Source: Candidatus Saccharimonadales bacterium | GTDB lineage: Bacteria > Patescibacteriota > Saccharimonadia > Saccharimonadales > 2-12-FULL-41-12 | Reading direction: 5' to 3' | Assembly (NCBI GenBank): GCA_025451045.1 | Contig: JANWLD010000001.1 | Location: forward strand, 273,965 to 337,964 | DNA length: 64,000 bases | Notes under the pieces: generated by a model | The model's input: the letters and a program-made list of their open reading frames with translations, nothing else | What the model was told of the DNA's origin: nothing | Database searches by the model: none | In this document: positions 1-64,000 of the stretch, in pieces | Layout of the letters: every line of letters starts with the position of its first letter | How positions within the stretch are numbered: the first letter of the stretch is position 1 | Position numbers and translations under genes: made by a program

Positions 1-133
1 CACTGCCGTTGTTTACTTTTTTGTTAGCGTTATAAACGTAAAGTATTGTGCCGCTAACTATTCCAACTATTACTAAAGCTAATAGTCCTTCAACTACACC
101 GAAACCCTTATTGTTTAATTTTCTCATCATCAT
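1..133 (-). CDS. type IV prepilin-like protein, N-terminal part (the gene continues past the window start)
   Basis: The reverse-strand translation starts MMMRKLNNKGFGVVEGLLALVIVGIVSGTILYVYN. It has a class III prepilin signal, G^F with Glu at +5 followed by a hydrophobic helix. An AAGGA ribosome-binding site lies about 8 nt upstream. The gene is truncated by the window edge. Confidence 0.55.
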   Translation of the reverse strand, partial: MMMRKLNNKGFGVVEGLLALVIVGIVSGTILYVYNANKKVNNGS

Positions 134-159
134 CCTTATGTTTCTAATGTGTTGCCTTA

Positions 160-194
160 AGAATAAATAAACCCTTGCGTTTGTGCAAGGGTTT
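160..194 (-). terminator. rho-independent terminator downstream of tRNA-Glu (hairpin AAACCCTTGC/GCAAGGGTTT followed by a T-run on the minus strand)
   Basis: A 10-bp perfect stem at 169-194 has a 6-nt loop. It is followed in the minus sense by TTATTTATT. Confidence 0.4.
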
Positions 195-202
195 TAGCAA
201 AC

Positions 203-277
203 TGGTGACCTCAAGGGGAATCGAACCCCTATTGCCAGGATGAAAACCTGGTGTCCTAACCGTTAGACGATGAGGCC
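203..277 (-). tRNA. tRNA-Glu (anticodon TTC)
   Basis: The reverse complement GGCCTCATCGTCTAACGGTTAGGACACCAGGTTTTCATCCTGGCAATAGGGGTTCGATTCCCCTTGAGGTCACCA folds as a cloverleaf. It has a 7-bp acceptor stem, a GGGGTTCGATTCCCC T-arm, an anticodon loop TTTTCAT, and an encoded CCA. Confidence 0.85.
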
Positions 278-343
278 TTATAATAGGAATTTATTAACCT
301 GTAAATGGTATCATAACAGAGGTAAAAAGGAAACCTGATTTTA

Positions 344-934
344 ATGTTAACTAAATCTTTTTTTGAGGGTAAAACAGTCGAAGAGTTGGCGAATGCTCTT
401 TTGGGCTGTGAGCTGGTTCATAAAACACCTGAAGGCATTACAGCCGGAATAATTGTTGAGACCGAAAGCTATCACGAAACGGATGAAGCCAGCCATAGCT
501 ACAAATATCGCTCCAAACGCAACGAAATCATGTTCGGTCCGCCGGGCCATGCATATGTTTATTTCACTTACGGCATGCACTGGTGTTTCAACGTAGTCGC
601 CGAAAACGAGGGAATCGGAGCGGGAGTATTAATTCGCGCCCTTGAGCCGACCCAAGGGATCGAACTAATGAAAAAGCGCCGCCATAAACAAAATTTAGTC
701 GAACTTTGTAATGGTCCCGCAAAACTCACACAGGCATTATCTATAACTAGGAAAGATTATGGAAAAACTCTTTACGGTGGCGACCTTTATATAACTTCGC
801 CTAAGCTCAAAGATTTCAAAATTGCTTTTGGCCCAAGGGTTGGCATTTCCAAAGCCCAAGATAAACCTTGGCGGTTTTGGATTAGAGACAATCCTTTTGT
901 CTCTGGAAGTCGGCCTAAGAAAAAGTTAGACTAG
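344..934 (+). CDS. DNA-3-methyladenine glycosylase (Mpg/AAG family)
   Basis: The translation carries the family hallmarks ETESYHETDEASHSYKYRSKRNEIMFGPPGHAYVYFTYGMHWCFNVV. The length of 196 aa fits the family. Confidence 0.8.
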   Translation: MLTKSFFEGKTVEELANALLGCELVHKTPEGITAGIIVETESYHETDEASHSYKYRSKRNEIMFGPPGHAYVYFTYGMHWCFNVVAENEGIGAGVLIRALEPTQGIELMKKRRHKQNLVELCNGPAKLTQALSITRKDYGKTLYGGDLYITSPKLKDFKIAFGPRVGISKAQDKPWRFWIRDNPFVSGSRPKKKLD

Positions 935-939
935 AAGTA

Positions 940-2373
940 ATGGATTCAGATAATATTGTCCGCGATGTGCCGATAAAGAAGTTCAAACGAACCAAAATTG
1001 TGGCCACCGTCGGGCCTTCTACCAATAGCTATAAAGGTGTTCTTTCCTTGATGAAGTCAGGTGCTAACGGCATACGGCTTAATTTTAGCCATGGCAATCA
1101 AAAAGAGCATGAACAGCAGATAAAGTGGATTCGAAAAGCTTCCGAAGAAATCAAAAAACCAGTAGCCATAATCCAGGATTTGCAGGGGCCGAAGATACGG
1201 CTGGGCGATTTTGATAACTTAATAGAGGTAAAAAGCGGCCATCTGCTGACTTTGAGCCTCAATGCCGACTATGAACAGACCGGCGAAGTACCTATCCAGT
1301 TTGATTTGAGTAAAAAAGTAAAGCCCGGGGAGCATCTTTTTATATCCGACGGTAAAATAAAAGCCGTGGTCGAAAAGGTGGGTGATAAAAAGATTCAAAT
1401 CAGCGTGAAGCACGGCGGCATACTCATCAGGCGTAAAGGCATTAATCTGCCGGATACCGATTTTGGAGGGGATATTATCACTGCCAAGGATAAAGACGAC
1501 TTAGCTTTCGGTTCGACCAGGGATATCGATTATGTCGCGCTCAGCTTTGTCCAGTCCGCCGAAGATATCAGAACGCTTCGAAAAAGCCTGGCGTCATTGG
1601 GCAGTACGGCGAGGATAATCGCCAAAATAGAAACTAAAAAGGCGATTGATAATTTGGAGGAAATAATACAAGAAACCGACGCGGTGATGATAGCCCGCGG
1701 CGATTTGGCGACCGAAACTACGCCGGAATCGGTGCCAATAGTCCAGCGCAAGATAATTGAACTTGGTAAAAAATACGCCAAACCCTCAATCGTAGCTACC
1801 CAACTGCTAGCCAGTATGACCGAAGAGCCTGAGCCGACCCGGGCTGAAGTTTCTGACGTGGCTACCGCTACAATTTTGGGTGCTGATGCCGTGATGCTCA
1901 GCGATGAAACCGCCAGTGGCAAATACCCGATAGAATCGATAAATGTCATGAAACGCGTGGTCAACTATACCCAGAAGAATACACCGGAACCGATAATGAC
2001 TCATTTTACTGAAGTACAGCGTTCAAAACAGCGAGCTATTTCCCAGGCCATAATCAACCTTGCCCATGAAATGTCGGCAGTGTCCATCGTAGCCGAAACC
2101 AAGTCCGGCGCGACAGCTATCCAAATATCAGCCGACCGTCCAACAGTGCCGGTGGTCGCCGTAACTTCTAGCGTGCGTACTGCCCAACAGCTGGCGATAG
2201 TTTACGGTACTAAAAGTTACGTGCGGCCGGACAGCAAATTGCAGGCTACCAAACTTACTAACTGGCTACTAAAAAACAACGTACTGGAAAAAGGCGACAT
2301 TGTTGTAACCGCCAGCGGCCAACACCCTGGTGCGGTCGGAACTACTGATACAATTAAGATAAGAATACTTTAG
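940..2373 (+). CDS. pyk: pyruvate kinase
   Basis: The translation begins RTKIVATVGPSTNS and carries the MIARGDLATE motif. The 477 aa protein has the barrel and C-terminal domains. Confidence 0.9.
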   Translation: MDSDNIVRDVPIKKFKRTKIVATVGPSTNSYKGVLSLMKSGANGIRLNFSHGNQKEHEQQIKWIRKASEEIKKPVAIIQDLQGPKIRLGDFDNLIEVKSGHLLTLSLNADYEQTGEVPIQFDLSKKVKPGEHLFISDGKIKAVVEKVGDKKIQISVKHGGILIRRKGINLPDTDFGGDIITAKDKDDLAFGSTRDIDYVALSFVQSAEDIRTLRKSLASLGSTARIIAKIETKKAIDNLEEIIQETDAVMIARGDLATETTPESVPIVQRKIIELGKKYAKPSIVATQLLASMTEEPEPTRAEVSDVATATILGADAVMLSDETASGKYPIESINVMKRVVNYTQKNTPEPIMTHFTEVQRSKQRAISQAIINLAHEMSAVSIVAETKSGATAIQISADRPTVPVVAVTSSVRTAQQLAIVYGTKSYVRPDSKLQATKLTNWLLKNNVLEKGDIVVTASGQHPGAVGTTDTIKIRIL

Positions 2374-2379
2374 AAAGAA

Positions 2380-3564
2380 ATGTTTAATAAAAAAACAGTC
2401 GAAGATATTGATGTAGAAAACAAACGTATTGTCCTGCGGCTTGATTGGAATGTACCGGGCGACGCGCACGGCGAAGTTACCGATGACTTCCGTATTAAGG
2501 CAAGTTTGCCGACGATAGACTATCTGCTAAAGCACGGTTGCAGTCTGATTATCCTCAGTCACCGCGGCCGTCCCGATGGCCCGAGCCGGGAGTTCAGCAT
2601 GGAACCGGTGGCAAGAAAGGCCAGCCAGATAATCGGCAGAGAAGTGAAATTCGCCGATGATTTGACAGGCGAATCGGCCCAGACCGCAGTACAGCAGCTA
2701 AAACCTCAAGACATATTAGTGCTTCAAAATACCCGGTTTTATCCTGAAGAAAAATCAGGCGATGAAGGCTTTGCCCGCCGGCTGGCGAGTTACGGCGACA
2801 TTTTTGTGATGGATGCTTTCGCAGTTGCCCATCGTACGGATAGCTCAGTTATCGGTATCAACAAATTTTTGCCTTCAGTCGCGGGATTCTTGATAGAAAA
2901 AGAGATAACCGAACTCTCAAAAGCTATCGAAAATCCCAAAAAACCGGTGCTGGCTATCACCGGCGGAGCTAAGCTGGAAACTAAACTGCCACTTCTTAAA
3001 AACTTTATGAATTTTGCCGACCATATTGTCGTTGCCGGAGTAATGGCTAACATCCTGCTCCATGCGCTGGGCTATCGAACTGGAAAAAGTATCTTTGATA
3101 AAGCCGAACTTGCTACGGCTAAAGACGTACTGGCCCAAGCCGAAGCAAATGGCGTAAAGTTTATCTTGCCGACGGCTGACGTCGCGGTAGCCAAAAGCCG
3201 TGATGAAACAGAGCGACAAGAGATAAAGACCGAAGAAGTCGCGGAGGATGATTTTATCTTGGATTTTGGAGAAAAAAGTACCGGCAAGGTCAAAAAATTA
3301 ATCCTTGATGCCAATACTATTATTTGGAACGGCCCCCTCGGGCTTTATGAAAATCCGGTTTTTGCTAAGGCCTCAAAGGAGATAGCCCAAGCTATTGCCG
3401 CCAGCTCTGCCGTAAGCGTAGTTGGCGGCGGTGATACCGCTGACGTGGTCAATTCGCTCGGTCTGAGCGATAAGTTTACCCACGTTTCAACCGGCGGCGG
3501 AGCGTCTTTAGATTTCATGAGCGGCAAAAAACTACCCGCTATCGAAGCTTTGTCAGACAAATAG
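2380..3564 (+). CDS. pgk: phosphoglycerate kinase
   Basis: LRLDWNVP, the SHRGRP motif, and a glycine-rich C-terminal ATP lobe (GGGDT...STGGGASL) are present. The gene sits tightly after pyk. Confidence 0.92.
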   Translation: MFNKKTVEDIDVENKRIVLRLDWNVPGDAHGEVTDDFRIKASLPTIDYLLKHGCSLIILSHRGRPDGPSREFSMEPVARKASQIIGREVKFADDLTGESAQTAVQQLKPQDILVLQNTRFYPEEKSGDEGFARRLASYGDIFVMDAFAVAHRTDSSVIGINKFLPSVAGFLIEKEITELSKAIENPKKPVLAITGGAKLETKLPLLKNFMNFADHIVVAGVMANILLHALGYRTGKSIFDKAELATAKDVLAQAEANGVKFILPTADVAVAKSRDETERQEIKTEEVAEDDFILDFGEKSTGKVKKLILDANTIIWNGPLGLYENPVFAKASKEIAQAIAASSAVSVVGGGDTADVVNSLGLSDKFTHVSTGGGASLDFMSGKKLPAIEALSDK

Positions 3565-3594
3565 CTGTTACAATAATAAATAAGCATAAACGTC

Positions 3595-4395
3595 ATGAAA
3601 AAACCGAAGAAGATTTTGATTATCGGGAACTGGAAAATGAACCTGAATGTTTCGCAGGCCAGCCTGTTGGTTTCTCGCCTGGATAAACATATCAAAACCC
3701 GCAAGGGGATTGAAGTCGTGCTTGCTCCCAGTATGCTGGACTTACAACCGGTAAGCATGCAGGTAGACCGCCGCAAATTCCGCTTAGCGGCTCAAAATGC
3801 CTATCACCACGACGAAGGGGCTTTTACCGGCGAAGTTTCGTTCACCATGCTTCGTGAACTTGCGCATTATGTTATAATCGGCCATTCCGAACGCAGAATA
3901 TATTTTAAAGAAGACTTGGACGAAATCCGCGACAAAGTTTCAGCTTGCATGCGCAACGGCATCACGCCGATCCTATGCATAGGCGAAACCAAGACCGAAC
4001 GCCGGGCTGGAGAAACCCGGCAGGTGTTGCATGACCAGTTAATGACTGCCTTGAGCAATCTGACAGCCGAGGAAGTATCAGAAATGGTGATTGCCTATGA
4101 ACCAGTCTGGGCGATAAGTACATTCGAGGGCGATATCGCCAAACCTGACGAAATCGGTAAAGACTTAACTTTCATCAGAGATCAGGTTAAAGAACTCTAC
4201 GGCGTACAAACCGAGGAAAAGGTCAGAATAATTTATGGCGGTAGCGTCGATGACCATTCAGCCCGGGCGTATCTTGAAATACCCGGTTGCGAAGGCGTAT
4301 TGGTCGGTGGAGCCAGCATAAATTATCATAAGTTCGCCGGTATCGCCGAAGCGGCTTATAGGGTGGTAAAAGAAAATGCCGAAGAAAAAGAATAA
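3595..4395 (+). CDS. tpiA: triosephosphate isomerase
   Basis: IIGNWKMN, IIGHSERR, and the AYEPVWAI and GGSV motifs are all present. Confidence 0.92.
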   Translation: MKKPKKILIIGNWKMNLNVSQASLLVSRLDKHIKTRKGIEVVLAPSMLDLQPVSMQVDRRKFRLAAQNAYHHDEGAFTGEVSFTMLRELAHYVIIGHSERRIYFKEDLDEIRDKVSACMRNGITPILCIGETKTERRAGETRQVLHDQLMTALSNLTAEEVSEMVIAYEPVWAISTFEGDIAKPDEIGKDLTFIRDQVKELYGVQTEEKVRIIYGGSVDDHSARAYLEIPGCEGVLVGGASINYHKFAGIAEAAYRVVKENAEEKE

Positions 4396-5029
4396 CGATA
4401 CAACCGACGGACTAGAGCCGGAAGCAGAAGAAGTAAAAACTGCTCCGAAAATAAAAGACGTAGCCAATCCGGGGGAGACTCCGCCGTCGGCTACGGCTCG
4501 CCCAATTATTACCGGCCATGGTTCGATACTTAAACAAGACCCGATGATGGCTGACAAATCCGAACCTGATGAAAAAATAACTACCAAAAAAGCCGAACTT
4601 ACGATAAAGCCTGAGACCGAATCCGAACCTGAATCTACCGAAACATCGGAGGAATCACCCAAAGGCGAAAATAAAGACGAGCCGCCTGAGGCAAATGAAG
4701 CCGAAAAAGGCGAAACTAAAAATGATGAAGACAGCACCGGTTCCGACAGCGCGGCTATAGATTCATTGGCGACTTCGGCGGGAAACAAAAAGCAGGATGC
4801 GAAGCAAGCGGAAGAAGAACGAAAAAAAACTGAAAAAATAAATGAACTCATTGCCAGCAAAAGATATTCCATCCCGATAACCGAAGGCGGCCATAAAGCA
4901 TCTAGCCAGCGTTTCATGAGCTGGTTACTATTGATATTGTTGGCATCAGCAGTCGGCGTTTATCTGGCAATAGACGCTGGTTATCTGGACATTGGCATCG
5001 CTTTGCCTTTCGATCTGATAAAAAACTAA
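4376..5029 (+). CDS. hypothetical acidic low-complexity protein with a C-terminal transmembrane anchor
   Basis: The ORF overlaps the tpiA stop by 20 nt. It is Glu/Lys/Thr-rich and ends with the hydrophobic helix LLLILLASAVGVYLAI. It has no recognisable domain. Confidence 0.45.
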   Translation: MPKKKNNDTTDGLEPEAEEVKTAPKIKDVANPGETPPSATARPIITGHGSILKQDPMMADKSEPDEKITTKKAELTIKPETESEPESTETSEESPKGENKDEPPEANEAEKGETKNDEDSTGSDSAAIDSLATSAGNKKQDAKQAEEERKKTEKINELIASKRYSIPITEGGHKASSQRFMSWLLLILLASAVGVYLAIDAGYLDIGIALPFDLIKN

Positions 5030-5056
5030 TAAGTTTCGGTTTGCTAAGATGTATAG

Positions 5057-7180
5057 GTGAAAGACTTATTTGAGGACCTGAATCCGGAGCAAAAACGGGC
5101 GGTTGAAACTACCGAAGGGCCGCTTTTAATCCAAGCTGGAGCTGGCAGCGGCAAGACCAAGACGCTGACGCACCGGATTGCTTATATTGTCAGTTCGGGT
5201 CTAGCCGCGCCCTATCAAATTCTGGCGGTAACATTTACCAACAAAGCGGCGAAAGAAATGCGCATCAGATTGGCCAAACTAGTCGGTCATGATGCAGACG
5301 ACCGGACGTTCCTGCCATTCATGGGCACCTTTCACGGCATCTGCGTAAAGATTCTCAGGATCGACGGAGATTTTGTTAAAGTTCCCAAAAACTTCGTGAT
5401 TTTTGATGAAGCCGACAGACTGGCGACAGTAAAACAAGTTAGCAAAGACCTCAAGATTGATGAAAAAAGCTTCCCGCCTCGCTTGATTGCCAGCCTTATC
5501 AGCAGCGCCAAAAACGAACTTATCCGTCCGGCCGAATATAGCAATCTAGCTTCCAGCCCGGTTCAAAAAACTGCCTCCCAAATTTTTCCGCTTTATGAAA
5601 AAGCCCTGAAAACCGCCGGAGCACTGGACTTTGACGATTTGATAGGCAAAGCCGTTGAACTGATGGCCAATCATGAAGATGTCCGACGCCGTTGGCAGGA
5701 AAGATTTAAATACGTGCTTATCGACGAATACCAAGACACTAATTCCGCCCAGTACAAGCTAGTCAAATTTCTAGTTAACAAAAAACAGAACATTGCAGTG
5801 GTTGGCGATGACTGGCAAAGTATTTATTCGTGGCGGGGAGCTGATTTTAAAAACATACTTAATTTTGAAAAAGATTATAAAAACGTCACGGTCATCAAAC
5901 TGGAACAAAATTATCGCAGTACCAAGCATATCCTGGACGCCGCGCACAAAATAATTGCCAAGAATACCCAGCGTTCTGATAAGAAATTATGGACGGCAAC
6001 CGATAGCGGCCTGCCGGTACAGGTAGTGCCGGTAGCCAATGAGCGGGCGGAGGCCGAAACTATCATTCGCCGGATTGAGACCGGTATAAATCTTGGCTCG
6101 CGCGGTTATGACGATTTCGCGGTGCTGTATCGGACCAACGCTCAAAGCCGGGCGATTGAGGACATGTTTATCCGCTACGGCGTGCCTTACAAAATTATCG
6201 GCGGGGTTAGGTTTTATGACCGCAAGGAAATCCGTGATGTAGTAGCTTACCTGCGTTTAATTTTTCAGCCCGAAGACAGAACCAGTTTCGAACGCATCGT
6301 CAACGTACCGGTCCGCGGCATAGGCGATAAGTCGCTTAGCAACCTTTTCGCGTGGCAAGCCAAAAATAATTTTAGTTTGGAACAAGCACTAACTAAAATC
6401 GAAGAGTGCGACGAACTAACGCCGAAAGCCAAGAAAGCCTTATTTGGCTTCAATGCGATACTCAAAGATTTGCGCGCCATCATTGACGAAACTAATCCGG
6501 CTGGACTTATCGATTCGCTGTTGCGTCGGATTGAATACCTTGAATATTTAAACGACGGCACCATACAAGCTGAAGCTCGGATAGAAAACGTCAACGAACT
6601 TTTGAGTGTCGCCCGGGTTTATCAGGATGTTGGTCTGCAGGATTTTCTGGAGGAAGTTTCGCTGGCATCCGATGCCGAAAGCGGAAACCAAAGTAGCTCT
6701 TCGGTGACATTGATGACCCTGCATTCCGCCAAAGGCTTAGAGTTTCCGGTAGTCTTTATGGTCGGTATGGAGGAAACTATTCTGCCGCATACCCGCTCCA
6801 GTTTTGACCAAAAAGACATGGAAGAAGAACGGCGGCTGTGCTATGTCGGCATGACCCGGGCCAAAGAAGAACTTTATATGATTTACGCCGGTTCGCGCGT
6901 ACTATACGGCGGCGTCCAACATAACGTCCCATCGCGGTTCTTAAGCGAAATCGACAGCCAGCTGGCCCACGCGGGTGCCGGCGACAGCTTAACCGCCCGG
7001 CCGCCTTTATCAGATGAACCGAGATATGTAGCGGAGCTTAACCCCGGCGACAAAGTTCGCCACCAAGTATTCGGCGTAGGGACGGTAGTTCAGATAGAAG
7101 AGGAAGAAGCCGTGATAGATTTCAAGACCAAAGGTTCTAAGAAGCTCAATCTGGCATTCGCCCCGATAGAGAAGATGTAA
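5057..7180 (+). CDS. pcrA: ATP-dependent DNA helicase PcrA/UvrD family
   Basis: The gene has a GTG start. Walker A reads AGAGSGKTKTL, and the DEYQDTN, VGDDWQSIY and QNYRST motifs follow. The C-terminal domain includes the Tudor-like tail. Confidence 0.88.
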   Translation: MKDLFEDLNPEQKRAVETTEGPLLIQAGAGSGKTKTLTHRIAYIVSSGLAAPYQILAVTFTNKAAKEMRIRLAKLVGHDADDRTFLPFMGTFHGICVKILRIDGDFVKVPKNFVIFDEADRLATVKQVSKDLKIDEKSFPPRLIASLISSAKNELIRPAEYSNLASSPVQKTASQIFPLYEKALKTAGALDFDDLIGKAVELMANHEDVRRRWQERFKYVLIDEYQDTNSAQYKLVKFLVNKKQNIAVVGDDWQSIYSWRGADFKNILNFEKDYKNVTVIKLEQNYRSTKHILDAAHKIIAKNTQRSDKKLWTATDSGLPVQVVPVANERAEAETIIRRIETGINLGSRGYDDFAVLYRTNAQSRAIEDMFIRYGVPYKIIGGVRFYDRKEIRDVVAYLRLIFQPEDRTSFERIVNVPVRGIGDKSLSNLFAWQAKNNFSLEQALTKIEECDELTPKAKKALFGFNAILKDLRAIIDETNPAGLIDSLLRRIEYLEYLNDGTIQAEARIENVNELLSVARVYQDVGLQDFLEEVSLASDAESGNQSSSSVTLMTLHSAKGLEFPVVFMVGMEETILPHTRSSFDQKDMEEERRLCYVGMTRAKEELYMIYAGSRVLYGGVQHNVPSRFLSEIDSQLAHAGAGDSLTARPPLSDEPRYVAELNPGDKVRHQVFGVGTVVQIEEEEAVIDFKTKGSKKLNLAFAPIEKM

Positions 7181-7259
7181 TATGTTATAATCCTAGGGCT
7201 TAAAAGTGTCTTAAAATTTACCTGAAATTTGAGTCGGACATAGCCTAAGCCCCCAGTAA

Positions 7260-8483
7260 ATGAAGATTTTTAAGAAGAAGAAACAACCACCGGTTGAAAC
7301 TTTTCTCGGAGTCAGAAAAGTAAATCCCCCGAAAGTCCATAAGCATCAGATACTAGTACCGTTTCTGACCTTTTTGGTCTTGGGCGTTTTTTCATGCCTG
7401 ACTTTTTTGATTTATGGCGGTACTACGGTTGAAGGGGCCGATGTTAAGCGCGTCCAAGTTTATGTAGACGGCCAGGAAAAAACTATTCCTACTCGCGCGC
7501 CAACCGTCGGCGAACTGCTGAAACGGATAAATATACAACTTACCAAAGACGATATCGTTGAGCCCGGCCTTAATAGTCCTATCCGCGAAGACGATATTCA
7601 TATCAACGTCTACCGGGCTAAGCCGGTGACCGTAATTGATACCAACGGCCATACAGTATCAACCAAGATTGCCAATACTACACCGGAAAATATGGCAGCT
7701 AAAGCCGGCTTCAAACTTTATCCTGAAGACAAGGCGGAAATAGCGGCTCCGGATGTTGCCAGTAACAAGGGCGTAATCGGCGAGCTTATTACCATTGACC
7801 GGTCAGTTCCGCTCAAACTGAACTTATACGGCAAGAAGGTATCTATCCGCACAACAGCCGACACGGTAGGTGATTTGCTGCAGGAAAAAGGCGTGGTCTT
7901 GGGGCCTAAAGACAAAGTTATCCCAAACGCCTCCACTCCGATAAAAAAGAACATGGAAGTTTTAGTACTTAGAAACGGCAAACAAGTTATAAATGTTGAG
8001 GAAAAGATTGCCCCGCCGGTCGACACCCAGCTAGACGCGACGCTTGACGCGGGAACAATCAAAGTTATTGACCCCGGCAAGCCGGGCAAGCGAATCGTGA
8101 CTTATGAAGTTACTTTCAAGCACGACAAAGAAGTCAAACGTAAACTCATCCAAAGCGTCGTAGTCTCCCAGCCGAAGAAACGCAAGGTAATAGAAGGTAC
8201 CAAAAACACCGGCTTTGGCGGCGGTTTTGACGCCGCGTTGGCAAGGCTGAGAAGCTGTGAAGGCAGTTATTCGAGCAATACCGGCAACGGCTATTATGGA
8301 GCCTACCAGTTCAATTTAGGTTCTTGGCGGGCTTACGCCCCGGCCAGCTATAAAAATTCACTGCCAAGCAGTGCTCCGCCGGTTGCTCAAGACCAGGCCG
8401 CCGCTAATTATTACCGGGTTTCCGGCTGGCGGCCATGGCCGACTTGTTCTATTAAGATGGGCCTTCAAGATACATACCGCTAG
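7260..8483 (+). CDS. RpfB-like resuscitation-promoting-factor protein (N-terminal TM, DUF348 repeats, G5 domain, Rpf-type transglycosylase-like domain)
   Basis: The C-terminus CEGSYSSNTGNGYYGAYQFNLGSWRAY matches the Rpf transglycosylase-like signature. Upstream are repeated VxVxxDG...V modules and a G5-like segment. Confidence 0.7.
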   Translation: MKIFKKKKQPPVETFLGVRKVNPPKVHKHQILVPFLTFLVLGVFSCLTFLIYGGTTVEGADVKRVQVYVDGQEKTIPTRAPTVGELLKRINIQLTKDDIVEPGLNSPIREDDIHINVYRAKPVTVIDTNGHTVSTKIANTTPENMAAKAGFKLYPEDKAEIAAPDVASNKGVIGELITIDRSVPLKLNLYGKKVSIRTTADTVGDLLQEKGVVLGPKDKVIPNASTPIKKNMEVLVLRNGKQVINVEEKIAPPVDTQLDATLDAGTIKVIDPGKPGKRIVTYEVTFKHDKEVKRKLIQSVVVSQPKKRKVIEGTKNTGFGGGFDAALARLRSCEGSYSSNTGNGYYGAYQFNLGSWRAYAPASYKNSLPSSAPPVAQDQAAANYYRVSGWRPWPTCSIKMGLQDTYR

Positions 8484-8577
8484 GCTTTTGGACCAGCCAG
8501 CCTGCTCCCGAGCATAGCTCGGAACACTGCTGGCTTCTTGGCGCTAGGACACAATTTTCTTCTGCGATGCTCTTTCA

Positions 8578-8597
8578 ACGTACCACGGTACGTTTTT
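8578..8597 (+). terminator. rho-independent terminator after the rpfB-like gene (ACGTACC-AC-GGTACGT followed by TTTTT)
   Basis: A perfect 7-bp stem is followed by a T-run. It is preceded by a larger nested stem-loop at 8498-8545. Confidence 0.6.
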
Positions 8598-8667
8598 AGT
8601 CCGCTTCTCGAAGAGAAATTGTACCTATCATCCAAGTCCATAAACCTAGTTTGGTAGAATGTAGGGT

Positions 8668-9093
8668 ATGAAGGCTAAATTTGATGGCTATAATTGGCTG
8701 GCTCGTTTAGAAAGGGGCGAAAAGCTCGTTGAAAGCTTGGATAGGCTTATCATTGAGCAGGACATAAAGACCGCTTGGCTTTTCGGTATCGGCGCGGCCA
8801 GCTCCGCGGAAGTAGGCTACTATGATTTGAAAAACAAAGATTACGTTTGGAAAAAGGTCGATAAAGATTTGGAAATACTAAGCCTGCAAGGCAACCTGAC
8901 GTTGGGCGAGGACAAGCCGTTGATTCACCTGCATGGTTTATTTTCCGATGAATCAGGAAAAACTTTTGGCGGCCATGTAAAAGATTTGACCGTATCCATC
9001 ACCTGCGAACTATTTTTGCATAATTGGTTTGCCGGACAAGGTATAACGCGCTTCATTGACCCGGATACTGGCTTGAAGCTGCTCGATTTATGA
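8668..9093 (+). CDS. PPC/DUF296 domain protein (predicted DNA-binding)
   Basis: ARLERGEKLVESL...AWLFGIGAASSAEVGYYD...LSLQGNLTL...PLIHLHGLFSDESGKTFGGHV is the typical PPC-domain sequence pattern. Confidence 0.7.
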   Translation: MKAKFDGYNWLARLERGEKLVESLDRLIIEQDIKTAWLFGIGAASSAEVGYYDLKNKDYVWKKVDKDLEILSLQGNLTLGEDKPLIHLHGLFSDESGKTFGGHVKDLTVSITCELFLHNWFAGQGITRFIDPDTGLKLLDL

Positions 9094-9866
9094 ATACAGT
9101 CGCCAAGAAAAGTTTAGGTCAGCACTGGCTTGATGACAAGCAGACACTATCTGCCATATGCGAACTTGCTGACATAAAAAAAGCTGAAAAAGTTCTGGAA
9201 ATAGGTCCCGGCCATGGCAGCTTGACCGAGATGTTACTGCAAAGCGGCGCAAAAGTCACGGCCGTTGAATTGGATAAAGAACTGGCTAAAAACTTAATAG
9301 CTAAAAATTTTGAAAACCTCCGTGTAATTAATCAGGATATCCTTGAATTTGACCTAACAAGTTTGCCACAAGGTTATAAAGTCGTCGCAAATATCCCATA
9401 TTATCTCACCAGCAACCTAATCCGTAATTTAAGCGAATCAACCAATCCGCCGGCTTCAATTACATTGCTCGTACAAAAAGAAGTGGCACAGCGGATTTGT
9501 GCCAAACCCGGTGGAATGTCTGTTTTGTCCGTTAGTGCCCAGGTTTATCACGATTGTACGCTTGGTTTGATCGTACCGGCCGAAAAGTTTATACCGCCGC
9601 CAAAAGTCGATTCGCAAGTAGTCCATATGGCAAGAAAGCTCAAACCCCTTGTAGACAATCAATCCAAAAAACAGTTTTTTCACGTAGTCAAAGCCGGATT
9701 TGCTGGCCGCCGCAAAACTCTTCCTAATTCACTTTCGGCGGGCTTGCACTTGCCAAAAGAAGAAGTCGCAGAGATACTCAGGCGCGTTAATATTGATACA
9801 AATACCCGGGCGCAGCAACTTTCGATTGATGATTGGCTGAAACTTAATAAATACTTAACACGTTAA
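9090..9866 (+). CDS. rsmA: 16S rRNA (adenine1518/1519-N6)-dimethyltransferase
   Basis: The translation begins KSLGQHWL and carries the SAM motif VLEIGPGHGSLT and NIPYYLTS. Confidence 0.9.
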   Translation: MNTVAKKSLGQHWLDDKQTLSAICELADIKKAEKVLEIGPGHGSLTEMLLQSGAKVTAVELDKELAKNLIAKNFENLRVINQDILEFDLTSLPQGYKVVANIPYYLTSNLIRNLSESTNPPASITLLVQKEVAQRICAKPGGMSVLSVSAQVYHDCTLGLIVPAEKFIPPPKVDSQVVHMARKLKPLVDNQSKKQFFHVVKAGFAGRRKTLPNSLSAGLHLPKEEVAEILRRVNIDTNTRAQQLSIDDWLKLNKYLTR

Positions 9867-9908
9867 GTATTTATTAAGTTCTTAGTGCTTGTGATAGGCT
9901 AAATACGT

Positions 9909-10328
9909 ATGCAAAGTGACATCGGTTCATTACTGCACAAAGTTTCCAAGGATTTGGACAAAATATCCGACCAGGTGCTTTTAGAGCGGCTAGGTATTGG
10001 CCTGTCACAGTTTCGGGTACTTCTCTATCTTTTAAACAGCGATGGCGTGCGGCAAAAATTAATCGCTGAAAATTTGGCGCAAACTGAACCTAGTGTCAGC
10101 CGCCAAGTCAAAGTTCTTCAACAAAAAGGCTTAGCAATCGTCCGCCGGAGCGTATCCAGCCGCCGCGACCGGTTGATATTTCTGACCCAGAAGGGCGCCA
10201 AAACTGCGGAAAAGGCAGTGAATATTCTTAACGAATACCACGCACCGATGTTTGCCAGTCTAAGCCCTAAAGAACAACAGCAACTAATTAAAACGCTCCA
10301 AGCCATGAGAGAATTCATCAGGGATTAA
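9909..10328 (+). CDS. MarR-family transcriptional regulator
   Basis: A winged helix is present in LSQFRVLLYL...IAENLAQTEPSVSRQVKVLQQKGLAIVRRS..DRR. Confidence 0.8.
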   Translation: MQSDIGSLLHKVSKDLDKISDQVLLERLGIGLSQFRVLLYLLNSDGVRQKLIAENLAQTEPSVSRQVKVLQQKGLAIVRRSVSSRRDRLIFLTQKGAKTAEKAVNILNEYHAPMFASLSPKEQQQLIKTLQAMREFIRD

Positions 10329-10330
10329 TC

Positions 10331-11137
10331 ATGAAAATTGAAAATATCAGTATCAACGGAATTGTTAAAGACGGGCCCGCAGCCGATAAATTATTGTTAG
10401 ACAGCCATGGCGCATTTGAAAGTTTCCGCCTGCACGGCGGGCGGGTATTTTTGCTTGATGAGCATTTTGATCGGCTGAAAAAAAGCCTGCAAGCGCTTGG
10501 TATAAACTGGGATGACGATAGGCAAAAATACTGCTCCTGGATTAAAGACCTATCTCGCAACCTGCCAAAAGACAAAGACGCATTTATACGTTTTACAGCT
10601 ACGCCGACGGATATAATAATACAAATAAGGTACATTCCGCCTTTTTCGCCTAAATCTTATCAAGCTGTAATTTTGGACAAAATCACACTGGAAAAACCAA
10701 ACTATTTTGAAAAATTTGGCTTCCGTATCAAATCGGTTGATTACATAAAGGCACGAACCAACCTAAGAAAGACGGCCGGGTTAAAACCCGGAGTCGAAGG
10801 AATATTACTGACCCCCGACGGTTTTGTAGCCGAAGCTTTAACTGCCAACATCTTTTGGGCCAAAGACGGGCAATTGTTCACATCCCCACTTGAGCTAGGC
10901 ATTTTGGCAGGCACAATGCGCGGCTATTTAATGACAAAAAATAAAGTAAAAGAAGCTTTAGCTAAAGCAACCGATTTAGACAATGCCGAAGAGATAATAT
11001 TAACCAGCGGCGCCAGCTACTTACGACCGCTGTCGGAAATAAACAATATAAAAAAACCCGGCGCGGCCGGCTCGGTTTTCAAAAGACTTTATAGTGAGCT
11101 GGTTGAGGATATAGAGAAAAAATCAAAACCCCTTTAG
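10331..11137 (+). CDS. aminotransferase class IV (branched-chain aminotransferase / aminodeoxychorismate-lyase family)
   Basis: The class-IV fold signature EALTANIFWAKDGQLFTSP...GILAGTMRG is present. Confidence 0.65.
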   Translation: MKIENISINGIVKDGPAADKLLLDSHGAFESFRLHGGRVFLLDEHFDRLKKSLQALGINWDDDRQKYCSWIKDLSRNLPKDKDAFIRFTATPTDIIIQIRYIPPFSPKSYQAVILDKITLEKPNYFEKFGFRIKSVDYIKARTNLRKTAGLKPGVEGILLTPDGFVAEALTANIFWAKDGQLFTSPLELGILAGTMRGYLMTKNKVKEALAKATDLDNAEEIILTSGASYLRPLSEINNIKKPGAAGSVFKRLYSELVEDIEKKSKPL

Positions 11138-12261
11138 GCCGTTGCTTTTTTGATTTTCTCCAACACGAGTTTTCCAAATTCGGTCGCGGTAACTTTTTTG
11201 GCAACCAAACCTTCTATTTCACCACTGGTCATAGCATATAAATCCGCTGGCAGATGAAGGTCATCCAGTACATCAGCGACTGCCTGCTCGATTACATCGG
11301 CAACCTCAGGCCGGTTAAGGCTATGTCTGAACATCAGGGCCGCGGAAAGTATCATTCCTATCGGATTGGCATTCTCCGCATCTTCTATATCGGGAGCAGA
11401 ACCATGGATAGGCTCGTACAGGCCGAAATCATTTTTTGCCAAACTGGCTGATGCGCCCAAGCCGAGTGAACCGATGACTTGGGCCCCCTCATCGGATAAT
11501 ATATCGCCGAACATATTAGTAGTTACTATTGTGCCGGTCTTTACTTTTCCTATCAAAGCGGCCGCTTCTGCATCAACATGTGAATATCCGATTGTTTCAT
11601 AAGCCATTCCTTCTTCTGCGGCTACTTCTTTGACCACAGCGCGCCACAGCCCGCCGGTCTCTTCCAAAACGTTGGTCTTATGAACCCAGCTAAGCTTATC
11701 CCCACGTTCCCGCGCCAGCTTTATGGCCATTTTGACGATTTTTTCTACCTGGCTTTCTTTGTAGAAAATTGTTTCATAAGCCCATCTTTCACCAGTTTCC
11801 TCATCAACCCCGTGATCAGAATCACCATAATAAGCGTCGCCGGTAAATTCACGGACAATCATAAGATCCGTACCCTGTGCTATACGATTTTCCAGCGGAG
11901 ACAAATGGACTCCGATTTCACCCAAGATCTTTAGCGGACGAAGGTTGGCATAGAGGCCAAGCTTTTCCCTAAGCGGCAGAATGGCTTTTTTCTCCAAACC
12001 TTGCCATTTCGGGTCGTCGCTATTCGGCGGACCACCAAACGGACCCTTCAATACAGCATCCATTTTAGTTGCCGCAGTTACAGATGAATCCGGCAAATGC
12101 TCACCGGTTTGATCAAATGCTTCGCCCGAAACCGGTATATGCACGAAGTTTGGATGCAAGCCTGCCATTTCAGCGCCAGCTTCCACAATGGGCAAAGTCA
12201 GCCCAGTAATTTTTGGTCCTATCCCGTCTCCGGGCATTACACCTATATATATTTCTGACAT
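11134..12261 (-). CDS. isocitrate/3-isopropylmalate dehydrogenase family enzyme (LeuB-like)
   Basis: The N-terminus reads IGVMPGDGIGPKI, and NMFGDILSDEGA...GSLGLGASAS and GSAPDI follow. These are typical beta-decarboxylating dehydrogenase motifs. Confidence 0.8.
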   Translation of the reverse strand: MSEIYIGVMPGDGIGPKITGLTLPIVEAGAEMAGLHPNFVHIPVSGEAFDQTGEHLPDSSVTAATKMDAVLKGPFGGPPNSDDPKWQGLEKKAILPLREKLGLYANLRPLKILGEIGVHLSPLENRIAQGTDLMIVREFTGDAYYGDSDHGVDEETGERWAYETIFYKESQVEKIVKMAIKLARERGDKLSWVHKTNVLEETGGLWRAVVKEVAAEEGMAYETIGYSHVDAEAAALIGKVKTGTIVTTNMFGDILSDEGAQVIGSLGLGASASLAKNDFGLYEPIHGSAPDIEDAENANPIGMILSAALMFRHSLNRPEVADVIEQAVADVLDDLHLPADLYAMTSGEIEGLVAKKVTATEFGKLVLEKIKKATA

Positions 12262-12320
12262 GCACTAATTTTCCGGTAAGATCTAGCCGAATGCAAGCAT
12301 GAGCAGATTAGAATATAAGG

Positions 12321-14093
12321 CTAGAAACCGCCGTAACCGCCGCCGTAACCAGCGAAACTGACATCCGGTTTATGATAGTCGGTGACCTTTAAATCAGTAG
12401 CTGATCCGGGGCCTTTGGCCGGTACGATATATAGCTCGCTATCGTTCTTTGAATAAAGAAGATAGTCATCAGAGTACCAGCCATAAGGTACGTATTCAGT
12501 TAAACTGGCTATTTCTTTTCCGTGCCCGCCGTTTGCATCGCCTATAAATAGAGTGTTTTTGCCATCCCTTGGCTCATACCATGAAGTTTGCTTGCCGGAA
12601 GGGGAGAGCAGGTAGGTAGGGTAGTAGCTATAGAATTTATCGCCATCTACGCCTGAAGCGGCCTTGACTTGTCCATCCTCATATTCCAAATAGGTAGTTC
12701 CGGAGGAATTGTCTATCGCAAAATAGATCTCATTCGGAGTATAAGCGACTGCATCTACGTAGACATCATAGCCGGCATTAAAAGTCTTTAAAGTTCTTTT
12801 ATCGCTACCATCCGGATTGACGCTAATTATGGAATTTTTCTTTCCGGCAGTCAGCCCGCCTGATTCATCAGTACTATTCCAAACGGAAGCGAAAACTACC
12901 TTGTCGGTCGTAAGATAGATATTTTGGGCAGCAAGCTCAGCATAGTTTGAGGAATTTGTACCAACTCCCTTTGAATTGTTAAGCGAGGTTAGTTTTTTTG
13001 ATGAAGCATTAAAACTCTTTATCGATGACCTTCCATTTTGCCATTCATGGATATTTTTACGATCGACAGTATAAATGAAGTTATCATTCAGCCAGCCGCT
13101 GAACGAGAAGGTCGCGTTGCCTTCATCTACTGTGCTGAGCTTATCCGTCGCGGTGTCTATTAGATAAACTTTTTCTGAGCCTTCTCGTTTTGAAAGAAGG
13201 GCAAGGTATTTCCAGTCGCGAGATGCTAGCAGGACTGTATTAGTTTCATCTTCTTTGCCGGTGCCGGCTAATACCGTTTGGCGGGCACTGCCATCCAGAT
13301 TAGTCTTGACCACATCTATCTTGCCGGAAAGTTTAGAAAGAAAATACAGCTTACCAACACGGGTTATTTGGAAAGTATTGGCGTTGTTTTCATCTTCGGT
13401 CACTTTGATTTTAATTTTTTGATCATTGTAGCCGTTCATTTTTACCGCACCCTCAATCGTCGGCTTGTCCTGCGGCAAGACTATGATAGCCTTACCATCC
13501 TTATCGGTCCTGGACGTCGTACCGGCCGCGGATACCTCGGCGTTTTCTACCGGTTGGTTTGTAATCTTATCAATGACCTTTACTGGTACCTGTCGTCCGG
13601 TAGCTTCAAAATTAACCCCCAGCGGAGTTGCTTGTGTCGATAATGAAACAAATACCGAGACAGTCTGTTCTTTGTAATATTTTTTCGTAAGGGTTAGCGC
13701 GGCTTTGCCCACAGCGGCATGTATGGTCGCTTTACCATCTTTGTCGGTACGTGTATTTGTGCCATCCAGTGAAACATCTGCGTCACTAACCGGCTTTTGA
13801 GTTTCAGAATCAACTACAACTACTGAGAAATCCTTTTTGATAAACAGGCCAAGGACTTTATATCTGGTAGACGGAATAACTAGGAGTATCGCTAACAACA
13901 GCACGAGAGTTAGCGGTATGCTTAATTTCTTATGGTTCTTATACCAATTTTTAAACCGGCTTAGTTTACTGTTACCCGACGGTTTTGGAGTGGTCTCAAA
14001 AGATTCGGAAGATGTTACCTCCGGCTTTGGGGTTTGCTCATCATCTAGGCTTACCGTTTCTATTTCGTCACTATTTTTAATTTCATCGGCCAT
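12321..14093 (-). CDS. hypothetical membrane-anchored surface protein (two CarbopepD_reg-like repeats plus a TolB-like beta-propeller region, with a Gly/Tyr tail)
   Basis: There is an N-terminal TM helix. Two tandem ~35-aa repeats each end TDKDGKA(T/I)I. WD/TolB-like repeats follow. The C-terminus reads GYGGGYGGF. Confidence 0.5.
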   Translation of the reverse strand: MADEIKNSDEIETVSLDDEQTPKPEVTSSESFETTPKPSGNSKLSRFKNWYKNHKKLSIPLTLVLLLAILLVIPSTRYKVLGLFIKKDFSVVVVDSETQKPVSDADVSLDGTNTRTDKDGKATIHAAVGKAALTLTKKYYKEQTVSVFVSLSTQATPLGVNFEATGRQVPVKVIDKITNQPVENAEVSAAGTTSRTDKDGKAIIVLPQDKPTIEGAVKMNGYNDQKIKIKVTEDENNANTFQITRVGKLYFLSKLSGKIDVVKTNLDGSARQTVLAGTGKEDETNTVLLASRDWKYLALLSKREGSEKVYLIDTATDKLSTVDEGNATFSFSGWLNDNFIYTVDRKNIHEWQNGRSSIKSFNASSKKLTSLNNSKGVGTNSSNYAELAAQNIYLTTDKVVFASVWNSTDESGGLTAGKKNSIISVNPDGSDKRTLKTFNAGYDVYVDAVAYTPNEIYFAIDNSSGTTYLEYEDGQVKAASGVDGDKFYSYYPTYLLSPSGKQTSWYEPRDGKNTLFIGDANGGHGKEIASLTEYVPYGWYSDDYLLYSKNDSELYIVPAKGPGSATDLKVTDYHKPDVSFAGYGGGYGGF

Positions 14094-14178
14094 GATTAAT
14101 CCTCATTATATATTTGATGGAATTATACAAGTATTTTGCGAAAAACGTATATGCTAAATCAAAAAAATAGCCGCAAAA

Positions 14179-14913
14179 CTAATCTTGGCGGCGGATAGTC
14201 AATGAAGCCAGCACCAAAGCGGCCACGGTATAACAGCCAACAATTAAAAGGTCATGGGTCAGCTCAGAAGTCCATTCAAAATTCGACGTAATCTGTTTCA
14301 TAGCATCTACGCTGTAAGTAAGCGGCATAACATTGGCAAACCATTGAAGCGGCTGTGCCATTTGCTCGCGGGCAATGAACAAGCCGCAGGTAAGCAATTG
14401 AGGCAAAATGAATGCCGGCATAAATTGAACGGCCTGGAATTCGCTTCTGGCAAACGCGCTGGTAAAAAGCCCCAGCGAAGTACCAAGCAGTCCAGCCGCG
14501 ACCGCACAGACAATTGTTGGGAAGGTACCGCCCAGTACCGGCACATCCAAAAGCCCCAACATCACGCCTGTCGCAATACACGCTTGGGCAAGTGCTACCA
14601 GACCAAAGGCTAACGCGTAACCAAATATAAAATCCATTTTGCCAATTGGCATCGTCATCAGCCTATCCAATGTTCCGCTGGTCCGTTCGCGCAGGGTAGC
14701 TATGGAAGTAACCAAAAACATCATTACCATTGGGAAAATGCCCAGTAGCATCGGAGCCAACTGGTTAAAAGTATTTGGCTCATTTTGAAAAACATATTTG
14801 AAAATGGTCAAAAGCACTGGCGGCACAACAAACAAAAGCGCCAAAGTACGATGGTCATGGCTGAGCTGGCGCAATACGCGCTTGGCCGTGGCCAGCGTCT
14901 TCCGCGGGCTCAT
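14179..14913 (-). CDS. ABC-2 type transporter permease
   Basis: It has six predicted TM helices. It is translationally coupled to the upstream ATPase, with the stop and start overlapping. Confidence 0.75.
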   Translation of the reverse strand: MSPRKTLATAKRVLRQLSHDHRTLALLFVVPPVLLTIFKYVFQNEPNTFNQLAPMLLGIFPMVMMFLVTSIATLRERTSGTLDRLMTMPIGKMDFIFGYALAFGLVALAQACIATGVMLGLLDVPVLGGTFPTIVCAVAAGLLGTSLGLFTSAFARSEFQAVQFMPAFILPQLLTCGLFIAREQMAQPLQWFANVMPLTYSVDAMKQITSNFEWTSELTHDLLIVGCYTVAALVLASLTIRRQD

Positions 14914-15659
14914 GTTTGGCCTCCGACCAGTTTCAAAAAGCTTTCTTCAATCGTTTTTGTCCCAGTATGTTTCTTCAGGTCCGCCGGCGTACTGTGGGCA
15001 ATGGCCTGTCCGTTGCGCAGTAGCACTAAATCATCGCATCTTTCAGCTTCATCCATAGAATGGCTGGTGATTACCAATGTCGTGCCTTGCTTGGCCAATT
15101 GAGCGAAGAGATTCCAAAGTTTGTTCCGTAGCACCGGATCCAACCCGACGGTTGGTTCGTCCAGCACCATCAGCTTGGGTGAGCCGATAAGCGCGATTGC
15201 CAGCGAAACCCGTTGTTTTTGGCCGCCGGAAAGACTACTGACTAAACTGTCGGTCTTATCAGTTAAATCCACAGCTTTTAAGACTTCAATCAGTGTTTTC
15301 TTTAAATCTTTGCGCGCTTGCCCTGACATAATCGCAAAGAAATTCAAGTTTTCTCTTATTGTAAGATCCGGATAAACGGAGAGCTCTTGGGTCATATACC
15401 TGGCTTGCTTGCGTAATTCTGCCGATCCGGGTTTCATGCCGAAGACCAAAATTTCTCCTGAAGTTATACGCGTTCTTCCGACAATACTGCGGACCAACGT
15501 GGTTTTTCCGGCGCCGGACGGGCCGATTATACCCACGGTTTTTTTAGATGGCAGCTCTATACTGACGTTCTTTATTGCTTCGATTGCTCCGGGAAGGGTA
15601 ACTGATAAATTCTTTATTTGTACCGCGTTTTCCATACCTAAAGCATAACAAACCGACAA
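14910..15659 (-). CDS. ABC transporter ATP-binding protein
   Basis: Walker A GPSGAGKTT, signature LSGGQKQR, and Walker B LMVLDEPT are all present. Confidence 0.9.
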   Translation of the reverse strand: MSVCYALGMENAVQIKNLSVTLPGAIEAIKNVSIELPSKKTVGIIGPSGAGKTTLVRSIVGRTRITSGEILVFGMKPGSAELRKQARYMTQELSVYPDLTIRENLNFFAIMSGQARKDLKKTLIEVLKAVDLTDKTDSLVSSLSGGQKQRVSLAIALIGSPKLMVLDEPTVGLDPVLRNKLWNLFAQLAKQGTTLVITSHSMDEAERCDDLVLLRNGQAIAHSTPADLKKHTGTKTIEESFLKLVGGQT

Positions 15660-15667
15660 AGAATTTA

Positions 15668-16195
15668 TTATTTAGCTGGTGAAACGAAACTCATCAATTG
15701 GCTTCCATCCGGCAGAAACTCCGTATGAATATCAAAGTGCTGTTCCATATCTTGGGCTAAAGTTACAGACTTTTCATGCACGTCCTGAGCTTCGTCGTCT
15801 CTTCCGACTTCAGTATAAGCGCCCTCCATGGCGTGGTATAAACGAGCAAGACTAAAAAAACCGCTATAGGTTCCTCGCATCTTATAACTTTCAACTAATG
15901 GCTGTGCCTTTTCAAGATTAGTCACCGCCTGAACCGGCCTTTTTGCCCTTAAATAAGAATGGGCGGCATCCATAAGCAGGTTACTCAGTTGTATCGGTTC
16001 CGTTTCAGTGTGCCGCGCGGCTTTTTTTTCATATCCTTTGGCTTCTATTAAGGATTGGACTCTATTTTTTCTTTCGCGCGCGCGTTTTATAAACAGCAAA
16101 GCTTTAAAAAACAAAATAGTACGGCGCGGCAGCTCAAATGGTTCCAGTTCTAGCTCTAGGGGAGATTTATCCGCCTTTATCTCAGGAGAACTCAT
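15668..16195 (-). CDS. hypothetical protein
   Basis: This is a 175 aa ORF with no recognisable motif. Confidence 0.4.
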   Translation of the reverse strand: MSSPEIKADKSPLELELEPFELPRRTILFFKALLFIKRARERKNRVQSLIEAKGYEKKAARHTETEPIQLSNLLMDAAHSYLRAKRPVQAVTNLEKAQPLVESYKMRGTYSGFFSLARLYHAMEGAYTEVGRDDEAQDVHEKSVTLAQDMEQHFDIHTEFLPDGSQLMSFVSPAK

Positions 16196-16258
16196 TATAT
16201 AAATATTTATACGACTATTACTTTAATAGTTCAAGAGGACTTTCATTTTGTACCCGGA

Positions 16259-16687
16259 CTAACGGCCATGTATCCGTGGATTTTGTCTGCGTTTTCGCCG
16301 CCCCGCCACCGTCATTTTAGGGGGTCCGAATTCTTCGGCCATCATTTTATTCAATCTTGAAACCTTGCCAGATCTAATTTTCTGCCGCTGGGTTTTGTTT
16401 GGCGAACCCGCCTGTTTTTGTTTGCCTGAGCTATAAGCTTCGTAATCATAATATTTACCCCGTCTGTCGGATATTATCCGGCCTTTAGCTTCAATCGCTT
16501 TTAGTCCGTTTGATATGTCTTTAAAAACACCGCTTGAAACTTTTCTTTCCAAGGTCAAGGCATAGATGATTTCTTTCATTGTAGCCCTAGAGCCGCCGCT
16601 ATCTATCAGGCCCAGTACTACATCTTCAAAATAAAGCCCTTCATTTGGTGTCTTTGGCTTTTGCTCGGCGCCTAATTTTGCTTCCAC
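16259..16687 (-). CDS. hypothetical basic protein with a possible winged-helix segment
   Basis: This is a 142 aa ORF. The central segment ATMKEIIYAL...GRIISDRRGKYY is winged-helix-like, and the C-terminal tail is Arg/Lys-rich. Confidence 0.45.
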   Translation of the reverse strand: MEAKLGAEQKPKTPNEGLYFEDVVLGLIDSGGSRATMKEIIYALTLERKVSSGVFKDISNGLKAIEAKGRIISDRRGKYYDYEAYSSGKQKQAGSPNKTQRQKIRSGKVSRLNKMMAEEFGPPKMTVAGRRKRRQNPRIHGR

Positions 16688-16769
16688 AACAGTGTCCTCC
16701 GTTCTAAACGTTTATTTATAAACCAACATTTATAAGGTTGCAAGCCCCGTAGTAGACTTTTGAGTTTAT

Positions 16770-16841
16770 CTGCCTCGGAGATTAGCTTCCCGGCCACTTG
16801 GCCGGGAAGGTCTCAAAAGCTCACTACCGGGCAAGCATGAG
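16770..16841. repeat. 72-bp inverted repeat, left copy. It is the reverse complement of 18194..18265, with 71/72 identities.
   Basis: Directly compared in the sequence. It contains a perfect 10-bp GC-rich hairpin CTTCCCGGCC-ACTT-GGCCGGGAAG. Confidence 0.9.
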
Positions 16842-16849
16842 CGGGAAGC

Positions 16850-16881
16850 AAAAAAGCTTTAGGATTAACTCAAGCTTTTTT
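16850..16881. terminator. bidirectional hairpin terminator (AAAAAAGCTT...AAGCTTTTTT) downstream of the prepilin gene
   Basis: A 10-bp perfect stem with a 12-nt loop is flanked by A and T runs. Confidence 0.5.
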
Positions 16882-16913
16882 GGTAAAGCTGGCGGGTAAA
16901 TACTCCCAAGCCC
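16879..16913 (-). repeat. degenerate copy of the tmRNA 3' end (T-arm plus acceptor-CCA-like segment)
   Basis: In the minus sense it reads GGGCTTGGGAGTATTTACCCGCCAGCTTTACCAAAA. This aligns at about 29/35 positions with the ssrA 3' end GGACGTGGGAGAATTACCCACCAGCTCCACCAAAA at 17735..17701. Confidence 0.6.
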
Positions 16914-16945
16914 TATGGATTTATGCGGCTTATTAAGCTTACGAT

Positions 16946-17626
16946 TTAGCGATACGCAATTGTGGCTATGAGCAACTCGACTGTTTTAGTAGCAGATTGA
17001 CCATTATCAGAATCTAATACACCATAACCGTTACTTGCGGCGAAATATATGTCCGAAGCATTCTGCCAATATGCCTCAAAGTTGGCATTATCGTTCCAAT
17101 TATAGGTACGTACGGCTAAACCGTCTTTTGTAGTAAGGCTGCCATCTTCTACAGTTCCGCTTTCCAAAGGACTTGTATTTGGCTGACCTTTTTTGGTAGC
17201 TGACTCAACGATACTTCCCAAATTACCCATCGATTTTCCATAATTGATTCCGATTATTTGTAAATCCGCCGGCATGTTAGTGACAGGACCGTCCAGGTAA
17301 TCACCAGGAGTTTTAGTAGTCGAAATGGTGATATGGCCACTGCTATTGATCAACTTATCTTCGGTGACGTACCAACCGGACGGATATTTAAAACTTATGT
17401 AGCCCGTATCGGGATTTTTTGAAGAATAAGTTTGCCAACCAGCATATTTATCCTCGGATGCTTCAGTTTTGGTTGAGGTTGAAGATTGTATGGATGAGTT
17501 CGAGATACTATTGTTTTTATTCTGTGTTTTATATACATAGAATATAACTCCGGCTATCATCAGAACGATTATTAAAATAAGTATAGCCTCAATAGCAGAA
17601 AAACCTTTAGAGTTTAGTTTTTTCAT
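16946..17626 (-). CDS. type IV prepilin (class III signal peptide) with a Ser/Thr-rich linker and a globular C-terminal domain
   Basis: The N-terminus reads MKKLNSKG^FSAIEAILILIIVLMIAGVIFYV. It carries the canonical G-F...E(+5) prepilin peptidase site. An AAGGA ribosome-binding site is present. Confidence 0.75.
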   Translation of the reverse strand: MKKLNSKGFSAIEAILILIIVLMIAGVIFYVYKTQNKNNSISNSSIQSSTSTKTEASEDKYAGWQTYSSKNPDTGYISFKYPSGWYVTEDKLINSSGHITISTTKTPGDYLDGPVTNMPADLQIIGINYGKSMGNLGSIVESATKKGQPNTSPLESGTVEDGSLTTKDGLAVRTYNWNDNANFEAYWQNASDIYFAASNGYGVLDSDNGQSATKTVELLIATIAYR

Positions 17627-17662
17627 AAATAATCCTTATGTTTAAATACTTAAGCTAATAAT

Positions 17663-17689
17663 AAAAAAACTCTTGTAATAATACAAGAG
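17663..17689 (-). terminator. rho-independent terminator of ssrA (CTCTTGTA-TTAT-TACAAGAG followed by TTTTTTT in the minus sense)
   Basis: An 8-bp perfect stem followed by a 7-T run lies 12 nt after the tmRNA CCA end. Confidence 0.7.
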
Positions 17690-17700
17690 TTAAAGAATTT

Positions 17701-18074
17701 TGGTGGAGCTGGTGGGTAATTCTCCCACGTCCATCAGTTTACGTCGTTGGTCGTCTACAAGCTTAGGCTATTTAGTTACGTCCTGAGATAAAAATAACCA
17801 AAAAATCAGGCCGGTTGACCCAAAGTCTTAGCGCATCTTACGGGTCGGTAAGTTGCGAGCGTTCAGAAAATATGACGCCAACTGAAAATATCTGAAGTCA
17901 ATTCAGTGGCGAACTTCGTTCTTAGGCGAAGTTGAATGCTAGCTTAGGCGCGAACGCATCAGCTAAGCGGTTTAGAAATGTTTTTGCATTTACTAAAAGT
18001 TTCCCTATGACGCTGAGAAGCGGCTTGCGGAATCCAACTTGTAAAGGTCCGATGTCGAGCTAAAATACAGCCCC
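17701..18074 (-). ncRNA. ssrA: tmRNA (transfer-messenger RNA)
   Basis: In the minus sense the 5' end reads GGGGCTGTATTTTAGCTCGACATCGG, which carries the canonical GGGGCUG acceptor strand and UCGAC element. The 3' end reads GGACGTGGGAGAATTACCCACCAGCTCCACCA, with a T-arm-like hairpin and CAGCUCC-A-CCA pairing the 5' end. Its 374-nt length fits. An internal tag-like reading frame ends ...AFAPKLAFNFA-TAA. Confidence 0.75.
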
Positions 18075-18193
18075 TCATGTAACTTCAAATTTTGAAGTAA
18101 CTTGAGCGGATGAAAATCTGGGTTGTTAAAGAGGGGGTGAGGCTCCCGATTACTCTGTGATTATAGCATAAAAACAATCGGATTACAATACCT

Positions 18194-18265
18194 CTCATGC
18201 TTGCCCGGTAGTGAGCTTTTGAGACCTTCTCGGCCAAGTGGCCGGGAAGCTAATCTCCGAGGCAG
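18194..18265. repeat. 72-bp inverted repeat, right copy. It is the reverse complement of 16770..16841.
   Basis: There is one mismatch in 72 nt. In the sense of the downstream + strand gene, that mismatch converts a C-G pair of the 10-bp hairpin into a U-G wobble. Confidence 0.9.
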
Positions 18266-18276
18266 TAATCGCCATA

Positions 18277-18807
18277 ATGCAAGAAACCAATATAGGAGTA
18301 AAGGCCTGGGTAGAAGGTCATTGGCCGGAACTCGCAGATGCTGAACCCGGCGCTTCTTTTGATCAAACCGTCCAGAATTTTGTATTTGAAAATCCTGAAC
18401 TTGTGACGAGTGGAGATGACCGGGATATTCAGAAAACTCTTGGCGGTGTTCTTAGAGAATGGGTTATCGACGACTGGATAAATAACACCGCGCTTTCGGC
18501 CTTAGACGGTGTCATAGCTCGGAACTATCCTGAAAATCAAAAGAAAAGGATAAGAGAAATTGTACAAGACCGGGATTTAAGAGTTACATCTTTGGGCCTG
18601 GCTCCTAAAACTATTGTTAAATCAGATAATATCCTGACTCCGGAATCCGATGCGAGAAGTTATGGTATGGCCACTGGTAAATTAAAGTTCGTATTAATCG
18701 AAGATGGTGGCTTGATATTGCAACCTAAAAAAGAAGGCTTTTGGTTCGTAAACGTGTTGGATAAAGAAACGGATGAACCCTTAGTAGAGTTGGAAGTCGT
18801 AGAATAA
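18277..18807 (+). CDS. hypothetical protein. The ORF track gives a GTG start at 18238 inside the repeat; I prefer the ATG at 18277.
   Basis: The ORF is about 177 aa with no recognisable motif. GAGG lies 14 nt upstream of the ATG. Confidence 0.45.
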   Translation: MQETNIGVKAWVEGHWPELADAEPGASFDQTVQNFVFENPELVTSGDDRDIQKTLGGVLREWVIDDWINNTALSALDGVIARNYPENQKKRIREIVQDRDLRVTSLGLAPKTIVKSDNILTPESDARSYGMATGKLKFVLIEDGGLILQPKKEGFWFVNVLDKETDEPLVELEVVE

Positions 18808-18851
18808 TCTATTGCCTGAGTAATATCACCTCTGTTACACTTAGTTAAATA

Positions 18852-19895
18852 ATGTCAGACAAAAAACCTTCGTTGGTTAAAATTTATGCAATCTCAACCC
18901 TGATATCGGTTGCCTTGATTGCTTTCGTTGGCGTCAAGGCGGGCTTGTCAGCACTGATTATAGTATTGGTTTTGGTGGCTCTTGAAATAACCTTCAGCGT
19001 TGACAATGCTGTTGTTAACACTCGAATACTTCAGAAAATGAGTCCGGGTTGGCAGCAGGCTTTTTTGACGGTCGGTATCTTCATAGCCGTTTTCATAGTA
19101 AGGGTGCTTCTGCCTATATATATAGTCGTGTGGGCTTCTGGATTATCGTTCCACACAGTTACTGATTTGGCGCTGAACCACCCGGAAGAATACGGCCACA
19201 TGCTTGAAGAAGCACATCCGGTCATTGCCAGCTTCGGCGGCGTGTTCCTGCTGATGATTTTTCTTGATTTCTTTTTTGAGCGCCGCCGGACCAAATGGCT
19301 GGTCAAGATTGAAACACTACTGCAAAACGCTGGCAAATTGGAAAGCCTGAGCGTGATAATAGCGCTGGGCGTTATTTTGGGTATGGCAAACCTTGTCGGC
19401 GGACATGAACAGCAGGTTATTCTAACCAGCGGCGCAATCGGGCTGTTGACTTATCTGGTTATCAATTCGTTAGACACACTGCTTGAAAAAACCAGAAAAA
19501 GCGGCGGCGTCAGCTCGGTAGCTAAAACCGGATTCAAGGCCGGGTTAATCGGCTTTTTGTACCTGAATGTAGTCGATGCCAGCTTTAGCTTGGACGGCGT
19601 CATCGGTGCTTTCGCCATAACCAACCAGATATTATTGATAGCCGTTGGTCTGGGCATCGGCGCGCTGTACGTGCGGGTGCTGACCCTGCATATGTTGCGC
19701 CACGGCGTGCTGGAACAGTATAAATACATGGAACATGGCGCCCACTACGCTATCGGTATTTTGGCGTTTATCATGCTACTTTCACTCAGGTTTGAAATCT
19801 CTGAATTCGTGGCCGGACTTGCCGGGGTAATTTTCATAATCACAGCCGTTGGCCAGTCATATCTTGAGTCTAAACGGCAGGGGAACCCGGCATGA
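18852..19895 (+). CDS. DUF475 family integral membrane protein
   Basis: LEITFSVDNAVVN...MSPGWQQAFLTVGIF and a second half DASFSLDGVIGAFAIT match the two-repeat DUF475/COG2899 pattern. Multiple TM helices are predicted. Confidence 0.6.
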   Translation: MSDKKPSLVKIYAISTLISVALIAFVGVKAGLSALIIVLVLVALEITFSVDNAVVNTRILQKMSPGWQQAFLTVGIFIAVFIVRVLLPIYIVVWASGLSFHTVTDLALNHPEEYGHMLEEAHPVIASFGGVFLLMIFLDFFFERRRTKWLVKIETLLQNAGKLESLSVIIALGVILGMANLVGGHEQQVILTSGAIGLLTYLVINSLDTLLEKTRKSGGVSSVAKTGFKAGLIGFLYLNVVDASFSLDGVIGAFAITNQILLIAVGLGIGALYVRVLTLHMLRHGVLEQYKYMEHGAHYAIGILAFIMLLSLRFEISEFVAGLAGVIFIITAVGQSYLESKRQGNPA

Positions 19896-21331
19896 AATAT
19901 TTCATAACTACCTCGATACCATATATCAACGGCGAGCCGCACATTGGTCACACTTATGAACTGCTAGCCGCCGACGTACTGGCGCGCTATGCCCGCTCAC
20001 GTGGCAAAAAAGTAATTCTAAGCACCGGTACGGACGAACACGGCGGCAAAAACGAGGAAAAGGCGAAAGAACTCGGCAAATCGGTCAAGGAATACGCTGA
20101 CGAAATGAGCCAGCGTTGGCGCGAACTCGGTCCGCTGGTGAACATGAGTAACGACCGTTTCATCCGTACGACTGACCCGGGCCACGAACAACGGGCGGCT
20201 TTGATTTGGAAAACTTTATCCAAATTCATTTACAAAGGCAAATACAGCGGCTGGTACTGTACCGGCTGCGAAGCTTTTGTAACCGAATCCACTGCCAAAG
20301 CAAACAAAGGGACTTGCCCGATCCATAACCGTCCTTATGAAAAGATTGAAGAAGATAATTATTTTTTCAAACTCTCAAGCTTTTCCAAACAAATCAGCGA
20401 GGCGATTACTTCTGGAACTTTCCGGATCATTCCTACCACCCGCAAAAACGAGGTACTCGGCATATTAAAAGAGGGCTTGGAAGATATAAGTATCTCGCGT
20501 CCCAAAGAAAAAATTTCGTGGGGCATAGCAGTTCCGGACGACCCGGCTCAAGTAATGTATGTTTGGTTTGAGGCGCTGATGAACTATATAACCGTTCTGG
20601 GTTATCCGGAACATCCGGATTTTAAAGAATTCTGGCCGGCAGACGTGCAGGTTATCGGCAAAGATATTTCGCGCTTCCACGCGCTAATCTGGCCCGGCAT
20701 GCTGTTCGGCCTTGGCATCGCATTGCCTGAACTTCTCTACGTCCACGGCTTTATAAATATTGAAGGCAAAAAAATCAGCAAGTCGCTAAATAATGTTATC
20801 CATCCTAAAGAAGTCATCGACAAACATGGTGTCGACGCTTTCCGCTACTATATCCTGCGCCACACGCCAAGCTATGATGACGGTGATTTCACATGGGAAA
20901 AATTCGAGGCCGCCTACAATGGCGAGCTGGCTAACGAGCTGGGAAATGCCGTTAGCCGAACCGAAGCGATGATCATCAGGTACCAAAGGGGTTTAATCGG
21001 CGACATTCCACCGTCCGAGCACGACAGCGCAGGGTATCATAAATACTTGGCTGACTGCCGGTTTGACCGCGCGCTGGAGGAAGTCTGGGAGCAGGTCAGG
21101 GGCCTGAACCAGTACATTGACGAGCAGAAGCCGTGGGAAATTGCCAAATCAAAAGACGAGGAGCACTTGCGCCAAGTATTGGCTTATATGTGTAGCGACT
21201 TGCTGCAAATCGCCGAACTGTTATTGCCATTTTTGCCGGAAACATCAGCCAAAATTAAGGATATCTTTGGCACCGGCATAATCAAGCCGACCAAGGGGAC
21301 TCTCTTTCCTAAGACGATTCAACAGAAATAG
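19892..21331 (+). CDS. metG: methionyl-tRNA synthetase
   Basis: The HIGH motif reads PYINGEPHIGHTYE and the KMSKS motif reads KISKSLNNVI. A Zn knuckle CTGCEAFV...CPIH is present. Confidence 0.92.
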   Translation: MKYFITTSIPYINGEPHIGHTYELLAADVLARYARSRGKKVILSTGTDEHGGKNEEKAKELGKSVKEYADEMSQRWRELGPLVNMSNDRFIRTTDPGHEQRAALIWKTLSKFIYKGKYSGWYCTGCEAFVTESTAKANKGTCPIHNRPYEKIEEDNYFFKLSSFSKQISEAITSGTFRIIPTTRKNEVLGILKEGLEDISISRPKEKISWGIAVPDDPAQVMYVWFEALMNYITVLGYPEHPDFKEFWPADVQVIGKDISRFHALIWPGMLFGLGIALPELLYVHGFINIEGKKISKSLNNVIHPKEVIDKHGVDAFRYYILRHTPSYDDGDFTWEKFEAAYNGELANELGNAVSRTEAMIIRYQRGLIGDIPPSEHDSAGYHKYLADCRFDRALEEVWEQVRGLNQYIDEQKPWEIAKSKDEEHLRQVLAYMCSDLLQIAELLLPFLPETSAKIKDIFGTGIIKPTKGTLFPKTIQQK

Positions 21332-21333
21332 CC

Positions 21334-22149
21334 ATGGCCGGTTTAGTCGACACCCATTGTCATATCCATGCGGCAAACAGCAACCGCCAGGATTACACGG
21401 CCAAAAAATGGCAGGAGGCCGAAGAAACAGATCCGGACGCACTTATAAAATCTGCCGAAATCGCAGGCGTTGGCAGGCTGATATGCGTCGGTACTGACTT
21501 GAACGATAGCCGAGAAGCTGTAAATTTTGTCCAAACCCGTGGCAACTGCTGGTCGTCTGTCGGCGTTCACCCCCATGAAGCCCAGAAATTCTTATCAGAA
21601 CACAAAGACTTATCCACCTTTGAGGAATTATTAAAAGAACCCAAGATAGTGGCGTTGGGGGAGGTAGGACTGGATTATTACTATGAACATTCGCCGAAGG
21701 CCGAACAGATTAAACTTTTGGAGATGTTTTTGCAGCTGGCGCGTGAAAATAAATTGCCGGTAATCTTCCATATCCGCGAGGCTTTTTCCGACTTTTGGCC
21801 GATTTTAGACAATTTTGGGGCTGTTAGGGGAGTTTTGCATAGCTTCACGTCTAATACGGCTGACCTTGACAAAGCACTAAATAAAGGGCTTTATACCGGC
21901 TTAAACGGCATAATGACCTTTACTAAGGACGAAAATCAGCTGGAAATGGCCAAAAAAGTGCCTTTGGACAGGTTGCTTCTCGAAACAGACGCCCCATATC
22001 TGGCGCCAAAGCCGTATCGCGGCCGAATCTGCAAACCTGAATATGTGAAAGAAACGGCTGAATTTCTAGCAGAACTTCGAGGTGAGAAATTCGAAGAACT
22101 GGCAAATGCTACCACCGAAAATGCCAAACTGCTTTTTGGCTTAAGGTAA
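21334..22149 (+). CDS. TatD-family metal-dependent hydrolase (DNase)
   Basis: VDTHCHI, GEVGLDYY, the HSF motif and the ETDAPY motif are present. Confidence 0.85.
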   Translation: MAGLVDTHCHIHAANSNRQDYTAKKWQEAEETDPDALIKSAEIAGVGRLICVGTDLNDSREAVNFVQTRGNCWSSVGVHPHEAQKFLSEHKDLSTFEELLKEPKIVALGEVGLDYYYEHSPKAEQIKLLEMFLQLARENKLPVIFHIREAFSDFWPILDNFGAVRGVLHSFTSNTADLDKALNKGLYTGLNGIMTFTKDENQLEMAKKVPLDRLLLETDAPYLAPKPYRGRICKPEYVKETAEFLAELRGEKFEELANATTENAKLLFGLR

Positions 22150-22524
22150 AGGTTGCTGGCTGTCTTGTATCTCGGCTTGCACGCAGTCGAACAGTTTTTT
22201 CGCTAGATGGTTTGCTGGCATAAAATCACTTTTGAAATCTTCATACCGCGCCGTTTCTGCTTCTGAACCGGGTCCTAAGTCTAATTCATCGATCATTTGA
22301 GCACGTTCGGTGGCATAATTCCCGATTGAACTGGCCGCAAAACCGGGCGAGTCAGGGAGCCCACCTGTACAGTAATTGGTAGTGTTTTCCAATGCGTCAC
22401 TGTATGCTAAGTACAACCCATTATAATTCGCAGTTGAATTATCAGATCCGCCGCATCCGGCTACAAGGGCCGCGGCGCTCAGGCCAGTAGCTAGCATAGC
22501 TTCAAATTTGTTTGGCAGTCTCAT
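22141..22524 (-). CDS. hypothetical lipoprotein
   Basis: The signal peptide has a lipobox LVAGC. Confidence 0.5.
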   Translation of the reverse strand: MRLPNKFEAMLATGLSAAALVAGCGGSDNSTANYNGLYLAYSDALENTTNYCTGGLPDSPGFAASSIGNYATERAQMIDELDLGPGSEAETARYEDFKSDFMPANHLAKKLFDCVQAEIQDSQQPLP

Positions 22525-22610
22525 AAGCTCCTAACTTTCCCACCCCTTTAATATAAGGTATACTATAAACCCATAACTATGTTCTGTCAATTGAGAAGTA
22601 AAATTAAATA

Positions 22611-23756
22611 GTGAACAAAAAAGCCATATATCTTGATTATGCGGCGGCCACGCCGATGGACGAAGCTGTTATTAAGGCGATGGAGCCGTATTTTATGGGT
22701 AAATTTTATAATCCGGCGGCAAACTATCTGTCGGCAAAGTCGGTAAAAGATGAGATAACCGAAGCTAAAAAAAGCGTAGCCGCCCAACTGGGAGCTAAGC
22801 ATACCGAAATCATCTGCACTTCCGGCGGTACAGAAGCCAACAATCTGGCAATTTCCGGCGTAATGGACAAATTCCCGCGCAAAAAGGTGCTAGCAAGCAA
22901 TATCGAACATGAATCGGTTTTGAAACCGGCCGAAAAATATGACCATAGCTTAATACCGGTTGATAAACGCGGAGCTATCAAGCTAGAATCATTAAAAAAA
23001 CTGATAACCAACGACGTTGTCCTAATAAGCGTGATACTGGCCAGCAACGAAACCGGCGCGGCCCAGCCGATTCGAAAAATCGCCGAGCTTATCAAGCAAG
23101 TCAGAAAGTCCCGACGAGCGAACGGTATCGGTTTGCCACTTTACCTGCATAGCGATGCCTGCCAGACGCCTTGTTATATGGATATCAATACCAACCGTTT
23201 AGGTGTTGACCTCTTAACGCTCAACGGCGGTAAGATTTATGGTCCCAAAGGCTCCGGAGTATTATTCGCCAAAACCGGGGTTGAGCCAAAGCCGCAAATT
23301 CTTGGCGGCGGACAACAGCAGAACCGGCGTAGCGGCACTGAAAATCCGGCCGCGGCCGCGGGCTTTGCCAAAGCACTGGAAATTGCTTCCGGCAAGCGAA
23401 AAGATGAGGCTGCAAGATTGGAAAAACTGCGTGCACAATTCGTTGAAGGCTTATTTAAAACCAATCCAAAAATCGTAATAAACGGCCATCCAAAGCAGTG
23501 CGCGCCGCATATCCTGAGCGTAACCTTTCCCGGCGCGGATAACGAACGCTTGTTATATCAGCTGGAAGAGAAAGGAATATTAGCCGCTGCCGGCTCGGCT
23601 TGTAGTGCCGCCTCGGACGAACCATCGCACGTGCTTAGGGCAATGGGCATATCCGACACCGATGCCCGCAGCTCTCTGCGTTTTAGTTTTGGCCGCGCTA
23701 CCACGTCGGCTGATATAAAACACCTGCTTGAAATACTTGGCAATCTGATTGCTTAA
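22611..23756 (+). CDS. cysteine desulfurase (class V aminotransferase, IscS/NifS family)
   Basis: The N-terminus reads IYLDYAAATP. The PLP-lysine region is present, and the catalytic Cys loop reads AAGSACSAA. Confidence 0.88.
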   Translation: MNKKAIYLDYAAATPMDEAVIKAMEPYFMGKFYNPAANYLSAKSVKDEITEAKKSVAAQLGAKHTEIICTSGGTEANNLAISGVMDKFPRKKVLASNIEHESVLKPAEKYDHSLIPVDKRGAIKLESLKKLITNDVVLISVILASNETGAAQPIRKIAELIKQVRKSRRANGIGLPLYLHSDACQTPCYMDINTNRLGVDLLTLNGGKIYGPKGSGVLFAKTGVEPKPQILGGGQQQNRRSGTENPAAAAGFAKALEIASGKRKDEAARLEKLRAQFVEGLFKTNPKIVINGHPKQCAPHILSVTFPGADNERLLYQLEEKGILAAAGSACSAASDEPSHVLRAMGISDTDARSSLRFSFGRATTSADIKHLLEILGNLIA

Positions 23757-24645
23757 AGAAATAACTAAGCGGTATAATCATAAGCGAAATCAATCTATAT
23801 TATTTATGCAAAAAACAAACATTAAAAACCGCTTCCTTTCCAAACTGCTGGCGTTTGCCGGGCTGTTGGTATTAATAAGCCTGAGTATTGCCGGTTCGCT
23901 GGCTGCCCAAAGTATAAACCAAGGCTACAAATCCGATGAAACCCTTCCAAATGGCACGCTGGTCAAACAAAAAGATAACGATGCTACGAAGGTTGAAGCA
24001 CTCAGCCAGGAAAGACTGCGCGACCTCAAGGGCATAGTTGTATCTGAAAATGATTCACCGGTAGTCATTGTGGGCAAGGACCAAAATGTCTTTGTGGCCA
24101 ATGACGGTACGCATATGGTACGGGTTAGTAATGAGAACGGAGCTATCAAACAAGGCGATTACCTCAGCATTTCATCGATAAAGGGCGTTGCTATGAAAGC
24201 GAATGATGAACAGCCGATAGTCCTTGGCCGCGCTGCCAGCGGATTTGATGGCGAAAAAAACGTTTTAAGTACCGTTAACCGAAAATCTGACAACAAGCCG
24301 ATTAAACTCGGCCAGGTAGATGCCTATATTGTCATCGGCGCTAATCCGTTTTTGAAGAAACCGCCGCCGCAGACAGTGCCTAAGTTGCTAAAAAATGTCT
24401 CTAACGAAGTCGCTGGCCGGCCGGTCAGCAATGCCCGCATTTGGCTGGCTTCAATAATATTTTTGGCTACCACTATTGTAACCGGGATTATGATTTACGG
24501 CGGTGCGAAAAGCAGTCTTCAGGCGATGGGCCGTAACCCGCTATCCAAAGCATCGATTCTGCGCGGCCTATTGCAGGTAGTAATATTAGGACTGATTGTT
24601 TTCATATGCGGTATATTTGGGGTATATTTACTACTAAAGCTTTAA
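23749..24645 (+). CDS. secreted protein with a C-terminal ATP-synthase c-subunit-like helical hairpin. The likely start is the ATG at 23806.
   Basis: There is a signal peptide MQKTNIKNRFLSKLLAFAGLLVLISLSIAGSLAA, followed by a soluble domain of about 190 aa. The C-terminus then reads TM-GGAKSSLQAMGRNP-TM, which aligns with the c-subunit loop GG..ARQP and helix 2 (LLR...GL...G.Y). The position of the conserved Asp/Glu is Ile. Confidence 0.55.
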   Translation: MLKEITKRYNHKRNQSILFMQKTNIKNRFLSKLLAFAGLLVLISLSIAGSLAAQSINQGYKSDETLPNGTLVKQKDNDATKVEALSQERLRDLKGIVVSENDSPVVIVGKDQNVFVANDGTHMVRVSNENGAIKQGDYLSISSIKGVAMKANDEQPIVLGRAASGFDGEKNVLSTVNRKSDNKPIKLGQVDAYIVIGANPFLKKPPPQTVPKLLKNVSNEVAGRPVSNARIWLASIIFLATTIVTGIMIYGGAKSSLQAMGRNPLSKASILRGLLQVVILGLIVFICGIFGVYLLLKL

Positions 24646-24667
24646 GCGTGGAAGAAGGGGCGGGCAA

Positions 24668-25291
24668 ATGATACAAGACCATGCTGGTACGATTCTGATA
24701 GTCGGTTCATTACTGGCTGCGACCTTGGCTTTTATTTGGATGGCTATTCGTCTTGGCAGTCCATCAACCGGCAAAAATAATGAAGACAGCATAAAAACCG
24801 TTGCTGAAAACGCTGTCGAGCAGATATTTAACGACGAATTTCGAGAAGAGCTGAGGAACCGCGGCCGGTTGCATTTTGAAAAAATAATCGGCGAAAATGC
24901 CATGTTCCTGCAACAGGATTTACGGCTTACGACATCGCAGGTCAACGAATTTATGAAACAGGAAATTACCAAGACGCTTAAGGAAGCGTTTTCGACGTAC
25001 GAACAATCAATTCAAGACGCCAAGAATACCGCGCTGGATTCCATAAACAAAACCAGGGTTGCGGTGGAAGAACAGGGACAGGTGATGAAACAACAACTGA
25101 CTGAAACTATGGAAAAGGAAAAACAGGATTTGATTAACCGTTTTGAGGCCAACATGGCCGAGATAGTCAACCATTATGTAATCGGAGCTATCGGCAATCA
25201 GATAGATTTGGAAGACCAGCTGGAATATATTCTGAGTGAACTGGAGCATAACAAACAGGCGATTATTGATGATATCAAGTCCGGAGCGTGA
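24668..25291 (+). CDS. atpF: F-type ATP synthase b subunit (probable)
   Basis: There is a single N-terminal TM helix followed by a long charged coiled coil. The gene sits immediately upstream of delta. Confidence 0.55.
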   Translation: MIQDHAGTILIVGSLLAATLAFIWMAIRLGSPSTGKNNEDSIKTVAENAVEQIFNDEFREELRNRGRLHFEKIIGENAMFLQQDLRLTTSQVNEFMKQEITKTLKEAFSTYEQSIQDAKNTALDSINKTRVAVEEQGQVMKQQLTETMEKEKQDLINRFEANMAEIVNHYVIGAIGNQIDLEDQLEYILSELEHNKQAIIDDIKSGA

Positions 25292-25809
25292 CAATGACTG
25301 AGAAAAAACCCAACAAAAAACCCGTTGAAACCGTTAAGTTCAAACTAACACCGGAAGTAGTCACCAACCAAGACTTAAGCCGGGCCATTCATGAGGTTGA
25401 AAAACTGGATGAATTTTTATACCAAGCCCATCTTAGAAAAGCTGCTTCGCGCGACAGTCTGCCTAAGACTACCGTAACCCTGGAGAAGCTAGCTGAGGCC
25501 AACAATCTTTCGTTGACCAATGCAGAAGATCGCAAACAGCTTATCAATCATCTGCGCGAGCTGAAAATGCGCGGCAAGAAGCTTCATATAAGCTTCGCTG
25601 TTGAACCTTCTCCGGCCGTTGTTCAGAAAATAGTACTGTGGATGAGACAGAACATCCATCAGGAGATTTTAGTGGATATCGGTATCCAGCCGGCTATTTC
25701 CGTCGGCTGCGTGGTACGGACTACCAACAAAGTGTTCGACATGAGTTTGCGGCATCGGTTTGATGATAGCCGGACGATGTTATCCGGCCTGCTGGAGAAA
25801 AGTTCGTGA
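25288..25809 (+). CDS. atpH: F-type ATP synthase delta subunit (OSCP)
   Basis: The C-terminal pattern ISFAVEPSPAVVQKIV...VDIGIQPAISVGCVVRTTNKVFDMSLR matches delta. It is in operon context. Confidence 0.7.
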   Translation: MTMTEKKPNKKPVETVKFKLTPEVVTNQDLSRAIHEVEKLDEFLYQAHLRKAASRDSLPKTTVTLEKLAEANNLSLTNAEDRKQLINHLRELKMRGKKLHISFAVEPSPAVVQKIVLWMRQNIHQEILVDIGIQPAISVGCVVRTTNKVFDMSLRHRFDDSRTMLSGLLEKSS

Positions 25810-27233
25810 GTTCGCAGGCGCATTTCGACAGTTTGGTCAAAAGCGGCCAGCCGGTCGGTGAAGTTATCGGCGCGGATAAGTTTTTAGTCCGAATAAAAGG
25901 GCTAAACCCGATAAACCTCCATGCGCTCGTACTGTTTGCCGACGGTTCCAAGGGCTTTGTTAAACAAATAGATGCTGACAGTGTCTTCGTCCTGCATCTA
26001 AGCAACAAAAACATAGCTATCGGGACGCTGGCTGTAGCGCAGCACGACAAACTGGTCTGCCGCGTTGGTAAAAATTTTATCGGCCGGGTAGTTTCCATCA
26101 GCGGGCATCCTCTGGATGGCAAAGGACCAATTGTTGCCGATAGCGTTTGGCCGGTTTTCAACGAGGCCCCGACGCTATATTCCAGAAAACTGCTCGAGAC
26201 ACAGCTGGAGAGCGGCGTAACTACAATTGATTCAATCTTCCCGCTGGTCAGAGGCCAGAGAATAGCGGTAATCGGGGATAGCAAATCCGGCAAAACAGCG
26301 CTGGCAACTCAGTTGACCATCAACCAAAAAAATACCGGGCAGATTGTCGTTTACTGCTTGATAGCCAAACGCAAAAGCGATGTAGACACTTTGCTTAGCC
26401 GCTTGGAGGCCACCAGTTCGCTGAAAAATTCCATAGTAGTGGTTTCGACTATGTTTGATTCGTTGATATCAACTTATCTAGCTCCGTACATCGCTTGTTC
26501 TATGGCCGAATACCTGTGGCAGAAATCTAACCAGGATACGATAATTATCTACGACGATTTAACCAGCCACGCCCATGCCTACCGGGAAATCTCGCTATTA
26601 TCCGGTGTTAGCCCGGGTCGGGATTCCTACCCCGGCGATATGTTTTACGCGCACTCCAGTTTACTCGAGAGAGCCGGCCGTCTAAACAGTACCGGCAATT
26701 GCCTGACAGCGGTACCGATAGTACTGGCCAGCAGCGGCGATATTACCGCCTTTTTGCCGACCAATATCATGTCGATTACCGATGGGCAGTGGATATTGGA
26801 CATGAATGTTTTCAGGAGCGGCGTCAGACCGGCAATTAATACTGGTCTGAGTGTGACTAGGGTCGGCGGCGTTGGCCATAACAAGATTCAAAAAGAACTG
26901 GCCGCGAAAACCCTTAAACTATTGGCAGAATACCGTCAGGCTGAAGAATTTTCACGTTTTGGCTCGGAACTTACCGAAGAATCCAAACTAGTACTTAAAA
27001 AAGGCAAGGATATGTTCTCGCTATTAACCCAGAGTCCGGTTGATGTCTACGGCTTGGTAACTCAACAGTTGATGCTGGACATTGTCTTAAATCAACAGGC
27101 CGAAGAGAAAATCGACGTCAACAGCCTGAAGAATATGGCGGCGGAATTTGCTTCTAAAGTCCAGAAAGAATCTGATTATGAACCCAGCCGCGAAAAACTT
27201 AAACGCCAGATATTGGTAGGTGCAAAAAAATGA
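25806..27233 (+). CDS. atpA: F-type ATP synthase alpha subunit (divergent)
   Basis: The P-loop reads GDSKSGKTA, and the nucleotide-binding core and C-terminal helical domain are present. The sequence is divergent from the canonical GDRQTGKT. Confidence 0.85.
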   Translation: MSSQAHFDSLVKSGQPVGEVIGADKFLVRIKGLNPINLHALVLFADGSKGFVKQIDADSVFVLHLSNKNIAIGTLAVAQHDKLVCRVGKNFIGRVVSISGHPLDGKGPIVADSVWPVFNEAPTLYSRKLLETQLESGVTTIDSIFPLVRGQRIAVIGDSKSGKTALATQLTINQKNTGQIVVYCLIAKRKSDVDTLLSRLEATSSLKNSIVVVSTMFDSLISTYLAPYIACSMAEYLWQKSNQDTIIIYDDLTSHAHAYREISLLSGVSPGRDSYPGDMFYAHSSLLERAGRLNSTGNCLTAVPIVLASSGDITAFLPTNIMSITDGQWILDMNVFRSGVRPAINTGLSVTRVGGVGHNKIQKELAAKTLKLLAEYRQAEEFSRFGSELTEESKLVLKKGKDMFSLLTQSPVDVYGLVTQQLMLDIVLNQQAEEKIDVNSLKNMAAEFASKVQKESDYEPSREKLKRQILVGAKK

Positions 27234-28096
27234 CCAGACTGACTGAAATAGAAAGAGAAACCGAAGCGATGTCGGCTCTAGTAGAATTAACTGGCGTCTT
27301 CGAAGGCATCGCCAGCCTGCAGATAGCCAGAGTTAAAAATCAGGTTTTGCAATCTACCCAGTTTTTCAAGGAGCTATGGTCTATTTATTCACAGTTGCGG
27401 GTAGACAGTCTGTTCCGCTATGGCCGCGGTTCCCACCACCCCAAAGTCAGCAACAAAGAACTGGTAATAGTCATAACTTCGGAAGGCGGATTCAGCGGCG
27501 ATATTGACCAGCGTGTTGTACAGCTTATGCTGGCAAATTATAACCCCGGCAAACAAGACATCATTGTCATCGGACGTCATGGCGTTACTCAATTGAACCA
27601 ACGCTCAGTCCCTATAAAAAAATATTTCGTTTTGCCAAAAAAAGATCAAAATATCAACACCGCGCCGATTACCAATTACATTCAACAGTATTCCAACACA
27701 GTCGTTTACTATCAGGAGTATGTTTCACTGATGAACCAGGCCGTAAAGTCGATATCAATAAATGCGGTAGTAGCCGAAATCGGCAGCAGGTCCGAAGAGC
27801 TGGAAAACGTAATCAGCGAAGAAACCTATATCTTCGAGCCAAGTACTCATGCTGTTGTCGGCCATTTGGAGCGCTCAATGCTAAAGATTGCTATCAGCCA
27901 GTTAATATTGGAGTCCAAACTGGCACAATATGCCAGCCGGTTTAGGGCTATGTCCGCTTCCCATCAAGCGGCTGACGACAGCCTTTATACGGCGCGGCTT
28001 AAATACAACCGGACAAAACGTTCCATAAAGGATGATCGAATAAAAGAAACTATCAACGGTATGAAAAAATCACAGATGAACAGAGGGGGCAATTAG
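27230..28096 (+). CDS. atpG: F-type ATP synthase gamma subunit (divergent)
   Basis: It sits between alpha and beta. The N-terminal helix reads IASLQIARVKNQV. The length of 288 aa fits. Confidence 0.65.
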   Translation: MTRLTEIERETEAMSALVELTGVFEGIASLQIARVKNQVLQSTQFFKELWSIYSQLRVDSLFRYGRGSHHPKVSNKELVIVITSEGGFSGDIDQRVVQLMLANYNPGKQDIIVIGRHGVTQLNQRSVPIKKYFVLPKKDQNINTAPITNYIQQYSNTVVYYQEYVSLMNQAVKSISINAVVAEIGSRSEELENVISEETYIFEPSTHAVVGHLERSMLKIAISQLILESKLAQYASRFRAMSASHQAADDSLYTARLKYNRTKRSIKDDRIKETINGMKKSQMNRGGN

Positions 28097-29664
<1,568 letters not shown>

Positions 29665-29704
29665 AAGACCAAAAAAATCTGTTCCGAAAATTCCGCCAAA
29701 AATT

Positions 29705-29723
29705 AGACGGCCGTCTGAATTTT
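29705..29723 (+). terminator. possible terminator after atpC (AGACGG/CCGTCT hairpin followed by GAATTTT)
   Basis: A perfect 6-bp palindrome is followed by a short T-run. Confidence 0.35.
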
Positions 29724-29772
29724 GACGGAGATTAATTGAAGCAGAATCAATTGTGTCGGATAATAAGTAACT

Positions 29773-30819
29773 ATGTCACAAAGAGTTTTTGTTGGGATGA
29801 GCGGCGGTGTAGATTCGTCTTTAACAGCATCATTATTGCTTGAGCAAGGTTATGACGTCGTGGGCGTCTACATGAAAAACTGGACTCAGGATATCCCCGG
29901 TTTTGAGTGCCCTTGGAAAGAAGATTTTCAGGATGCCAAGCGTACGGCCGTCAAGCTAGGCATAGATTTTCGTACTTTTGATTTTGAGAAAGATTATAAG
30001 CACAAAGTCGTTGACTATATGATTAGCGAGTACCAGGCCGGCCGCACGCCAAACCCAGACATCATGTGCAATCAGGAAATCAAGTTCAAATTGTTCTTGG
30101 ACACGGCCTTAGAAAACAGCGCGGATCTTATAGCTACCGGCCATTACGCCCGCACAAAAAACGGAGAACTTCGTGTTGCTAAAGATAAAGCCAAGGATCA
30201 GACTTATTTCTTGTATCGAGTTACGTCTGACGCTTTATCAAAAACCCTGATGCCGATTGGCGAATTTTCTTCTAAAGAAGAAGTCAGAAAAGAGGCCAAA
30301 AAACGCGGTTTGCCGACTGCCGGCAAAAAAGACAGCCAAGGCATCTGTTTTGTCGGAAAAGTCGGTATCAAGGAGTTTTTGAGCCAATATGTAAAGGCCA
30401 GACCTGGTGTGATAATTAATCAATCAGGCAAAGAAATCGGCGAGCACGAAGGGGCAATTTTCTACACTATCGGCCAGCGCCATGGCTTGGACGTTGGCGG
30501 CGGCCTGCCGTATTACGTTACGAAAAAAGACATGAAGACCAACACTGTTTTCGTAACCACCGATTTATCGGACAAAGAATTATGGTCAAAAGAAATAAAT
30601 CTGACGGACTTGCATTGGATTAATCCTCAAACTACGAACTACGAACTACTAACTACTAAGCGCCTTAAGGCGCGCCTGCGTTATCGCGGCCCGTTGGTTG
30701 GTTGTACAATCAAAGACAACAAGCTGGTTTTAGATGAAGAACAACGCGCAATCTCCGCAGGCCAATCTGCTGTCCTATACGACGGCAACCAAGTTCTCGG
30801 TGGCGGAATTATTATTTAG
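29773..30819 (+). CDS. mnmA: tRNA-specific 2-thiouridylase
   Basis: The PP-loop reads VFVGMSGGVDSS, and the catalytic Cys region and HYARTK motif are present. Confidence 0.9.
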   Translation: MSQRVFVGMSGGVDSSLTASLLLEQGYDVVGVYMKNWTQDIPGFECPWKEDFQDAKRTAVKLGIDFRTFDFEKDYKHKVVDYMISEYQAGRTPNPDIMCNQEIKFKLFLDTALENSADLIATGHYARTKNGELRVAKDKAKDQTYFLYRVTSDALSKTLMPIGEFSSKEEVRKEAKKRGLPTAGKKDSQGICFVGKVGIKEFLSQYVKARPGVIINQSGKEIGEHEGAIFYTIGQRHGLDVGGGLPYYVTKKDMKTNTVFVTTDLSDKELWSKEINLTDLHWINPQTTNYELLTTKRLKARLRYRGPLVGCTIKDNKLVLDEEQRAISAGQSAVLYDGNQVLGGGIII

Positions 30820-31198
30820 GAAGACCGTTCTGCTCAATATGCTCGGAAGTTTCGGCTGCATCCACTGCTACGCGTCCGGCACTTTCGGCTTTTGATTTTA
30901 TTAGCTTAGAGGATTGCCTGAGCCTTCCTTCAAGGTAAATTTCAGTATCTAAGTCAATCTTTGTTGTTCCACTATCATCCTGCAACTCTTGTATGCGCTT
31001 TAAGACTTTACGTCTAGATCTTAAGCTAGGGTCTGTAAGTGCTACTAGGGCATTAGTAGCAAAAGTAAGTGCTTCAGCTTCTTGGCTTGCGTTACGAGAA
31101 ACGTTCCTATAACTTTCAGCTGTTGCTCTTTCGTCAACCGTCAATTTCTTGCCTTCCATAATTAAAACTATATTACCATCCAAATCCAATTTAAGCAA
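30812..31198 (-). CDS. hypothetical protein
   Basis: This is an ORF of about 128 aa with no motif. Confidence 0.4.
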   Translation of the reverse strand: MLKLDLDGNIVLIMEGKKLTVDERATAESYRNVSRNASQEAEALTFATNALVALTDPSLRSRRKVLKRIQELQDDSGTTKIDLDTEIYLEGRLRQSSKLIKSKAESAGRVAVDAAETSEHIEQNGLPK

Positions 31199-31219
31199 AT
31201 ATTTGATACACTATTACTA

Positions 31220-33103
31220 ATGACAGCGCAGGAGATACGAAAAGCTTATATTGATTTTTTTGTGAAGCAAAAACATGTCCCCATTCCGCGAGCTCAATTA
31301 GTGCCGCAGGATGACCCGACAACGCTTTTCACCGGTTCCGGTATGCAGCCGCTTATTCCATACCTGCTCGGCGAAGAACATCCGGAGGGAAAGCGCTTGG
31401 TAAATAGTCAAACCTGCTTGCGCGCCCAGGATATAGAAGAAGTTGGCGACAACAGCCACACTACGTTTTTTGAAATGCTCGGCAACTGGAGCTTGGGCGA
31501 TTATTTTAAAGAAGAGCAAATAAAATGGTTTTTTGAATTTTTAACGGACGAGGTCGGCTTGGATCCGAACAAACTCTACGTCAGCTGTTTTATCGGCAGT
31601 AAAGAACACGGTATACCCAAAGACGAGGAAACGGCCAAAATCTGGCAAGACTTATTCAAATCCAAAGGTATTGAAACCAAAATCGTCGACATCGGCAGCC
31701 AGAAAGACGGTGATAAAAAGGGCATGGACGGCGGCAGGATATTTTACTATGATGACGGCGAGAATTGGTGGAGCCGGGCCGGCGGCCTGGATACTACGCC
31801 TATCGGCGACCCTTGCGGCCCGGACAGCGAGGTGTTTTACGATTTTGGCGAAGACAAGCACAACGAAAGCTACGGCAAGCCGCACCCGGCCAGTGACTCC
31901 GGCCGGTTTATGGAAATCGGCAACCAAGTCTTTATGCAATATCTGCGCACCAAAGACGGTTTTGAGCCGCTGAAGAAGAAAAACGTCGATTTCGGAGGGG
32001 GGCTGGAACGGATAGCCGCTGCCGCCATAAACAGTCCGGATGTTTTTAAAATCAGCCTGCTTTGGCCGATTATTGAAAAATTAGAAGAGTTATCAGCCAA
32101 GAAATACGGGCAACATACGGCTAGTATGCGAGTAATAGCCGATCATTTGCGCGGCGTGGTTTTTCTTGCTGTCGACGGTGTTGCGCCGAGCAACAAAGAG
32201 CAAGGCTATGTTGCCAGACGGCTGATTCGCCGGGCTATCCGCTACGCTTTTGAGCTGGGTATTGAGCAGGGAATCTGTGAGCAGATTACCCCGGTAATTG
32301 TGGGTTTGTACAAAAAAGACTTCCCGGAAGTCGCTAAAGTTGAAAAACAGGTGATAGAAACCTTGGTTCGCGAAGAAAGAATCTTCCGCCAAACTCTTAG
32401 AAGTGGCTTACGACAACTTAATAAGACAATAGATGCTTTTGGCTCCCTGACAGGAAAAGATATATTTAGACTGTACGATACTTACGGATTTCCTGTCGAA
32501 CTCATTAAAGAGGAAGCTTATAAACGCAATATTGATATATCCGAAAACGCAGACAAAGAGTTTGAAAAGCTGATGAAACAGCAGCGTGAACGAAGCCAGA
32601 CTGCGACAAAGGGCGTGTTCAAAGGCGGTTTGGTTGACCATTCGGACGAAACTAAAAAACTCCATACCGCCACGCACCTGATGTACGAAGCGCTTCGCCA
32701 AGTGCTCGGCGACCATGTTGTCCAGCGCGGCAGTAATGTCAGCGCCCAACGCACACGATTTGACTTTTCCCACCCTGAAAAAGTAACCCGTGACAAGCTT
32801 GATGAAGTCGAAAAAATCGTCAATGAACAGATAAAAAAAGACTTAAAAGTGGAGTGGAAAGAATATCCGACTAAAGAAGCTTTCAAACTGGGAGCCAAAG
32901 GAGCTTTCGGCGACAAATACGGAGATAAAGTAAAGGTATACATTATGTCTGCTCCAAGCGAAAAGCCGTTCAGCATCGAAATCTGCGGCGGCCCGCATGT
33001 CGAACACACCGGCGTGTTAGCCGAAGGCGGGAAAAAATTCAAAATCGCCAAAGAGGAAGCATCATCCGCTGGTGTGCGAAGAATTAAGGCAATCTTAAAA
33101 TAA
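31220..33103 (+). CDS. alaS: alanyl-tRNA synthetase, short form (catalytic, tRNA-binding and editing domains; no C-terminal C-Ala domain)
   Basis: The N-terminal class-II core reads FFEMLGNWSLGDYFKEE. The editing-domain HxxxH region reads HTATHLMYEALRQVLG, and GGPHV closes the protein. It is 627 aa, against about 870 aa for canonical bacterial AlaRS. Confidence 0.85.
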   Translation: MTAQEIRKAYIDFFVKQKHVPIPRAQLVPQDDPTTLFTGSGMQPLIPYLLGEEHPEGKRLVNSQTCLRAQDIEEVGDNSHTTFFEMLGNWSLGDYFKEEQIKWFFEFLTDEVGLDPNKLYVSCFIGSKEHGIPKDEETAKIWQDLFKSKGIETKIVDIGSQKDGDKKGMDGGRIFYYDDGENWWSRAGGLDTTPIGDPCGPDSEVFYDFGEDKHNESYGKPHPASDSGRFMEIGNQVFMQYLRTKDGFEPLKKKNVDFGGGLERIAAAAINSPDVFKISLLWPIIEKLEELSAKKYGQHTASMRVIADHLRGVVFLAVDGVAPSNKEQGYVARRLIRRAIRYAFELGIEQGICEQITPVIVGLYKKDFPEVAKVEKQVIETLVREERIFRQTLRSGLRQLNKTIDAFGSLTGKDIFRLYDTYGFPVELIKEEAYKRNIDISENADKEFEKLMKQQRERSQTATKGVFKGGLVDHSDETKKLHTATHLMYEALRQVLGDHVVQRGSNVSAQRTRFDFSHPEKVTRDKLDEVEKIVNEQIKKDLKVEWKEYPTKEAFKLGAKGAFGDKYGDKVKVYIMSAPSEKPFSIEICGGPHVEHTGVLAEGGKKFKIAKEEASSAGVRRIKAILK

Positions 33104-33112
33104 AACTGGGAA

Positions 33113-33194
33113 GAGCAGCCGGAGCGTCGGCATTCACTGCCGCGCGCCGCGCGATGAGAAACCCTAGAATAGGGTGTCTCATAAGGCGAAGCCG
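33113..33194 (+). repeat. conserved structured element, copy 1. It is homologous to 33661..33736.
   Basis: Its ends GAGCAGCCGGAGCGTCGG and CTCATAAGGCGAAGCCG are shared with copy 2. The internal nested hairpin is ATGAGA-AA-CCCTA-GAA-TAGGG-TG-TCTCAT. Confidence 0.6.
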
Positions 33195-33252
33195 AAAAGA
33201 AGAAGCTTCATCCGCCGGAGTCAGAAGAGTCAAAGGCGTCTTAGTTTAGATA

Positions 33253-33573
33253 TTAATTTTCTGCGGAAAAATCGTTCGCTGTTTCGCCTATTTCTAAAGT
33301 CATACCTGAGGCTTCAATAGCACTTTTTACTGCTGTGAATACTTTTTTGGACCGATCATGCCTGAATTTGCCGAAATGATTGTAGGCGACAGTTATAACG
33401 GTCATTCGCCTGTTTCCGTTTTCACCGGCATGGATAACACTGTTTGCCTCGCCAAGACCTTTTGCTTCGCTCAAAACGGTTTCTTCCAAGCCAGGGACAT
33501 ATACCAGGGTTGTTTGGCCGGCGCTTTCATAGGCGCCAGCTAATATCTCTTTTATCTCAGGTTCTTTTGACAT
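33253..33573 (-). CDS. hypothetical protein (106 aa) flanked by the two structured elements
   Basis: This is an ORF with a weak ribosome-binding site. I found no recognisable motif. Confidence 0.4.
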   Translation of the reverse strand: MSKEPEIKEILAGAYESAGQTTLVYVPGLEETVLSEAKGLGEANSVIHAGENGNRRMTVITVAYNHFGKFRHDRSKKVFTAVKSAIEASGMTLEIGETANDFSAEN

Positions 33574-33660
33574 ACTCGAAATTCTTAAATGGGTTAGTTA
33601 TAATAATATATTTTGGTAAAAACATCAAGGCCTAAACTTTTTGATTTAAGGTATAGGGGT

Positions 33661-33736
33661 GAGCAGACCGAGCGTCGGATTTATTCCGCGCCCGGATCGA
33701 TGAGAGGGGATGTTCCCCTCTCATAAGGCGGAATCG
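33661..33736 (+). repeat. conserved structured element, copy 2
   Basis: It reads GAGCAGACCGAGCGTCGG ... CGATGAGAGGGG-ATGTT-CCCCTCTCATAAGGCGGAATCG. Relative to copy 1 the inner stem sequence is completely different but still perfectly paired. Confidence 0.6.
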
Positions 33737-33765
33737 TAATTGATTATGCTAAAATGTAGCCAGTT

Positions 33766-34392
33766 ATGTTTACTTCACGCTTTGTAAACAAAGTTTCTCT
33801 TATAGTGATTGCATTTATTTTGGTCGCATTGGCTTTTGCGGGTTTTGCTGTCGTTAAGGCTGATACCTCTCCCGCCAATACTCCGCCGGGAAGTACCCTT
33901 CAGCAACGGATTACCCAGCGTAAAAATGAACGCCAGTCAAGGCTTAACATCGATGATAAACAACGTCTTCAGAGTCAATGCACGCTTGCCCAAAGCAAGC
34001 TCAGGACCTTGGGGGATACTTACAGCTCTTCCTCTGACAAAAGAGATAAGGTTTATCGCAATATTGACGCTACATTGTGGATTATCATCGGCAAACTCAA
34101 ACTGGCGGACAAAGACACTTATAGTTTGGAACAACAAAGGACAAGTTACATTAAAAGAGTGCAGGCTTTTGAGAACCAATCGGACCAATTCCAACAGGCT
34201 GTAAAAGATATCGTGGCTATGAACTGCAAGGCCGACCCGACTGGTTTTAAGGCCTTACTACAAACTGCCAGACTATATAACGCCCAGATAAGAAGCTCGT
34301 TTATTGGTATTAAATCTTATCTGATTGATACTATCCAGCCGACAATCAGTAAACAATCGGACAGCTTGAAACTTAAAACGGAGGCTCAGTAG
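33766..34392 (+). CDS. hypothetical secreted/membrane-anchored coiled-coil protein
   Basis: There is an N-terminal hydrophobic helix. The remainder is Gln/Lys-rich. Confidence 0.5.
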   Translation: MFTSRFVNKVSLIVIAFILVALAFAGFAVVKADTSPANTPPGSTLQQRITQRKNERQSRLNIDDKQRLQSQCTLAQSKLRTLGDTYSSSSDKRDKVYRNIDATLWIIIGKLKLADKDTYSLEQQRTSYIKRVQAFENQSDQFQQAVKDIVAMNCKADPTGFKALLQTARLYNAQIRSSFIGIKSYLIDTIQPTISKQSDSLKLKTEAQ

Positions 34393-34394
34393 CT

Positions 34395-34826
34395 ATGGAC
34401 CCGACGGACCAAAATTCCGACCAGCCGCAGGCAGTGAAACCTGATACTTTGTTTAGTCCAAGCGTGCCAACTCAGCCGCCGGCTTCTGCGCATACTACTG
34501 CTCAGACACCATCCGGGGATAACCCGTCACCAGCTTTTACTCCCAGTGCGGGTGCCGAGAAAAGAAAGAAGATCATTATTATCTCCGCCATAGTCTTCGG
34601 CAGCATCTTTTTAATACTGATAATCTTTGTGCTGGTGTCTTCCGTCGATAAAAAAACTCCGCAGGCCCGGACGGACCAGACCACCCAGCAAAACGACATC
34701 TTAGCCTCGCCCAGCGCGCTTGATATAGAGAACGCTGACAATTCCATATCCTCTGACATAACCGGGCTGGATGATGACAATGATTTCCCAGCGGCCAATT
34801 TATCAGATGAAAACTTGCAGCTTTGA
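34395..34826 (+). CDS. hypothetical bitopic membrane protein (Pro-rich N-terminus)
   Basis: The central TM helix reads IIIISAIVFGSIFLILIIFVLV. Confidence 0.45.
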   Translation: MDPTDQNSDQPQAVKPDTLFSPSVPTQPPASAHTTAQTPSGDNPSPAFTPSAGAEKRKKIIIISAIVFGSIFLILIIFVLVSSVDKKTPQARTDQTTQQNDILASPSALDIENADNSISSDITGLDDDNDFPAANLSDENLQL

Positions 34827-34891
34827 TTAAGACTAGACTTCTCGCCCTATCTGTTAGAACGAAGGGCCGCATGGTATAATATTAGACGCTT

Positions 34892-36187
34892 ATGCTCCGA
34901 AAAATAAAAAATCTTGCGGATTCTGCCGCATCCATGAAACGTCAATCAAAAGCGGCTCAGCATATAGTTGCTTTGGACGTCGGTACCGAAAATGTCAAGG
35001 CGCTTATCGGCCGAGTAACTGACGAAGGCGTGCAGATTGTCGGTGTTGGCCGAGCGCATCAGCAGCTTAGCGATATGCAAGCCGGAGCCGTGGCTGATAT
35101 CGGCTCGGTTGTCGAAAATTGTAACAAGGCATTAGCCCAAGCCGAAGAACAAGCTCAAATTAGCGTACGTACAGCTGTTGTCGGTATCGCCGGAGAGTTG
35201 GTAAAAGGCACGACTACGACTATCAGGTGTACCCGCAAAGACCCGAACTTGGAACTGGATGTTGATGAGATGGAGAGGATTATCGAACTTGTTCAGGAGC
35301 GAGCTGAAGCGCAGGCAAGAAAAAACCTGGAGCTGGAACTAGGCGGACAGCATATAGATGTCCGGCTGGTTAACAGCGCGCTGGTAAGTATCAGCATTGA
35401 CGGCTATAACGTTACTAATCCTATCGGATTTAAGGGCCGGGATATCTTGGTCCAGCTCTATACGGCTTTTGCGCCGATGATACATATCTCGGCGTTGGAA
35501 CGTGTAGCCAACGAACTTGACCTTGATCTGCTGGCCGTAGCCGCTGAGCCGTTTGCGGTGGCCCGTTCGGTCATTGGCGATAGCACCAATGCGACTATGA
35601 GCGCCATCCTGATGGACGTCGGCGGTGGAACCACTGATATTGCCGTGATTAACGAAGGCGGAGTGCAGGGAACCAAAATGTTTGGCATTGGCGGCCGCGC
35701 CTTTACCCGTTCTATTGAAAGGGATTTGGGTGTTGAGTTTGATGTCGCGGAAAAGTTAAAACTGGATTTTTCCACGCGGGCCGAAGAAGAATTGAACCAG
35801 CACGCATCTATCAGTGAAAGCCTGGAAAAAACCTGCGATGTCTGGCTATCAGGCGTAGAATTGGCTCTTTCCGACTATAGCGATTTAGAGAACCTGCCGC
35901 ATCAGATACTGCTTTGCGGCGGCGGCGCGAGCTTGAAAAAACTTATTGATACGCTTAATCAGACCAATTGGTACGGACAACTGCCATTTACCCGCAAACC
36001 GCGGATTTCCCTGATTAACCCCGACCAAGTTGTTGGTATTGAGGATACTACCAGCCGGGTTGAGGACCATACCTATATAACTGCCATGGGCTTGCTAAGG
36101 GTTGGCCTTGACACTATCCAGCAGCAGGAAGACATTGCTTCAACTAGCGGGCTGAGGGCAAGGTTTGATAGGATGTTACGTATATGA
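34892..36187 (+). CDS. ftsA: cell division protein FtsA (actin-like ATPase)
   Basis: VALDVGTENVKALIG, MDVGGGTTDIAVI, and GGGASL are present. Confidence 0.85.
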   Translation: MLRKIKNLADSAASMKRQSKAAQHIVALDVGTENVKALIGRVTDEGVQIVGVGRAHQQLSDMQAGAVADIGSVVENCNKALAQAEEQAQISVRTAVVGIAGELVKGTTTTIRCTRKDPNLELDVDEMERIIELVQERAEAQARKNLELELGGQHIDVRLVNSALVSISIDGYNVTNPIGFKGRDILVQLYTAFAPMIHISALERVANELDLDLLAVAAEPFAVARSVIGDSTNATMSAILMDVGGGTTDIAVINEGGVQGTKMFGIGGRAFTRSIERDLGVEFDVAEKLKLDFSTRAEEELNQHASISESLEKTCDVWLSGVELALSDYSDLENLPHQILLCGGGASLKKLIDTLNQTNWYGQLPFTRKPRISLINPDQVVGIEDTTSRVEDHTYITAMGLLRVGLDTIQQQEDIASTSGLRARFDRMLRI

Positions 36188-37818
36188 CAGCCGATTCAAA
36201 AGATACTATCTATATTGACGTTGATGAAGAAATTACCGGTATAATCAGCAAAATCCAAAACAGCGATAAGGATATAGTGGCCTTGGTATTGCCCAAACGA
36301 GCGTCTGTTTTGCAGTCCATAGTCAATATGAAGTTGCTAAAACGGGCGCAAGACCAGCACAAAAAGAAAGTAGTACTGATAACTTCCGAATCCCGCATAT
36401 TGCCTTTAGCGGGGGCGGCTAGCCTGTTCGTCGCGTCTAACCTGACCAGCAAACCTTATGTTCCGCTAGCTAAAGTAACCGGCAAAGAAACAGCTGACGG
36501 TGAAAAAGACGACATTGACCCAAATACCCCCGTTTCCCAAGTCGTCCCAGCGGCCAAATTCGCCGATTCCGATGACGAAATAGAAATTGACAATACGCCA
36601 AAAACCCCTGAACCCGGTTCAGAAACCGCCAAGTCGAAGAAAAACAAGAAAAACAAAGTACCGAACTTCAGCAAATTCCGCAAAAAAATGATATTCGCAG
36701 GCGCCTTGGGCGTAGCACTGGTTTTTGTGCTGATTTATGCGATTTTTATAGCGCCGAAGGCCAAAGTTACCGTAAAAGCCCAGACCACTGATTTGCCTAT
36801 GACGATTGATTTCATCGCTGATACCAGCGCCGATAGCTTTGACCCAGACCTCAAAATAGTCCGCGCCACAACCAAGGAAGACCAAAAAGACGACAACGAA
36901 AAAGTTAATACGTCCGGCGAAAAAGACAAGGGCGATAAAGCTACGGGTACAGTAACATTTAAAAATTGTGATTTTGGAAGCGGAGCTACGACACTTCCTG
37001 CTGGTACGATTGTTAGCGCCGATGGCTTTTCTTTTTTAACCCAAAAAGCCGTAAAGCTTCCGGCAGATAGTTTTACGGGAGGAGCTTGTACATCGGCTAC
37101 CGCAAGCGGAAGCGTTACTGCTCAAAAGTCAGGCGAAGATTATAATTTAGGCGCTCAGTCATACGCAGTTTCGGGATATTCTGAAGTTCAAGCAAGTGGC
37201 TCGCAAATGAGCGGAGGCAGCAGTAAAATTGTAAAAGTGGTAGCACAAGAAGACGTAGATAAAGCTAAAGAACGGCTAAACGGCAAACCAAGCGACGTAC
37301 ATGACGACTTCGTAAACCAGCTGAAAAGTGACGGCTATGTGCCGATTGAAGATTCTTTCAAATCAAAACCGGGGAGCTATGATGTCAGCCCGGCCGTCGG
37401 TCAGGAAGCCGATGAAGTGACAGTAAGCGTAACTACTAAATACAGCATGCTAGGTATCAAAAAAGAAGATTTGCAGGAATTGGTTAAAAGCGAAGTGGCA
37501 AAAAGCGAGGAAGGCAAGGACAAAACTATCTTAAGCGATGGCATAGACAGCGCAACGTTTAAAGTCAGCGATGACTCCGGCCGGATAGGCGTTACTATGA
37601 ACACTACGGTGGTAGTCGGGCCGGATTTGGATCAGGAAAATATCAAAAGCCAAATAGCCGGTAAAAAGTCCGGAGAGGCTGAGGCTATTTTAAGCCAAGT
37701 GCCAGGTATCAATGAGCCTAAAGTAGAACTCAGCCCATTCTGGGTCGGCAAAGTACCGAAGAAACATTCCAAAATAACGATTGAAGTTCAACAGGCTGAT
37801 GGCAGCCAGATTCCCTAA
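36184..37818 (+). CDS. hypothetical bitopic membrane protein (cytoplasmic N-domain, acidic linker, TM helix, large extracytoplasmic domain)
   Basis: The gene is translationally coupled to ftsA. The TM helix MIFAGALGVALVFVLIYAIFIA lies around residue 170. No FtsZ motifs are present. Confidence 0.5.
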   Translation: MTADSKDTIYIDVDEEITGIISKIQNSDKDIVALVLPKRASVLQSIVNMKLLKRAQDQHKKKVVLITSESRILPLAGAASLFVASNLTSKPYVPLAKVTGKETADGEKDDIDPNTPVSQVVPAAKFADSDDEIEIDNTPKTPEPGSETAKSKKNKKNKVPNFSKFRKKMIFAGALGVALVFVLIYAIFIAPKAKVTVKAQTTDLPMTIDFIADTSADSFDPDLKIVRATTKEDQKDDNEKVNTSGEKDKGDKATGTVTFKNCDFGSGATTLPAGTIVSADGFSFLTQKAVKLPADSFTGGACTSATASGSVTAQKSGEDYNLGAQSYAVSGYSEVQASGSQMSGGSSKIVKVVAQEDVDKAKERLNGKPSDVHDDFVNQLKSDGYVPIEDSFKSKPGSYDVSPAVGQEADEVTVSVTTKYSMLGIKKEDLQELVKSEVAKSEEGKDKTILSDGIDSATFKVSDDSGRIGVTMNTTVVVGPDLDQENIKSQIAGKKSGEAEAILSQVPGINEPKVELSPFWVGKVPKKHSKITIEVQQADGSQIP

Positions 37819-38212
37819 GGCGATTTTAGCCCTTGATGTCGGCGATGCGCGCATCGGCGTGGCAATAGCGAACACCATTGCTCGCCTACCGGCGCCATTG
37901 ATTATCCTGAAAAATGACAATCAGGTCTTTGACAGCCTTAAAGAACTTGCCGCCCGGCACGAAGTGGATATTATAATTATCGGCCTACCAAGAAATATGC
38001 AAGGCGAGGAAACCGGCCAGTCCAAGGCGATTCGCCGGTTTGCTGAAGAACTTAAAGAACATGTTGACGCCCAAATAATATTCGCGGATGAAAGCCTGAG
38101 CAGTAAACGAGCCGAAGAATACAGCCTTGCGCGCAAACACCAGGCTAAGCACTTAGACGATATTGCGGCTTGCTTTATACTGGAGGAATATCTAGGGAGC
38201 GAAAATGGCTAA
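37781..38212 (+). CDS. ruvX: Holliday-junction resolvase-like RuvX/YqgF
   Basis: ILALDVGDARIGVA and IIIGLP are present. The real start is probably the Met at 37799. Confidence 0.8.
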   Translation: MKFNRLMAARFPKAILALDVGDARIGVAIANTIARLPAPLIILKNDNQVFDSLKELAARHEVDIIIIGLPRNMQGEETGQSKAIRRFAEELKEHVDAQIIFADESLSSKRAEEYSLARKHQAKHLDDIAACFILEEYLGSENG

Positions 38213-39257
38213 ATTCAACCATCGAAATGGGCTAAGTATGAACGACCGCAGAAGGGTAGTGATAACAATCGCCATACTCTTGGTAGTATTGGTGCTTGGA
38301 AGCGCATTCTTGGTTAGAAAGGCTTATCAAAGCAATCTCCAACCGCTTAGTTCGAGTAATGCTGGCATAGTCGTTACTATTAAGCCGGGCACAGCACCAC
38401 CCGAAATTGCTGAACTGCTGAAAAACAAAGGAGTTATCAAAAGCGATTGGGCGATGGAGTGGTATGTGCGCAATCATAATCTGCGTGACAAATTAAAAGC
38501 CGGTACCTATCTATTTCATCCGTCGCAATCTGTCCCGGAAATAGTTGAGCAGATAGCCGAGGGCAAAGTAGCTACTGATTTAGTTACGATTTTACCTGGC
38601 CGCCGACTAGAACAGATAAGAAATGATTTGATAAGAGCTGGTTTCAGTGCAAATAACGTAGACCAGGCGCTGGAAGCAAAGCAGTATGCTAACCATCCGG
38701 CACTGGCTGACAAACCCGAAAATGCCAGCCTGGAAGGCTATTTATACCCCGAAAGTTTTCAAAAGACTGCCGATACCGACGCTCGGCAGATAGTCAAACA
38801 ATCATTGGATGAAATGGCATTACATCTGACACCGGAAATCAGGGCGGCCTTTAATGCTCAGGGCTTGAATGTCCATGAAGGCGTAATACTGGCTTCAATC
38901 GTTGAACGGGAGGTAGCCAACGATACCGACCGTGCAACTGCCGCGCAGGTTTTCCTCAAAAGGCTAAAGATAGGCATGCCGCTCGGCTCGGACGTTACCG
39001 CGTTTTACGGAGCTATAATTGCCGGCCATGACCCTTCTGTCGGTTTTGACAGCCCCTACAATACCCGCATCCACAAAGGCTTGCCTAAAGGGCCCATCAG
39101 CAATGTATCTGACAGCTCGCTCAAGGCTGTTGCCTATCCGGCCAAGACCGATTGGCTGTACTTTGTTTCCGGTGATGACGGCCAAACTTACTTTTCCAAA
39201 ACGCTTGAGGAACACGAGGCCCAGACTCAAAAATATTGTAAAAAACTCTGCAATTAA
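38205..39257 (+). CDS. mltG: endolytic murein transglycosylase MltG (YceG family)
   Basis: There is an N-terminal TM helix. The YceG core reads GYLYPESF...GLPKGPISNVS. Confidence 0.85.
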   Translation: MAKFNHRNGLSMNDRRRVVITIAILLVVLVLGSAFLVRKAYQSNLQPLSSSNAGIVVTIKPGTAPPEIAELLKNKGVIKSDWAMEWYVRNHNLRDKLKAGTYLFHPSQSVPEIVEQIAEGKVATDLVTILPGRRLEQIRNDLIRAGFSANNVDQALEAKQYANHPALADKPENASLEGYLYPESFQKTADTDARQIVKQSLDEMALHLTPEIRAAFNAQGLNVHEGVILASIVEREVANDTDRATAAQVFLKRLKIGMPLGSDVTAFYGAIIAGHDPSVGFDSPYNTRIHKGLPKGPISNVSDSSLKAVAYPAKTDWLYFVSGDDGQTYFSKTLEEHEAQTQKYCKKLCN

Positions 39258-39563
39258 AAACTACTATACCTCTGTTACTAACTATAAAAAGTCCACAAAA
39301 AACATTGCGCCGCAATATTAAATTTGTTACACTTGCTGTTGCAGTTTTGGATGAAATAAAAATCTTAACACTTGTAAAAAATTCGTTTATCCATTAACTG
39401 TGCTTGCCCGCTAAAAGCTAAGTATAAAAAATCAAGACAGGTCGACTTTCTTGAAAACAATAATTAACCACAGCGGCCAAGATTCCAGGAGTAGTTTATT
39501 CGTAGCTCAATCGGTGTTGCCTCTGAGCGTTTTGTACAAAAACGAGGGGAAGCAACGCGTAAA

Positions 39564-40637
39564 ATGGCAAAATATACAGCCTTCAACCGTGTTTTCGGCT
39601 TATCGCGCAAGCGGCGTGTCAGAGTCACTATTTTAGCTATAAATATACTAATCTTTGCTGTAGTCGGCGCTTTGGTCATCACTAACTCTTCGGCTTCTTC
39701 GGATCAACCTAAGTTTTCCAGCTTAGCGGCAGGCGCTGATAATGAATTGTCCAATCCCTTAGACGAGCTTTCTTCAGCTGACATTGCTGTTAACGTTGCC
39801 CGTGCAACTAGTTTGCCCGAAGCCACTGCTGTGACCAACACTGCCGATTCCGAAAATGCCAGTTTGGCGATTGCTTCCACGGACGATAACGTGGTCAGTA
39901 AGCCGCAGGTGATTTCTGAAGGATTGGCCTCGAATAAAGACATTATTCGTTACACAGTAGAAAAAGACGATGACGTGAACAGTGTAGCCGCTAAATTTGG
40001 TATTACCTCACAGACTATCAAGCTCTCGAATAGTCTCGACAGTGATTCGCTAACGCCCGGTATGGAGCTACTTATAAGCCCGGTCAATGGATTGGTTTAC
40101 AGGGTCCAACCCGGCGATACGCCGTCTTCTGTCGCCCATAAATTCCACGCTAGCATAGACCAGGTTATCGCTTTTAATGATGCTGAACTTACAGGTAAAC
40201 TTAAGCCGGGAGATTTGATTGTTATACCTGACGGCAGCCAGCCTGCTGGTCCAAGGTTTAATTATGACGTAGCTACAGCTGCCGCCAGGTCCCGTAGTGG
40301 TCCTGTCTTTTCTTTCGGCGGCGGAGTTGGCTATCCTGAAGGCTGGTGTACTTATTATGCGGCCGCCAGAAGCGGCGCGCCCGGCGGCTGGGGTAATGCT
40401 GCTACTTGGTCATATTATGCAGCCCTTGATGGCTGGACAGTAAGCGGTGTGCCTAAGCGCGGAGCAATCGCTCAAACCTCAGCAAATCATGTAGGTATAG
40501 TAGAAGATGTGCGCAAGGTAGACGGCCAATGGCAGATTAAATACTCCGATATGAACGGAATAGCCGGTTTCAATAGAGTTGGCTATAGTGGTTGGGAGCC
40601 GGCACACAGCACCTTCCAAAACTTTATTTACCACTAG
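39564..40637 (+). CDS. peptidoglycan hydrolase with two LysM domains and a C-terminal CHAP domain
   Basis: YTVEKDDDVNSVAAKFGIT and YRVQPGDTPSSVAHKF are the two LysM domains. The C-terminal CHAP domain reads GYPEGWCTYYAA...HVGIVE. Confidence 0.8.
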   Translation: MAKYTAFNRVFGLSRKRRVRVTILAINILIFAVVGALVITNSSASSDQPKFSSLAAGADNELSNPLDELSSADIAVNVARATSLPEATAVTNTADSENASLAIASTDDNVVSKPQVISEGLASNKDIIRYTVEKDDDVNSVAAKFGITSQTIKLSNSLDSDSLTPGMELLISPVNGLVYRVQPGDTPSSVAHKFHASIDQVIAFNDAELTGKLKPGDLIVIPDGSQPAGPRFNYDVATAAARSRSGPVFSFGGGVGYPEGWCTYYAAARSGAPGGWGNAATWSYYAALDGWTVSGVPKRGAIAQTSANHVGIVEDVRKVDGQWQIKYSDMNGIAGFNRVGYSGWEPAHSTFQNFIYH

Positions 40638-40677
40638 ATTTTTCCTTAACTGTCTCTACGATTTATAATCTATATAG

Positions 40678-41949
40678 ATGTTTGTAGATAAAGTTAATGT
40701 ATCAATCAAAGCCGCCAAAGGCGGCGACGGCAAATTGAGCTTTCGCCACGAGAAATTCATAAACCGCGGCGGTCCGGACGGCGGTGACGGCGGCAAAGGC
40801 GGCGATATAATCGTTGTTGCCAGCAATAACCAAAACACCTTGGCAGATTTTCGCTACAAGAAACAAATAACTTCCGAACCGGGTGGTAGCGGTGAAAAGC
40901 GAAAACGTCATGGCAAAAATGGCAACAACTTGATAGTCAAACTGCCGGTTGGAACCATCATTTACGGCCCCAAAAACCAAATATTAGCCGATTTGGTAGC
41001 TGACGGCCAGCAAGAAGTCATTGCCAAAGGCGGCGATGGCGGTTTTGGCAATGCCCACTTTACCAGCAGTACCCGTCAAGCACCTCGGGTAGCCGAAAAG
41101 GGCGAACCGGGCGAAGAATTCGAAGCGATTTTCGAACTTAAGATGATAGCCGATATCGGTCTGGTCGGCTTGCCAAATGCCGGCAAATCGACTTTGCTGG
41201 GCGCAATTAGCAATGCCCACCCTGAAATCGCCAATTACCCTTTTACTACGCTTAGGCCCAATCTTGGAGTAGTAGATATCGACAAAACCCACAGCGTGCT
41301 GGTCGCTGATATACCGGGATTGATTGAAGGAGCCAGCAAGGGCAAGGGTCTGGGCGATGAATTTCTGCGCCATGTCGAGCGCACCAAATTGCTAATCCAT
41401 CTTATTGACGCCTATCAGGACGACATAACAGGCGCTTATAAGACTATCCAGCAGGAATTGGCCGATTATGTCATAAACCTCTCAAGACGGCCGCAAATCA
41501 TTGCTATTAACAAGATTGATGGGCTAGATGAAGATATAGTTAATGATGAGGTTCAAAAACTCAGAAAAGCCGCTGGGCAAAAAGCCAAAATTATGGCTAT
41601 TTCCGCCCAATCCGGCCAAGGTACCAAAGAACTTCTGCGTGAAGCCCAAAAAATGCTTGGCACTAAAAAGAAACAGGCAGAAAAAAACCGGTTCGAAAAG
41701 ATTCCAATTATTCGTCTTATCAAGACCGACGACAGCTGGAAGGTTACCAAGACCAAAGGAGTATTTTTAGTAAAGGGCAAAAAGATTGAGCGGTTTGCCC
41801 GCCGTACCGACTTTGATAATGAGGCCGGTATCCAGCGCCTGCGTGATATTATGCGCAAAATGGGCATTATGCATGAGCTGGAGCGTAAAAAAATCAAACC
41901 GGGCGATAAGATTTTCTTCTCAGGCGTTAATAATTACCTAACCTTTTAA
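40678..41949 (+). CDS. obg: GTPase Obg/CgtA
   Basis: The glycine-rich Obg fold reads GGDGGKGGDI. The G-domain motifs GLPNAGKST, DIPGLIEGAS and NKID are present, followed by a C-terminal OCT-like extension. Confidence 0.92.
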   Translation: MFVDKVNVSIKAAKGGDGKLSFRHEKFINRGGPDGGDGGKGGDIIVVASNNQNTLADFRYKKQITSEPGGSGEKRKRHGKNGNNLIVKLPVGTIIYGPKNQILADLVADGQQEVIAKGGDGGFGNAHFTSSTRQAPRVAEKGEPGEEFEAIFELKMIADIGLVGLPNAGKSTLLGAISNAHPEIANYPFTTLRPNLGVVDIDKTHSVLVADIPGLIEGASKGKGLGDEFLRHVERTKLLIHLIDAYQDDITGAYKTIQQELADYVINLSRRPQIIAINKIDGLDEDIVNDEVQKLRKAAGQKAKIMAISAQSGQGTKELLREAQKMLGTKKKQAEKNRFEKIPIIRLIKTDDSWKVTKTKGVFLVKGKKIERFARRTDFDNEAGIQRLRDIMRKMGIMHELERKKIKPGDKIFFSGVNNYLTF

Positions 41950-41968
41950 TGCTAAACTTGAGTTAACT

Positions 41969-43411
41969 ATGGTCGGGAGTTTGTTTTTTTATGATTTAGA
42001 AACCAGCGGCGTCAATCCGCGTGCCAGCCGCATCATGCAGTTCGCGGGGCAGCGCACAGATATGGATTTGCAGCCGGTAGGCAAACCAATAAATGTGCTT
42101 ATAAAACTTACCGAAGACATTCTGCCCGATCCGGACGCTATTTTAGTCCACGGTACGACACCGCAAAAGACTGTAGCCGAAGGTATAACCGAAGCAGAGT
42201 TCGTCAATCTGTTTAATAGCGAAATATTACAGCCCGGCACCATATTCACCGGCTTTAATAACATTCGCTTCGACGACGAGTTTATGCGTTTCTTGTTCTA
42301 TCGCAACTTTAATGATGCATACGAATGGCAATGGCGCGATGGTTGCAGCCGCTGGGACTTGCTTGATGTGACCCGGATGACTCGAGCATTACGGCCGGAT
42401 GGCGTTAAATGGCCGTTCGCACCAGACGGCAAGCCGTCTAACCGGCTGGAACTGCTTTCAAGCATAAATAAATTAGATCATTCCAATGCCCACGATGCGC
42501 TTAGTGATGTCAACGCAACTATTGCTCTCGCTAAGCTTATAAAAGACAAACAGCCGAAACTATTTGACTATTTATTGAACCTGCGCAGCAAAAAGGCTGT
42601 CCAAGAACTGGTAGACAAACAAGAGATGTTTATTTATTCCAGCGGCAAATACCCGGCAGAGTTTGAAAAGACTGCAGTAACTGCCAAGATTTGCCCCCAT
42701 CCGGACAAAAACGGCGTGCTGGTCTATGATTTGCGCCACAACCCTAAAGAATTCATCAATCTTTCCGCGGAGCAGCTAGTCGAGAAATGGAAATGGAAAA
42801 AAGACAGCGACGAGCCCAGACTACCTGTTAAATCACTGCAATATAATCGTTGTCCGGCAATCGCCCCTTTAAGTGTGCTGGATGATAAAACCAAAAAACG
42901 GTTAGATATCAACTTTGAAAAAACGACCGAGCATTTAAAAACCTTGAAATCTTCAGACAGCTTTAACAAAAATTTGTTAAAAGCCATAGGAATTATTAAT
43001 GCCGAGCGCAACCAGCAAGTAGAATTAGTCGATACATCTGTTGACATTGATTCAAGGCTGTATGATGGATTTATACCGGATGCGGATAAAAACCTCTCGG
43101 CCAAACTCCGATCAGCCAAACCCGAACAGATCAGCACTTTCAAAGAAAAATTTTCCGATAAGCGCTTGAAAAACCTGATTTTGCTGTATAAAGCCCGCAA
43201 TTTTTCTAAATTTTTGTCAGACGAAGAACGCAGTCAGTGGGAAGATTACCGAAAGACCGCGCTTGTCGGCGGCAAAGAAGCCAGCCGGTTAAGCAAATTC
43301 GCAGAAAGACTCAAAGAACTATCTGAAAGATCGGATCTGCGCAAAGACCAGAAGTATCTACTTGAGGAACTTCAGCTTTGGGCCGAGAACATCGTCCCGG
43401 TAGTGGACTAG
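41969..43411 (+). CDS. sbcB: exodeoxyribonuclease I
   Basis: The translation begins FYDLETSG and carries NAHDALSDVNATIALAKLIKDKQPKLFDYL. These nearly match the E. coli ExoI motifs. Confidence 0.85.
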   Translation: MVGSLFFYDLETSGVNPRASRIMQFAGQRTDMDLQPVGKPINVLIKLTEDILPDPDAILVHGTTPQKTVAEGITEAEFVNLFNSEILQPGTIFTGFNNIRFDDEFMRFLFYRNFNDAYEWQWRDGCSRWDLLDVTRMTRALRPDGVKWPFAPDGKPSNRLELLSSINKLDHSNAHDALSDVNATIALAKLIKDKQPKLFDYLLNLRSKKAVQELVDKQEMFIYSSGKYPAEFEKTAVTAKICPHPDKNGVLVYDLRHNPKEFINLSAEQLVEKWKWKKDSDEPRLPVKSLQYNRCPAIAPLSVLDDKTKKRLDINFEKTTEHLKTLKSSDSFNKNLLKAIGIINAERNQQVELVDTSVDIDSRLYDGFIPDADKNLSAKLRSAKPEQISTFKEKFSDKRLKNLILLYKARNFSKFLSDEERSQWEDYRKTALVGGKEASRLSKFAERLKELSERSDLRKDQKYLLEELQLWAENIVPVVD

Positions 43412-43714
43412 TTTTTTTTGAAGCTTTTTGAAGTTCTGGCTAAACCGCAATTTCTTGTCAATCGCCTTTAGCTTTTTTGGATGGTATTTCTTAAATATGT
43501 AGAAGGTAAGCGCTAGGTCAAATAAGACGAGATATCCTACAAAGCCTATTTCTAGGTTAGTGCCGGGGATTTGTCCCAAAACTATATAGTCCATCATCTT
43601 AATGTCACCAAACTTACATAAAGTAAAGTGATTATACTTGAGAATTGCTAAAAAGTCAACATATTTGTAATATAATACTTCTTAAGTTAAAAGTTATTGT
43701 GCTATATTTAGCTT

Positions 43715-43960
43715 ATGGCTAAGAAAAACAAAAAACCTAAAGTCAGGCCAGGGGCTTGGTTTGTACCTGTTCGCGGCAGTTATTTGCCTGCCAGTCCAAT
43801 GGGCTGGTGGACCTATGTACCATTCGTGGGCTACCTAATTTTTAGTTTGGTATTTGGAATTAACGAAACATCATCAAAGTATGTAGCTGTTTTATTCATT
43901 GCGGCTAACTGGCTATTCGCAACTGTGCTAATGACCTATGTAGCTGCTAAAAAAAGCTGA
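43715..43960 (+). CDS. small hypothetical membrane protein (81 aa)
   Basis: Two hydrophobic helices are predicted. The ribosome-binding site is weak. Confidence 0.3.
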   Translation: MAKKNKKPKVRPGAWFVPVRGSYLPASPMGWWTYVPFVGYLIFSLVFGINETSSKYVAVLFIAANWLFATVLMTYVAAKKS

Positions 43961-44040
43961 CAGTCGCTATTAATTGCTCATAAACACTGGAAAAAGTCGG
44001 GAAAATACTCTATAATATTCGCCCTATAGAAAGAGGGCGA

Positions 44041-46851
44041 ATGGATTTTATTTCGGTTAAAGGTGCTCGTGAACATAATTTAAAAGACATTAGTGTTGAT
44101 ATACCTAGAAATAAGCTGATTGTCATCACCGGACTTTCCGGTTCGGGCAAGTCCAGCTTGGCGTTTGATACCATATACGCCGAAGGCCAGCGCCGTTATG
44201 TAGAAAGCCTGAGTGCCTACGCCCGGCAGTTCCTCGGCCTGATGGAAAAACCGGATGTCGACCAGATAGACGGGCTTAGCCCAGCCATATCAATCGACCA
44301 AAAATCAACCAGCCGCAATCCGCGCAGTACGGTCGCTACGGTTACCGAAATCTATGACTATCTGCGCTTGCTTTATGCCCGCATTGGCGTGCCGCACTGT
44401 CCGATTTGCGGCAAAACAGTTACGCGGCAAACCCCGACGATGATTGTCGACAAAGTTACAGACGGTTTGCCGCAAAAAGCCAGATTATTAATTATGGCGC
44501 CAATTGTCATGGACAAAAAAGGCCAGTTCGAACATATTCCGGAGCAGTTCCAGAGCCGCGGCTTTGTCCGCGCCAGAGTAGACGGGGTCGTTTATGCGTT
44601 GGATGAATGGCCGGAGCTAGACAAAAACTATAAGCACAACATCGAAATAGTCGTCGATAGGATAGTTAATGACGATGACAGCAAGGGCCGGTTGACCCAA
44701 AGTATAGAACAAGCGCTGGATATAGCCGACGGACGGCTTGTGGTTGCTGACGCTGATAATAAAAAAGAACACAAATACAGCCTAATGTACGCATGTATCG
44801 ACCATCCGGAGGTCAATATTCCGGAACTGGAGCCGCGTACCTTCAGCTTTAACAGCCCTCACGGCGCCTGTCCGGTCTGTACCGGTTTGGGCAATCGGCT
44901 GGAAGTCGACCCTGATTTGGTCATTCCCAATGGACGATTGACCATTGCCGAGGGTGCAATCCGCCCATTCAACCGAGTGACTTCCGATGCTTGGTACATG
45001 AAGAAAATGCAAGCGGTGGCTGACCGCTACGGCTTTTCACTGCATGTGCCGACCGGACAGCTCAAAAAAGAAGATTTGGACAAAATACTCTATGGTACCG
45101 GCAGTGAAACTTATAACGTCAAACTCGGCGTTGGCCGGCATTTTGATACGACTTATGAGGGCGTGATTCCAAATCTGGAACGGCGGCATAAAGAAACAGA
45201 AAGTGACTTTATGCGCCGCGATATAGAACGGTTCATGCAAGAGCGGCCTTGCCACGAATGCCACGGCCGTAGACTGAAACCGGAAGTGCTGGCCATAACC
45301 GTCCATGGCAAGAACATCATGGATGTCAGCGAGCAGTCTATTGATGAAGCTTTTAACTTTTTTAATGATTTAAAACTTAATGAAATCGAACTAAAGATAG
45401 CCAACCAAATATTTAAAGAAATCAAAGCCCGGCTGAAATTCTTACAAGACGTTGGGCTGAATTATCTAAGCTTGACGCGCAGCGCGGTCAGTCTTTCCGG
45501 CGGCGAGGCACAGCGCATACGCTTGGCAACGCAAATCGGCAGTGGCCTGCAAGGCGTACTATATGTTTTAGATGAGCCGAGCATCGGCTTGCACCAGCGT
45601 GATAATAAACGGCTCATTGATACGCTTTCCCATCTGCGCGACATTGGCAATACGGTTATTGTTGTCGAGCACGATGAAGAAACTATCCGTACGGCCGATC
45701 ATGTTCTCGATATCGGCCCGGGCGCCGGAGTGCATGGCGGCAAGGTCGTTGCCGAAGGCACGCCCGCAAACGTGACTAAGAATAAAAACAGCGTTACTGG
45801 CCAATATCTGAGCGGTACCAAAAAGATAGCGATACCTAAAAAACGCCGTAGTAGCAACGGTAACGAGCTGATAGTTGTAGGAGCGGAAGAAAACAATCTG
45901 AAAAACTTATCCGTTAAAATTCCGCTAGGCCAGTTGGTAGTGGTAACGGGAGTTTCCGGTTCCGGCAAATCCAGCCTTATAAACGATATCTTGGCAAAGG
46001 AATTGCAGGCCAGACTAATGAGAGCCCAAACTGTCCCCGGCAAACATGATGAAATCAAAGGGATTGATAATCTGGACAAGGTAATCGTAATTGACCAATC
46101 GCCGATTGGCCGGACGCCCCGGTCTAACCCGGCTACTTATACCGGTTTATTCACTCCGATTCGAGATCTATTTGCCGGATTGCCGGAAGCCAAACTACGC
46201 GGTTATTCAGCTGGGCGGTTTAGCTTCAATGTACGCGGCGGACGCTGTGAGAATTGCGCCGGCGACGGAATAATCAAGATAGAGATGCACTTTTTACCCG
46301 ATGTATATGTTCCTTGCGAGGAATGCAAAGGGAAACGCTATAACCGCGAAGCACTGGAGATACAATATAAAGGTAAAAGCATCAGCGATGTTTTAAGTAT
46401 GACCTGTGAAACGGCGCTGGAATTCTTTGCCAATATCCCAGGCGTGGCTAGAAAACTACAAACGTTGGTTGATGTAGGGCTTGGCTATATAACGCTAGGC
46501 CAATCAGCAACAACCCTTTCCGGCGGTGAAGCCCAGCGTATCAAGCTGGCAACCGAATTATCCCGCCGCCCAACCGGCCGTACGCTTTATATCCTTGACG
46601 AGCCGACCACCGGTCTGCATATGGCTGACGTGGATAAATTGCTTCATGTGCTAGGGGCGCTGGTTGATACCGGCAATAGCATGATAGTTATCGAGCATAA
46701 TCTCGACGTTATAAAATCTGCCGACCATATAATTGACCTGGGGCCGGAAGGCGGCGATGCCGGGGGCAAAATCATAGCGGAAGGCACGCCTGAACAAGTC
46801 GCCAACAATAGGACCAGTTATACTGGACAATTTCTAGCTCATATTATATAA
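44041..46851 (+). CDS. uvrA: excinuclease ABC subunit A
   Basis: Two ABC modules are present ([10 protein letters not shown] and [10 protein letters not shown]). The zinc fingers are CPICG and CPVCTG. Confidence 0.95.
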
Positions 46852-46860
46852 TAATAAATT

Positions 46861-47349
46861 ATGCCTGCTACTAATTTATCCCCTGAAGAACTAGAGGCAG
46901 AATTACTTTCCATGCCTTTAGCTGATGTCCTTGAAGCGCTTGACTCACATCTGGCAGACTCACTTAAAGAACTTGACGGGGCTTATTCCGAAAAACCGGC
47001 TGATTTTCCCAGAAAAATAAAGGCACTTGGACGGGTAGGCATGTTCAGCTTTGCCAAGTCCGTTTTAGAAGGTGACGAAAAAACTAATATAATGCATCCA
47101 GCGTGGTATAACCAGGGTGCCAAGGAGATTTTAGACTATATCCATAAAGACCCTAAAAATCGCCAGCATCTTTTAGGCGCTGATTTCTTTAGCGAAGACC
47201 CGAAAGATAGTCGACGCTTGGCCCGACTTGTGTTTGTAGGCATTGAATCGCGGGTCAGATGCCTACCCGAGAGCGACCAGGCTTTAGCTGTCGAAATTGC
47301 CATGGATCCTGAAGGTATATTCGATCCTACAAATCTGCAGTCTAATTAA
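46861..47349 (+). CDS. hypothetical protein
   Basis: This is a 162 aa ORF with no motif. Confidence 0.45.
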   Translation: MPATNLSPEELEAELLSMPLADVLEALDSHLADSLKELDGAYSEKPADFPRKIKALGRVGMFSFAKSVLEGDEKTNIMHPAWYNQGAKEILDYIHKDPKNRQHLLGADFFSEDPKDSRRLARLVFVGIESRVRCLPESDQALAVEIAMDPEGIFDPTNLQSN

Positions 47350-47976
47350 TTATTTAAGTTTTAACTTAGCTTTTAATTTAATGCGGGCCTTCGGATCTTT
47401 GACGATATGATAAACGGTCGGGCTGAAAGTTAAAAAAGTAGCCAGCAAGATCAAGGGCAGGATGTATCTATCGATATTTGGTATCTGCTTGCCAAAGTAA
47501 TAGCCCAAAAGCGTTACGCAGACTGCCCAGATGCCACTACCTAAGATGTTATAAAACATGAATTTTGCCTGGTTCATTTTGCCGATACCCGCCACCACTG
47601 GAGCAAAAGTACGGATTATAGGTATGAATCTGGCCAGTAAAATCGTCTTACCTCCATGTTTTTCATAGAATTCTTCACTTTTGATAACATATTCTTTTCG
47701 AAATATCAGGCCGTCCTTTTTAGTAAATAGCCTTGGTCCGACCTTGCGGCCGATAAAGTAGCCGCAATAACCGCCTAAAATAGCGGAAACGACTATCACT
47801 AATAACAGAGTTGCAATATTAAACTCTCCGGCAGCCGCCAGTATCCCGGCAGCCAAAAGGAGCGTATCACCGGGGAAGAAAAAGCCAAATAACAAACCGC
47901 TTTCAGCAAATACCATAAAAGCTATTAGCACGAGTCCGCCGCTTGAGATTATTTCATTCGGGTCTAAAAAAGACAT
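47350..47976 (-). CDS. DedA-family membrane protein
   Basis: The DedA signature GxxxLxxAGxxAAxG and FxxGxR-like motifs are present, with multi-pass TM helices. Confidence 0.8.
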   Translation of the reverse strand: MSFLDPNEIISSGGLVLIAFMVFAESGLLFGFFFPGDTLLLAAGILAAAGEFNIATLLLVIVVSAILGGYCGYFIGRKVGPRLFTKKDGLIFRKEYVIKSEEFYEKHGGKTILLARFIPIIRTFAPVVAGIGKMNQAKFMFYNILGSGIWAVCVTLLGYYFGKQIPNIDRYILPLILLATFLTFSPTVYHIVKDPKARIKLKAKLKLK

Positions 47977-48056
47977 TAACCCTGATTATAACAGTTATTA
48001 ACAGGTGTGAAATTAAAATATTTATGATATAATCGTATGAAACGAAAGGTTAATTA

Positions 48057-48776
48057 ATGTCCGAAGATATTCTTCTAAGCGCCCAAAAACGGGATGTGCT
48101 TGGAAAACAAGTTAAAAAACTGCGAAATGAAGGCCATACACCGGCTGTAATCCATGAGCGCGGCAAAGACTCCGTTCATGTATCGGTTCCGGCTCTGGAG
48201 TTTAAAAAGGCTTTTGGCTCAGCAGGAAAGCACCATGCTATCAAACTGGATGTCGGCGGCAAAAAATATACCACCATTATCAAAGAAGTCGTTAATGCTC
48301 CGGCCAGCAGTACTATCCAGCATGCTGTCTTTCAAGCGATAAAGGAAGATGAAAAGGTAACAACACAGGTTCCGTTGAAGCTGGTCGGCGAGATTCCCGC
48401 CGAGAGGGCCAGCCTGCTGGTACTTAAAAACCTCGACCATATAACAATTGAAGCATTGCCGAAAGATTTGATTGATATTGTTGAAGTTGATGCTACGCAA
48501 CTGGCTGAAGTCGGTAACAAGCTGCATATTTCCGACATCAACTTGCCAAGTACCATTACAATCAAAGACGATCCGGAACACGTCATTGCTACGGTTGAAA
48601 TGCCGAAAGACCAGATTGCCGAAGCTGACGCGGCGCTTGAAGAGCAAAAAGCCCAAGAAGGCATAACTGAAGAAGCCGAAGCAGCTGAAGGCGAAGGCGC
48701 GGAGGGCGAGGCACCTGCCGGTGAAGAGCCAGCCAAGTCTGACGAAGCCAAACCAGCCGAAGAACCCAAAGAATAA
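48057..48776 (+). CDS. rplY: 50S ribosomal protein L25 / general stress protein Ctc (long form with acidic C-terminal tail)
   Basis: The N-terminal L25 fold reads KRDVLGKQVKKLR..GHTPAVIH. The C-terminal extension is Glu/Ala-rich. Confidence 0.8.
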   Translation: MSEDILLSAQKRDVLGKQVKKLRNEGHTPAVIHERGKDSVHVSVPALEFKKAFGSAGKHHAIKLDVGGKKYTTIIKEVVNAPASSTIQHAVFQAIKEDEKVTTQVPLKLVGEIPAERASLLVLKNLDHITIEALPKDLIDIVEVDATQLAEVGNKLHISDINLPSTITIKDDPEHVIATVEMPKDQIAEADAALEEQKAQEGITEEAEAAEGEGAEGEAPAGEEPAKSDEAKPAEEPKE

Positions 48777-48840
48777 GCTTAACCTCTGTAAGATTCATTG
48801 ACAAATTAGCATATTTAAGTTATTGTAATCACTCTAAATT

Positions 48841-49773
48841 ATGCCTGTAGATAGCTTTGATAATAATCCTGAGAAACGCGGTTTGCTACTTAACGTAGAG
48901 ATCGATAGATTTGACGAAGTAGCTCAGGCTATCGGAAGTTTGAGTAAAGAACAAGGGATAGATGTCGAAATGATTGGAGTACCGGCATCCCAATCCAATT
49001 ATCGAGTTTCCGCTCTTAGAACTTTTCAAGAGGGTTGGAAAAAAGCCGAGATTAAACCTCAGCATTTTACTTGGGCTGTAGACCCGCGTACAGGCGAAAA
49101 TATAGCCGTAATCACTCGGGATAATATTGATTCGTTTGATGATGGCAGTGATGATTTGCCTAAGAGTAAACATTCCCGCAGGACCAGGTTTTTTAACAGT
49201 GTGACCCACCGTTCTATCAGTAATATCGATATGGATGATGGCGGCTACATAGTTTTAGCCACACCGGAGCACAAAGACCTTGCTGAACCGTCGATCAGGG
49301 TCATAAGGTCCCTGGAACTTTTGAGAAAACTACAACTAGGCCAAATCAGCGAAGAAAAACCCAACGGTACTGTAGGCCTGCAAGGATTGGGTGAGGTTGG
49401 CATAGAATTTTTTGAAAAGTATTGCACGACGCTTTTCCCTAGGGTTGATATCGCCCAAGCCACACAAGAATTAGACACTGAAAGAACTCGAGGCTTAATT
49501 AGAAACTCAAAAAGACGATTAAAGACATGGGGCTGGGTAGGCAGACAAGCTGCGGGCGCCGTCTTTTTTGGCAAGGATGCGGCCAAAGGCGCCGGAATAG
49601 GTGAAGATCAATCAAAAGTCGGTAAATTAGAGGAAGTCGGCCTCATCTCGAGGATGCCGCAATATCCGTCTACGAGAGTAAGTAAAGATATGAATTATTA
49701 TGGAGTGCCATTTGTAAAATTGCATGACGACAGGTGGTCGGTTATAAACAGCCTAGTCGCGGAGCAGGTCTAA
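48841..49773 (+). CDS. hypothetical protein
   Basis: This is a 310 aa ORF with no motif. Confidence 0.45.
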   Translation: MPVDSFDNNPEKRGLLLNVEIDRFDEVAQAIGSLSKEQGIDVEMIGVPASQSNYRVSALRTFQEGWKKAEIKPQHFTWAVDPRTGENIAVITRDNIDSFDDGSDDLPKSKHSRRTRFFNSVTHRSISNIDMDDGGYIVLATPEHKDLAEPSIRVIRSLELLRKLQLGQISEEKPNGTVGLQGLGEVGIEFFEKYCTTLFPRVDIAQATQELDTERTRGLIRNSKRRLKTWGWVGRQAAGAVFFGKDAAKGAGIGEDQSKVGKLEEVGLISRMPQYPSTRVSKDMNYYGVPFVKLHDDRWSVINSLVAEQV

Positions 49774-51545
49774 GTTTCCAAAAACCCACCACTTTGATGC
49801 TTCCAAAGTTCCGCGTAAACGCCTTTTTTGGCTAATAACTCTTTGTGGTTGCCTTCTTCGACGATTTTACCTTCTTCTAGCACGATTATCCGGTCCATTC
49901 GCTGGATGGTGCTCAACCGATGGGCGATAACTATAGTCGTCTTGTCTTTCATCAGTTTCCAGAGCGCATCCTGAATCAACTTTTCCGATTCACTGTCTAG
50001 GGCACTGGTCGCTTCATCGAGTAACAGAATTGGTGCGTTCTTAAGCATGGCTCGCGCGATTGCTATCCGCTGTTTCTGACCGCCTGATAGTTTGGTGCCA
50101 CGTTCACCGACCAAGGTTTCATAGCCTTTCGGCAACTTATTAATAAACTCCGAAGCGTTTGACAGTTCTGCCGCTTTTATAACTTCTTCATCGGTAGCAT
50201 CAAGCTTGCCGTAACGGATGTTATCGGCCAGACCACGATGGAACAATAAAGGCTCCTGGGGTACGTAAGCTATATTTTTACGCAGATTTTCCTGAGTCGT
50301 CTTTGCTATATCCTGCCCATCAATTAAGATTTTTCCATTATCTAAATCATACAAGCGAAGCAACAAACAACTAATCGTAGTTTTACCACCGCCGGAATGC
50401 CCGACCAGGCCGATTTTTTGACCGCCGGCTATCTTAAAACTAAGATTATTGAACAGTTCATTTTGTCTCTGATTTTCATGGGTAAAAGATATGTCGCTAA
50501 ATTCTATTGAGCCTTTATTAACATGCAACATTGTTGGATTCTTGACATTTTTTATTTCAGGTTCGTCTTGCAGGATTATAGTCATATCATGGGCATCGCC
50601 AAAACCGCGAGTTAAAGTGCGCATTGTTTCTTGCATTTCCCAAAGTCTGCGTAGCAGGCCTGATGTATAAGTTACGATTAAAAGCATGGTACCAAGTTCG
50701 GCGTCGTATACCACCACAGTTATAATAGCGAACAGGATTGCCATAAAATACAGCGTTCCGCTAAACAGATTTGAAACCATCTCATTGGTAGTAATAATGT
50801 TTCTAAGTCCGAGGCTTTTGTTTAAAACGTCATGAGTCTTTTTTTCAAATAATCTATCTTCGAGTTTTTCATTGGCAAAAGGCTTGATGGTCTGCACGTT
50901 GGTTATGGCGTCGGCCAATTGGGCTGTCTGGGTTGATTCGGTTGACGCGTGGCGTACATTATAAGGCTGGGCAATCCGGGCTCGCCAGAAGAGCACCACG
51001 ATATAAATAGAACTGATTATTACAAAAACCAGCACAAATTGCGGTGCTCTGGGTAGCAGAATCACGATAGTTGCGATATAAGCGGTAATTATAGTAACGA
51101 TACTGAACAAAGTTTCATCTAGGATTCTCTCAAAAGCACTTACGAATTTATTAGTTTGGCTAACTAGTGAGCCGCCGAAATTATTAGTATGAAAACTATG
51201 GGTCTGGTGGGTCAAAAAATTAAAACAGCGCTGGCTTAGTTCCTTCATTATCTTGGCTTCCATCGTCCAAAATATAAAAATGCCGCTTCGCCAAAGAATT
51301 AATTCCGACACGAGCAGCCCCGCTAATATTGCCAAAAGCATACCGAAATCATCAATTACCGACAAAGTACTAATATCATTCTGAGAAAGTTTATCCAAGG
51401 CAAGCGCGGCTATAAGCGGTTGTAAAAATTGTCCGACAACCACGCCGCCCATTACCAAAAATACGGCAATAAACCATGTAACCTTTCGTCTGCGAAGGTG
51501 CTGCCAATATAAAGCTATAGTTTGTTTGGTTATACTATTATCCAC
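49770..51545 (-). CDS. ABC transporter, fused permease/ATP-binding exporter (MsbA-like)
   Basis: The N-terminal 6-TM domain is followed by the NBD motifs GHSGGGKTT, LSGGQKQRIAIAR and LLLDEATSALD. Confidence 0.88.
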   Translation of the reverse strand: MDNSITKQTIALYWQHLRRRKVTWFIAVFLVMGGVVVGQFLQPLIAALALDKLSQNDISTLSVIDDFGMLLAILAGLLVSELILWRSGIFIFWTMEAKIMKELSQRCFNFLTHQTHSFHTNNFGGSLVSQTNKFVSAFERILDETLFSIVTIITAYIATIVILLPRAPQFVLVFVIISSIYIVVLFWRARIAQPYNVRHASTESTQTAQLADAITNVQTIKPFANEKLEDRLFEKKTHDVLNKSLGLRNIITTNEMVSNLFSGTLYFMAILFAIITVVVYDAELGTMLLIVTYTSGLLRRLWEMQETMRTLTRGFGDAHDMTIILQDEPEIKNVKNPTMLHVNKGSIEFSDISFTHENQRQNELFNNLSFKIAGGQKIGLVGHSGGGKTTISCLLLRLYDLDNGKILIDGQDIAKTTQENLRKNIAYVPQEPLLFHRGLADNIRYGKLDATDEEVIKAAELSNASEFINKLPKGYETLVGERGTKLSGGQKQRIAIARAMLKNAPILLLDEATSALDSESEKLIQDALWKLMKDKTTIVIAHRLSTIQRMDRIIVLEEGKIVEEGNHKELLAKKGVYAELWKHQSGGFLET

Positions 51546-51764
51546 TGACTCCTCCTAAAAGCCGTATGTGCTTTGATTATAGATTAATATTTTGTTTTCT
51601 AAAGAGAGGCGGAAAAGACCGCTTCATTTAAAAACGTATTTCGTGGCAATTTATTCCACATAGTTGATATCCGGCCCTTTCCTTTAATTTATTAGATTGG
51701 TATACATTATACCACTTATGTCAAATAATACGAAAAATAACAGGGGTGTGCTAAAATAAAATCA

Positions 51765-52646
51765 ATGAACAAGGTGATTTTGTTTTATAAATTCGTGCCG
51801 CTTGCCGACCCGAAAATAACTATGCTCTGGCAGAAAGAACTCTGCGACAAACTAGGGCTGAAAGGCCGGATTATAGTCAGTCCGCACGGTATCAATGCTA
51901 CCCTTGGCGGCGATATTGAAAACTTGCGCAAGTACAAGCGTGCCATGAATACTTCCGGAACTTTCCGCGGCATCATGTACAAGTGGAGCGACGGAAATGG
52001 ACGGGAATTTCCAAGGCTTAGCGTAAAAGTCCGGGATGAACTGGTTAGTTTCAAAAAACCAGATGAGGTTAAAGTTAACAAACAAGGCGTAGTCGGCGGC
52101 GGCAAACACCTGAAACCGCAGTCTTTACATAAGTTGGTAAAAGAGCGGAATGACGTTGTTTTCTTTGACGGACGAAATAACTATGAAGCAAAAGTCGGCC
52201 GGTTTAAAAATGCAGTTATCCCCGATACTAATACTACGCGTGATTTTGTAAGCGAAATCGAATCCGGAAAATATGATGGAATAAAAGACAAACCGGTAGT
52301 GACATATTGTACCGGCGGAATCCGCTGTGAAGTTCTTTCCGTGCTGATGAAAAACCGCGGTTTTAAAGAAGTTTATCAATTGGACGGCGGTATCGTGAAA
52401 TACGGTGAAAAATACGGAGATGACGGTCTTTGGGAAGGCAATCTATATATTTTTGACGACCGTATGACCCATAAGTTTTCCGACAAAGCCAAAGATATCG
52501 GCGGATGTGTACATTGCGGCGGAAAAACCAGCAATTTTGAAAACTGCGCGGATATATCCTGTAATCGCTTGGTTTTAATATGCGAGAACTGTAAACACAA
52601 GCAAAAAATCCTCTGCGAAAACCATTCGTTGGCAGAAGTAAAATGA
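51765..52646 (+). CDS. trhO: rhodanese-domain tRNA uridine(34) hydroxylase TrhO (UPF0176/YceA family)
   Basis: The N-terminus reads ILFYKFVPLADP, which is YceA-like. The rhodanese Cys loop reads YCTGGIRCE, and there is a C-terminal Cys cluster. Confidence 0.75.
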   Translation: MNKVILFYKFVPLADPKITMLWQKELCDKLGLKGRIIVSPHGINATLGGDIENLRKYKRAMNTSGTFRGIMYKWSDGNGREFPRLSVKVRDELVSFKKPDEVKVNKQGVVGGGKHLKPQSLHKLVKERNDVVFFDGRNNYEAKVGRFKNAVIPDTNTTRDFVSEIESGKYDGIKDKPVVTYCTGGIRCEVLSVLMKNRGFKEVYQLDGGIVKYGEKYGDDGLWEGNLYIFDDRMTHKFSDKAKDIGGCVHCGGKTSNFENCADISCNRLVLICENCKHKQKILCENHSLAEVK

Positions 52647-54061
52647 ACTTGGAAGAAAAGTTGAAGGAGCTGCCGAAGACTCCCGGTGTGTATTTCCATA
52701 AGGATAAGTCTGGTGAGATTATCTATGTCGGCAAGGCGGCGAATCTGCGCAACCGGGTTCGGCAATACTTTCAAAAAAGCCGGGCCTTTGACCCGAAAAC
52801 AGACGCGTTGGTAGCCGAAATAACGGATTTAGATTGGCTGGAGCTTGAGACTGAGATGGACGCCTTGTTTGTCGAAGCGGAGATGATCCGCCGCTACATG
52901 CCAAAATACAATATCCTTCTACGCGATGATAAAAGCTTTGTTTATGTTCGAATAGACTTTAATTCCGACTATCCGTCAATCAGTTTTACCCGCCGGCCGC
53001 TGGATGACGGAGCGAAATACTACGGCCCATTCCTGAGCAAATTTACTATTAACCGAGCGCTAAAATACCTGCGCAAAGTGTTTCCTTATTCTACTCACAG
53101 TCCGACGAACATGCCAAAACGTGCTTGCCTGCAGGCCCAAATCGGGCTATGCCCGGGGTTGGAAGCGGACATGACCAGCTTGTCTGATTATAAGAAAAAT
53201 CTGTCAATGCTTATCCAGTACATGACCGGCAAGCGTAAGAAACTAATCGTTGAAATAGAAAAAGGCATGAAGGCGGCGGCAAAAAACAAAGATTTTGAGC
53301 TGGCAGCAAGTCTTCGCAACAAATTATTTGCGCTCAAAAGGCTGGATAACCAAATAATCTTTGGCGACCGTGAAAACATGGATATAAGCAAAGACCGCGG
53401 CCTAGTCGAATTGGCCAGCATGTTGGACATAGAGATTCCACGGCGTATTGAGGGTTTTGATATAAGCCATCAACAGGGCACCGATACCGTTGCCAGCATG
53501 GTAGTTTTCATTGCCGGTGTGCCGGACAAAAACGAATACCGCAAATTCAAGTCGCGAATACCCGGCAATGACGACTTTGCTCATATGAAAGAAGTTATAA
53601 CCCGGCGGTTTTCCGAAACTAACATCAAAAAATGGGGCAAGCCGGATTTGATATTGATAGACGGGGGCAAAGGCCAAGTTGGCTCGGCTTTAGAAACACT
53701 TAACGCGTTAAGTATTAAGATTCCGTTAATTGGCCTAGCAAAAAGGTACGAGGAAATAATCATGCCTCAAGGCGATAAATTTGAAATTATAATCTTGAAA
53801 CCTTCCAGCGATGCGTTAAAACTGCTACAACGCATCCGCGATGAAAGCCACCGCTTTGCCATAAGTTATCACAGCACATTGAAACGCTCTCGCCAAACAG
53901 TTTCGATATTGGACTCTATTCCTGGTATCGGAAACGTCTATAAAAAGAGGCTTATCAAAAACTTTGGCAGTGCAAATGGGGTCAAAGGCGCCAGTTTTGA
54001 TGAACTTAAGGAAACTGTGGGTGAAAAACGCGCGCGGTTAATAAGGGAGTATGTGCGATGA
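52643..54061 (+). CDS. uvrC: excinuclease ABC subunit C (short form)
   Basis: GIY-YIG reads GVYFHKD...IYVGKAANLRNRV. The UVR domain reads ELAASLRNKLFALKRL. The endonuclease core is present, along with the C-terminal HhH IPGIGNVYKKRL. Confidence 0.85.
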   Translation: MNLEEKLKELPKTPGVYFHKDKSGEIIYVGKAANLRNRVRQYFQKSRAFDPKTDALVAEITDLDWLELETEMDALFVEAEMIRRYMPKYNILLRDDKSFVYVRIDFNSDYPSISFTRRPLDDGAKYYGPFLSKFTINRALKYLRKVFPYSTHSPTNMPKRACLQAQIGLCPGLEADMTSLSDYKKNLSMLIQYMTGKRKKLIVEIEKGMKAAAKNKDFELAASLRNKLFALKRLDNQIIFGDRENMDISKDRGLVELASMLDIEIPRRIEGFDISHQQGTDTVASMVVFIAGVPDKNEYRKFKSRIPGNDDFAHMKEVITRRFSETNIKKWGKPDLILIDGGKGQVGSALETLNALSIKIPLIGLAKRYEEIIMPQGDKFEIIILKPSSDALKLLQRIRDESHRFAISYHSTLKRSRQTVSILDSIPGIGNVYKKRLIKNFGSANGVKGASFDELKETVGEKRARLIREYVR

Positions 54062-54759
54062 AGATAGCAATAGGGATAATTTTATTAGTCATTCTTGTTT
54101 TGGTATTGCGTGTCGGCGAACTATACACCCAGCTGGCTCGCTACCAAAGGTACTGGGACAGGGTAAACCAAAAGCCGGTTGGCAAAGATGACTTGGTATA
54201 CGTAGCGTTCGGTGATTCGGCGGCGCAAGGAATCGGCGCTTCGAAACCGGATAAGGGTTATGTTGGCCTGATAGCCAAACAGCTGGCCGAAGACCAGCCG
54301 GTGCATGTCATAAATCTCAGTAGAAGCGGCGCTAAAATCAGCGAGGTAGTTGATGTCCAGCTACCAAAATATAGGGAGTTAAATATCAAAAACAAACAAA
54401 TCATAACCTTGGATGTCGGCGCCAATGACGTGGTGGCAGGCGAGTTGGAAAATTTTGAAAGCGACATGGACAGCCTGATGTCAAAATTGCCGAAACAGAC
54501 GATTATAGCTGACATACCGTCCTTCAAGGGCAGTCGTTATGCTCGGCTGGAAGACCGAATCATCGCGGCTAACGTCATAATGCATAGGCTTGCTAAAAAG
54601 CATGGCGTCGAACTAGCGGGCGTCTACGATAATGTTGCCGGTAGCCACAGCCCGAGGACTTTTAGCGCGGATTTTTTCCACCCTTCTGACTATGGTTATA
54701 AAATCAATTGGGCACCTGTCTTTTGGCAGAAGATAAAACAGGCTGACGGCTCATTGTGA
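54058..54759 (+). CDS. SGNH/GDSL-family hydrolase
   Basis: There is an N-terminal TM helix. The GDSL block reads VAFGDSAAQG and the DVGAND block is present. Confidence 0.7.
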   Translation: MKIAIGIILLVILVLVLRVGELYTQLARYQRYWDRVNQKPVGKDDLVYVAFGDSAAQGIGASKPDKGYVGLIAKQLAEDQPVHVINLSRSGAKISEVVDVQLPKYRELNIKNKQIITLDVGANDVVAGELENFESDMDSLMSKLPKQTIIADIPSFKGSRYARLEDRIIAANVIMHRLAKKHGVELAGVYDNVAGSHSPRTFSADFFHPSDYGYKINWAPVFWQKIKQADGSL

Positions 54760-54777
54760 TATTATGGTTTACTGATT

Positions 54778-56022
54778 ATGCAAAAGGGATTTAGTCCGCA
54801 GTTTTTTAAAAATAACCGGCGGAATCTGCAGAAAGTTTTCGGCGGTACGGCGTCGATTATCATAGCTTCGAACGGACTAATACAACGGACGAACGGCGAT
54901 GACACTTATGATTTTCATCAGGACGGCAATTTTCTGTATCTGACCGGGATTGATGAACCAAACATGGTTCTGGTAATTGATAAAGATAAAGATTACTTAA
55001 TAGGCCCTGAGCTTAACGAGCGGTGGAAAATATTTAACGGAGATGTTGATTTAGACAGCTTTAGCCGGGTTTCCGGCGTCGATGAAACCTTGCCGTCAGA
55101 AGCCGGCTGGCAAAAACTGTCCAAAAAACTTAAGAAATCCAGACATATTGCTACTTTGGTTCCTCCAAAAGCTTTTGACGAAAGGTATCTGGTTTACAGC
55201 AATCCGGCCAAAAGGCGGTTGGTCAATATGCTAAAAAGCCATAACAAGAACCTGCAGATGATTGATGTTTCCGGCCGGTTAGCGGAGCTGAGGACGGTGA
55301 AGCAACAGCCGGAAATCAATGCGATTCAGCGGGCCATAGACGAAACGGCCGATACTTACCGGCTTATCGGCAAAAAGCTTGGCAAATATAAGAACGAGCG
55401 GGAAATTTCAGCGGAGATTGACTATATCTTCACCAAAAAAGGTTTGAAACCATCTTTCAGGCAGATTGTAGCCGGCGGCGAAAACGCCGTGACGCTTCAT
55501 TATAATAAGAATAATTCGGATATTAACCTGTCGGAAACGCTTTTGATAGATATGGGCGTAAGATTGTCCGGGTATTGCTCCGATTTGACCAGGGTCGTTA
55601 GTCTATCTCCTACGAAGCGCCAGCTTGATGTGTACAAAGCCGTTTTACAAGTCCAACAATTTGCCCTAAAGATGCTTCGCCCCGGTGTTCAACTGGCCAG
55701 CTATGAAGCCGCGATAGAACATTACATGGGTGAAAAACTGAGGGAGCTGGGTCTTATCAAGACCATAGATAACAAATCGGTCCGGAAATATTATCCGCAC
55801 AACACCTCGCATTTTCTAGGCATCGACGTGCATGACGAAGGTGACTTTACCAAAACCCTACCAGCAGGCGCGGTGCTGACGGTCGAACCGGGAATTTACA
55901 TACCCGAGGAAAATATCGGTATTCGTATAGAAGACGACGTGCTTTTAACCGAAGATGGCAACCGGGTATTATCCGCTCGCTTGTCGCGCGAACTTACCTC
56001 GCTTACAATACTAGCTAAGTAA
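54778..56022 (+). CDS. Xaa-Pro aminopeptidase (M24 family)
   Basis: The pita-bread fold motifs DMGVRLSGYCSD, HNTSHFLGIDVHD, and EPGIY...IRIEDDV are present. Confidence 0.8.
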   Translation: MQKGFSPQFFKNNRRNLQKVFGGTASIIIASNGLIQRTNGDDTYDFHQDGNFLYLTGIDEPNMVLVIDKDKDYLIGPELNERWKIFNGDVDLDSFSRVSGVDETLPSEAGWQKLSKKLKKSRHIATLVPPKAFDERYLVYSNPAKRRLVNMLKSHNKNLQMIDVSGRLAELRTVKQQPEINAIQRAIDETADTYRLIGKKLGKYKNEREISAEIDYIFTKKGLKPSFRQIVAGGENAVTLHYNKNNSDINLSETLLIDMGVRLSGYCSDLTRVVSLSPTKRQLDVYKAVLQVQQFALKMLRPGVQLASYEAAIEHYMGEKLRELGLIKTIDNKSVRKYYPHNTSHFLGIDVHDEGDFTKTLPAGAVLTVEPGIYIPEENIGIRIEDDVLLTEDGNRVLSARLSRELTSLTILAK

Positions 56023-56052
56023 ATGTTAATACAAAACCAAGGAACATAGCGG

Positions 56053-56421
56053 TTGAGCAAAAGATATAACTCCGTTTTCGGCAGATTCGTCTTTCGCTGG
56101 CTGGTGTCATCACTCGGGCTTTGGGTTGCGGCTGGCCTGCTTGGCGACAGTATCGATTACCAGAGCAGATTAGGGGTAATACTTATCGGCGGGCTGGTAC
56201 TAACACTCATAAATACCTTGGTAAAACCTATTGTAGTCCTGATTTCGTTACCGGCGCTTTTAATAACTTTGGGTCTTTTCATGATAGTCATCAACGGCCT
56301 AATGGTAATGCTGGCCAGCAAACTTTACGGCGACCTGCACGTTACTAATTTCGGCGCGGCTATGCTTGCGGGTATGGTGATTGGCTTGGTAAACTATTTG
56401 GTAGTGACTATAGTCGAGTAA
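56053..56421 (+). CDS. DUF360 / phage-holin-4-like membrane protein
   Basis: It has 3-4 TM helices with the pattern PIVVLISLPALLITLGLFMIVINGLM. Confidence 0.55.
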   Translation: MSKRYNSVFGRFVFRWLVSSLGLWVAAGLLGDSIDYQSRLGVILIGGLVLTLINTLVKPIVVLISLPALLITLGLFMIVINGLMVMLASKLYGDLHVTNFGAAMLAGMVIGLVNYLVVTIVE

Positions 56422-56435
56422 GGATTAATATCAAT

Positions 56436-56648
56436 ATGAATATATTCGGATACATAACAATTGTTTCAATGATAATACTGACGGTACTGATATTGCTCCA
56501 GACGCGAGGCGCCGGACTAGGCGCCGGACTAGGCGGCGGCGGGGAAGTCAACACGGTGCGCCGCGGCTCGGACCGGACGATACATTACGCGACTATAATT
56601 TTGGTCATCATATTCTCGTTTTCATTGATACTTGGCGTGCTTGTCTAA
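56436..56648 (+). CDS. secG: preprotein translocase subunit SecG
   Basis: There are two TM helices. The Gly-rich loop LLQTRGAGLGAGLGGGG is typical of SecG. Confidence 0.65.
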   Translation: MNIFGYITIVSMIILTVLILLQTRGAGLGAGLGGGGEVNTVRRGSDRTIHYATIILVIIFSFSLILGVLV

Positions 56649-56664
56649 TCCGGCCCAAATATAA

Positions 56665-58440
56665 ATGGCGAGAACAAAAAAGTTAATTAGCCTGCCAAAG
56701 CTGATAAAAAAACGACAAAAAGATATCGACGAGCTTAGCAACGCTACAGAAAACACGATTGAAAAGCATTTTTTCCGAAGGCTGGCTAACTTAACCAAGG
56801 TAAAAAGATTTGTTATCGGCTGGCTGGTACTGATGTTGCTTCTACTGTTGGTCGGCGTTCTGCAAATCGGCGTTCTGCGGCATAAATACCAGAAACTTTA
56901 TTTTGTGCCGGGCGGTACTTTTACCGAAGGTTTGGTTGGAAGTTATACCAACGCCAACCCGATATACGCTTCCGGCTCAGTGGATTCTTCAGTTTCCAGG
57001 CTTCTGTTCAGTGGGCTTTTAACTTATAATTCCGACCAAAAGCTGGTTCCGGCGCTTGCAGACAAGATAACCATTGATAAGACGGAGAAAATTTATACTG
57101 TTACGCTGAAACAAAACTTATTCTGGCAAGATGGCCAGCCGCTGACCGCCCAGGATGTTGTTTTTACTTTCAAAACTATCCAAAATCCCGATGCTAAATC
57201 ATTTCTGCTTTCCAGCTGGCAAGGAATAAAAATACAGGCCAAGGATGCTCATACGGTTGTCTTTACTCTGCCGGGTACGCTCAGTTCTTTTCCTGATTCA
57301 CTGACGACCGGTATCATTCCAAAGCATCTGCTCAAAAACGTGCCTGCGGAACAGTTGCGTTCAAACGACTTCAACACTATCAAACCGGTTGGCAGCGGGC
57401 CGTTCAGCTATGACACCGTTGAGGTCCAGACAGACAAGAACGGTGAAAAGCACGAACAAGTCGCCTTCTTGGCAAACGACAGTTATTATCGCGGAAAACC
57501 GGGTATAAAAAAATATGTCATTAATACCTTTAATGACCAAACGGAACTGTTAAAAGCCTATGATGATAAAAAAGTTAATGCGGTCTCAGGATTAGGGGAG
57601 ATTGACCAGAAGTACGCCAAAGACCAGCATAATAATATTTACTCAGTGCCGATTGCCGGCCAGACAATGGTTTTTTTCAAAAACTCTAAAAGCGTACTAG
57701 CCGACCCGAAGGTTCGCCGGGCGCTTGTCTTAGGGTCTAATCGACAGCATGTAGTTGAAGCTACCGGCCAGATATTAAAGCAAAGCAATGAGCCGCTGCT
57801 TAGTTCCCAGATAGGCTATGACAAAAGATACGTACAAAAAACTAGCGATATAAAAACTGCCAATAAACTGTTAGACAATGCTGGCTGGAAAAAGACTGTG
57901 GACGGTATACGCACCAAGAAAAAAGATCCTCTCACAATAAAATTCGTGACACTTTCAACAGATGAATATTCCCATGTGGCCCAGGAATTAAAAAAGCAAT
58001 GGGCTAGTATCGGCGTAAGGGTTGATGTTGCCCTGCTCAATGAAGAAGACCTTAAAAACGCCGTGTCAGCACGGGATTATGATGCTCTTTTGACTACGCT
58101 TTCAATCGGTGCCGATCCGGATGTGTTCGCCTTTTGGCACAGTTCTCAGGCCGATGTCCGCTCGAAATCCAGATTGAATTTTAGCGACTATAAATCACAT
58201 GCGGCCGATGCTTCATTAGAAGCGGGCCGATCACGTTCAAATCCGAAGATAAGGGCGATAAAATACCGGGATTTTATAAAGGCTTGGAACAAGGACAACC
58301 CGGCTCTGGCGCTATACCAGCCTAATTATACGCTCATCGTCCGTTCGCCTTTTTCCGGGTTTAATAGTAAGAGCTTGGTTAGTCCGGTCGAACGTTACAG
58401 CGACGTCGAGAAGTGGCTGATCCGGCAGCAGCGTGGATAA
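56665..58440 (+). CDS. ABC transporter substrate-binding protein, family 5 (oligopeptide/nickel type), membrane-anchored
   Basis: There is an N-terminal TM helix. The SBP_bac_5 pattern is seen in the length of 591 aa and motifs GTFTEGLVGS and WQDGQPLTAQDV. Confidence 0.8.
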   Translation: MARTKKLISLPKLIKKRQKDIDELSNATENTIEKHFFRRLANLTKVKRFVIGWLVLMLLLLLVGVLQIGVLRHKYQKLYFVPGGTFTEGLVGSYTNANPIYASGSVDSSVSRLLFSGLLTYNSDQKLVPALADKITIDKTEKIYTVTLKQNLFWQDGQPLTAQDVVFTFKTIQNPDAKSFLLSSWQGIKIQAKDAHTVVFTLPGTLSSFPDSLTTGIIPKHLLKNVPAEQLRSNDFNTIKPVGSGPFSYDTVEVQTDKNGEKHEQVAFLANDSYYRGKPGIKKYVINTFNDQTELLKAYDDKKVNAVSGLGEIDQKYAKDQHNNIYSVPIAGQTMVFFKNSKSVLADPKVRRALVLGSNRQHVVEATGQILKQSNEPLLSSQIGYDKRYVQKTSDIKTANKLLDNAGWKKTVDGIRTKKKDPLTIKFVTLSTDEYSHVAQELKKQWASIGVRVDVALLNEEDLKNAVSARDYDALLTTLSIGADPDVFAFWHSSQADVRSKSRLNFSDYKSHAADASLEAGRSRSNPKIRAIKYRDFIKAWNKDNPALALYQPNYTLIVRSPFSGFNSKSLVSPVERYSDVEKWLIRQQRG

Positions 58441-58517
58441 TACGCTTTAGCTTGGTGTGTTAATATAATTACTATTATTGTGTTAGGCTCAATGGGACAA
58501 AAACTACCGAAATAATA

Positions 58518-60155
58518 ATGAATAAAGTTGCTCATTATCTTCAGGAACATCTAAGCGGCGAAGTAGTTACTTCTGCTGAAGCGCTTGGTTATTTTTCGAC
58601 TGACGGCAGTATTTTTACGATTGCACCGTCTATTATCACTTATCCGCGGAACGAAAATGATGTGCGTAAGATTTCCCGCTTTATCTGGCAACTGGCGGAA
58701 AGAAACCGTTTCATCCCGCTTACGCCGAGAGGGTTAGGCTCAAACGTTACCGGCGCCGCGATAGGCGAAGGCATAATCTCGGTATTTCCGGCGCATATGA
58801 ACCGGATTTTGGAGCTTGATTCGCGTTCTGGCGATGTTAGCGTCGAACCGGGCGTTAACTTTGGTAAATTGCAGCAAACCCTTTATACCCACGGCCGGTT
58901 CCTGCCGCCTTATCCGGCTTCTCTTAACTATTCGACCATCGGCGGCGCGGTCGCCACGAATACTGGCGGAATAGAATCATTTAAGTACGGCAGTATCGGA
59001 AATTTCGTAAAGGGTCTAAGGGTAGTCCTATCCAATGGCGAAGTTATTGAAACCAAGCGCTTGTCCAAACGGGAAGCCAGCAAAAAGATGGGATTGTCTA
59101 CTTACGAGGGTGAAATTTATCGGGCAGTCGATACGCTTTTGGAAGAAAACAGCGAAACTATAGAAAAATTGAGATCCTTTTCAACCCGTACTTCAGCCGG
59201 CTACAATTTGGCAGATATTCGGCGGCCGGACAAGTCATTTGATTTGACCCCGTTGTTCATTGGTTCTCAGGGTACGCTCGGTACGATAACCCGTATATCG
59301 CTGGAGACAGAACCCTACACCCCGAACACCACAGTAATGATTGGTTATTCCAATGATTTTACTCAGGCGCACACGGCTATCGGCAAGTTGCGCGGACTGA
59401 AAATTCCGCCTAGCGCCATCGAACTTATCGACGCGAATTTGCTTGATTTTGTTGAAAAAACCAACCCAAACCAGCTTAAAGGCCTGTTGACTAAACCATT
59501 CCCAAAGATTGTCTTGCTCGTTGAATTTAATAATAATTCGGACAGAACCCGCAATAAAGCAGTCAAGAAAGCCAAGAAAGTTTTAGAAGAATCAGGCATA
59601 GATTTCAAAATTGAAACCGACGACACCTCAAAAAATGATACTTGGAAGCTTCGCGAACTGGCGTCAGCCGTGGTCGGCCATGTTGAAGGCGGCAAGCGGG
59701 CTTTGCCGATAATCGAAGACGGCATTGTCCCATTCGACCAGTTTCCAGTATTTCTAAAGGGCCTGTACGATATCTTCACCCGCAACAATTTATCTCCGGC
59801 CGTATGGGGACATGCCGGAGAAGCCAACCTACAGGCTTTTCCACAATTGGACTTGGCCCAACTTGGCGAAAGGCAAAAGTTATTTAGAATAATCGATGAA
59901 TATTACAACTTGGTGATAGCCTTGGGCGGCAGTACCAGCGCGCAGAACAACGACGGCCGCCTGCGCGCGCCGTATCTGGAAAAACTGTATGGAGAGGAAG
60001 TTTACAAACTCTTTGGGAAAGTAAAAGCGGTTTTCGACCCGTACAATGTCTTAAATCCTGGTGTTAAGCTGGGCGTTACGATGGAAGACATCAAGCCCTT
60101 GCTTAGAAATTCTTATACTTTGAATAATTTGCACGACCACCTGCCCAGGGCTTGA
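58518..60155 (+). CDS. FAD-linked oxidase (GlcD / D-lactate dehydrogenase family)
   Basis: The FAD-binding PCMH domain carries RGLGSNVTGAA and GGAVATNTGG. The C-terminal oxidase domain is present. Confidence 0.8.
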   Translation: MNKVAHYLQEHLSGEVVTSAEALGYFSTDGSIFTIAPSIITYPRNENDVRKISRFIWQLAERNRFIPLTPRGLGSNVTGAAIGEGIISVFPAHMNRILELDSRSGDVSVEPGVNFGKLQQTLYTHGRFLPPYPASLNYSTIGGAVATNTGGIESFKYGSIGNFVKGLRVVLSNGEVIETKRLSKREASKKMGLSTYEGEIYRAVDTLLEENSETIEKLRSFSTRTSAGYNLADIRRPDKSFDLTPLFIGSQGTLGTITRISLETEPYTPNTTVMIGYSNDFTQAHTAIGKLRGLKIPPSAIELIDANLLDFVEKTNPNQLKGLLTKPFPKIVLLVEFNNNSDRTRNKAVKKAKKVLEESGIDFKIETDDTSKNDTWKLRELASAVVGHVEGGKRALPIIEDGIVPFDQFPVFLKGLYDIFTRNNLSPAVWGHAGEANLQAFPQLDLAQLGERQKLFRIIDEYYNLVIALGGSTSAQNNDGRLRAPYLEKLYGEEVYKLFGKVKAVFDPYNVLNPGVKLGVTMEDIKPLLRNSYTLNNLHDHLPRA

Positions 60156-60157
60156 GC

Positions 60158-60862
60158 CTAGGTCGCTACAACTAATTCTCCGCCGTTTATTTCTTTTCTT
60201 CGAGGCTTGGCTCTAGCGGCTTTTTTTGCTTCTTTTTCCGCTTCAGTTAATCCTAATTCCTCTCTTGCTTTTCTTGAGGCTTTTCGCGCTCTTACCAATC
60301 TGCTCTTAACCGCAGTCACAGTAATACCATTCTCTTTGGCTATTTCTTCGTAAGATTTTTCTGGTACGTCCCAAGAGAGTGTTGTCCGGACTGTATCGGA
60401 AAGCGATTTAATAGTAAAGAGGTCTTCTTTTAGGAGCAGATACTCCAAGGGGTCTTCATTTTCCGGTAATCTTCCATTTTGCAAAACGGCTATCTCTTCG
60501 TCAAAAGACGCATTTCCCTTATATTTTTTCTCCCTCCTGAGTATATTGCGGGTTGCGTTATTGGTAATAGTAAAAAGCCATTTTCTTAATGAATCAGGGT
60601 ATAAGTCATCGAACCTGTCGATAGCTCCCCAGGCATTCATTAAACTTACTTGTACCACTTCCTCGGCTACCTCAGGCGAGAGGGTCTTTTTTAGAACGAA
60701 TCCATACAATAGGCCAGAATATTCTTCATAAATACCAGCGAAAGCGCTGTCTTTATCTGTCTCTGGAGCATTTGGGTCCTGCAGGGTTAATATGCGAGGG
60801 TCCGGAAATGGTTTTTCGCCGGTGTCATTTTCTGGCTTTGGCTCAAATTCGGGGCCTGTCAT
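60158..60862 (-). CDS. sigma-70 family (ECF-type) RNA polymerase sigma factor with N- and C-terminal extensions
   Basis: Region 2 reads EEVVQVSLMNAW..DRFD. The region 4 HTH reads SYEEIAKENGITVTAVKSRLVRARK. Confidence 0.75.
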   Translation of the reverse strand: MTGPEFEPKPENDTGEKPFPDPRILTLQDPNAPETDKDSAFAGIYEEYSGLLYGFVLKKTLSPEVAEEVVQVSLMNAWGAIDRFDDLYPDSLRKWLFTITNNATRNILRREKKYKGNASFDEEIAVLQNGRLPENEDPLEYLLLKEDLFTIKSLSDTVRTTLSWDVPEKSYEEIAKENGITVTAVKSRLVRARKASRKAREELGLTEAEKEAKKAARAKPRRKEINGGELVVAT

Positions 60863-60910
60863 GTTTGCTATTATACACTAAATTTATAAGTTATGCAAAA
60901 ACGTTACAAG

Positions 60911-61010
60911 TGGTGGGGATGGGGACAGCGCTCCGGCTATTCACGCGGAGCTAACCTTCCCGTTCCCCGCCAGCTGGCGAGTCTCTCATTGAAGGTTCAA
61001 GACACTCAGC
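60911..61010. repeat. tRNA-Leu-derived structured element 'a'
   Basis: It starts with the inverse of the tRNA-Leu(CAG) 3' end (TGGTGGGGATG). It contains a T-arm-like GAAGGTTCAAG and a conserved core GGACAGCGCTCCGGCT...AGCTAACCT shared with element b. Confidence 0.5.
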
Positions 61011-61037
61011 CAAAACAAAAACTGGTACAAGACCAGT
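61011..61037 (-). terminator. rho-independent terminator after tRNA-Leu(CAG) (ACTGGT-CTTGT-ACCAGT followed by TTTTTGTTTTG in the minus sense)
   Basis: A 6-bp perfect stem is followed by a T-run. Confidence 0.55.
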
Positions 61038-61046
61038 CCATGTTTT

Positions 61047-61132
61047 GGTGGGGATGAAAGGACTTGAACCTTCACGAGCCGAAGCTCACTAGCTCCTGAA
61101 GCTAGCGCGTCTACCAATTCCGCCACATCCCC
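61047..61132 (-). tRNA. tRNA-Leu (anticodon CAG)
   Basis: The reverse complement GGGGATGTGGCGGAATTGGTAGACGCGCTAGCTTCAGGAGCTAGTGAGCTTCGGCTCGTGAAGGTTCAAGTCCTTTCATCCCCACCA folds as a cloverleaf. It has a long variable arm, an anticodon loop TTCAGGA, and an encoded CCA. Confidence 0.85.
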
Positions 61133-61142
61133 GTATTTTTAA

Positions 61143-61230
61143 TTGGTGGGCGAGAGGACAGCGCTTCGGCTGTCGCGCCAAGCTAACCTGCCTGGAGGTT
61201 CAAATCTGTCTCCCCGCAATTACGAAACCC
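61143..61230. repeat. tRNA-Leu-derived structured element 'b'. It is homologous to element a.
   Basis: It starts TGGTGGGCGAGAGG, the inverse of the tRNA-Leu(GAG) 3' end. The core GGACAGCGCTTCGGCT...AGCTAACCT...GGTTCAAAT is shared with element a. The stem GCTTCG/AAGC here covaries with GCTCCG/CGGAGC in a. Confidence 0.5.
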
Positions 61231-61252
61231 CTCCAAAGAGAGATTTAGCAAT

Positions 61253-61339
61253 TGGTGGGCGAGAGAGGACTTGAACCTCCACAGGATTGCTCCCATTGGC
61301 CCCTCAAGCCAACGCGTCTACCAATTCCGCCACTCGCCC
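61253..61339 (-). tRNA. tRNA-Leu (anticodon GAG)
   Basis: The reverse complement GGGCGAGTGGCGGAATTGGTAGACGCGTTGGCTTGAGGGGCCAATGGGAGCAATCCTGTGGAGGTTCAAGTCCTCTCTCGCCCACCA folds as a cloverleaf with a long variable arm and an encoded CCA. Confidence 0.85.
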
Positions 61340-61399
61340 GTAAGCACTTATTGTACTATATAACCCAATCTGTTAAATATGCTATACTCGATTATCTAT

Positions 61400-61476
61400 G
61401 GGTGATTAGCTCAGTTGGCTAGAGCATCTCGTTTACACCGAGGGGGTCGGGGGTTCGAGTCCCTCATCACCCACCA
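61400..61476 (+). tRNA. tRNA-Val (anticodon TAC)
   Basis: GGGTGATTAGCTCAGTTGGCTAGAGCATCTCGTTTACACCGAGGGGGTCGGGGGTTCGAGTCCCTCATCACCCACCA folds as a cloverleaf with an encoded CCA. Confidence 0.85.
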
Positions 61477-61537
61477 AATAAAATAACCAGGCTAGACCTG
61501 GTTTTTCTTATAAGATGACCTATCTATATGATAGAAT

Positions 61538-63661
61538 ATGAATCTAGTCAAAATTATGGGACAACAGGATACACCGGAAAATTCACCGGAAAAATCAATC
61601 AATACAGGCGCAGGCATAAAAAATGAACTGACCAGTCAAGCGGCAGGCGCATTATCCATAGATCAAGTCCTCGACGAACCACAGATATCCCCAGCAGAAC
61701 AAAGGGCACAGGAAGTTATCGAATGGGCGGAGGGCATATATGATGGATTTGAAGAGCTTCCGGAAACTAATCCCGTAAAGGCTAAAAAGCAAGGGCGGCG
61801 CGACGCAAAGTTCATAGACAAAGCTTTTGAGAAATTCGCGGAAGATGAAGAGAAAAGCAATCTGATAGATAATCCTGACGCTTTGGCCCGATCATTAGAA
61901 GTCTGGTCTATGTGGTCAGAAGAATACGAGGGCAGGGGCGAAGAGTTCGTCGAACTAGTTAACGAAAGATTATATGAATATGGTCGCCGGAATTGGCGTG
62001 AGATTGGCAAGGAAACTTTGGCCGGTCTAGCCCAGGAACTGGCATATTCACCCTTGGCCGAAGAAGGGTTGCAAAGCGTGCTAAAAGGCTATTTTGAAGG
62101 TCCGACCCAGCTTCTGGACCAGCAACATACCCATATCCAGATGGCTTTATCGGCCCAACACGTTCTTAATGACCAAAAAGCCATTGATAAAATCGCCCAG
62201 ATAATTTGTTTTGACACTGCGATTATGCCTTACGGCGACGACATGCATAATACCGTGCAAGGTGATGTGGCCAACCATGCTTATTTTGTGCAGGAAGGCA
62301 AGAATGCCGGTGATTTGAACCGGATCCGAGAAGGTTTAGCCGGTATAAGTTCGCATGGACGTGAAATAGCGACAAGTGTATATGAAAGTAGTAAAGATAA
62401 ACTCGATCAAAAACACTTCACAGCTTTTATGAATACTTATGGCATACGAGATAGGAACTTAGCATCCAAGCTGCTAGATGAAAGAGACTTTTTAAGAATA
62501 AAAGGCTTCATAAACCCAGCTAACTTCCGCGAGAAGTTACCTGAGATTGAAGCTGCTTTCAAAGATGATGAACTAGCGCAAAAAGTGGTCGTTGAATGGT
62601 ATAAGGCTGTAGCCCTTCAGCCTAGCCTTTATATGACGGAATATCATCTCACTTATGGTAACCGGTGGACAGAAGCAAACTGGAAAAGAAAAGAAGTTCA
62701 GGAATTAGGAAAGATTGAACAGGTTATTTCTATCCCGACCGAAGATAACTTCCAATTTGATATATATCTTCCTGATGGCGACATGCATCTAATAGAAGCT
62801 GACATAGAATCAGCCCTAGAGCAATATCGGGTAAAAATTCAACAAATGAAAGAAGCTGACGAAGAGGATTATTTATGCTTAGTTAATGCTAAAACGAATC
62901 CAGATTATGAAGGCACTTATGATGTTGAGTTTGAAATTTCTCTAGGTGGAAGAAATATAATCGCTTGCATACACATTCAATGCGAGTTGGATAGTTTAAG
63001 CGAGCACGATTTGAATAAACTTATGCTGAGCGGTGTTCCGGATATCGAAGGCGAAGGTTTTGCATCCGCTGCCGAAATTTGGGAACGGGTGCAAAATGCC
63101 GAAGAAGAACGATATGTCAGCAAAAGAGGTTTCAAAGTAGATTTCATATCCGAAGACATGCTTGAGGCCGGCTTGCGTTCCATATCTTTCAAGCAAGACC
63201 CGAAAAGGTTGCAGCAACTCATCGCAGCTCTTGATTTTAAGGGCGAGTCGATAAATTATAAACTTGATAGACATGGCAACTTAGATTTGGAAGGCAAACA
63301 AATTTATTCATCAAAACTTGTTGATTTAATTCACCGCCGGACATTGGCCGTGCTTGAACATTACATGGGAAGGGAAGTTTTGGAAGCCGAGGGTGAAACT
63401 ACTTTAGGACCAGGCGAAACTGGAACTATTGCTCGCCCTGCCCGGGTTGTCTTTTTACCTGAGGGCCATAATTTTTCTGAAGAAGCCCGCATGCATTATT
63501 TGCTGCAGCAGGGTAAAGATTTGAAAGTACGGAGCGAAGAACGTCGATTATATAACTCACGCTCACGTGACCGTAATAGCACGTACCGTCAGGCTACAGA
63601 AGTGGATGACCCAAACCTTGACCCGATTGAAATAAAAATAGACAACCCGGCCATCATTTGA
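61538..63661 (+). CDS. hypothetical large acidic cytoplasmic protein (707 aa)
   Basis: This long ORF has no signal peptide, no TM helix and no recognisable motif. It is flanked by tRNA-Val upstream and tRNA-Phe downstream. Confidence 0.55.
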   Translation: MNLVKIMGQQDTPENSPEKSINTGAGIKNELTSQAAGALSIDQVLDEPQISPAEQRAQEVIEWAEGIYDGFEELPETNPVKAKKQGRRDAKFIDKAFEKFAEDEEKSNLIDNPDALARSLEVWSMWSEEYEGRGEEFVELVNERLYEYGRRNWREIGKETLAGLAQELAYSPLAEEGLQSVLKGYFEGPTQLLDQQHTHIQMALSAQHVLNDQKAIDKIAQIICFDTAIMPYGDDMHNTVQGDVANHAYFVQEGKNAGDLNRIREGLAGISSHGREIATSVYESSKDKLDQKHFTAFMNTYGIRDRNLASKLLDERDFLRIKGFINPANFREKLPEIEAAFKDDELAQKVVVEWYKAVALQPSLYMTEYHLTYGNRWTEANWKRKEVQELGKIEQVISIPTEDNFQFDIYLPDGDMHLIEADIESALEQYRVKIQQMKEADEEDYLCLVNAKTNPDYEGTYDVEFEISLGGRNIIACIHIQCELDSLSEHDLNKLMLSGVPDIEGEGFASAAEIWERVQNAEEERYVSKRGFKVDFISEDMLEAGLRSISFKQDPKRLQQLIAALDFKGESINYKLDRHGNLDLEGKQIYSSKLVDLIHRRTLAVLEHYMGREVLEAEGETTLGPGETGTIARPARVVFLPEGHNFSEEARMHYLLQQGKDLKVRSEERRLYNSRSRDRNSTYRQATEVDDPNLDPIEIKIDNPAII

Positions 63662-63704
63662 TTGATAAGAAAGGCTGGTTTAAGCTATAATTCGTATCTG
63701 TCGT

Positions 63705-63780
63705 GGCTCTTTAGCTCAGTTGGTAGAGCAGAGGCTTGAAGAGCCTTGTGTCCCCAGTTCGAGTCTGGGAGGAGCCACCA
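63705..63780 (+). tRNA. tRNA-Phe (anticodon GAA)
   Basis: GGCTCTTTAGCTCAGTTGGTAGAGCAGAGGCTTGAAGAGCCTTGTGTCCCCAGTTCGAGTCTGGGAGGAGCCACCA folds as a cloverleaf. It has an anticodon loop TTGAAGA and an encoded CCA. Confidence 0.85.
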
Positions 63781-63879
63781 AGACCGAGTTTGTAAAATTA
63801 GCAACAGCTCTCTCTGAGGGCTGCTTTTATATTCAGGCCATGGTGCTACACTACGAATACTAAGTGAGGGAAAGTGTTT

Positions 63880-64000
63880 ATGAAAAAAAGAGCATTATCA
63901 ATTTTAAGTTCGGCATTTTGTCTGTCCTTGATTGTGGCGGCTTTAGTGCCTTTGTCGGCTTCAGCGGCAACTACAACGATATATAACAATATACCAAGCC
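63880..64000 (+). CDS. secreted protein, N-terminal fragment (runs off the window end)
   Basis: The ATG lies 8 nt after a GAGGG ribosome-binding site. The translation begins MKKRALSILSSAFCLSLIVAALVPLSASAATTT, a signal peptide with an AxA cleavage site. Confidence 0.45.
   Translation, partial: MKKRALSILSSAFCLSLIVAALVPLSASAATTTIYNNIPS

Follow-up and report, generated by a model that had tools for sequence, protein, structure and literature searches.

The inverted repeat around ssrA in a Saccharibacteria genome probably represents two copies of a small element related to a GIY-YIG nuclease cassette

The inverted repeat that brackets the tmRNA gene (ssrA) in a 64-kb stretch of a Candidatus Saccharimonadales genome (hereafter, the window, that is, the whole 64,000 nucleotides analyzed) most likely consists of two copies of a Saccharibacteria element, one of them complete and the other truncated, both being ORF-less, MITE-like derivatives of a cassette that encodes a GIY-YIG nuclease; we assign this reading a probability of roughly 0.7. 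Taken alone, the repeat in the window is nothing unusual, a pair of copies of a small repetitive unit. In the family to which these copies belong, a stem that is conserved, strand-specific and RNA-like is linked to a GIY-YIG (UPF0213) gene of very small size, widespread in Saccharibacteria. This element family is absent from Rfam and was not found in full-text literature searches, and the tiny, apparently mobile nuclease cassette behind it seems not to have been described previously.

Anatomy of the inverted repeat

A search for repeats in the window recovered two arms of 75 nt (16770-16844 and 18191-18265) that are 97% complementary and are separated by 1346 nt, with a single mismatch in the 72-nt core (16770-16841 and 18194-18265), in full agreement with the near-perfect inverted repeat reported in the initial annotation of this region. 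With up to three mismatches allowed, each of the 35-36-nt arm halves occurs exactly twice in the window, compared with 0 expected from shuffles, and a covariance-model scan with the filters off detected no third copy of the unit in these 64 kb. The 10-bp GC hairpin described in the same annotation is perfect at 16786-16809 and carries one C>T substitution at 18226-18249, which becomes a U.G wobble in the sense of the plus-strand gene, also as described. The distances to the outward-facing genes were given correctly (on the left, 83 nt separate 16770 from the start at 16687; the end of the right copy at 18265 and the ATG at 18277 on the right), and so was the position of the minus-strand ORF (16259-16687), except that its start codon is GTG, not ATG.

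The left arm corresponds to the 5' three-quarters of an intact miniature element of 97 nt on the minus strand (16740-16836, including both flanking repeats), which scores 90.2 bits against the covariance model of the family (E = 1e-22) and is predicted to fold as RNA at -55.1 kcal/mol (z = -7.5). The unit is closed by a 21-bp stem, P1, in which the 5' strand, GCCCGGUAGUGAGCUUUUGAG (16812-16832, minus strand), almost invariant in the family, pairs with the 3' strand, CUCAAAAGUCUACUACGGGGC (16744-16764, minus strand); the family consensus of P1 is 5'-CCNRGUAGUGAGCUUUUGAG ... CUCRAAAGUCUACUAYNGG-3', with an invariant G.U/A.C/G.U triplet inside. P1 encloses two variable hairpins, P2 (16786-16809, minus strand) and the weak P3 (16768-16782, minus strand, from the predicted fold). 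The GC hairpin noticed originally is the first of these, P2, that is, a part of the element and not a gene-specific operator; it is homologous to P2 of two units from other contigs (L010 and L027), which carry the same U.G pair as the right arm in the window. The element is flanked by direct repeats GCTTGC on the 5' side (16831-16836, minus strand) and on the 3' side (16740-16745, minus strand) that are identical in 6 of 6 positions, the G of the 5' repeat being the last base of an ATG at 16836-16838. The same architecture recurs in loci L008-L028.

The right copy (18199-18265, plus strand) is 3'-truncated and comprises GCTTGC, the P1 5' strand, P2 (18226-18249, with the U.G wobble) and the 5' half of P3. 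Its covariance-model score is only 19.9 bits, a weak and partial match, and, lacking the P1 3' strand, it cannot form the closing stem. We considered the possibility that this copy is complete and has decayed at the 3' end beyond a gene-conversion boundary, and rejected it: downstream of 18265, nothing resembles the continuation of the left copy (score of 5 compared with a shuffle mean of 6.4), and the copy is therefore truly truncated. A -10-like TACAAT (18184-18189, plus strand) is located 7 nt upstream of an ATG (18197-18199) at the head of the right copy, a layout that matches the one found upstream of the ORF-bearing cassettes described below.

The single difference between the two copies is in a stretch of 72 nt that includes 11 nt of common 5' flank, a flank that may reflect either co-duplication of the flank with the element or two insertions into similar target sites. 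The 11-nt flank is also present to the left of ssrA in a related locus (L001), and there is a 14-of-18 match to the right of ssrA in another (L007).

A family of small units in Saccharibacteria

Searches of Saccharibacteria genomes and metagenomes yielded 17 distinct small units (2 genome matches and 19 metagenome matches), to which the covariance model added diverged, tandem, inverted or miniature copies (L013b, L017b and L018mini). The units are 85-97 nt long and contain no conserved ORF. The copy number is low, with two copies in the 64-kb window, 1 to 3 per contig elsewhere, and single exact matches on contigs of 90-181 kb. At least 17 unrelated contexts harbor the unit, which can point either way with respect to the neighboring genes; they include sites between dnaA-like and dnaN-like ORFs, upstream of the atp operon and after a 964-aa aminoacyl-tRNA-synthetase-like ORF (all three assigned from sequence only), as well as sites beside tRNA genes and intergenic sites in the antisense orientation. 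Five scans of viral contigs returned either nothing or four chance matches, and a phage origin of the element was accordingly rejected. The family appears to be specific to Saccharibacteria, possibly extending to other Patescibacteria.

P1 is about 20-25 bp long and, across 25 copies, 84.6% of the cells are paired; 11 pairs change on both sides, none of 500 shuffles reaches the observed level of pairing, and sliding the register collapses it. Among the variable P1 pairs, G.U outnumbers A.C by 34 to 11 on the ORF-sense strand. The interiors of the units have turned over (median pairwise identity of about 0.5) and nevertheless remain structured, with 16 of the 17 folding at z < -2 (mean z of -4.6). 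At a threshold of E <= 10, the Rfam 15 search of the window and five other loci left the element unmatched, so that the known RNA families considered (SRP RNA, 6S RNA, Y RNA and ribozymes) were set aside.

The direct repeats that flank the units, 4-8 nt in length, account for 98 matches in 150 comparisons, compared with 64.4 +/- 4.6 in shuffles (maximum of 82 in 2000). Because the centers of these repeats are AA/AA, TT/TT or GG/GG, base pairing is excluded as their cause. An origin as an extension of P1 was likewise rejected: positions 6-7 pair in just 5-6 of the 17 copies, and the flanks are identical. The most plausible source of the direct repeats appears to be insertion itself. The units combine several hallmarks of MITEs, namely, small size without coding capacity, terminal inverted repeats and flanking direct repeats as putative target-site duplications. 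The low copy number on the contigs covered tends to speak against the MITE-like reading, classical MITEs being abundant, and the strand-biased G.U pairs together with the retained inner hairpins would equally fit a functional RNA.

GIY-YIG cassettes with the same termini

In five independent loci (L019, L032, L042, L043 and L044), the same termini bracket a 104-aa ORF of the GIY-YIG superfamily, UPF0213-type (PF01541, E = 2.4e-16, in the related loci only), and direct repeats of the same kind flank these ORF-bearing cassettes. In the window, a tblastn search detected no GIY-YIG gene of the cassette family, and the window copies themselves carry no ORF. Hundreds of 104-aa proteins share the same invariant termini, the N-terminal MPSSELS and the C-terminal QKVYY, which are the translation of the two P1 strands, so that the family accounts for the invariance of both protein ends as imposed by a nucleic-acid constraint. 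The solved structures closest to the 104-aa protein are those of UPF0213 proteins and SLX1, and there is a weak NCBIfam match to a group I intron endonuclease.

In 5 of 5 independent contexts, the cassette lies 6-9 nt downstream of a strong -10 box, without a Shine-Dalgarno sequence; the ATG of the host gene follows the cassette stop codon by 2 nt in four of these contexts and overlaps it in the fifth, and in every case this ATG is inside the 3' direct repeat. Among the loci examined, there are no orthologous empty sites for the five ORF-bearing cassettes, and we know of no GIY-YIG nuclease that acts as a transposase creating target duplications.

The strongest competitor of the MITE-like reading holds that the unit is a stand-alone gene for a structured small RNA, which might, for example, bind a protein via the invariant stem; the left copy in the window would then be the gene itself and the right copy a pseudogene fragment, and the GIY-YIG ORFs would have reused the stem. 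This is what one could expect from the strong covariation in P1 with the G.U bias of one strand, from inner hairpins that are kept despite sequence turnover, from the presence of just one exact match even on contigs of 90-181 kb, and from the -10-like box located just upstream of several copies (L009, L016 and L026). However, the units show no consistent promoter or terminator and in three loci (L011, L012 and L017) abut the stop codon of a dnaA-like ORF; the roughly 17 copies include 4 that run antisense to both neighbors; diverged paralogs are found side by side; direct repeats on the flanks would not be expected of an RNA gene; and the very same stem brackets a protein-coding ORF and dictates its terminal codons. 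On balance, we consider a small RNA gene to be rather unlikely.

The ssrA locus

As the initial annotation had it, the repeat encloses a tmRNA gene and a prepilin-like ORF. The tmRNA gene (17701-18074, minus strand; Rfam RF00023, 57.3 bits) is preceded by a predicted TG-extended promoter (18160-18188, minus strand) that consists of a -35 TTGTAA (18183-18188), a 17-nt spacer and a -10 TATAAT (18160-18165), with 10 of 12 consensus matches, the best in the region; it stops 3 nt short of the right arm, and its -10 element is conserved in three relatives (L001, L003 and L007). An intrinsic terminator is predicted directly 3' of the tmRNA (17668-17691, minus strand). The prepilin-like ORF (16946-17626, minus strand; 226 aa, N-terminus KGFSAIEAILILIIV) is the sole gene of an insert within the 3' end of ssrA, and sequence comparison identifies a displaced, diverged duplicate of the 3' part of the tmRNA (16884-16965, minus strand). 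Between this duplicate and the left copy of the element lies the ancestral ssrA terminator hairpin (16849-16882), homologous to that of L001; more broadly, 16831-16907 is homologous to the 3' end of the L001 tmRNA together with its terminator.

The sequence of L001 is homologous to that of the window across the 5' flank and a single GCTTGC, and the homology ends precisely at the start of the element; beyond GCTTGC, L001 contains no element remnant (p = 0.82), and in L007 the match to a remnant is only borderline (p = 0.056). Given these values, we do not claim the inverted pair as ancestral. The status of L001 as a cleanly empty site was also downgraded, because the gene that follows there is PadR-like and bears no relationship to the 142-aa ORF found at this position in the window. 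None of the three relatives has a comparable repeat around ssrA. The change in the sign of GC skew near 17 kb, which could be taken for a replication origin, corresponds to a 7-kb block of minus-strand genes within a plus-strand region.

The two genes that face outward from the repeat have little in common. The 142-aa ORF downstream of the left copy (16259-16687, minus strand) has no Pfam or NCBIfam match and has its own GGAGG and an AT-rich promoter-like region, both downstream of the left copy, which accordingly lies upstream of the likely promoter and the Shine-Dalgarno region. The 176-aa ORF downstream of the right copy (18277-18807, plus strand) is nearly an orphan, with 27% identity to the ORF in the same position in L007. 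These features bear on the first of three suggestions made originally, that the repeat is a leader shared by the two genes, such as a protein-binding hairpin, that would co-regulate them. Each copy is indeed upstream of an outward-facing ORF and in the same sense, the hairpin is kept in both, and the right copy is located between a -10-like box and the ORF start, yet only this truncated copy has such a position; moreover, it is the closing stem that is conserved in the family, and the right copy is unable to form it, family members reside in unrelated contexts and in both orientations, and the two ORFs are unrelated to each other and are not linked to the element in other genomes. A co-regulatory leader, whether a protein-binding hairpin or a riboswitch-like structure, is, in our estimate, quite improbable.

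The second suggestion, that the copies are terminal repeats of a mobile or invertible segment, was right in spirit as far as mobility is concerned. The arms do not delimit a 1.5-kb ssrA-pilin element, because each of them is a copy of a small element with its own terminal stem and direct repeats, the right one being truncated. The other version can be developed into a reading in which the arms are recombination sites of an invertible 1.35-kb segment that carries ssrA and the pilin gene, is inverted by homologous or site-specific recombination (the latter as in segments of the Hin/Gin/Fim type) and serves as a switch. Inverted sequences of 75 bp at 97% identity suffice for RecA-dependent inversion, and the near identity of the arms suggests ongoing exchange between them, so that inversion of the segment may occur as a by-product. 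There is, however, no sign of inversion as a function: among the ORFs from 7-25 kb, that is, within about 10 kb of the repeat, there is no gene for an invertase, integrase, transposase or any other recombinase, the promoter and terminator signals of ssrA and the pilin gene are internal, so that flipping would change little, and ssrA is oriented the same way in L001, L003 and L007. We regard a switch as no more probable than the shared leader. The third suggestion, that the two arms, being complementary and located on either side of ssrA, form a 72-bp duplex in a minus-strand precursor, a processing stem of the rRNA type from which RNase III cleavage would release the mature tmRNA and the pilin mRNA, is highly implausible. 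The predicted ssrA promoter, situated between the tmRNA gene and the right arm, places this arm upstream of the transcript, and upstream of the arm itself, promoter prediction yields nothing on the minus strand; in addition, the two predicted terminators (17668-17691 and 16849-16882) intervene, and the relatives lack the flanking repeat.

A possible mechanism and its implications

Under the MITE-like reading, small elements would have inserted with a short target duplication, leaving copies in opposite orientations, one on each side of ssrA, and the ORF-less units would most likely have been mobilized in trans, conceivably by the GIY-YIG protein of a cassette. The near identity of the window copies would stem from a recent inverted duplication or from gene conversion between two older copies; the original interpretation of this similarity, recent duplication or homogenization, stands. 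P1 may act at the RNA level, where the 5'-3' pairing would repress translation of the nuclease and/or cleavage would free the downstream leaderless host mRNA.

More tentatively, and with the odds rather against it, we propose that the cassette is an undescribed minimal mobile element of 320 bp that encodes nothing but the 104-aa GIY-YIG nuclease. Such a cassette would insert into leaderless host genes precisely at their start codon, duplicating (T)ATG(C), and would be translated with the aid of the borrowed promoter and ATG of the host. The 20-bp terminal stem would silence the nuclease at the RNA level and/or be cut, regenerating the leaderless host mRNA, and the 100-nt units, including both copies in the window, would be non-autonomous derivatives of the cassette. 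If the cassette is indeed mobile and targets leaderless start codons, it would represent a new, very compact insertion strategy of a selfish gene that leaves the host gene unsilenced, and would provide the first biological context for the UPF0213 family. From the practical standpoint, the units are worth masking or annotating in Patescibacteria genomes, where they can otherwise be mistaken for gene-specific regulators, small RNA genes or the ends of larger elements.

Comparison with known systems

Bacterial MITEs and small palindromic repeats, such as the Correia elements (CREE) of Neisseria, ERIC and RUP, are the closest counterparts of the small units: in both cases, about 100 nt without an ORF are delimited by terminal inverted repeats that can fold as RNA and by short flanking direct repeats, the location is intergenic, often with co-transcription, and there is a longer ORF-bearing element with the same ends. 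Unlike these repeats, the Saccharibacteria element is present in only 1-3 copies per contig, its termini hardly vary even between deeply diverged genomes, in contrast to the interiors, which are wholly turned over and still form hairpins, and its ORF-bearing partner encodes a 104-aa GIY-YIG protein rather than a DDE transposase. With REPIN/RAYT, the units share a hairpin-forming doublet of about 100 nt, GTAG...CTAC near the ends, persistence in lineages and conserved mismatches in the stem. In contrast to that system, the loci examined revealed no Y1 (RAYT) transposase, the copy number is far lower, and variable direct repeats flank the element, whereas the mechanism of the IS200/IS605 type generates none.

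Free-standing GIY-YIG homing endonuclease genes, for example, the seg genes of T4 and relatives of I-TevI, resemble the cassette in being small selfish ORFs wedged between host genes, with RNA structure plausibly limiting expression. The cassette differs from them in that its protein consists only of the UPF0213-type catalytic domain, without a DNA-binding extension, in that it has complementary termini and flanking direct repeats, and in that it occupies the start codons of five unrelated host genes instead of one cognate homing site; in addition, the viral contigs scanned contain no copies of the cassette family. HEARO and the IscB-omegaRNA systems also combine a nuclease ORF within a conserved structured element, ORF-less copies and signs of mobility. 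There, however, the nuclease is of the HNH/RuvC type, as opposed to GIY-YIG, and the RNA is a large guide scaffold, as opposed to a simple long stem with no sign of RNA guidance and no Rfam match.

Finally, the cassette invites comparison with the hok genes of type I toxin-antitoxin systems, in which 5'-3' pairing via the fbi and tac elements keeps the mRNA of a toxic gene translationally inert. Although the cassette has no known antisense RNA partner and its product is a nuclease, not a membrane toxin, so that the analogy would be one of mechanism only, the pairing of codons 2-8 with the last codons and the stop codon could hold the nuclease mRNA in a comparable state.

An inverted repeat formed by two copies of a structured element

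The inverted repeat described in the initial annotation was recovered by a repeat search; its arms (16770-16844 and 18191-18265) are 75 nt long, 97% complementary and separated by 1346 nt, and enclose the tmRNA gene (ssrA, RF00023; 17701-18074) and a prepilin-like ORF (16946-17626), both on the minus strand. Within the 64-kb window, each arm half is found in exactly two places, even with up to three mismatches tolerated, compared to 0 expected by shuffling, and a filter-free covariance-model scan detected no third copy of the element. The GC hairpin present in each arm (hereafter P2; 16786-16809 and 18226-18249) differs between the arms only by a C>T substitution that produces a U.G pair in the plus-strand sense, as originally proposed; the left ORF, however, starts with GTG rather than with ATG.

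Just outside the left arm, positions 16740-16764 represent a third, imperfect copy of the inner part of the arm, which pairs with that part on the minus strand to form a 97-nt unit. This left copy consists of a long closing stem (P1), P2 and a weak third hairpin (P3), with a predicted folding energy of -55.1 kcal/mol (z = -7.5). The right copy holds the 5' flank, the 5' strand of P1, P2 and half of P3; the sequence past 18265 shows no similarity to the continuation of the left copy, and the right arm scores only 19.9 bits with the covariance model. The window contains one complete and one truncated copy of the element, in opposite orientations, around ssrA.

A family of small units with a conserved stem

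Searches with a degenerate 19-base pattern derived from P1, which yielded matches in two other Saccharibacteria genomes, and with a two-part P1 pattern, which matched 19 metagenome contigs, together identified 17 distinct units. All 17 carry 5'-CCNRGUAGUGAGCUUUUGAG...CUCRAAAGUCUACUAYNGG-3', with an invariant G.U/A.C/G.U triplet in P1; the interiors differ (median identity of about 0.5), and in 16 units fold into one or two stable hairpins (mean z of -4.6). A covariance model trained on three units recovers all 17 as well as further, diverged copies located beside the first ones: a tandem copy in contig L013 (4-93 and 223-315, upstream of atpB), an inverted copy 3.8 kb away in L017 (3015-3116, minus strand, and 6860-6951, plus strand) and a miniature one in L018. 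The second copies in L013 and L017 show compensatory changes in P1 (GCAGU/ACUGC and CUUUCGCG/CACGAAAG). Over 25 copies, 11 P1 pairs have changed on both sides, a value matched by none of the 500 shuffles, and sliding the register makes the covariation signal collapse. Among the variable pairs on this, ORF-sense, strand, G.U is more common than A.C (34 vs 11).

Short direct repeats flank the units (GCTTGC in the window; GCAAGC, GTATGC, GTAAAA and others elsewhere), with 98 of 150 flank-to-flank matches compared to 64.4 +/- 4.6 when the flanks were shuffled among copies; because the centres of these repeats are AA/AA, TT/TT or GG/GG, they are not explicable by base pairing. The contexts of the units, with neighbours assigned solely by inspection of ORF translations, are unrelated: among other places, units occur between a dnaA-like and a dnaN-like ORF, upstream of atpB, behind a 964-aa aminoacyl-tRNA-synthetase-like ORF and next to tRNA genes. 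Roughly 12 copies point in the same direction as a neighbour, and 4 run antisense to both neighbours; no consistent promoter or terminator was found at the units across the contexts examined.

The GIY-YIG cassette

At one locus (L019), the element termini and a direct repeat enclose a 104-aa ORF that encodes a GIY-YIG domain (PF01541, E = 2.4e-16); the nearest solved structures are those of UPF0213 proteins and SLX1. Hundreds of homologues of about 104 aa, almost exclusively from Saccharibacteria, share MPSSELS at the N-terminus and QKVYY at the C-terminus, both invariant and both translations of the two P1 strands; remoter homologues from Patescibacteria begin at the GIY motif. Such cassettes were found in five independent contexts (L019, L032, L042, upstream of tig, L043, and L044, upstream of a HAD hydrolase gene). 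In all five, a strong -10 hexamer (TACAAT, TAGAAT, TATACT or TATATT) is located 6-9 nt before the cassette ATG, no Shine-Dalgarno sequence precedes this ATG, and the host ATG lies inside the 3' copy of the direct repeat, either 2 nt past the cassette stop codon (four contexts; ...CUACUAGGUAUG...) or with the host start and cassette stop overlapping by 4 nt (L044). The right copy in the window has this same head (TACAAT, 7 nt, ATG). Scans of viral contigs detected neither the element nor the cassette. At another locus, L016, TATTGGCCGGGT forms a triple tandem repeat (230-285) immediately behind a GIY-YIG gene.

Evolution of the ssrA neighbourhood

The DNA belongs to a Candidatus Saccharimonadales bacterium, and the nearest relatives of the DUF475 protein of the window (85% identity) are labelled Saccharimonadales. 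The related loci L001, L003 and L007 share one gene order, in which variable genes come first, followed by ssrA on the minus strand and then by the plus-strand genes for DUF475, MetRS and TatD. In the window, the tmRNA 3' end is duplicated over about 85 nt (diverged copy at 16884-16965; counterpart at 17701-17780), and the segment 16831-16907 is homologous to the tmRNA 3' end and terminator of L001; hence the prepilin-like gene constitutes an integrase-less insert of about 735 bp in the 3' end of ssrA. This mini-island (16966-17700), which comprises only the prepilin-like gene and a terminator between the tmRNA 3' copies, is missing from L001 and L007. The top promoter prediction in the region is that of ssrA (minus strand; -35 at 18183-18188, -10 at 18160-18165), which places the start of the right arm 3 nt upstream of the -35 box, and a clear terminator follows the tmRNA (17668-17691). 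Within 18160-18199, the predicted ssrA promoter overlaps, back-to-back, the plus-strand TACAAT box; given that TACAAT precedes the right-copy ATG by 7 nt, the arrangement resembles a pair of overlapping, divergently oriented promoters.

The gene content downstream of ssrA is different in each relative. In L007, a GIY-YIG gene (8488-8772, minus strand; 39% identical to the L019 protein) that belongs to a different subfamily and lacks the conserved stem lies directly downstream of ssrA, where the window has the miniature element. The tmRNA match in L003 (4684-5253) is 570 nt long, compared to roughly 375-415 nt for its counterparts in L001, L007 and the window, which suggests an internal insertion of about 190 nt. 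The 176-aa ORF at 18277-18807, for which a word-based search of 5.8 billion proteins retrieved only itself, is 27% identical (E = 2e-6) to an ORF in the equivalent position of L007; this gene is apparently specific to the lineage and evolving fast. The 7-kb block of minus-strand genes (11134-18074) shows negative GC skew amid a plus-strand, positive-skew window; a replication origin at the skew switch near 17 kb was rejected as the skew tracks gene orientation.

The two window copies share 11 nt of 5' flank (CTCATGCTTGC); the same flank is present left of ssrA in L001, and L007 has a 14/18 match to it right of ssrA, in the same position as the right copy. Possible explanations are an old inverted duplication that included the flank, with the window copies homogenised by gene conversion, and two insertions of the element into similar target sites; neither L001 nor L007 yielded more than a borderline signal in tests for element remnants. 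L010 and L027 share the U.G pair with the right arm, so the perfect left hairpin is probably derived.

A proposed small selfish element

Most economically, the 100-nt units can be interpreted as derivatives, lacking the ORF, of a small selfish GIY-YIG cassette that would have complementary terminal sequences and would generate a short duplication on insertion. We infer mobility from four observations: direct repeats flank the units, their contexts are unrelated, forms with and without the ORF coexist, and similarity between L001 and the window stops precisely at the 5' boundary of the element, past one GCTTGC. Against this, the downstream gene in L001 is unrelated to that in the window, and no orthologous empty site for the cassettes was found among the loci compared. 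The strand bias of the G.U pairs leads us to argue that P1 matters also as RNA, on the ORF strand. Plausibly, this 20-bp stem, which begins 2 nt past the AUG, could repress translation of the nuclease, or its cleavage could free the downstream leaderless host mRNA.

The original suggestion that the arms form the ends of a mobile or invertible segment, here 1.5 kb long, is not supported as stated, given that each arm is itself a small element; no recombinase gene is present within about 10 kb of the repeat, and homologous inversion across the 75 bp is possible as a by-product. A processing stem for tmRNA is disfavoured by the positions of the predicted promoter and terminators, and by the relatives that lack such a repeat. 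A shared regulatory leader finds no support because the contexts are too broad and the right copy cannot form the conserved stem.

The element has no Rfam match, and the family is absent from Rfam and from full-text literature searches. Small palindromic repeats are already known, as are free-standing GIY-YIG genes; this family is set apart by an invariant stem that encloses either two hairpins or a 104-aa nuclease of the UPF0213 type, by short flanking duplications, and by an ORF-bearing form that is located at the start codon of genes close to a promoter.

Follow-up and report, generated by a model that had tools for sequence, protein, structure and literature searches.

The tmRNA gene (ssrA) of this Saccharibacteria genome is followed by a second copy of its own 3′ end, and the 787 nt between the two ends are very probably an insertion that left ssrA intact and displaced the ancestral end of the gene. 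In its complete form our reading, to which we give a probability of roughly 0.55, holds in addition that the segment would have entered by a cross-over of ssrA with a small circular DNA and that a piece of native flank would later have been copied in inverted orientation. The features concerned, all within the 64-kb stretch of DNA that was analysed (the window), are collected in Table 1. Coordinates given in an earlier note on this DNA proved right to within a few bases throughout.

Table 1 Features of the ssrA locus and the second pilin-like gene of the window
Feature	Coordinates	Strand	Details
ssrA, intact tmRNA gene	17701-18074	minus	Rfam RF00023
Tag reading frame	17987->17922	minus	AKTFLNRLADAFAPKLAFNFA and stop; 21 aa, GCA resume codon
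ssrA promoter	18160..18188	minus	TTGTAA, 17-nt spacer, TG-TATAAT
Terminator now ending ssrA	17661..17691	minus	10-bp stem 17691->17668, then T-run
Segment very probably inserted, 787 nt	16914..17700	minus	new ssrA terminator, short 5′ region, one gene
Cargo gene, 226 aa	16946..17626	minus	pilin-type leader, Ser/Thr-rich linker, predicted PsbP-fold domain
Very probably displaced, decaying ancestral ssrA 3′ end	16878..16913	minus	T-arm, acceptor 3′ strand, CCA, AAAA
Probable ancestral ssrA terminator, now that of the cargo gene	16849..16881	minus	11+2 bp hairpin, then T-run
Ancestral flank	16831..16847	minus	TTCCCGCTCATGCTTGC, ~17 nt; last stretch common with relatives, all diverge beyond
Inverted repeat, left arm	16770..16844	minus	starts inside ancestral flank, 4 nt past terminator
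Inverted repeat, right arm	18191..18265	plus	ends 2 nt upstream of ssrA promoter -35
ORFan, 142 aa	16259..16687	minus	faces outward from left arm
ORFan, 176 aa	18277..18807	plus	faces outward from right arm, between ssrA promoter and conserved DUF475 gene
Second pilin-like gene	127->1	minus	~75 nt behind tRNA-Glu, past tRNA-Glu terminator

The earlier note had read a minus-strand tmRNA from 18074 to 17701 and had suggested confirming it with ARAGORN or a covariance model. The Rfam covariance model RF00023 is matched end to end (model 1-374) at exactly these positions with 57.3 bits compared with a gathering score of 47, a call of a complete tmRNA, while ARAGORN was silent. Since ARAGORN likewise called none of the tmRNAs that Rfam finds at the related loci, we relied on Rfam instead. 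The gene has the tRNA-like domain of a tmRNA, with the acceptor stem GGGGCUG/CAGCUCC-ACCA including G3.U70, a T-arm with the stem GUGGG/CCCAC and an encoded CCA, and the tag frame has the alanine resume codon and the stop codon of a tmRNA tag. Translated by eye, the tag shares its start AK with the tags of the relatives L002 and L066 and its end ..AFAPK..FA with that of L066. In a consensus scan the promoter has 10 of 12 consensus matches and an extended -10; a leader of ~85 nt separates it from the mature 5′ end, and the motif TTATGCTATAAT is kept upstream of ssrA in L001, L002 and L066. This ssrA is the sole tmRNA gene of the genome.

The second 3′ end (16913->16878) reads GGGCTTGGGAGTATTTACCCGCCAGCTTTACCAAAA. 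The earlier note had taken it for a duplicate of the ssrA T-arm and acceptor end on the basis of about 29 of 35 matching positions and had proposed a formal alignment; globally aligned, the two ends match at 30 of 36 nt. This is far above chance. The local score of the copy is 35, whereas 3000 shuffles of the downstream region gave a mean of 15.6 and a maximum of 26, the rest of the window on both strands reached 21 at best, and scores of 14-24 were obtained behind ssrA at 17 related loci.

The sequence around the copy can be compared directly with that of the closest relative, L002. Positions 16831-16907 of the window (copy, its terminator and the flank TTCCCGCTCATGCTTGC) align with 78% to L002 5455-5529, which are the real ssrA 3′ end, terminator and downstream flank of that relative. 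The terminator behind the copy begins immediately past ...CCAAAA, a register that it shares with the terminators of L001, L002 and L064. At the same distance behind the terminator L002 has TTCCTGCTCATGCTTGC and L062 has TTTCTGCTCATGCTTGG; the window, L002 and L062 agree both in register and in the motif GCTTTTTT..TTCC(C/T)GCTCATGCTTGC of the flank. The terminator that now ends ssrA is unrelated in sequence to the one conserved among the relatives, which has the form GCATCAG...CTGGTGC(T)n directly after CCACCAAAA in L001, L002, L003 and L064. Both hairpins had been marked before, at 17663-17689 and 16850-16881, and both are real. Because the sequence directly behind ssrA in the relatives is the ortholog of the copy, its terminator and the ~17 nt beyond, the copy is very probably the displaced ancestral 3′ end, and therefore the 787 nt between the two ends are, with the same high probability, an insertion.

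The earlier note had recommended a comparison with ssrA loci of related genomes. In all 17 related Saccharibacteria loci one terminator follows directly after ssrA; the gene is absent between the two, and no duplicate of the ssrA 3′ end was found at any of these loci. The GC content of the segment, 36.7%, is the lowest of all 787-nt intervals in the 64 kb (mean 45.8%, sd 2.7), and the segment has a foreign look. Together with the alignment to L002, these results bear out the insertion that had been suggested between the live 3′ end and its duplicate. As in integrative elements, a direct repeat of the target's 3′ end forms the far boundary while ssrA is left intact, the insert is missing from the orthologous site in relatives, and the native flank resumes past the repeat. 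An empty-site allele would read ssrA joined directly to AAGCTTGAG...GCTCATGCTTGC.

We also considered a rearrangement breakpoint, as the whole window lacks the genes that lie downstream in L001 and L002. It was rejected: the gene order KsgA-MarR...ssrA-DUF475-MetRS-TatD is common to the window and more distant relatives, and in L013 an ABC ATPase lies directly behind ssrA, so that the window keeps the ancestral frame. A metagenome scan yielded no closer relatives. The region behind ssrA is hypervariable among the relatives and holds PadR-like, glycosyltransferase, GIY-YIG and ABC genes.

The protein encoded by the cargo gene starts with the leader MKKLNSKG-FSAIE (full form MKKLNSKG-FSAIEAILILIIVLMIAGVIFYV) followed by a hydrophobic helix, and has the marks of a class III signal peptide, namely Gly at -1, Phe at +1, Glu at +5 and then ~20 hydrophobic residues. 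Of the prepilin gene that had been claimed at 17626->16946, the reading frame of 226 aa and the pilin leader stand, but the curated pilin models are not reached and the predicted fold is that of PsbP. None of these models (N_methyl, NCBIfam pilin families) scored above its cut-off, with no match to N_methyl; ComGE/ComGF gave E ~0.015 and 15 bits compared with cut-offs of 49-80, and PsbP_2 gave 25.4 bits, below its cut-off of 27. The AlphaFold2 model (pLDDT 82) has a helix at residues 9-36 and low confidence over 39-51, and a Foldseek search with it found PsbP/CyanoP with a probability of 1.0 and E ~1e-4. In this predicted structure a PsbP-type fold lies beyond the linker, and the pilin fold, an alpha-1 helix packed on a beta-sheet head, does not appear. 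The protein resembles modular type IV pilins such as S. sanguinis PilB in having a class III leader and a hydrophobic helix before an unrelated domain (PMC8179133), and it shares a class III signal-type leader and an N-terminal hydrophobic helix with the type IV pilins of Saccharibacteria (PMC11623550). In contrast to both, its helix is split from the PsbP-fold domain by a disordered linker, and it has neither a pilin head domain nor a match to a curated pilin HMM. The protein would be secreted or anchored.

The family of the cargo protein comprises 1184 representatives at E<=1e-3, some of which are without the motif G-F-x-x-x-E. Phage, plasmid and IMG/VR collections contained no homologs of the cargo itself. 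A link to t(m)RNA genes was considered for the family members P0004 and P0005 and rejected, as both sit in tandem arrays without t(m)RNA. In the window, each of the two pilin-like genes comes immediately after a t(m)RNA gene and has the orientation of that gene; the second had been described as a pilin fragment at 1..133 behind tRNA-Glu and its terminator, and is indeed a gene in this place. Copies of 3′ ends lie behind both tRNA-Leu genes.

Just one close homolog of the cargo gene was found (71% identity), on contig L062, where it is bracketed by the intact 3′ end of an EamA gene and a displaced EamA 3′ fragment reading ..SGIYSAEIRKPSTLT and stop. This repeat scores 44 compared with a shuffle maximum of 28, and its period of 828 nt is close to the 822 nt at ssrA, the two being the only known instances of the bracketed module and L062 being a contig of 1.8 kb. 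Homology between the two modules is confined to the gene and ~35 nt of its 5′ region. In L062 the gene points the other way with respect to its target, which encodes a protein; one recombinase specificity cannot explain both cases. Integration that replaces the 3′ end of a protein gene is known from e14 and phage 21 in icd of E. coli, both full prophages with their own integrases, and the EamA case is similar in this respect. Since the homolog is bracketed again, and by a different gene, a gene-sized unit is favoured over a decayed large island. An ssrA-like 10-mer, GGAGCATTAC, behind the L062 gene lies within the null distribution and was dropped, and a flanking repeat around a more distant homolog in L073 was not significant (p=0.08).

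A low-GC segment of 787 bp with one gene and a new terminator has thus very probably entered at the 3′ end of ssrA, by which the old T-arm, acceptor strand, CCA, terminator and flank were pushed ~0.8 kb downstream; the old ssrA terminator now ends the cargo gene. As the route we propose a Campbell-type single cross-over, in or near the T-loop, of ssrA with a small DNA circle on which there was a sequence resembling the ssrA 3′ end. The target gene would be regenerated, as happens when integrative elements target tRNA or tmRNA genes. On arrival the unit was probably no larger than the gene, and either the live or the displaced 3′ end may come from the incoming DNA. That the route was site-specific recombination has, in our estimate, slightly less than an even chance, and a tyrosine integrase as its agent is something we only infer. 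The recombinase would have acted in trans or would have been lost since. The earlier note saw no remaining integrase, and in agreement with this neither the insert and its neighbouring ORFs nor the 26 ORFs of the 64-kb window searched with Pfam yielded an integrase, recombinase or transposase, the other ORFs of the window being judged housekeeping by eye. Integrative elements have an integrase within the element or next to attL; the insert has a single gene, which is not that of a recombinase.

Genomic islands that are specific to ssrA, insert in the T-loop and lie between the gene and a directly repeated copy of its 3′ end have been described (PMC3146451). Those of Dehalococcoides measure several kb to tens of kb and have a serine recombinase module next to attL and a conserved 20-bp repeat (PMC3146451). 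The insert resembles them in its interruption of synteny and its low GC, whereas it differs from them in its 0.79 kb, its single gene, the lack of a recombinase and a 36-nt copy of only ~80% identity. With CIMEs it has in common that the target gene's end and a displaced copy form the bounds and that no integrase is encoded; CIMEs, however, keep recombination-proficient att sites and are defined by reference to a known ICE/IME family (PMC5704250), while the distal site of the insert is decayed and the insert has no known partner element. The locus is a familiar kind of scar, unusual in being one gene long and without a recombinase.

The earlier note had regarded the segment as a decayed integrated element or cargo delivered that way. 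Integration of some kind agrees with our results, but decay is less likely than arrival as a gene-sized unit. A remnant of a large integrase-bearing island or prophage, of which deletions left one cargo gene and the distal repeat as a CIME-like relic, would be the classical outcome at t(m)RNA genes and would fit the definition of CIMEs as att-keeping elements without integration genes (PMC5704250), the known tandem ssrA islands with 3′-end repeats (PMC3146451) and the variability behind ssrA in relatives. However, the 787 nt are nearly all gene, and together with the ribosome-binding-site region and the terminator it leaves no room for pseudogene debris. In L062 the gene is again bracketed at nearly the same period by the repeats of another gene, and two independent decays that stop at the exact size of the gene are hard to envisage; we therefore consider such a relic unlikely.

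Improbable as well is a recombinase-independent insertion after DNA uptake, in which the donor would be a relative with the gene beside ssrA or EamA and the fragment would be anchored by homology there. The fragment would then have been circularised and joined by a RecA single cross-over, or else joined by homology-facilitated illegitimate recombination, and the recipient's gene end would have been duplicated in the process. Type IV pili and competence-type machinery occur in Saccharibacteria, and naturally transformable bacteria are known to undergo such illegitimate recombination. Such an origin would explain the absence of any recombinase, the gene-sized unit, the two target genes in opposite orientations and, because donor and recipient alleles differ, repeats that were imperfect from the outset. 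Against this, 35-85 nt of homology make a very short anchor for RecA, the usual effect of illegitimate joining is a loss of recipient DNA and not its duplication, and the donor layout, with the gene directly after ssrA and no duplicate, is seen in 0/17 loci.

How the tiny, mobile-element-poor genomes of CPR/Saccharibacteria gain surface-protein genes, which probably matter for host attachment, is very little documented. With the insertion as proposed, the locus would be a clean, dated example in which one surface-protein gene was added at a tmRNA hot-spot and the ancestral gene end was kept as a fossil. The parallel in L062 may point to a mechanism by which single genes move that bring no recombinase of their own. 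If this is true, such a mechanism would offer a handle on gene flux in CPR/Saccharibacteria; otherwise the locus is an ordinary integration scar.

The copy differs from the true end by 6-7 changes in 36 nt, mostly C->T, among them GGAC -> GGGC and CTCCACCA -> CTTTACCA at residues that are invariant in 14 related working tmRNAs, and the old age that had been suggested for the event holds. The displaced 3′ end is without function and is decaying by C->T changes. That its similarity to ssrA is due to chance, or that it serves as an alternative tmRNA end or tRNA-like mRNA tail, has a negligible probability: G.U pairs with the 5′ GGGG could still form despite the C->T changes in the acceptor, and copy and terminator fold modestly well (z = -2.4), but chance is ruled out by the alignment statistics and the orthology of the flank, the two changes named above break invariant positions, the T-stem has a U.C mismatch, and there is no 5′ partner strand nearby. 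The longest exact blocks between the two ends are short (ACCAAAA, TGGGAG and TTACCC segments), and no cross-over core can be defined because the repeats are ~80% identical and not identical. The copy looks chimeric: its 3′ half-stem CCCGC is that of the relatives and differs from the compensated pair GTGGG/CCCAC of live ssrA, and the T in its 5′ half-stem TTGGG is shared with the live GTGGG. By our own count, the history of the copy takes 5 changes with a cross-over in the T-loop and 7 otherwise, and the chimeric copy may speak weakly for such a cross-over. An extension of the copy to ~85 nt (CTAAAT..TAAGCTT) was marginal, with p=0.03 against ssrA of the window and 0.29 against L002, and is not claimed.

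The whole unit from the ssrA promoter to the terminator is bracketed by a 75-nt inverted repeat that the earlier note had missed. Its arms are 97% complementary, and each contains a 10-bp GC-rich hairpin. Besides these two copies none occurs in the window, in the related loci L001-L061 or in IMG/VR, and no Rfam family matches the repeat at E<=10. We suggest that, in a separate and later event, an inverted copy of 75 nt of the native downstream flank would have arisen immediately before the ssrA promoter. Inverted repeats at both flanks (16770-16844 and 18191-18265) are a property of invertible segments, while an adjacent invertase is not seen, no recombinase having been found nearby. A more far-reaching idea, which we regard as very unlikely, is that the cargo gene is one of a class of gene-sized, recombinase-less "end-replacing" cassettes of Saccharibacteria/CPR genomes, which enter at the 3′ ends of unrelated genes (tmRNA, EamA, perhaps tRNA-Glu for the 127->1 paralog), regenerate the end of the target and displace the former one, that the 75-nt repeats make the unit of ssrA and cargo gene invertible or mobile, and that the tRNA-Leu copies are traces. 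The two ORFans that face outward from the arms have no similarity to each other. Among 5.8e9 proteins the 142-aa ORFan matches only itself, with no match in Pfam, PHROG or NCBIfam, and the 176-aa ORFan likewise has a self match only. In L002, which is without the 176-aa ORFan, the 5′ end of ssrA lies 82 nt from the start of DUF475.

[quoted passage not shown] The acceptor stem is GGGGCUG/CAGCUCC-ACCA with G3.U70, and the tag frame (17987->17922) reads AKTFLNRLADAFAPKLAFNFA before its stop. ARAGORN made no call for the window tmRNA. This silence is uninformative, because ARAGORN misses 18 of 18 Saccharibacteria tmRNA genes found by Rfam at 48-93 bits among the related loci compared here and the window (L001-L016, L054, L064-L066, window); the program appears to have a systematic blind spot for the tmRNA of this clade.

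Features of the ssrA locus, of the tRNA-Leu genes and of contig L062, which carries P0002, a close homolog of the protein encoded by the insert
Feature	Coordinates	Strand	Remarks
tmRNA (ssrA)	17701-18074	minus	Rfam, full-length, 57.3 bits vs gathering score 47
ssrA promoter	18188->18160	minus	TTGTAA, 17-nt spacer, TG-TATAAT
Terminator after ssrA	17691->17661	minus	10-bp hairpin and T-run
Cargo ORF, 226 aa	17626->16946	minus	3′ of ssrA terminator
Copy of T-arm, acceptor strand, CCA and AAAA, 36 nt	16913->16878	minus	3′ of cargo ORF
Second hairpin terminator	16881->16849	minus	3′ of copy
Inverted repeat, 75 nt, 97% complementary	16770-16844 and 18191-18265		brackets whole ssrA promoter-to-terminator unit
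tRNA-Leu(cag)	61046-61132	minus	element region 60905-61252
tRNA-Leu(gag)	61253-61339	minus	element region 60905-61252
Contig L062			1.8 kb; opens with L002-type ssrA terminator and flank, then two small ORFs
P0002 gene, L062	ATG at 1023, stop at 1697		after the two small ORFs
EamA transporter gene 3′ end, L062			convergent, beyond P0002 gene

The likeness of the copy to the ssrA 3′ end exceeds chance, and the duplicate described earlier is real. Its local alignment score is 35, compared with a mean of 15.6 and a maximum of 26 in 3000 shuffles of the downstream region, at most 21 in the remaining window on both strands, and 14-24 in the regions 3′ of ssrA of 17 related loci. These relatives were retrieved with the DUF475/TerC-like protein encoded at 18852-19895, which drew Saccharimonadales/Saccharibacteria genomes and metagenome contigs, and in 17 of them ssrA adjoins the DUF475 gene in divergent orientation. 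The order KsgA-MarR...ssrA-DUF475-MetRS-TatD is the frame common to the window and its more distant relatives; locus L013, with an ABC ATPase gene directly behind ssrA, shows the window layout minus its strain-specific genes. A single terminator lies immediately 3′ of ssrA in all 17 relatives, none of which has a gene between ssrA and terminator or a copy of the ssrA 3′ end. Window positions 16831-16907, which span the copy, the terminator behind it and a further 17 nt (TTCCCGCTCATGCTTGC), match positions 5455-5529 of L002 at 78%. L002 is the closest species, at 85% DUF475 identity, and there this stretch is the genuine ssrA 3′ end with terminator and flank. In the register common to both, the terminator begins right after CCAAAA and continues GCTTTTTT..TTCC(C/T)GCTCATGCTTGC; contig L062 opens with the same flank. 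L001, L002, L003 and L064 have a common terminator, GCATCAG...CTGGTGC, to which the present terminator of the live gene bears no relation. Because copy, terminator and flank match the native ssrA end of L002 and the live terminator does not, the copy is the ancestral ssrA end, displaced along with its terminator and flank, and the 787 nt between (16914-17700) are an insertion. At 36.7%, the GC content of this insert is lower than that of any other 787-nt window of the 64 kb (mean over all such windows 45.8%, sd 2.7). The orthology of the displaced end to L002 and the absence of the insert from 17 relatives thus support, by comparison of sequences, the earlier reading of an old insertion scar at the ssrA 3′ end.

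The displaced end, about 19% diverged, is not functional, since GGAC -> GGGC and CTCCACCA -> CTTTACCA alter positions invariant across the related working tmRNAs compared, the T-stem has a mismatch, and the changes are mostly C->T, the pattern expected of neutral decay. The displaced terminator is altered in sequence and has retained its fold, which is consistent with its present role in ending the cargo gene.

Almost every relative has a different first gene behind ssrA, encoding a GIY-YIG-like protein in L066 (1-300), a glycosyltransferase-like protein in L001 (3880-4620) and a PadR-like protein in L002 (5033-5410), all three named by eye, and the ABC ATPase in L013 (4246-4896, by tblastn). 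Across the clade, the flank 3′ of ssrA is thus a general hot-spot for the turnover of genes. In the close relative L001, the tmRNA match (4684-5253) is 570 nt long, about 170 nt beyond the others, with the extra sequence seemingly within the 3′ pseudoknot region, and a leader of ~330 nt separates promoter and gene. In the metagenome relative L065, a LOOT RNA (RF03000, 83.5 bits) lies at 4099-4212, about 280 nt downstream of ssrA.

The label “prepilin” given earlier to the cargo protein is only partly supported. The N-terminus fits a class III signal (KG|FSAIE, then a hydrophobic helix), but the protein does not reach the cut-off of curated pilin models, with ComGE/ComGF at E about 0.015. The AlphaFold2 model (pLDDT 82) has a helix at 9-36, low confidence at 39-51 in a Ser/Thr-rich stretch, and an alpha/beta domain that Foldseek matches to PsbP/CyanoP (probability 1.0, E about 1e-4), in agreement with a sub-threshold PsbP_2 match of the sequence. 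The protein belongs to a large family, with 1184 representatives at E<=1e-3. The G-F-x-x-x-E motif is missing from some full-length members, and other members are set in tandem arrays. Phage, plasmid and IMG/VR collections yielded no homolog. The safe name is “pilin-like surface protein”. In the region 1-277 (minus) at the window edge, a second pilin-like gene starts at 127, about 75 nt behind tRNA-Glu (203-277) and after its terminator, and continues past the edge; it shares the RBS motif AACATAAGGAT with the ssrA-linked gene. Both genes thus lie directly 3′ of a t(m)RNA gene and in the same orientation as it.

Insertions at the ssrA 3′ end form a known class of features, of which this one is an unusually small member; it either duplicated the terminal ~36 nt of ssrA or replaced them. 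The route that we infer is a Campbell-type single cross-over, classically used by elements that target tRNA and tmRNA genes, between ssrA and a circular DNA bearing a look-alike of the ssrA 3′ end. In Dehalococcoides, ssrA islands likewise lie between ssrA and a repeated copy of its 3′ end, and their insertion point is in the T-loop (PMC3146451). In the copy, the 3′ half-stem is CCCGC as in the relatives and the 5′ half-stem is TTGGG, with a T in common with GTGGG/CCCAC of the live gene; by our count, a T-loop cross-over requires 5 changes and the alternative 7, a weak hint that the cross-over may have occurred there. Pfam detected no integrase, recombinase or transposase among 26 window ORFs, a set that covers every neighbour and every ORF of unknown function. 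As the insert is filled by one gene, this speaks against a recombinase encoded by the insert itself, and the earlier statement that no integrase is left stands. Of the tyrosine-integrase-type integration assumed there, the insertion at the ssrA 3′ end is upheld and the specific mechanism only in part.

Among 5.8 billion proteins, P0002 (71% identity) is the only close homolog of the cargo protein. A direct repeat flanks its gene at 913-954 and 1741-1782; the two copies are 79% identical and align with a local score of 44, above the shuffle maximum of 28. One belongs to the intact EamA end (..LGIYYAEIRKPKRWWPA and stop), and the other is a displaced EamA fragment with its own stop (..SGIYSAEIRKPSTLT and stop). 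Homology between this module and that of the window is limited to about 35 nt upstream of the ATG through the stop codon. Targets and orientations differ between these only two instances, so that one recombinase specificity cannot account for both, and a recombinase-independent route, in which a neighbouring gene serves as homology anchor after DNA uptake, remains a serious rival to the cross-over. The repeat periods are nearly equal, 828 nt in L062 and 822 nt in the window. That large islands decayed twice independently to exactly gene size is unlikely, and we therefore prefer, from two instances, a unit that was gene-sized on arrival; the “decayed element” history is only partly supported. 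Gene-sized end-replacing cassettes, as an extension of the two cases, are thinly supported. Position 1 of L062 (Logan) is the exact junction of ssrA 3′ end and terminator; we speculate that repeats or variants of the ssrA 3′ end in that sample might have broken the assembly graph there.

The 75-nt inverted repeat was missed by the earlier note. Its left arm starts within the ancestral flank, 4 nt past the old terminator, and its right arm stops 2 nt short of the -35 element of the ssrA promoter, on the upstream side. Since each arm opens with ~12 nt of ancestral flank, we take the left arm as the original and the right arm as its inverted copy. The arms have diverged by about 3% and the ssrA copy by about 19%, so the repeat arose later than the insertion. 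Each arm folds into a GC-rich hairpin, and outward of each lies a strain-specific ORFan (142 aa and 176 aa) with only its self match in the protein database. Further copies were found neither in the window nor in related loci L001-L061 or IMG/VR, no Rfam family matches, and no recombinase lies nearby. Were the two arms to recombine, the block would be inverted and stay intact.

Each tRNA-Leu gene has the 3′ strand of its acceptor stem and CCA repeated exactly about 95-125 nt further downstream, as CTCTCGCCCACCA (13 nt) and CATCCCCACCA (11 nt). Neither Rfam nor ARAGORN calls anything over these two ~110-nt elements, which are mutually homologous (31 nt at 81%) and each contain an inverted copy of the T-arm of their own tRNA. 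They are either a tRNA-linked RNA element or scars left by a pair of related elements; their folding z-scores are -2.0 and -4.7.

Follow-up and report, generated by a model that had tools for sequence, protein, structure and literature searches.

Several groups of short bacterial repeats, namely MITEs, Correia/NEMIS, RUP, BOX, ERIC, REP/REPIN, and the Rickettsia palindromic elements, resemble the element described here in being short, non-coding, non-autonomous, structured, and intergenic, and in occurring in either orientation. They are likewise tolerated inside operons and have subfamilies common to different genomes. REP elements, for instance, sit between genes in both orientations. MITE-type repeats, on the other hand, are bounded by fixed target duplications of 2-10 nt and reach tens to hundreds of copies, whereas the duplications reported below are 18-58 nt long and the element is found in one or two copies per contig; moreover, it has no terminal inverted repeats, and one of its ends is precise while the other is ragged.

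Long direct target repeats of variable length, from 17 to several hundred bp, are characteristic of the IS1634 group of the IS4 family and of IS1549 (PMC2266710). Long variable duplications are common to this group and to our element, but IS1634 is an autonomous DDE transposon of 1.5-2 kb with inverted repeats, the duplications of which adjoin both ends, whereas the element has neither a transposase nor an inverted repeat and carries an insertion-specific spacer at one end. Genomic islands and phages that enter tRNA, tmRNA, or protein genes at their 3' ends also rebuild the gene end by a second copy, and in both cases the displaced copy stays beside the insert as a possibly imperfect direct repeat. 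These islands and phages are kilobase-sized, possess an integrase, and use one specific target, while the element is ~100 nt long, has no integrase, and occupies at least five unrelated targets, located at the starts as well as the 3' ends of genes.

Integron attC sites and the ends of IS200/IS605 are similar to the element in their bulged conserved stems, their variable tip, and their covarying hairpins foldable on either strand, but the element has target duplications and lacks R boxes, a flanking tetranucleotide, and cargo cassettes. HUH, IS200/IS605, and attC-type systems give no target duplication, and a fixed flanking tetranucleotide is usual among them. With eukaryotic SINEs and LINEs, the element has in common a precise 3' junction, variable duplications, extra 5' nucleotides, a small structured non-coding body, and putatively an enzyme acting in trans; it differs from them in having neither an A-rich tail nor a known partner reverse transcriptase, and bacterial systems of this type have yet to be described. 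To our knowledge, there are no target-primed retroposons in bacteria besides group II introns, and we know of no bacterial transposition mechanism in which one end is precise, the other is ragged, and the duplications are 18-58 nt long.

Two Structured Copies at the alaS Locus

The 64-kb window (the whole stretch of Saccharimonadales DNA analyzed here) holds two copies of the element on the + strand. Both were recognized by their fold and by a covariance model, which scored copy 1 (33108..33194) at 87.5 bits and copy 2 (33656..33736) at 91.2 bits, everything else in the window scoring ≤11.4 bits; copy 1 is supported in addition by covariation across the family. Copy 1 is composed of a 5' tail (GGGAAGAGCA, 33108-33117), a bulged hairpin P1 (33118-33152), a hairpin P2 (33154-33182) with a conserved AUGAGA/UCUCAU base and a variable tip, an AAGG linker, and a short hairpin P3 (GGC-GAA-GCC, 33185-33193), all on the + strand. 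Copy 2, which belongs to another subfamily, has the tail GGGGUGAGCA and the + strand hairpins P1 (33666-33698) and P2 (33700-33724), its P3 being degenerate. The blocks GAGCAGnCnGAGCGTCGG, CCGCGC..CGATGAGA, and TCTCATAAGGCG are conserved in both copies, and the fold of each copy has two main hairpins (z = -3.1 to -4.9 relative to dinucleotide-shuffled sequences). The initial annotation of this DNA had described two homologous structured elements with compensatory stems, and these are real: CGGCA/UGCCG is matched by CGGA/UCCG, and CCCUA/UAGGG by GGGG/CCCC. The two copies are 64% identical to each other and 84% identical to copies in other genomes, the nearest relative of copy 2 being L067 from another genome (84%).

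Copy 1 starts 4 nt past the alaS stop. The 4-nt junction AACT (33104..33107, + strand, read from the sequence) leads from this stop to the conserved 5' tail, and is comparable to the junctions of L092 (stop+TAAAAACT) and L098 (stop+ATGGAATT). The position of copy 1 right after alaS and the arrangement of both copies around a minus-strand ORF (33253-33573) thus hold as first annotated, with slightly refined coordinates. The assignment of copy 2 to the 5' region of the gene at 33766 fared less well. This copy ends 30 nt upstream of the ATG at 33766, yet an extended -10-like box, TGCTAAAAT (33747..33755, + strand), lies downstream of it and is kept in relatives (the upstream regions of the window, L090-L093, and L098 were compared). 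On the basis of conservation and consensus, TGCTAAAAT would be the promoter element of the 208-aa gene, and because copy 2 lies upstream of this box, it is probably outside the 5' UTR of the gene at 33766.

The Element Family in Saccharibacteria

A search for homologues, as proposed in the initial annotation, found a whole family of at least 27 distinct copies, every one from Saccharibacteria genomes or metagenomes, and the possibility of a two-copy coincidence can therefore be dismissed. True copies accounted for 11 of the 13 genome matches and 14 of the 19 metagenome matches, Saccharibacteria or Saccharimonadales throughout, while the remainder were due to chance; three further divergent copies (L092, L094, and L098) were found via synteny. 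True copies scored 69-105 bits, compared with ≤15 bits for noise. As far as sampled, the element appears to be confined to Saccharibacteria.

Members of the family have a 5' tail (GGGAWGAGCAG), a long bulged P1 of almost invariant sequence, a P2 of which the AUGAGA/UCUCAU base is conserved and the tip covaries freely, the AAGG linker, and a short variable P3 with the end ...GCCG. One subfamily has an additional small hairpin, P0, made with the nucleotides immediately upstream. The element is ~85-100 nt long, and the lengths of 78-87 nt are not multiples of three. The element is non-coding: no reading frame is consistently open across copies, and a peptide-coding or designed open-frame element was rejected on this ground. 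Covariation is strong, with 98.6% of cells paired and double changes in 9/21 pairs (equaled in 0/500 shuffles; slid controls, 30-54% paired), and both sequence and structure are under strong purifying selection.

Subfamilies extend over more than one genome. Identity among L059, L068, and L077 is 93-96% although they are located in different genes of different genomes; copies sharing one genome are only 64-74% alike. Most copies are solitary, with one or two per contig; L073/L076 carry two same-orientation copies 2.4 kb apart, and housekeeping genes such as xseA are located between the L073 copies. Orientation relative to the flanking genes is mixed, with about half of the members antisense, and the neighbors (secY, ftsA, tpiA, msrA, alaS, a tRNA, and others) are unrelated in function. 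In L072, the element ends 4 nt ahead of a same-strand tRNA-Gln gene. The 3' end is often 1-3 nt ahead of a start codon, with AAGG or GGAG at Shine-Dalgarno-like spacing. Several junctions are occupied in more than one genome: that before secY in L066, L071, and L080, that before the M[IF]EQLF gene in L061, L064, L077, L079, and L084, and that before ftsA in L059 and L087.

Neither copy of the window had a covariance-model match in Rfam 15, whether at gathering thresholds (whole window) or at the merely suggestive level of E<=10 (32900-33900); this is in agreement with the initial annotation, in which no known RNA class was assigned. Hammerhead, HDV-like, twister, pistol, hatchet, SRP RNA, group II domain 5, K-turn, and box C/D were compared by eye and none fits; the SRP RNA likeness (GGAAG-AGCAGCC) is without a partner strand. 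BLAST of one representative copy (L068) against phage and plasmid records gave no match, and the 57 matches of half-element patterns in the viral collection were all attributable to chance. No intrinsic terminator overlaps either copy, P2/P3 being followed by AAGG... or flank without U runs, and promoter and terminator scans gave no signal attributable to the elements. A strongly covarying, sequence-conserved, non-coding element of this kind is absent from Rfam and, as far as searched, from the literature.

A Displaced alaS End and the State of the Locus in Relatives

Copy 1 stands between two versions of the alaS 3' end. Repeat U (33050..33103, + strand), in frame with alaS (31220-33103), is the live end of the gene and comprises its last 17 codons and the stop (...KEEASSAGVRRIKAILK followed by the stop). 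Repeat D (33196..33249, + strand) is the displaced former end (KEEASSAGVRRVKGVLV, likewise followed by the stop), with intact codons and its own stop, now non-coding. Within repeat D, 33196-33243, right after copy 1, is a second copy of 33050-33097 (the last 16 alaS codons) at 75% identity (z=10). This duplicate was not mentioned in the initial annotation. The tail encoded by repeat D is inside the natural range of AlaRS C-termini, and in a codon alignment repeat D is nearest to the element-free L093 (39/48, with an identical KGVLV-stop end). In addition, repeat D directly borders the small convergent ORF at its stop codon, the same arrangement as that of alaS itself in element-free relatives. 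Differences between U and D are mainly synonymous at alaS, at msrA, and in L094. A diversity-generating retroelement was considered as the source of the alaS repeat and rejected because the U/D changes are not adenine-specific.

The small ORF between the copies (33253..33573, minus strand, 106 aa) is native, convergent, and fast-evolving. A word-indexed search of 5.8 billion proteins returned only its self-match, but it is homologous to the syntenic convergent small ORFs of element-free relatives (37% identity and E=1e-20 to L093), and it is neither part of the element nor cassette cargo. The alaS locus is element-free in four close relatives (L090, L091, L093, and L097), holds one copy and no small ORF in L092 and L098, and holds two copies in the window; the site of copy 2 is vacant in L090, L091, and L093. 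Filled and empty states were also observed at tpiA, where L089/L081 and L094 carry the element and L095 and L096 do not. The filled state of the alaS locus is at odds with the gene phylogeny.

Insertion Geometry and Target Duplications

Five independent insertions (alaS, ftsA, a peptidase gene, tpiA, and msrA) have one and the same geometry: flank, target repeat U, an insertion-specific spacer of 10-38 nt, the element from 5' to 3', and target repeat D. Repeat D begins 1-7 nt past ...GCCG in 5/5 events, and the duplications adjoin the 3' end only. They are variable in length (18-58 nt), amounting to 48 nt at the alaS 3' end, 18/18 at the ftsA start, 32/33 at the peptidase gene 3' end, 34/36 at the tpiA start, and 32 nt with ~72% identity at the msrA start. 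These duplications are beyond chance (z = 8-21), the msrA value being lower (z = 2.5-4.6, with the encoded MSSQTAIFAAGCFWG versus MKKTAVFAAGCFWG in support). The targets are at least five unrelated genes, at 5' as well as 3' gene ends. Recent insertions are represented by L068/L078 (from peat), L059, and L081/L089. At ~12 of the 17 independent loci there is no detectable duplication, and short exact target repeats there are not significant. A search of the flanks found no common motif, and the spacers matched other sequences only through chance 9-mers. Homology-facilitated illegitimate recombination is unlikely to be the sole cause of these junctions because, on the donor side, every junction coincides with the exact 3' end of the element, and there is little or no microhomology at the junctions.

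A short fixed duplication adjoining both ends, as expected of a MITE, was not found: the duplications lie at the 3' end only, with the spacer at the 5' end. Terminal inverted repeats were absent as well: when the first 40 nt of 22 copies were compared with the reverse-complemented last 40 nt, none scored beyond shuffles save one at a nominal p~0.04. Long variable duplications of the IS1634 kind are present at five loci (18, 33, 36, 48, and ~32 nt), without the DDE transposase and the inverted repeats of that group; the element is 78-87 nt and non-coding, and the window has no such transposase. Conserved hairpins occur near both ends and fold on either strand; their recognition as single-stranded DNA, in the way of the subterminal hairpins of IS200/IS605 or REP/RAYT elements, would be putative. 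A fixed tetra- or pentanucleotide beside the insertion, with no duplication of the target, is not observed. The direct repeat of a target gene end at the insert, a feature of integrative elements, occurs at alaS, the peptidase gene, ftsA, tpiA, and msrA; an integrase with one specific attB does not agree with at least five unrelated targets and an insert of ~100 nt without an ORF. Finally, the features of a target-primed retroposon, i.e., a precise 3' junction, a variable duplication, and a heterogeneous 5' junction, were found in all five events.

A Probable Non-Autonomous Mobile Element

Insertion by a target-duplicating mobile element is our main conclusion, and it was not foreseen in the initial annotation. 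We consider it probable that the element is mobile but non-autonomous, is kept at low copy number, has one precise end, and generates target duplications that are long and variable, and that copies 1 and 2 represent independent insertions. An enzyme encoded elsewhere in the genome would recognize the conserved hairpins and insert the element. Two cuts separated by tens of nucleotides would open the target, to which the 3' end would be joined with precision; the 5' junction would be resolved imprecisely, and fill-in of the stagger would duplicate 18-58 nt of the target. Because the genomes are compact, only insertions at gene boundaries would survive, and the duplication may favor persistence by rebuilding the interrupted gene end. 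Shine-Dalgarno-like sequences at both ends, together with stop/start overlaps (ATGA), may keep the neighboring gene translated. Once inserted, copies would be long-lived and would be moved or lost by homologous recombination via conserved flanking genes, which would account for the three states of the alaS locus and for the resemblance of U and D to different alleles. No mobility enzyme is encoded in the ORFs of the 64-kb window, and none was evident when the neighbors of other copies, housekeeping genes, were read rather than scanned with family models.

Besides this lack of a mobility enzyme, several observations speak against mobility. The synonymous differences between U and D agree neither with plain decay of a target duplication nor with recent insertion, and call for an additional process (allele exchange by recombination). 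Several loci (before secY, a wHTH-like gene, and ftsA) are occupied alike in several genomes, which could instead point to selection for a function. For a non-autonomous element the copy number is unusually low, and most copies lack a detectable duplication. The combination of end types and duplication lengths is that of no known bacterial transposition mechanism, and the strand tests described below conflict.

As to how the mobile element would be joined to its target, we put forward only tentatively, as an unlikely proposal, that it moves by a mechanism undescribed in bacteria, either as a structured RNA (by target-primed reverse transcription) or as single-stranded DNA, the 3' end being joined precisely at cuts of wide and variable stagger.

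Alternative Explanations

A special case of the mobile element would be a bacterial retroposon similar to a SINE, which seems doubtful. A transcript of the + strand would recruit, through its 3' hairpins, a reverse transcriptase encoded elsewhere and would be copied by target priming; a variably placed second nick would yield the variable duplications, and the 5' junction would gain extra nucleotides. The precise 3' junction, the variable duplications of 18-58 nt, and an insertion-specific 5' filler of 5-13 nt form the classical signature of such events, and the end of L072 close to tRNA-Gln is a place where RNase P could set the 3' end of the RNA. The wobble pairs lean to the + strand (10 G.U vs 5 A.C), but the minus strand folds better in 18/24 copies, and the RNA strand is therefore not fixed. 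Against this origin, furthermore, the element has no A-rich or other simple 3' tail, no 5'-truncated copy was found, and a reverse transcriptase is absent from the 64-kb window.

The same hairpins could act at the DNA level, as single-stranded substrates of an HUH nuclease/transposase or of a recombinase specific for structure, much like REP/RAYT, IS200/IS605 ends, or attC, and this too we regard as unlikely. One end would be cut precisely beside a hairpin, and the other would be resolved by replication or recombination. The nearly strand-symmetric structure with its slightly better folded minus strand, the sequence-conserved stems with invariant bulged bases, the P2 tip as a variable terminal structure, the location of the precise end 12-14 nt past the P2 foot, and the intergenic location in both orientations, as for REP elements, are all consistent with it. 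The target duplications and the absence of any conserved fixed flank are not, and REP-type copy numbers are normally tens to hundreds. The 64-kb window contains no HUH or Y1 gene, and the attC boxes R'' (RYYYAAC) and R' (GTTRRRY) occur together in 0/24 copies, the architecture being two to three adjacent hairpins.

It is improbable, in our judgment, that the element is instead a functional structured RNA or an intergenic punctuation signal (protein-binding, processing, or translation-coupling) that is kept by selection and spread passively by flank recombination. Strong purifying selection, the identical junctions occupied in divergent genomes (secY, the M[IF]EQLF gene, and ftsA), the Shine-Dalgarno-like placement of AAGG/GGAG when the 3' end precedes a start codon by 1-3 nt, and an alaS occupancy off the gene phylogeny, as lateral allele exchange would yield, are what such a function would lead one to expect. 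Nevertheless, the element occurs in both orientations relative to the flanking operon beside functionally unrelated genes, its sites are vacant in close relatives, near-identical copies are found in non-homologous genes of different genomes, there is no terminator-like U tract, and the junctions newly formed within alaS, tpiA, msrA, ftsA, and the peptidase gene cannot have arisen by flank recombination. A small-RNA family, as had also been suggested, may be the nature of the element. A riboswitch or cis-acting leader would be expected to have a constant sense orientation before related genes, and a cis-regulatory or processing RNA of alaS or the next gene, another earlier suggestion, is unlikely because about half of the copies are antisense, the element is absent from the syntenic sites of relatives, and copy 2 is upstream of the -10 box.

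The initial suggestion of integron-like or Xer-like att sites around a mobile cassette, which the direct-orientation copies around a small orphan-looking ORF, the L073/L076 pair, and the single copy without a small ORF in L092 and L098 (as recombination between two copies would leave) had made conceivable, is highly improbable and for the alaS locus largely refuted, since the ORF is native and present at the same place where the element is absent rather than being exchangeable cargo, paired copies belong to different subfamilies, housekeeping genes (xseA) lie between the L073 copies, most copies are solitary, attC boxes are absent, and no recombinase is encoded in the 64-kb window.

Significance

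Saccharibacteria and other CPR bacteria have tiny, dense genomes, and little is known about how these genomes change and which non-coding elements they carry. An insert of ~100 nt can land in essential genes (alaS, tpiA, and ftsA, as well as before secY) and yet spare them, since the end of the gene that it interrupts is present in duplicate. As a marker of recombination break-points and of presence/absence polymorphisms, the element is of use in strain-resolved metagenomics of Saccharibacteria, and it is also a source of annotation errors such as pseudo gene ends, spurious small ORFs, and lengthened C-termini. Should the way of insertion prove new, joining one precise end and duplicating tens of nucleotides, bacterial mobile DNA would gain a further class, and the hairpins would point to the enzyme. 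Such a novel way of joining a small nucleic acid, if true, would represent either the bacterial equivalent of SINE-like retroposition or an additional type of transposition, and the element would have evolved to sit harmlessly at the gene boundaries of the very compact Saccharibacteria genomes.

Two structured elements downstream of alaS

The initial annotation described two homologous elements flanking a small minus-strand ORF after alaS, and both are present with slightly refined ends, at 33108-33194 (copy 1) and 33656-33736 (copy 2), each on the + strand. They have three conserved blocks in common, and each forms three hairpins from 5' to 3': P1, which is long and bulged; P2, whose base is conserved (AUGAGA/UCUCAU) and whose tip varies; and P3, which is short (GGC-loop-GCC). 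The compensatory stem differences quoted for the pair were confirmed in the sequence. Their folding energies are 3-5 SD better than those of dinucleotide shuffles on either strand. Their placement outside known RNA classes agrees with the Rfam 15 scan, which gave no match anywhere near the copies at gathering thresholds and none at E<=10 in the span 32900-33900. The sole Rfam matches in the window were a tmRNA gene (17701-18074, - strand) and five tRNA genes (206-277, 61049-61473, 63705-63777), three of which cluster at 61.0-61.5 kb.

A family restricted to Saccharibacteria

Copies 1 and 2, the only ones found by a covariance model in the 64-kb window, are members of a family of structured elements that are non-coding and confined to Saccharibacteria. 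The original observation was correct and under-stated. Pattern and covariance-model searches recovered a whole family of further homologues. A pattern holding both halves of the element occurred at 13 places in the genome collection, 11 of them clear homologues and all of these from Saccharibacteria or Saccharimonadales assemblies, and at 19 places in metagenomes, where 14 were true copies by the covariance model and the remainder did not match it; in the viral collection, half-element patterns gave nothing beyond chance matches. The model, built on 13 copies, scored true copies at 69-105 bits and all else at <=15 bits, and found one copy per 8-kb locus except at L073/L076 (L numbers denote loci from other genomes or metagenomes), which has two copies 2.4 kb apart. 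Because three extra copies, undetectable with the pattern, surfaced on inspection of syntenic loci (L092, L094, and L098), the family is larger than the exact-pattern count.

In an alignment of 24 distinct copies, which was fitted to the covariance model and is thereby biased towards structure, standard pairs fill 98.6% of cells and two-sided changes occur at 9 of 21 pairs, covering 35 cells. None of 500 shuffles equaled the observed pairing or covariation values, pairing fell to 30-54% when partners were slid, and an independent MAFFT/RNAalifold analysis returned the same helices with seven doubly compensated pairs. Wobble pairs lean to the + strand (10 vs 5), and in 18 of the 24 copies the minus strand gives the better fold. 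Since the elements measure 78-87 nt and their open frames are inconsistent among copies, they are non-coding. Copies within one genome are 64% and 74% identical, and best matches in other genomes reach 84-96%; the copies of L059, L068, and L077 are 93-96% identical, yet lie at different genes in different genomes.

The opening 5-6 nt of the 5' tail (columns 1-6 of A4, the alignment of element copies) fall into classes that track the P2-tip class (columns 53-72): GGGAWG occurs with AAACC/GGGUG, GGGGUG with GGGG/CCCC, AAAAAG with GGAAAAACC, and GAGGAG with GGAGG/CCUCC. This correlation could reflect shared ancestry within subfamilies or alternative pairing; the tail GAUGAG repeats the P2 5' arm and could pair alternatively with CUCAU. 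In L061, L064, L077, and L084, where the element's 3' end is upstream of an M[IF]EQLF gene, a short tandem duplication, with CGGAGC as its unit, enlarges P3, and GGAG thereby stands 5 nt ahead of the start codon (e.g., GGCGGAGCGTGATCGGAGCCGCG followed by ATG).

Genomic context

The neighbors of the copies are mutually unrelated housekeeping genes, to which about half of the elements are sense and half antisense. Sites include the rplO/secY interval, the interval between miaA and the small M[IF]EQLF gene, a position ahead of ftsA, the pgk/tpiA interval, msrA, a metallopeptidase-like gene, and, in L072, a tRNA-Gln gene (1560-1633, - strand), where the copy (1638-1722, - strand) ends 4 nt upstream on the same strand and would therefore belong to the 5' leader of the tRNA precursor. 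In the spc ribosomal-protein operon of L071, an extra 92-aa ORF of unassigned function (3744-4022, + strand) occupies the rplO-to-element interval before secY; in L066, 78 nt without such an ORF separate rplO from the element. The pgk-tpiA junction of the window (2380-4395; a gap of 30 nt between the genes) is unoccupied, and the same junction is filled in L081/L089 and L094.

No transposase, recombinase, HUH nuclease, or reverse transcriptase was found among 30 less obvious window ORFs and the seven nearest the element. The window also encodes a LysM-LysM-CHAP cell-wall hydrolase (39564-40637, + strand) and a small membrane protein of a phage-holin family (PF04020; 56053-56421, + strand); further phage genes were not evident among the ORFs scanned.

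Probable insertion footprints

When the 200 nt upstream of every copy were aligned with the 200 nt downstream, direct repeats were significant at five loci independent of one another: the alaS 3' end in the window (48 nt, 75% identical), the ftsA start in L059 (18/18), a peptidase 3' end in L068 = L078 (32/33), the tpiA start in L081 = L089 (34/36), and the msrA start in L069, orthologous in L062 (32 nt, ~72%). The geometry is constant, with the target repeat (U) followed by a 10-38 nt spacer, the element, and the second repeat (D), which starts 1-7 nt past the terminal ...GCCG. Each spacer is specific to its locus and recurs at no other. The element has a precise 3' boundary and a ragged 5' one. 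At least five different genes contain new junctions with the element, together with long direct target duplications.

Where the target is a 3' gene end, U belongs to the live gene, whose stop is at the element edge or just inside. At 5' ends with an antisense element (tpiA in L089 and L094, msrA in L069), the frame from the displaced start in D crosses the element and ends at a TGA that overlaps with the new start codon (ATGA), and the spacer contributes GAGG; at ftsA, the frame from the U start terminates 7 nt ahead of the real ATG. The ftsA-like gene of L059 (~877-960, oriented) seems frameshifted a few codons past its start (MSEEKFILLCRT... vs the expected ...YFVGLDIGTT in another frame), probably through an assembly error, as the L087 orthologue reads through. 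L095 and L096 have no element at the tpiA site, and they agree with the D side of L089 in intergenic sequence and in the second codon, CGC. L094 does have an element there; its spacer is a related one, and its U and D are only ~68% identical, the changes being almost entirely synonymous.

In the subfamily with ...YCTC followed by GGGAAG..., the 5' tail pairs with the final 6-9 nt of the spacer (e.g., CUUCCC-CUC-GGGAAG), so the element reaches slightly further 5' as a small hairpin; the truly unique filler left is 5-13 nt, and a search for its origin found no source. The copies have no terminal inverted repeats.

Three states of the alaS locus

The closest AlaRS relatives are 79-88% identical, and the order mnmA, alaS, small convergent ORF, ~205-aa gene, ~145-aa gene, ftsA is kept. 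Presence of the element varies at this syntenic site. In L090, L091, L093, and L097 neither site has an element and the alaS stop abuts the small-ORF stop; in L092 and L098 one element lies 8 nt past the alaS stop, the small ORF is absent, and a promoter box comes next; the window has two elements, the small ORF, and a displaced alaS end. The distribution of these states departs from the gene phylogeny, the AlaRS proteins of L092 and L098 (81.7% identical) being less alike than each is to those of some empty-site genomes. Copy 2 precedes a conserved box, TGCTAAAAT, of the gene downstream, which places this copy upstream of the putative -10 box in that gene's promoter.

The displaced alaS end had been overlooked. 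The last 48 nt ahead of the alaS stop (33050-33097) recur at 33196-33243, directly past copy 1, and both repeats translate as an AlaRS C-terminus (KEEASSAGVRRIKAILK and KEEASSAGVRRVKGVLV), D having kept all codons and its own stop. D is nearest to the empty-site relative L093 (39/48, with the KGVLV* end in common). U and D agree at 36/48, the same degree of difference as between alleles of different lineages (29-39/48); AlaRS relatives share one and the same terminal residue, and the two tails are within natural variation. AlaRS is short (609-686 aa) in the window (31220-33103) and in all 120 closest relatives (P0002-P0121), and its end, invariably the same residue of ...RRIKAxL, comes straight after the motif of the tRNA_SAD editing domain; its length variation is not C-terminal.

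Comparison with known systems

The functional guesses of the initial annotation were mostly wrong for the alaS locus. A riboswitch-type leader failed its defining test, the orientations being mixed and the neighbors unrelated. Att-like sites bracketing a cassette would make the 106-aa ORF (33253-33573, - strand) cargo; it looked like an orphan in a word-indexed protein search, but it is homologous to small ORFs of element-free relatives (E=1e-20 and 3e-07) and is therefore native, and the copies have no attC boxes. This ORF (counterparts at L090 4891-5328; L091 4942-5286; L093 4941-5294; L097 4388-4759) evolves very fast, with 27-40% identity between genomes whose AlaRS are 82-88% identical; it matched no Pfam family, and L092 and L098 have no such ORF.

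The element also failed the defining tests for a MITE, IS200/IS605 or REP, an integron attC site, an integrase-borne island, an Rfam family member, and an intrinsic terminator, and searches of the open-access literature turned up nothing comparable described from Saccharibacteria or CPR bacteria; we therefore place it among small non-autonomous structured insertion elements. Its hairpin anatomy resembles that of single-stranded-DNA elements. IS1634-type transposons (PMC2266710), the sole bacterial precedent for long duplications, differ in every other respect. The footprint is closest to that of target-primed retroposition, a class defined by an RNA intermediate and a reverse transcriptase, and the element shares the footprint features of this class.

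A probable low-copy mobile element

That the element is an insertion or mobile element is, on balance, the probable reading; any single mechanism for its movement is at best an unlikely guess, and novelty of the mechanism itself is a minority possibility. The conserved hairpins would serve as a handle for an enzyme encoded elsewhere, the target would be cut at positions 18-58 nt apart, and filling of the stagger would give the duplication. The moving form may be RNA or single-stranded DNA. The synonymous-type divergence of U and D requires a second process, most simply a later exchange with other alleles by homologous recombination, as is to be expected because the alaS-locus states run against the gene tree; alternatively, the element may have come in together with a foreign gene end. 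Copies 1 and 2 probably inserted independently of each other and represent a novel mobile element of low copy number, which we infer to be non-autonomous. The insertions that survive would be those that lie at gene boundaries, since the duplication there restores the gene end that was interrupted.
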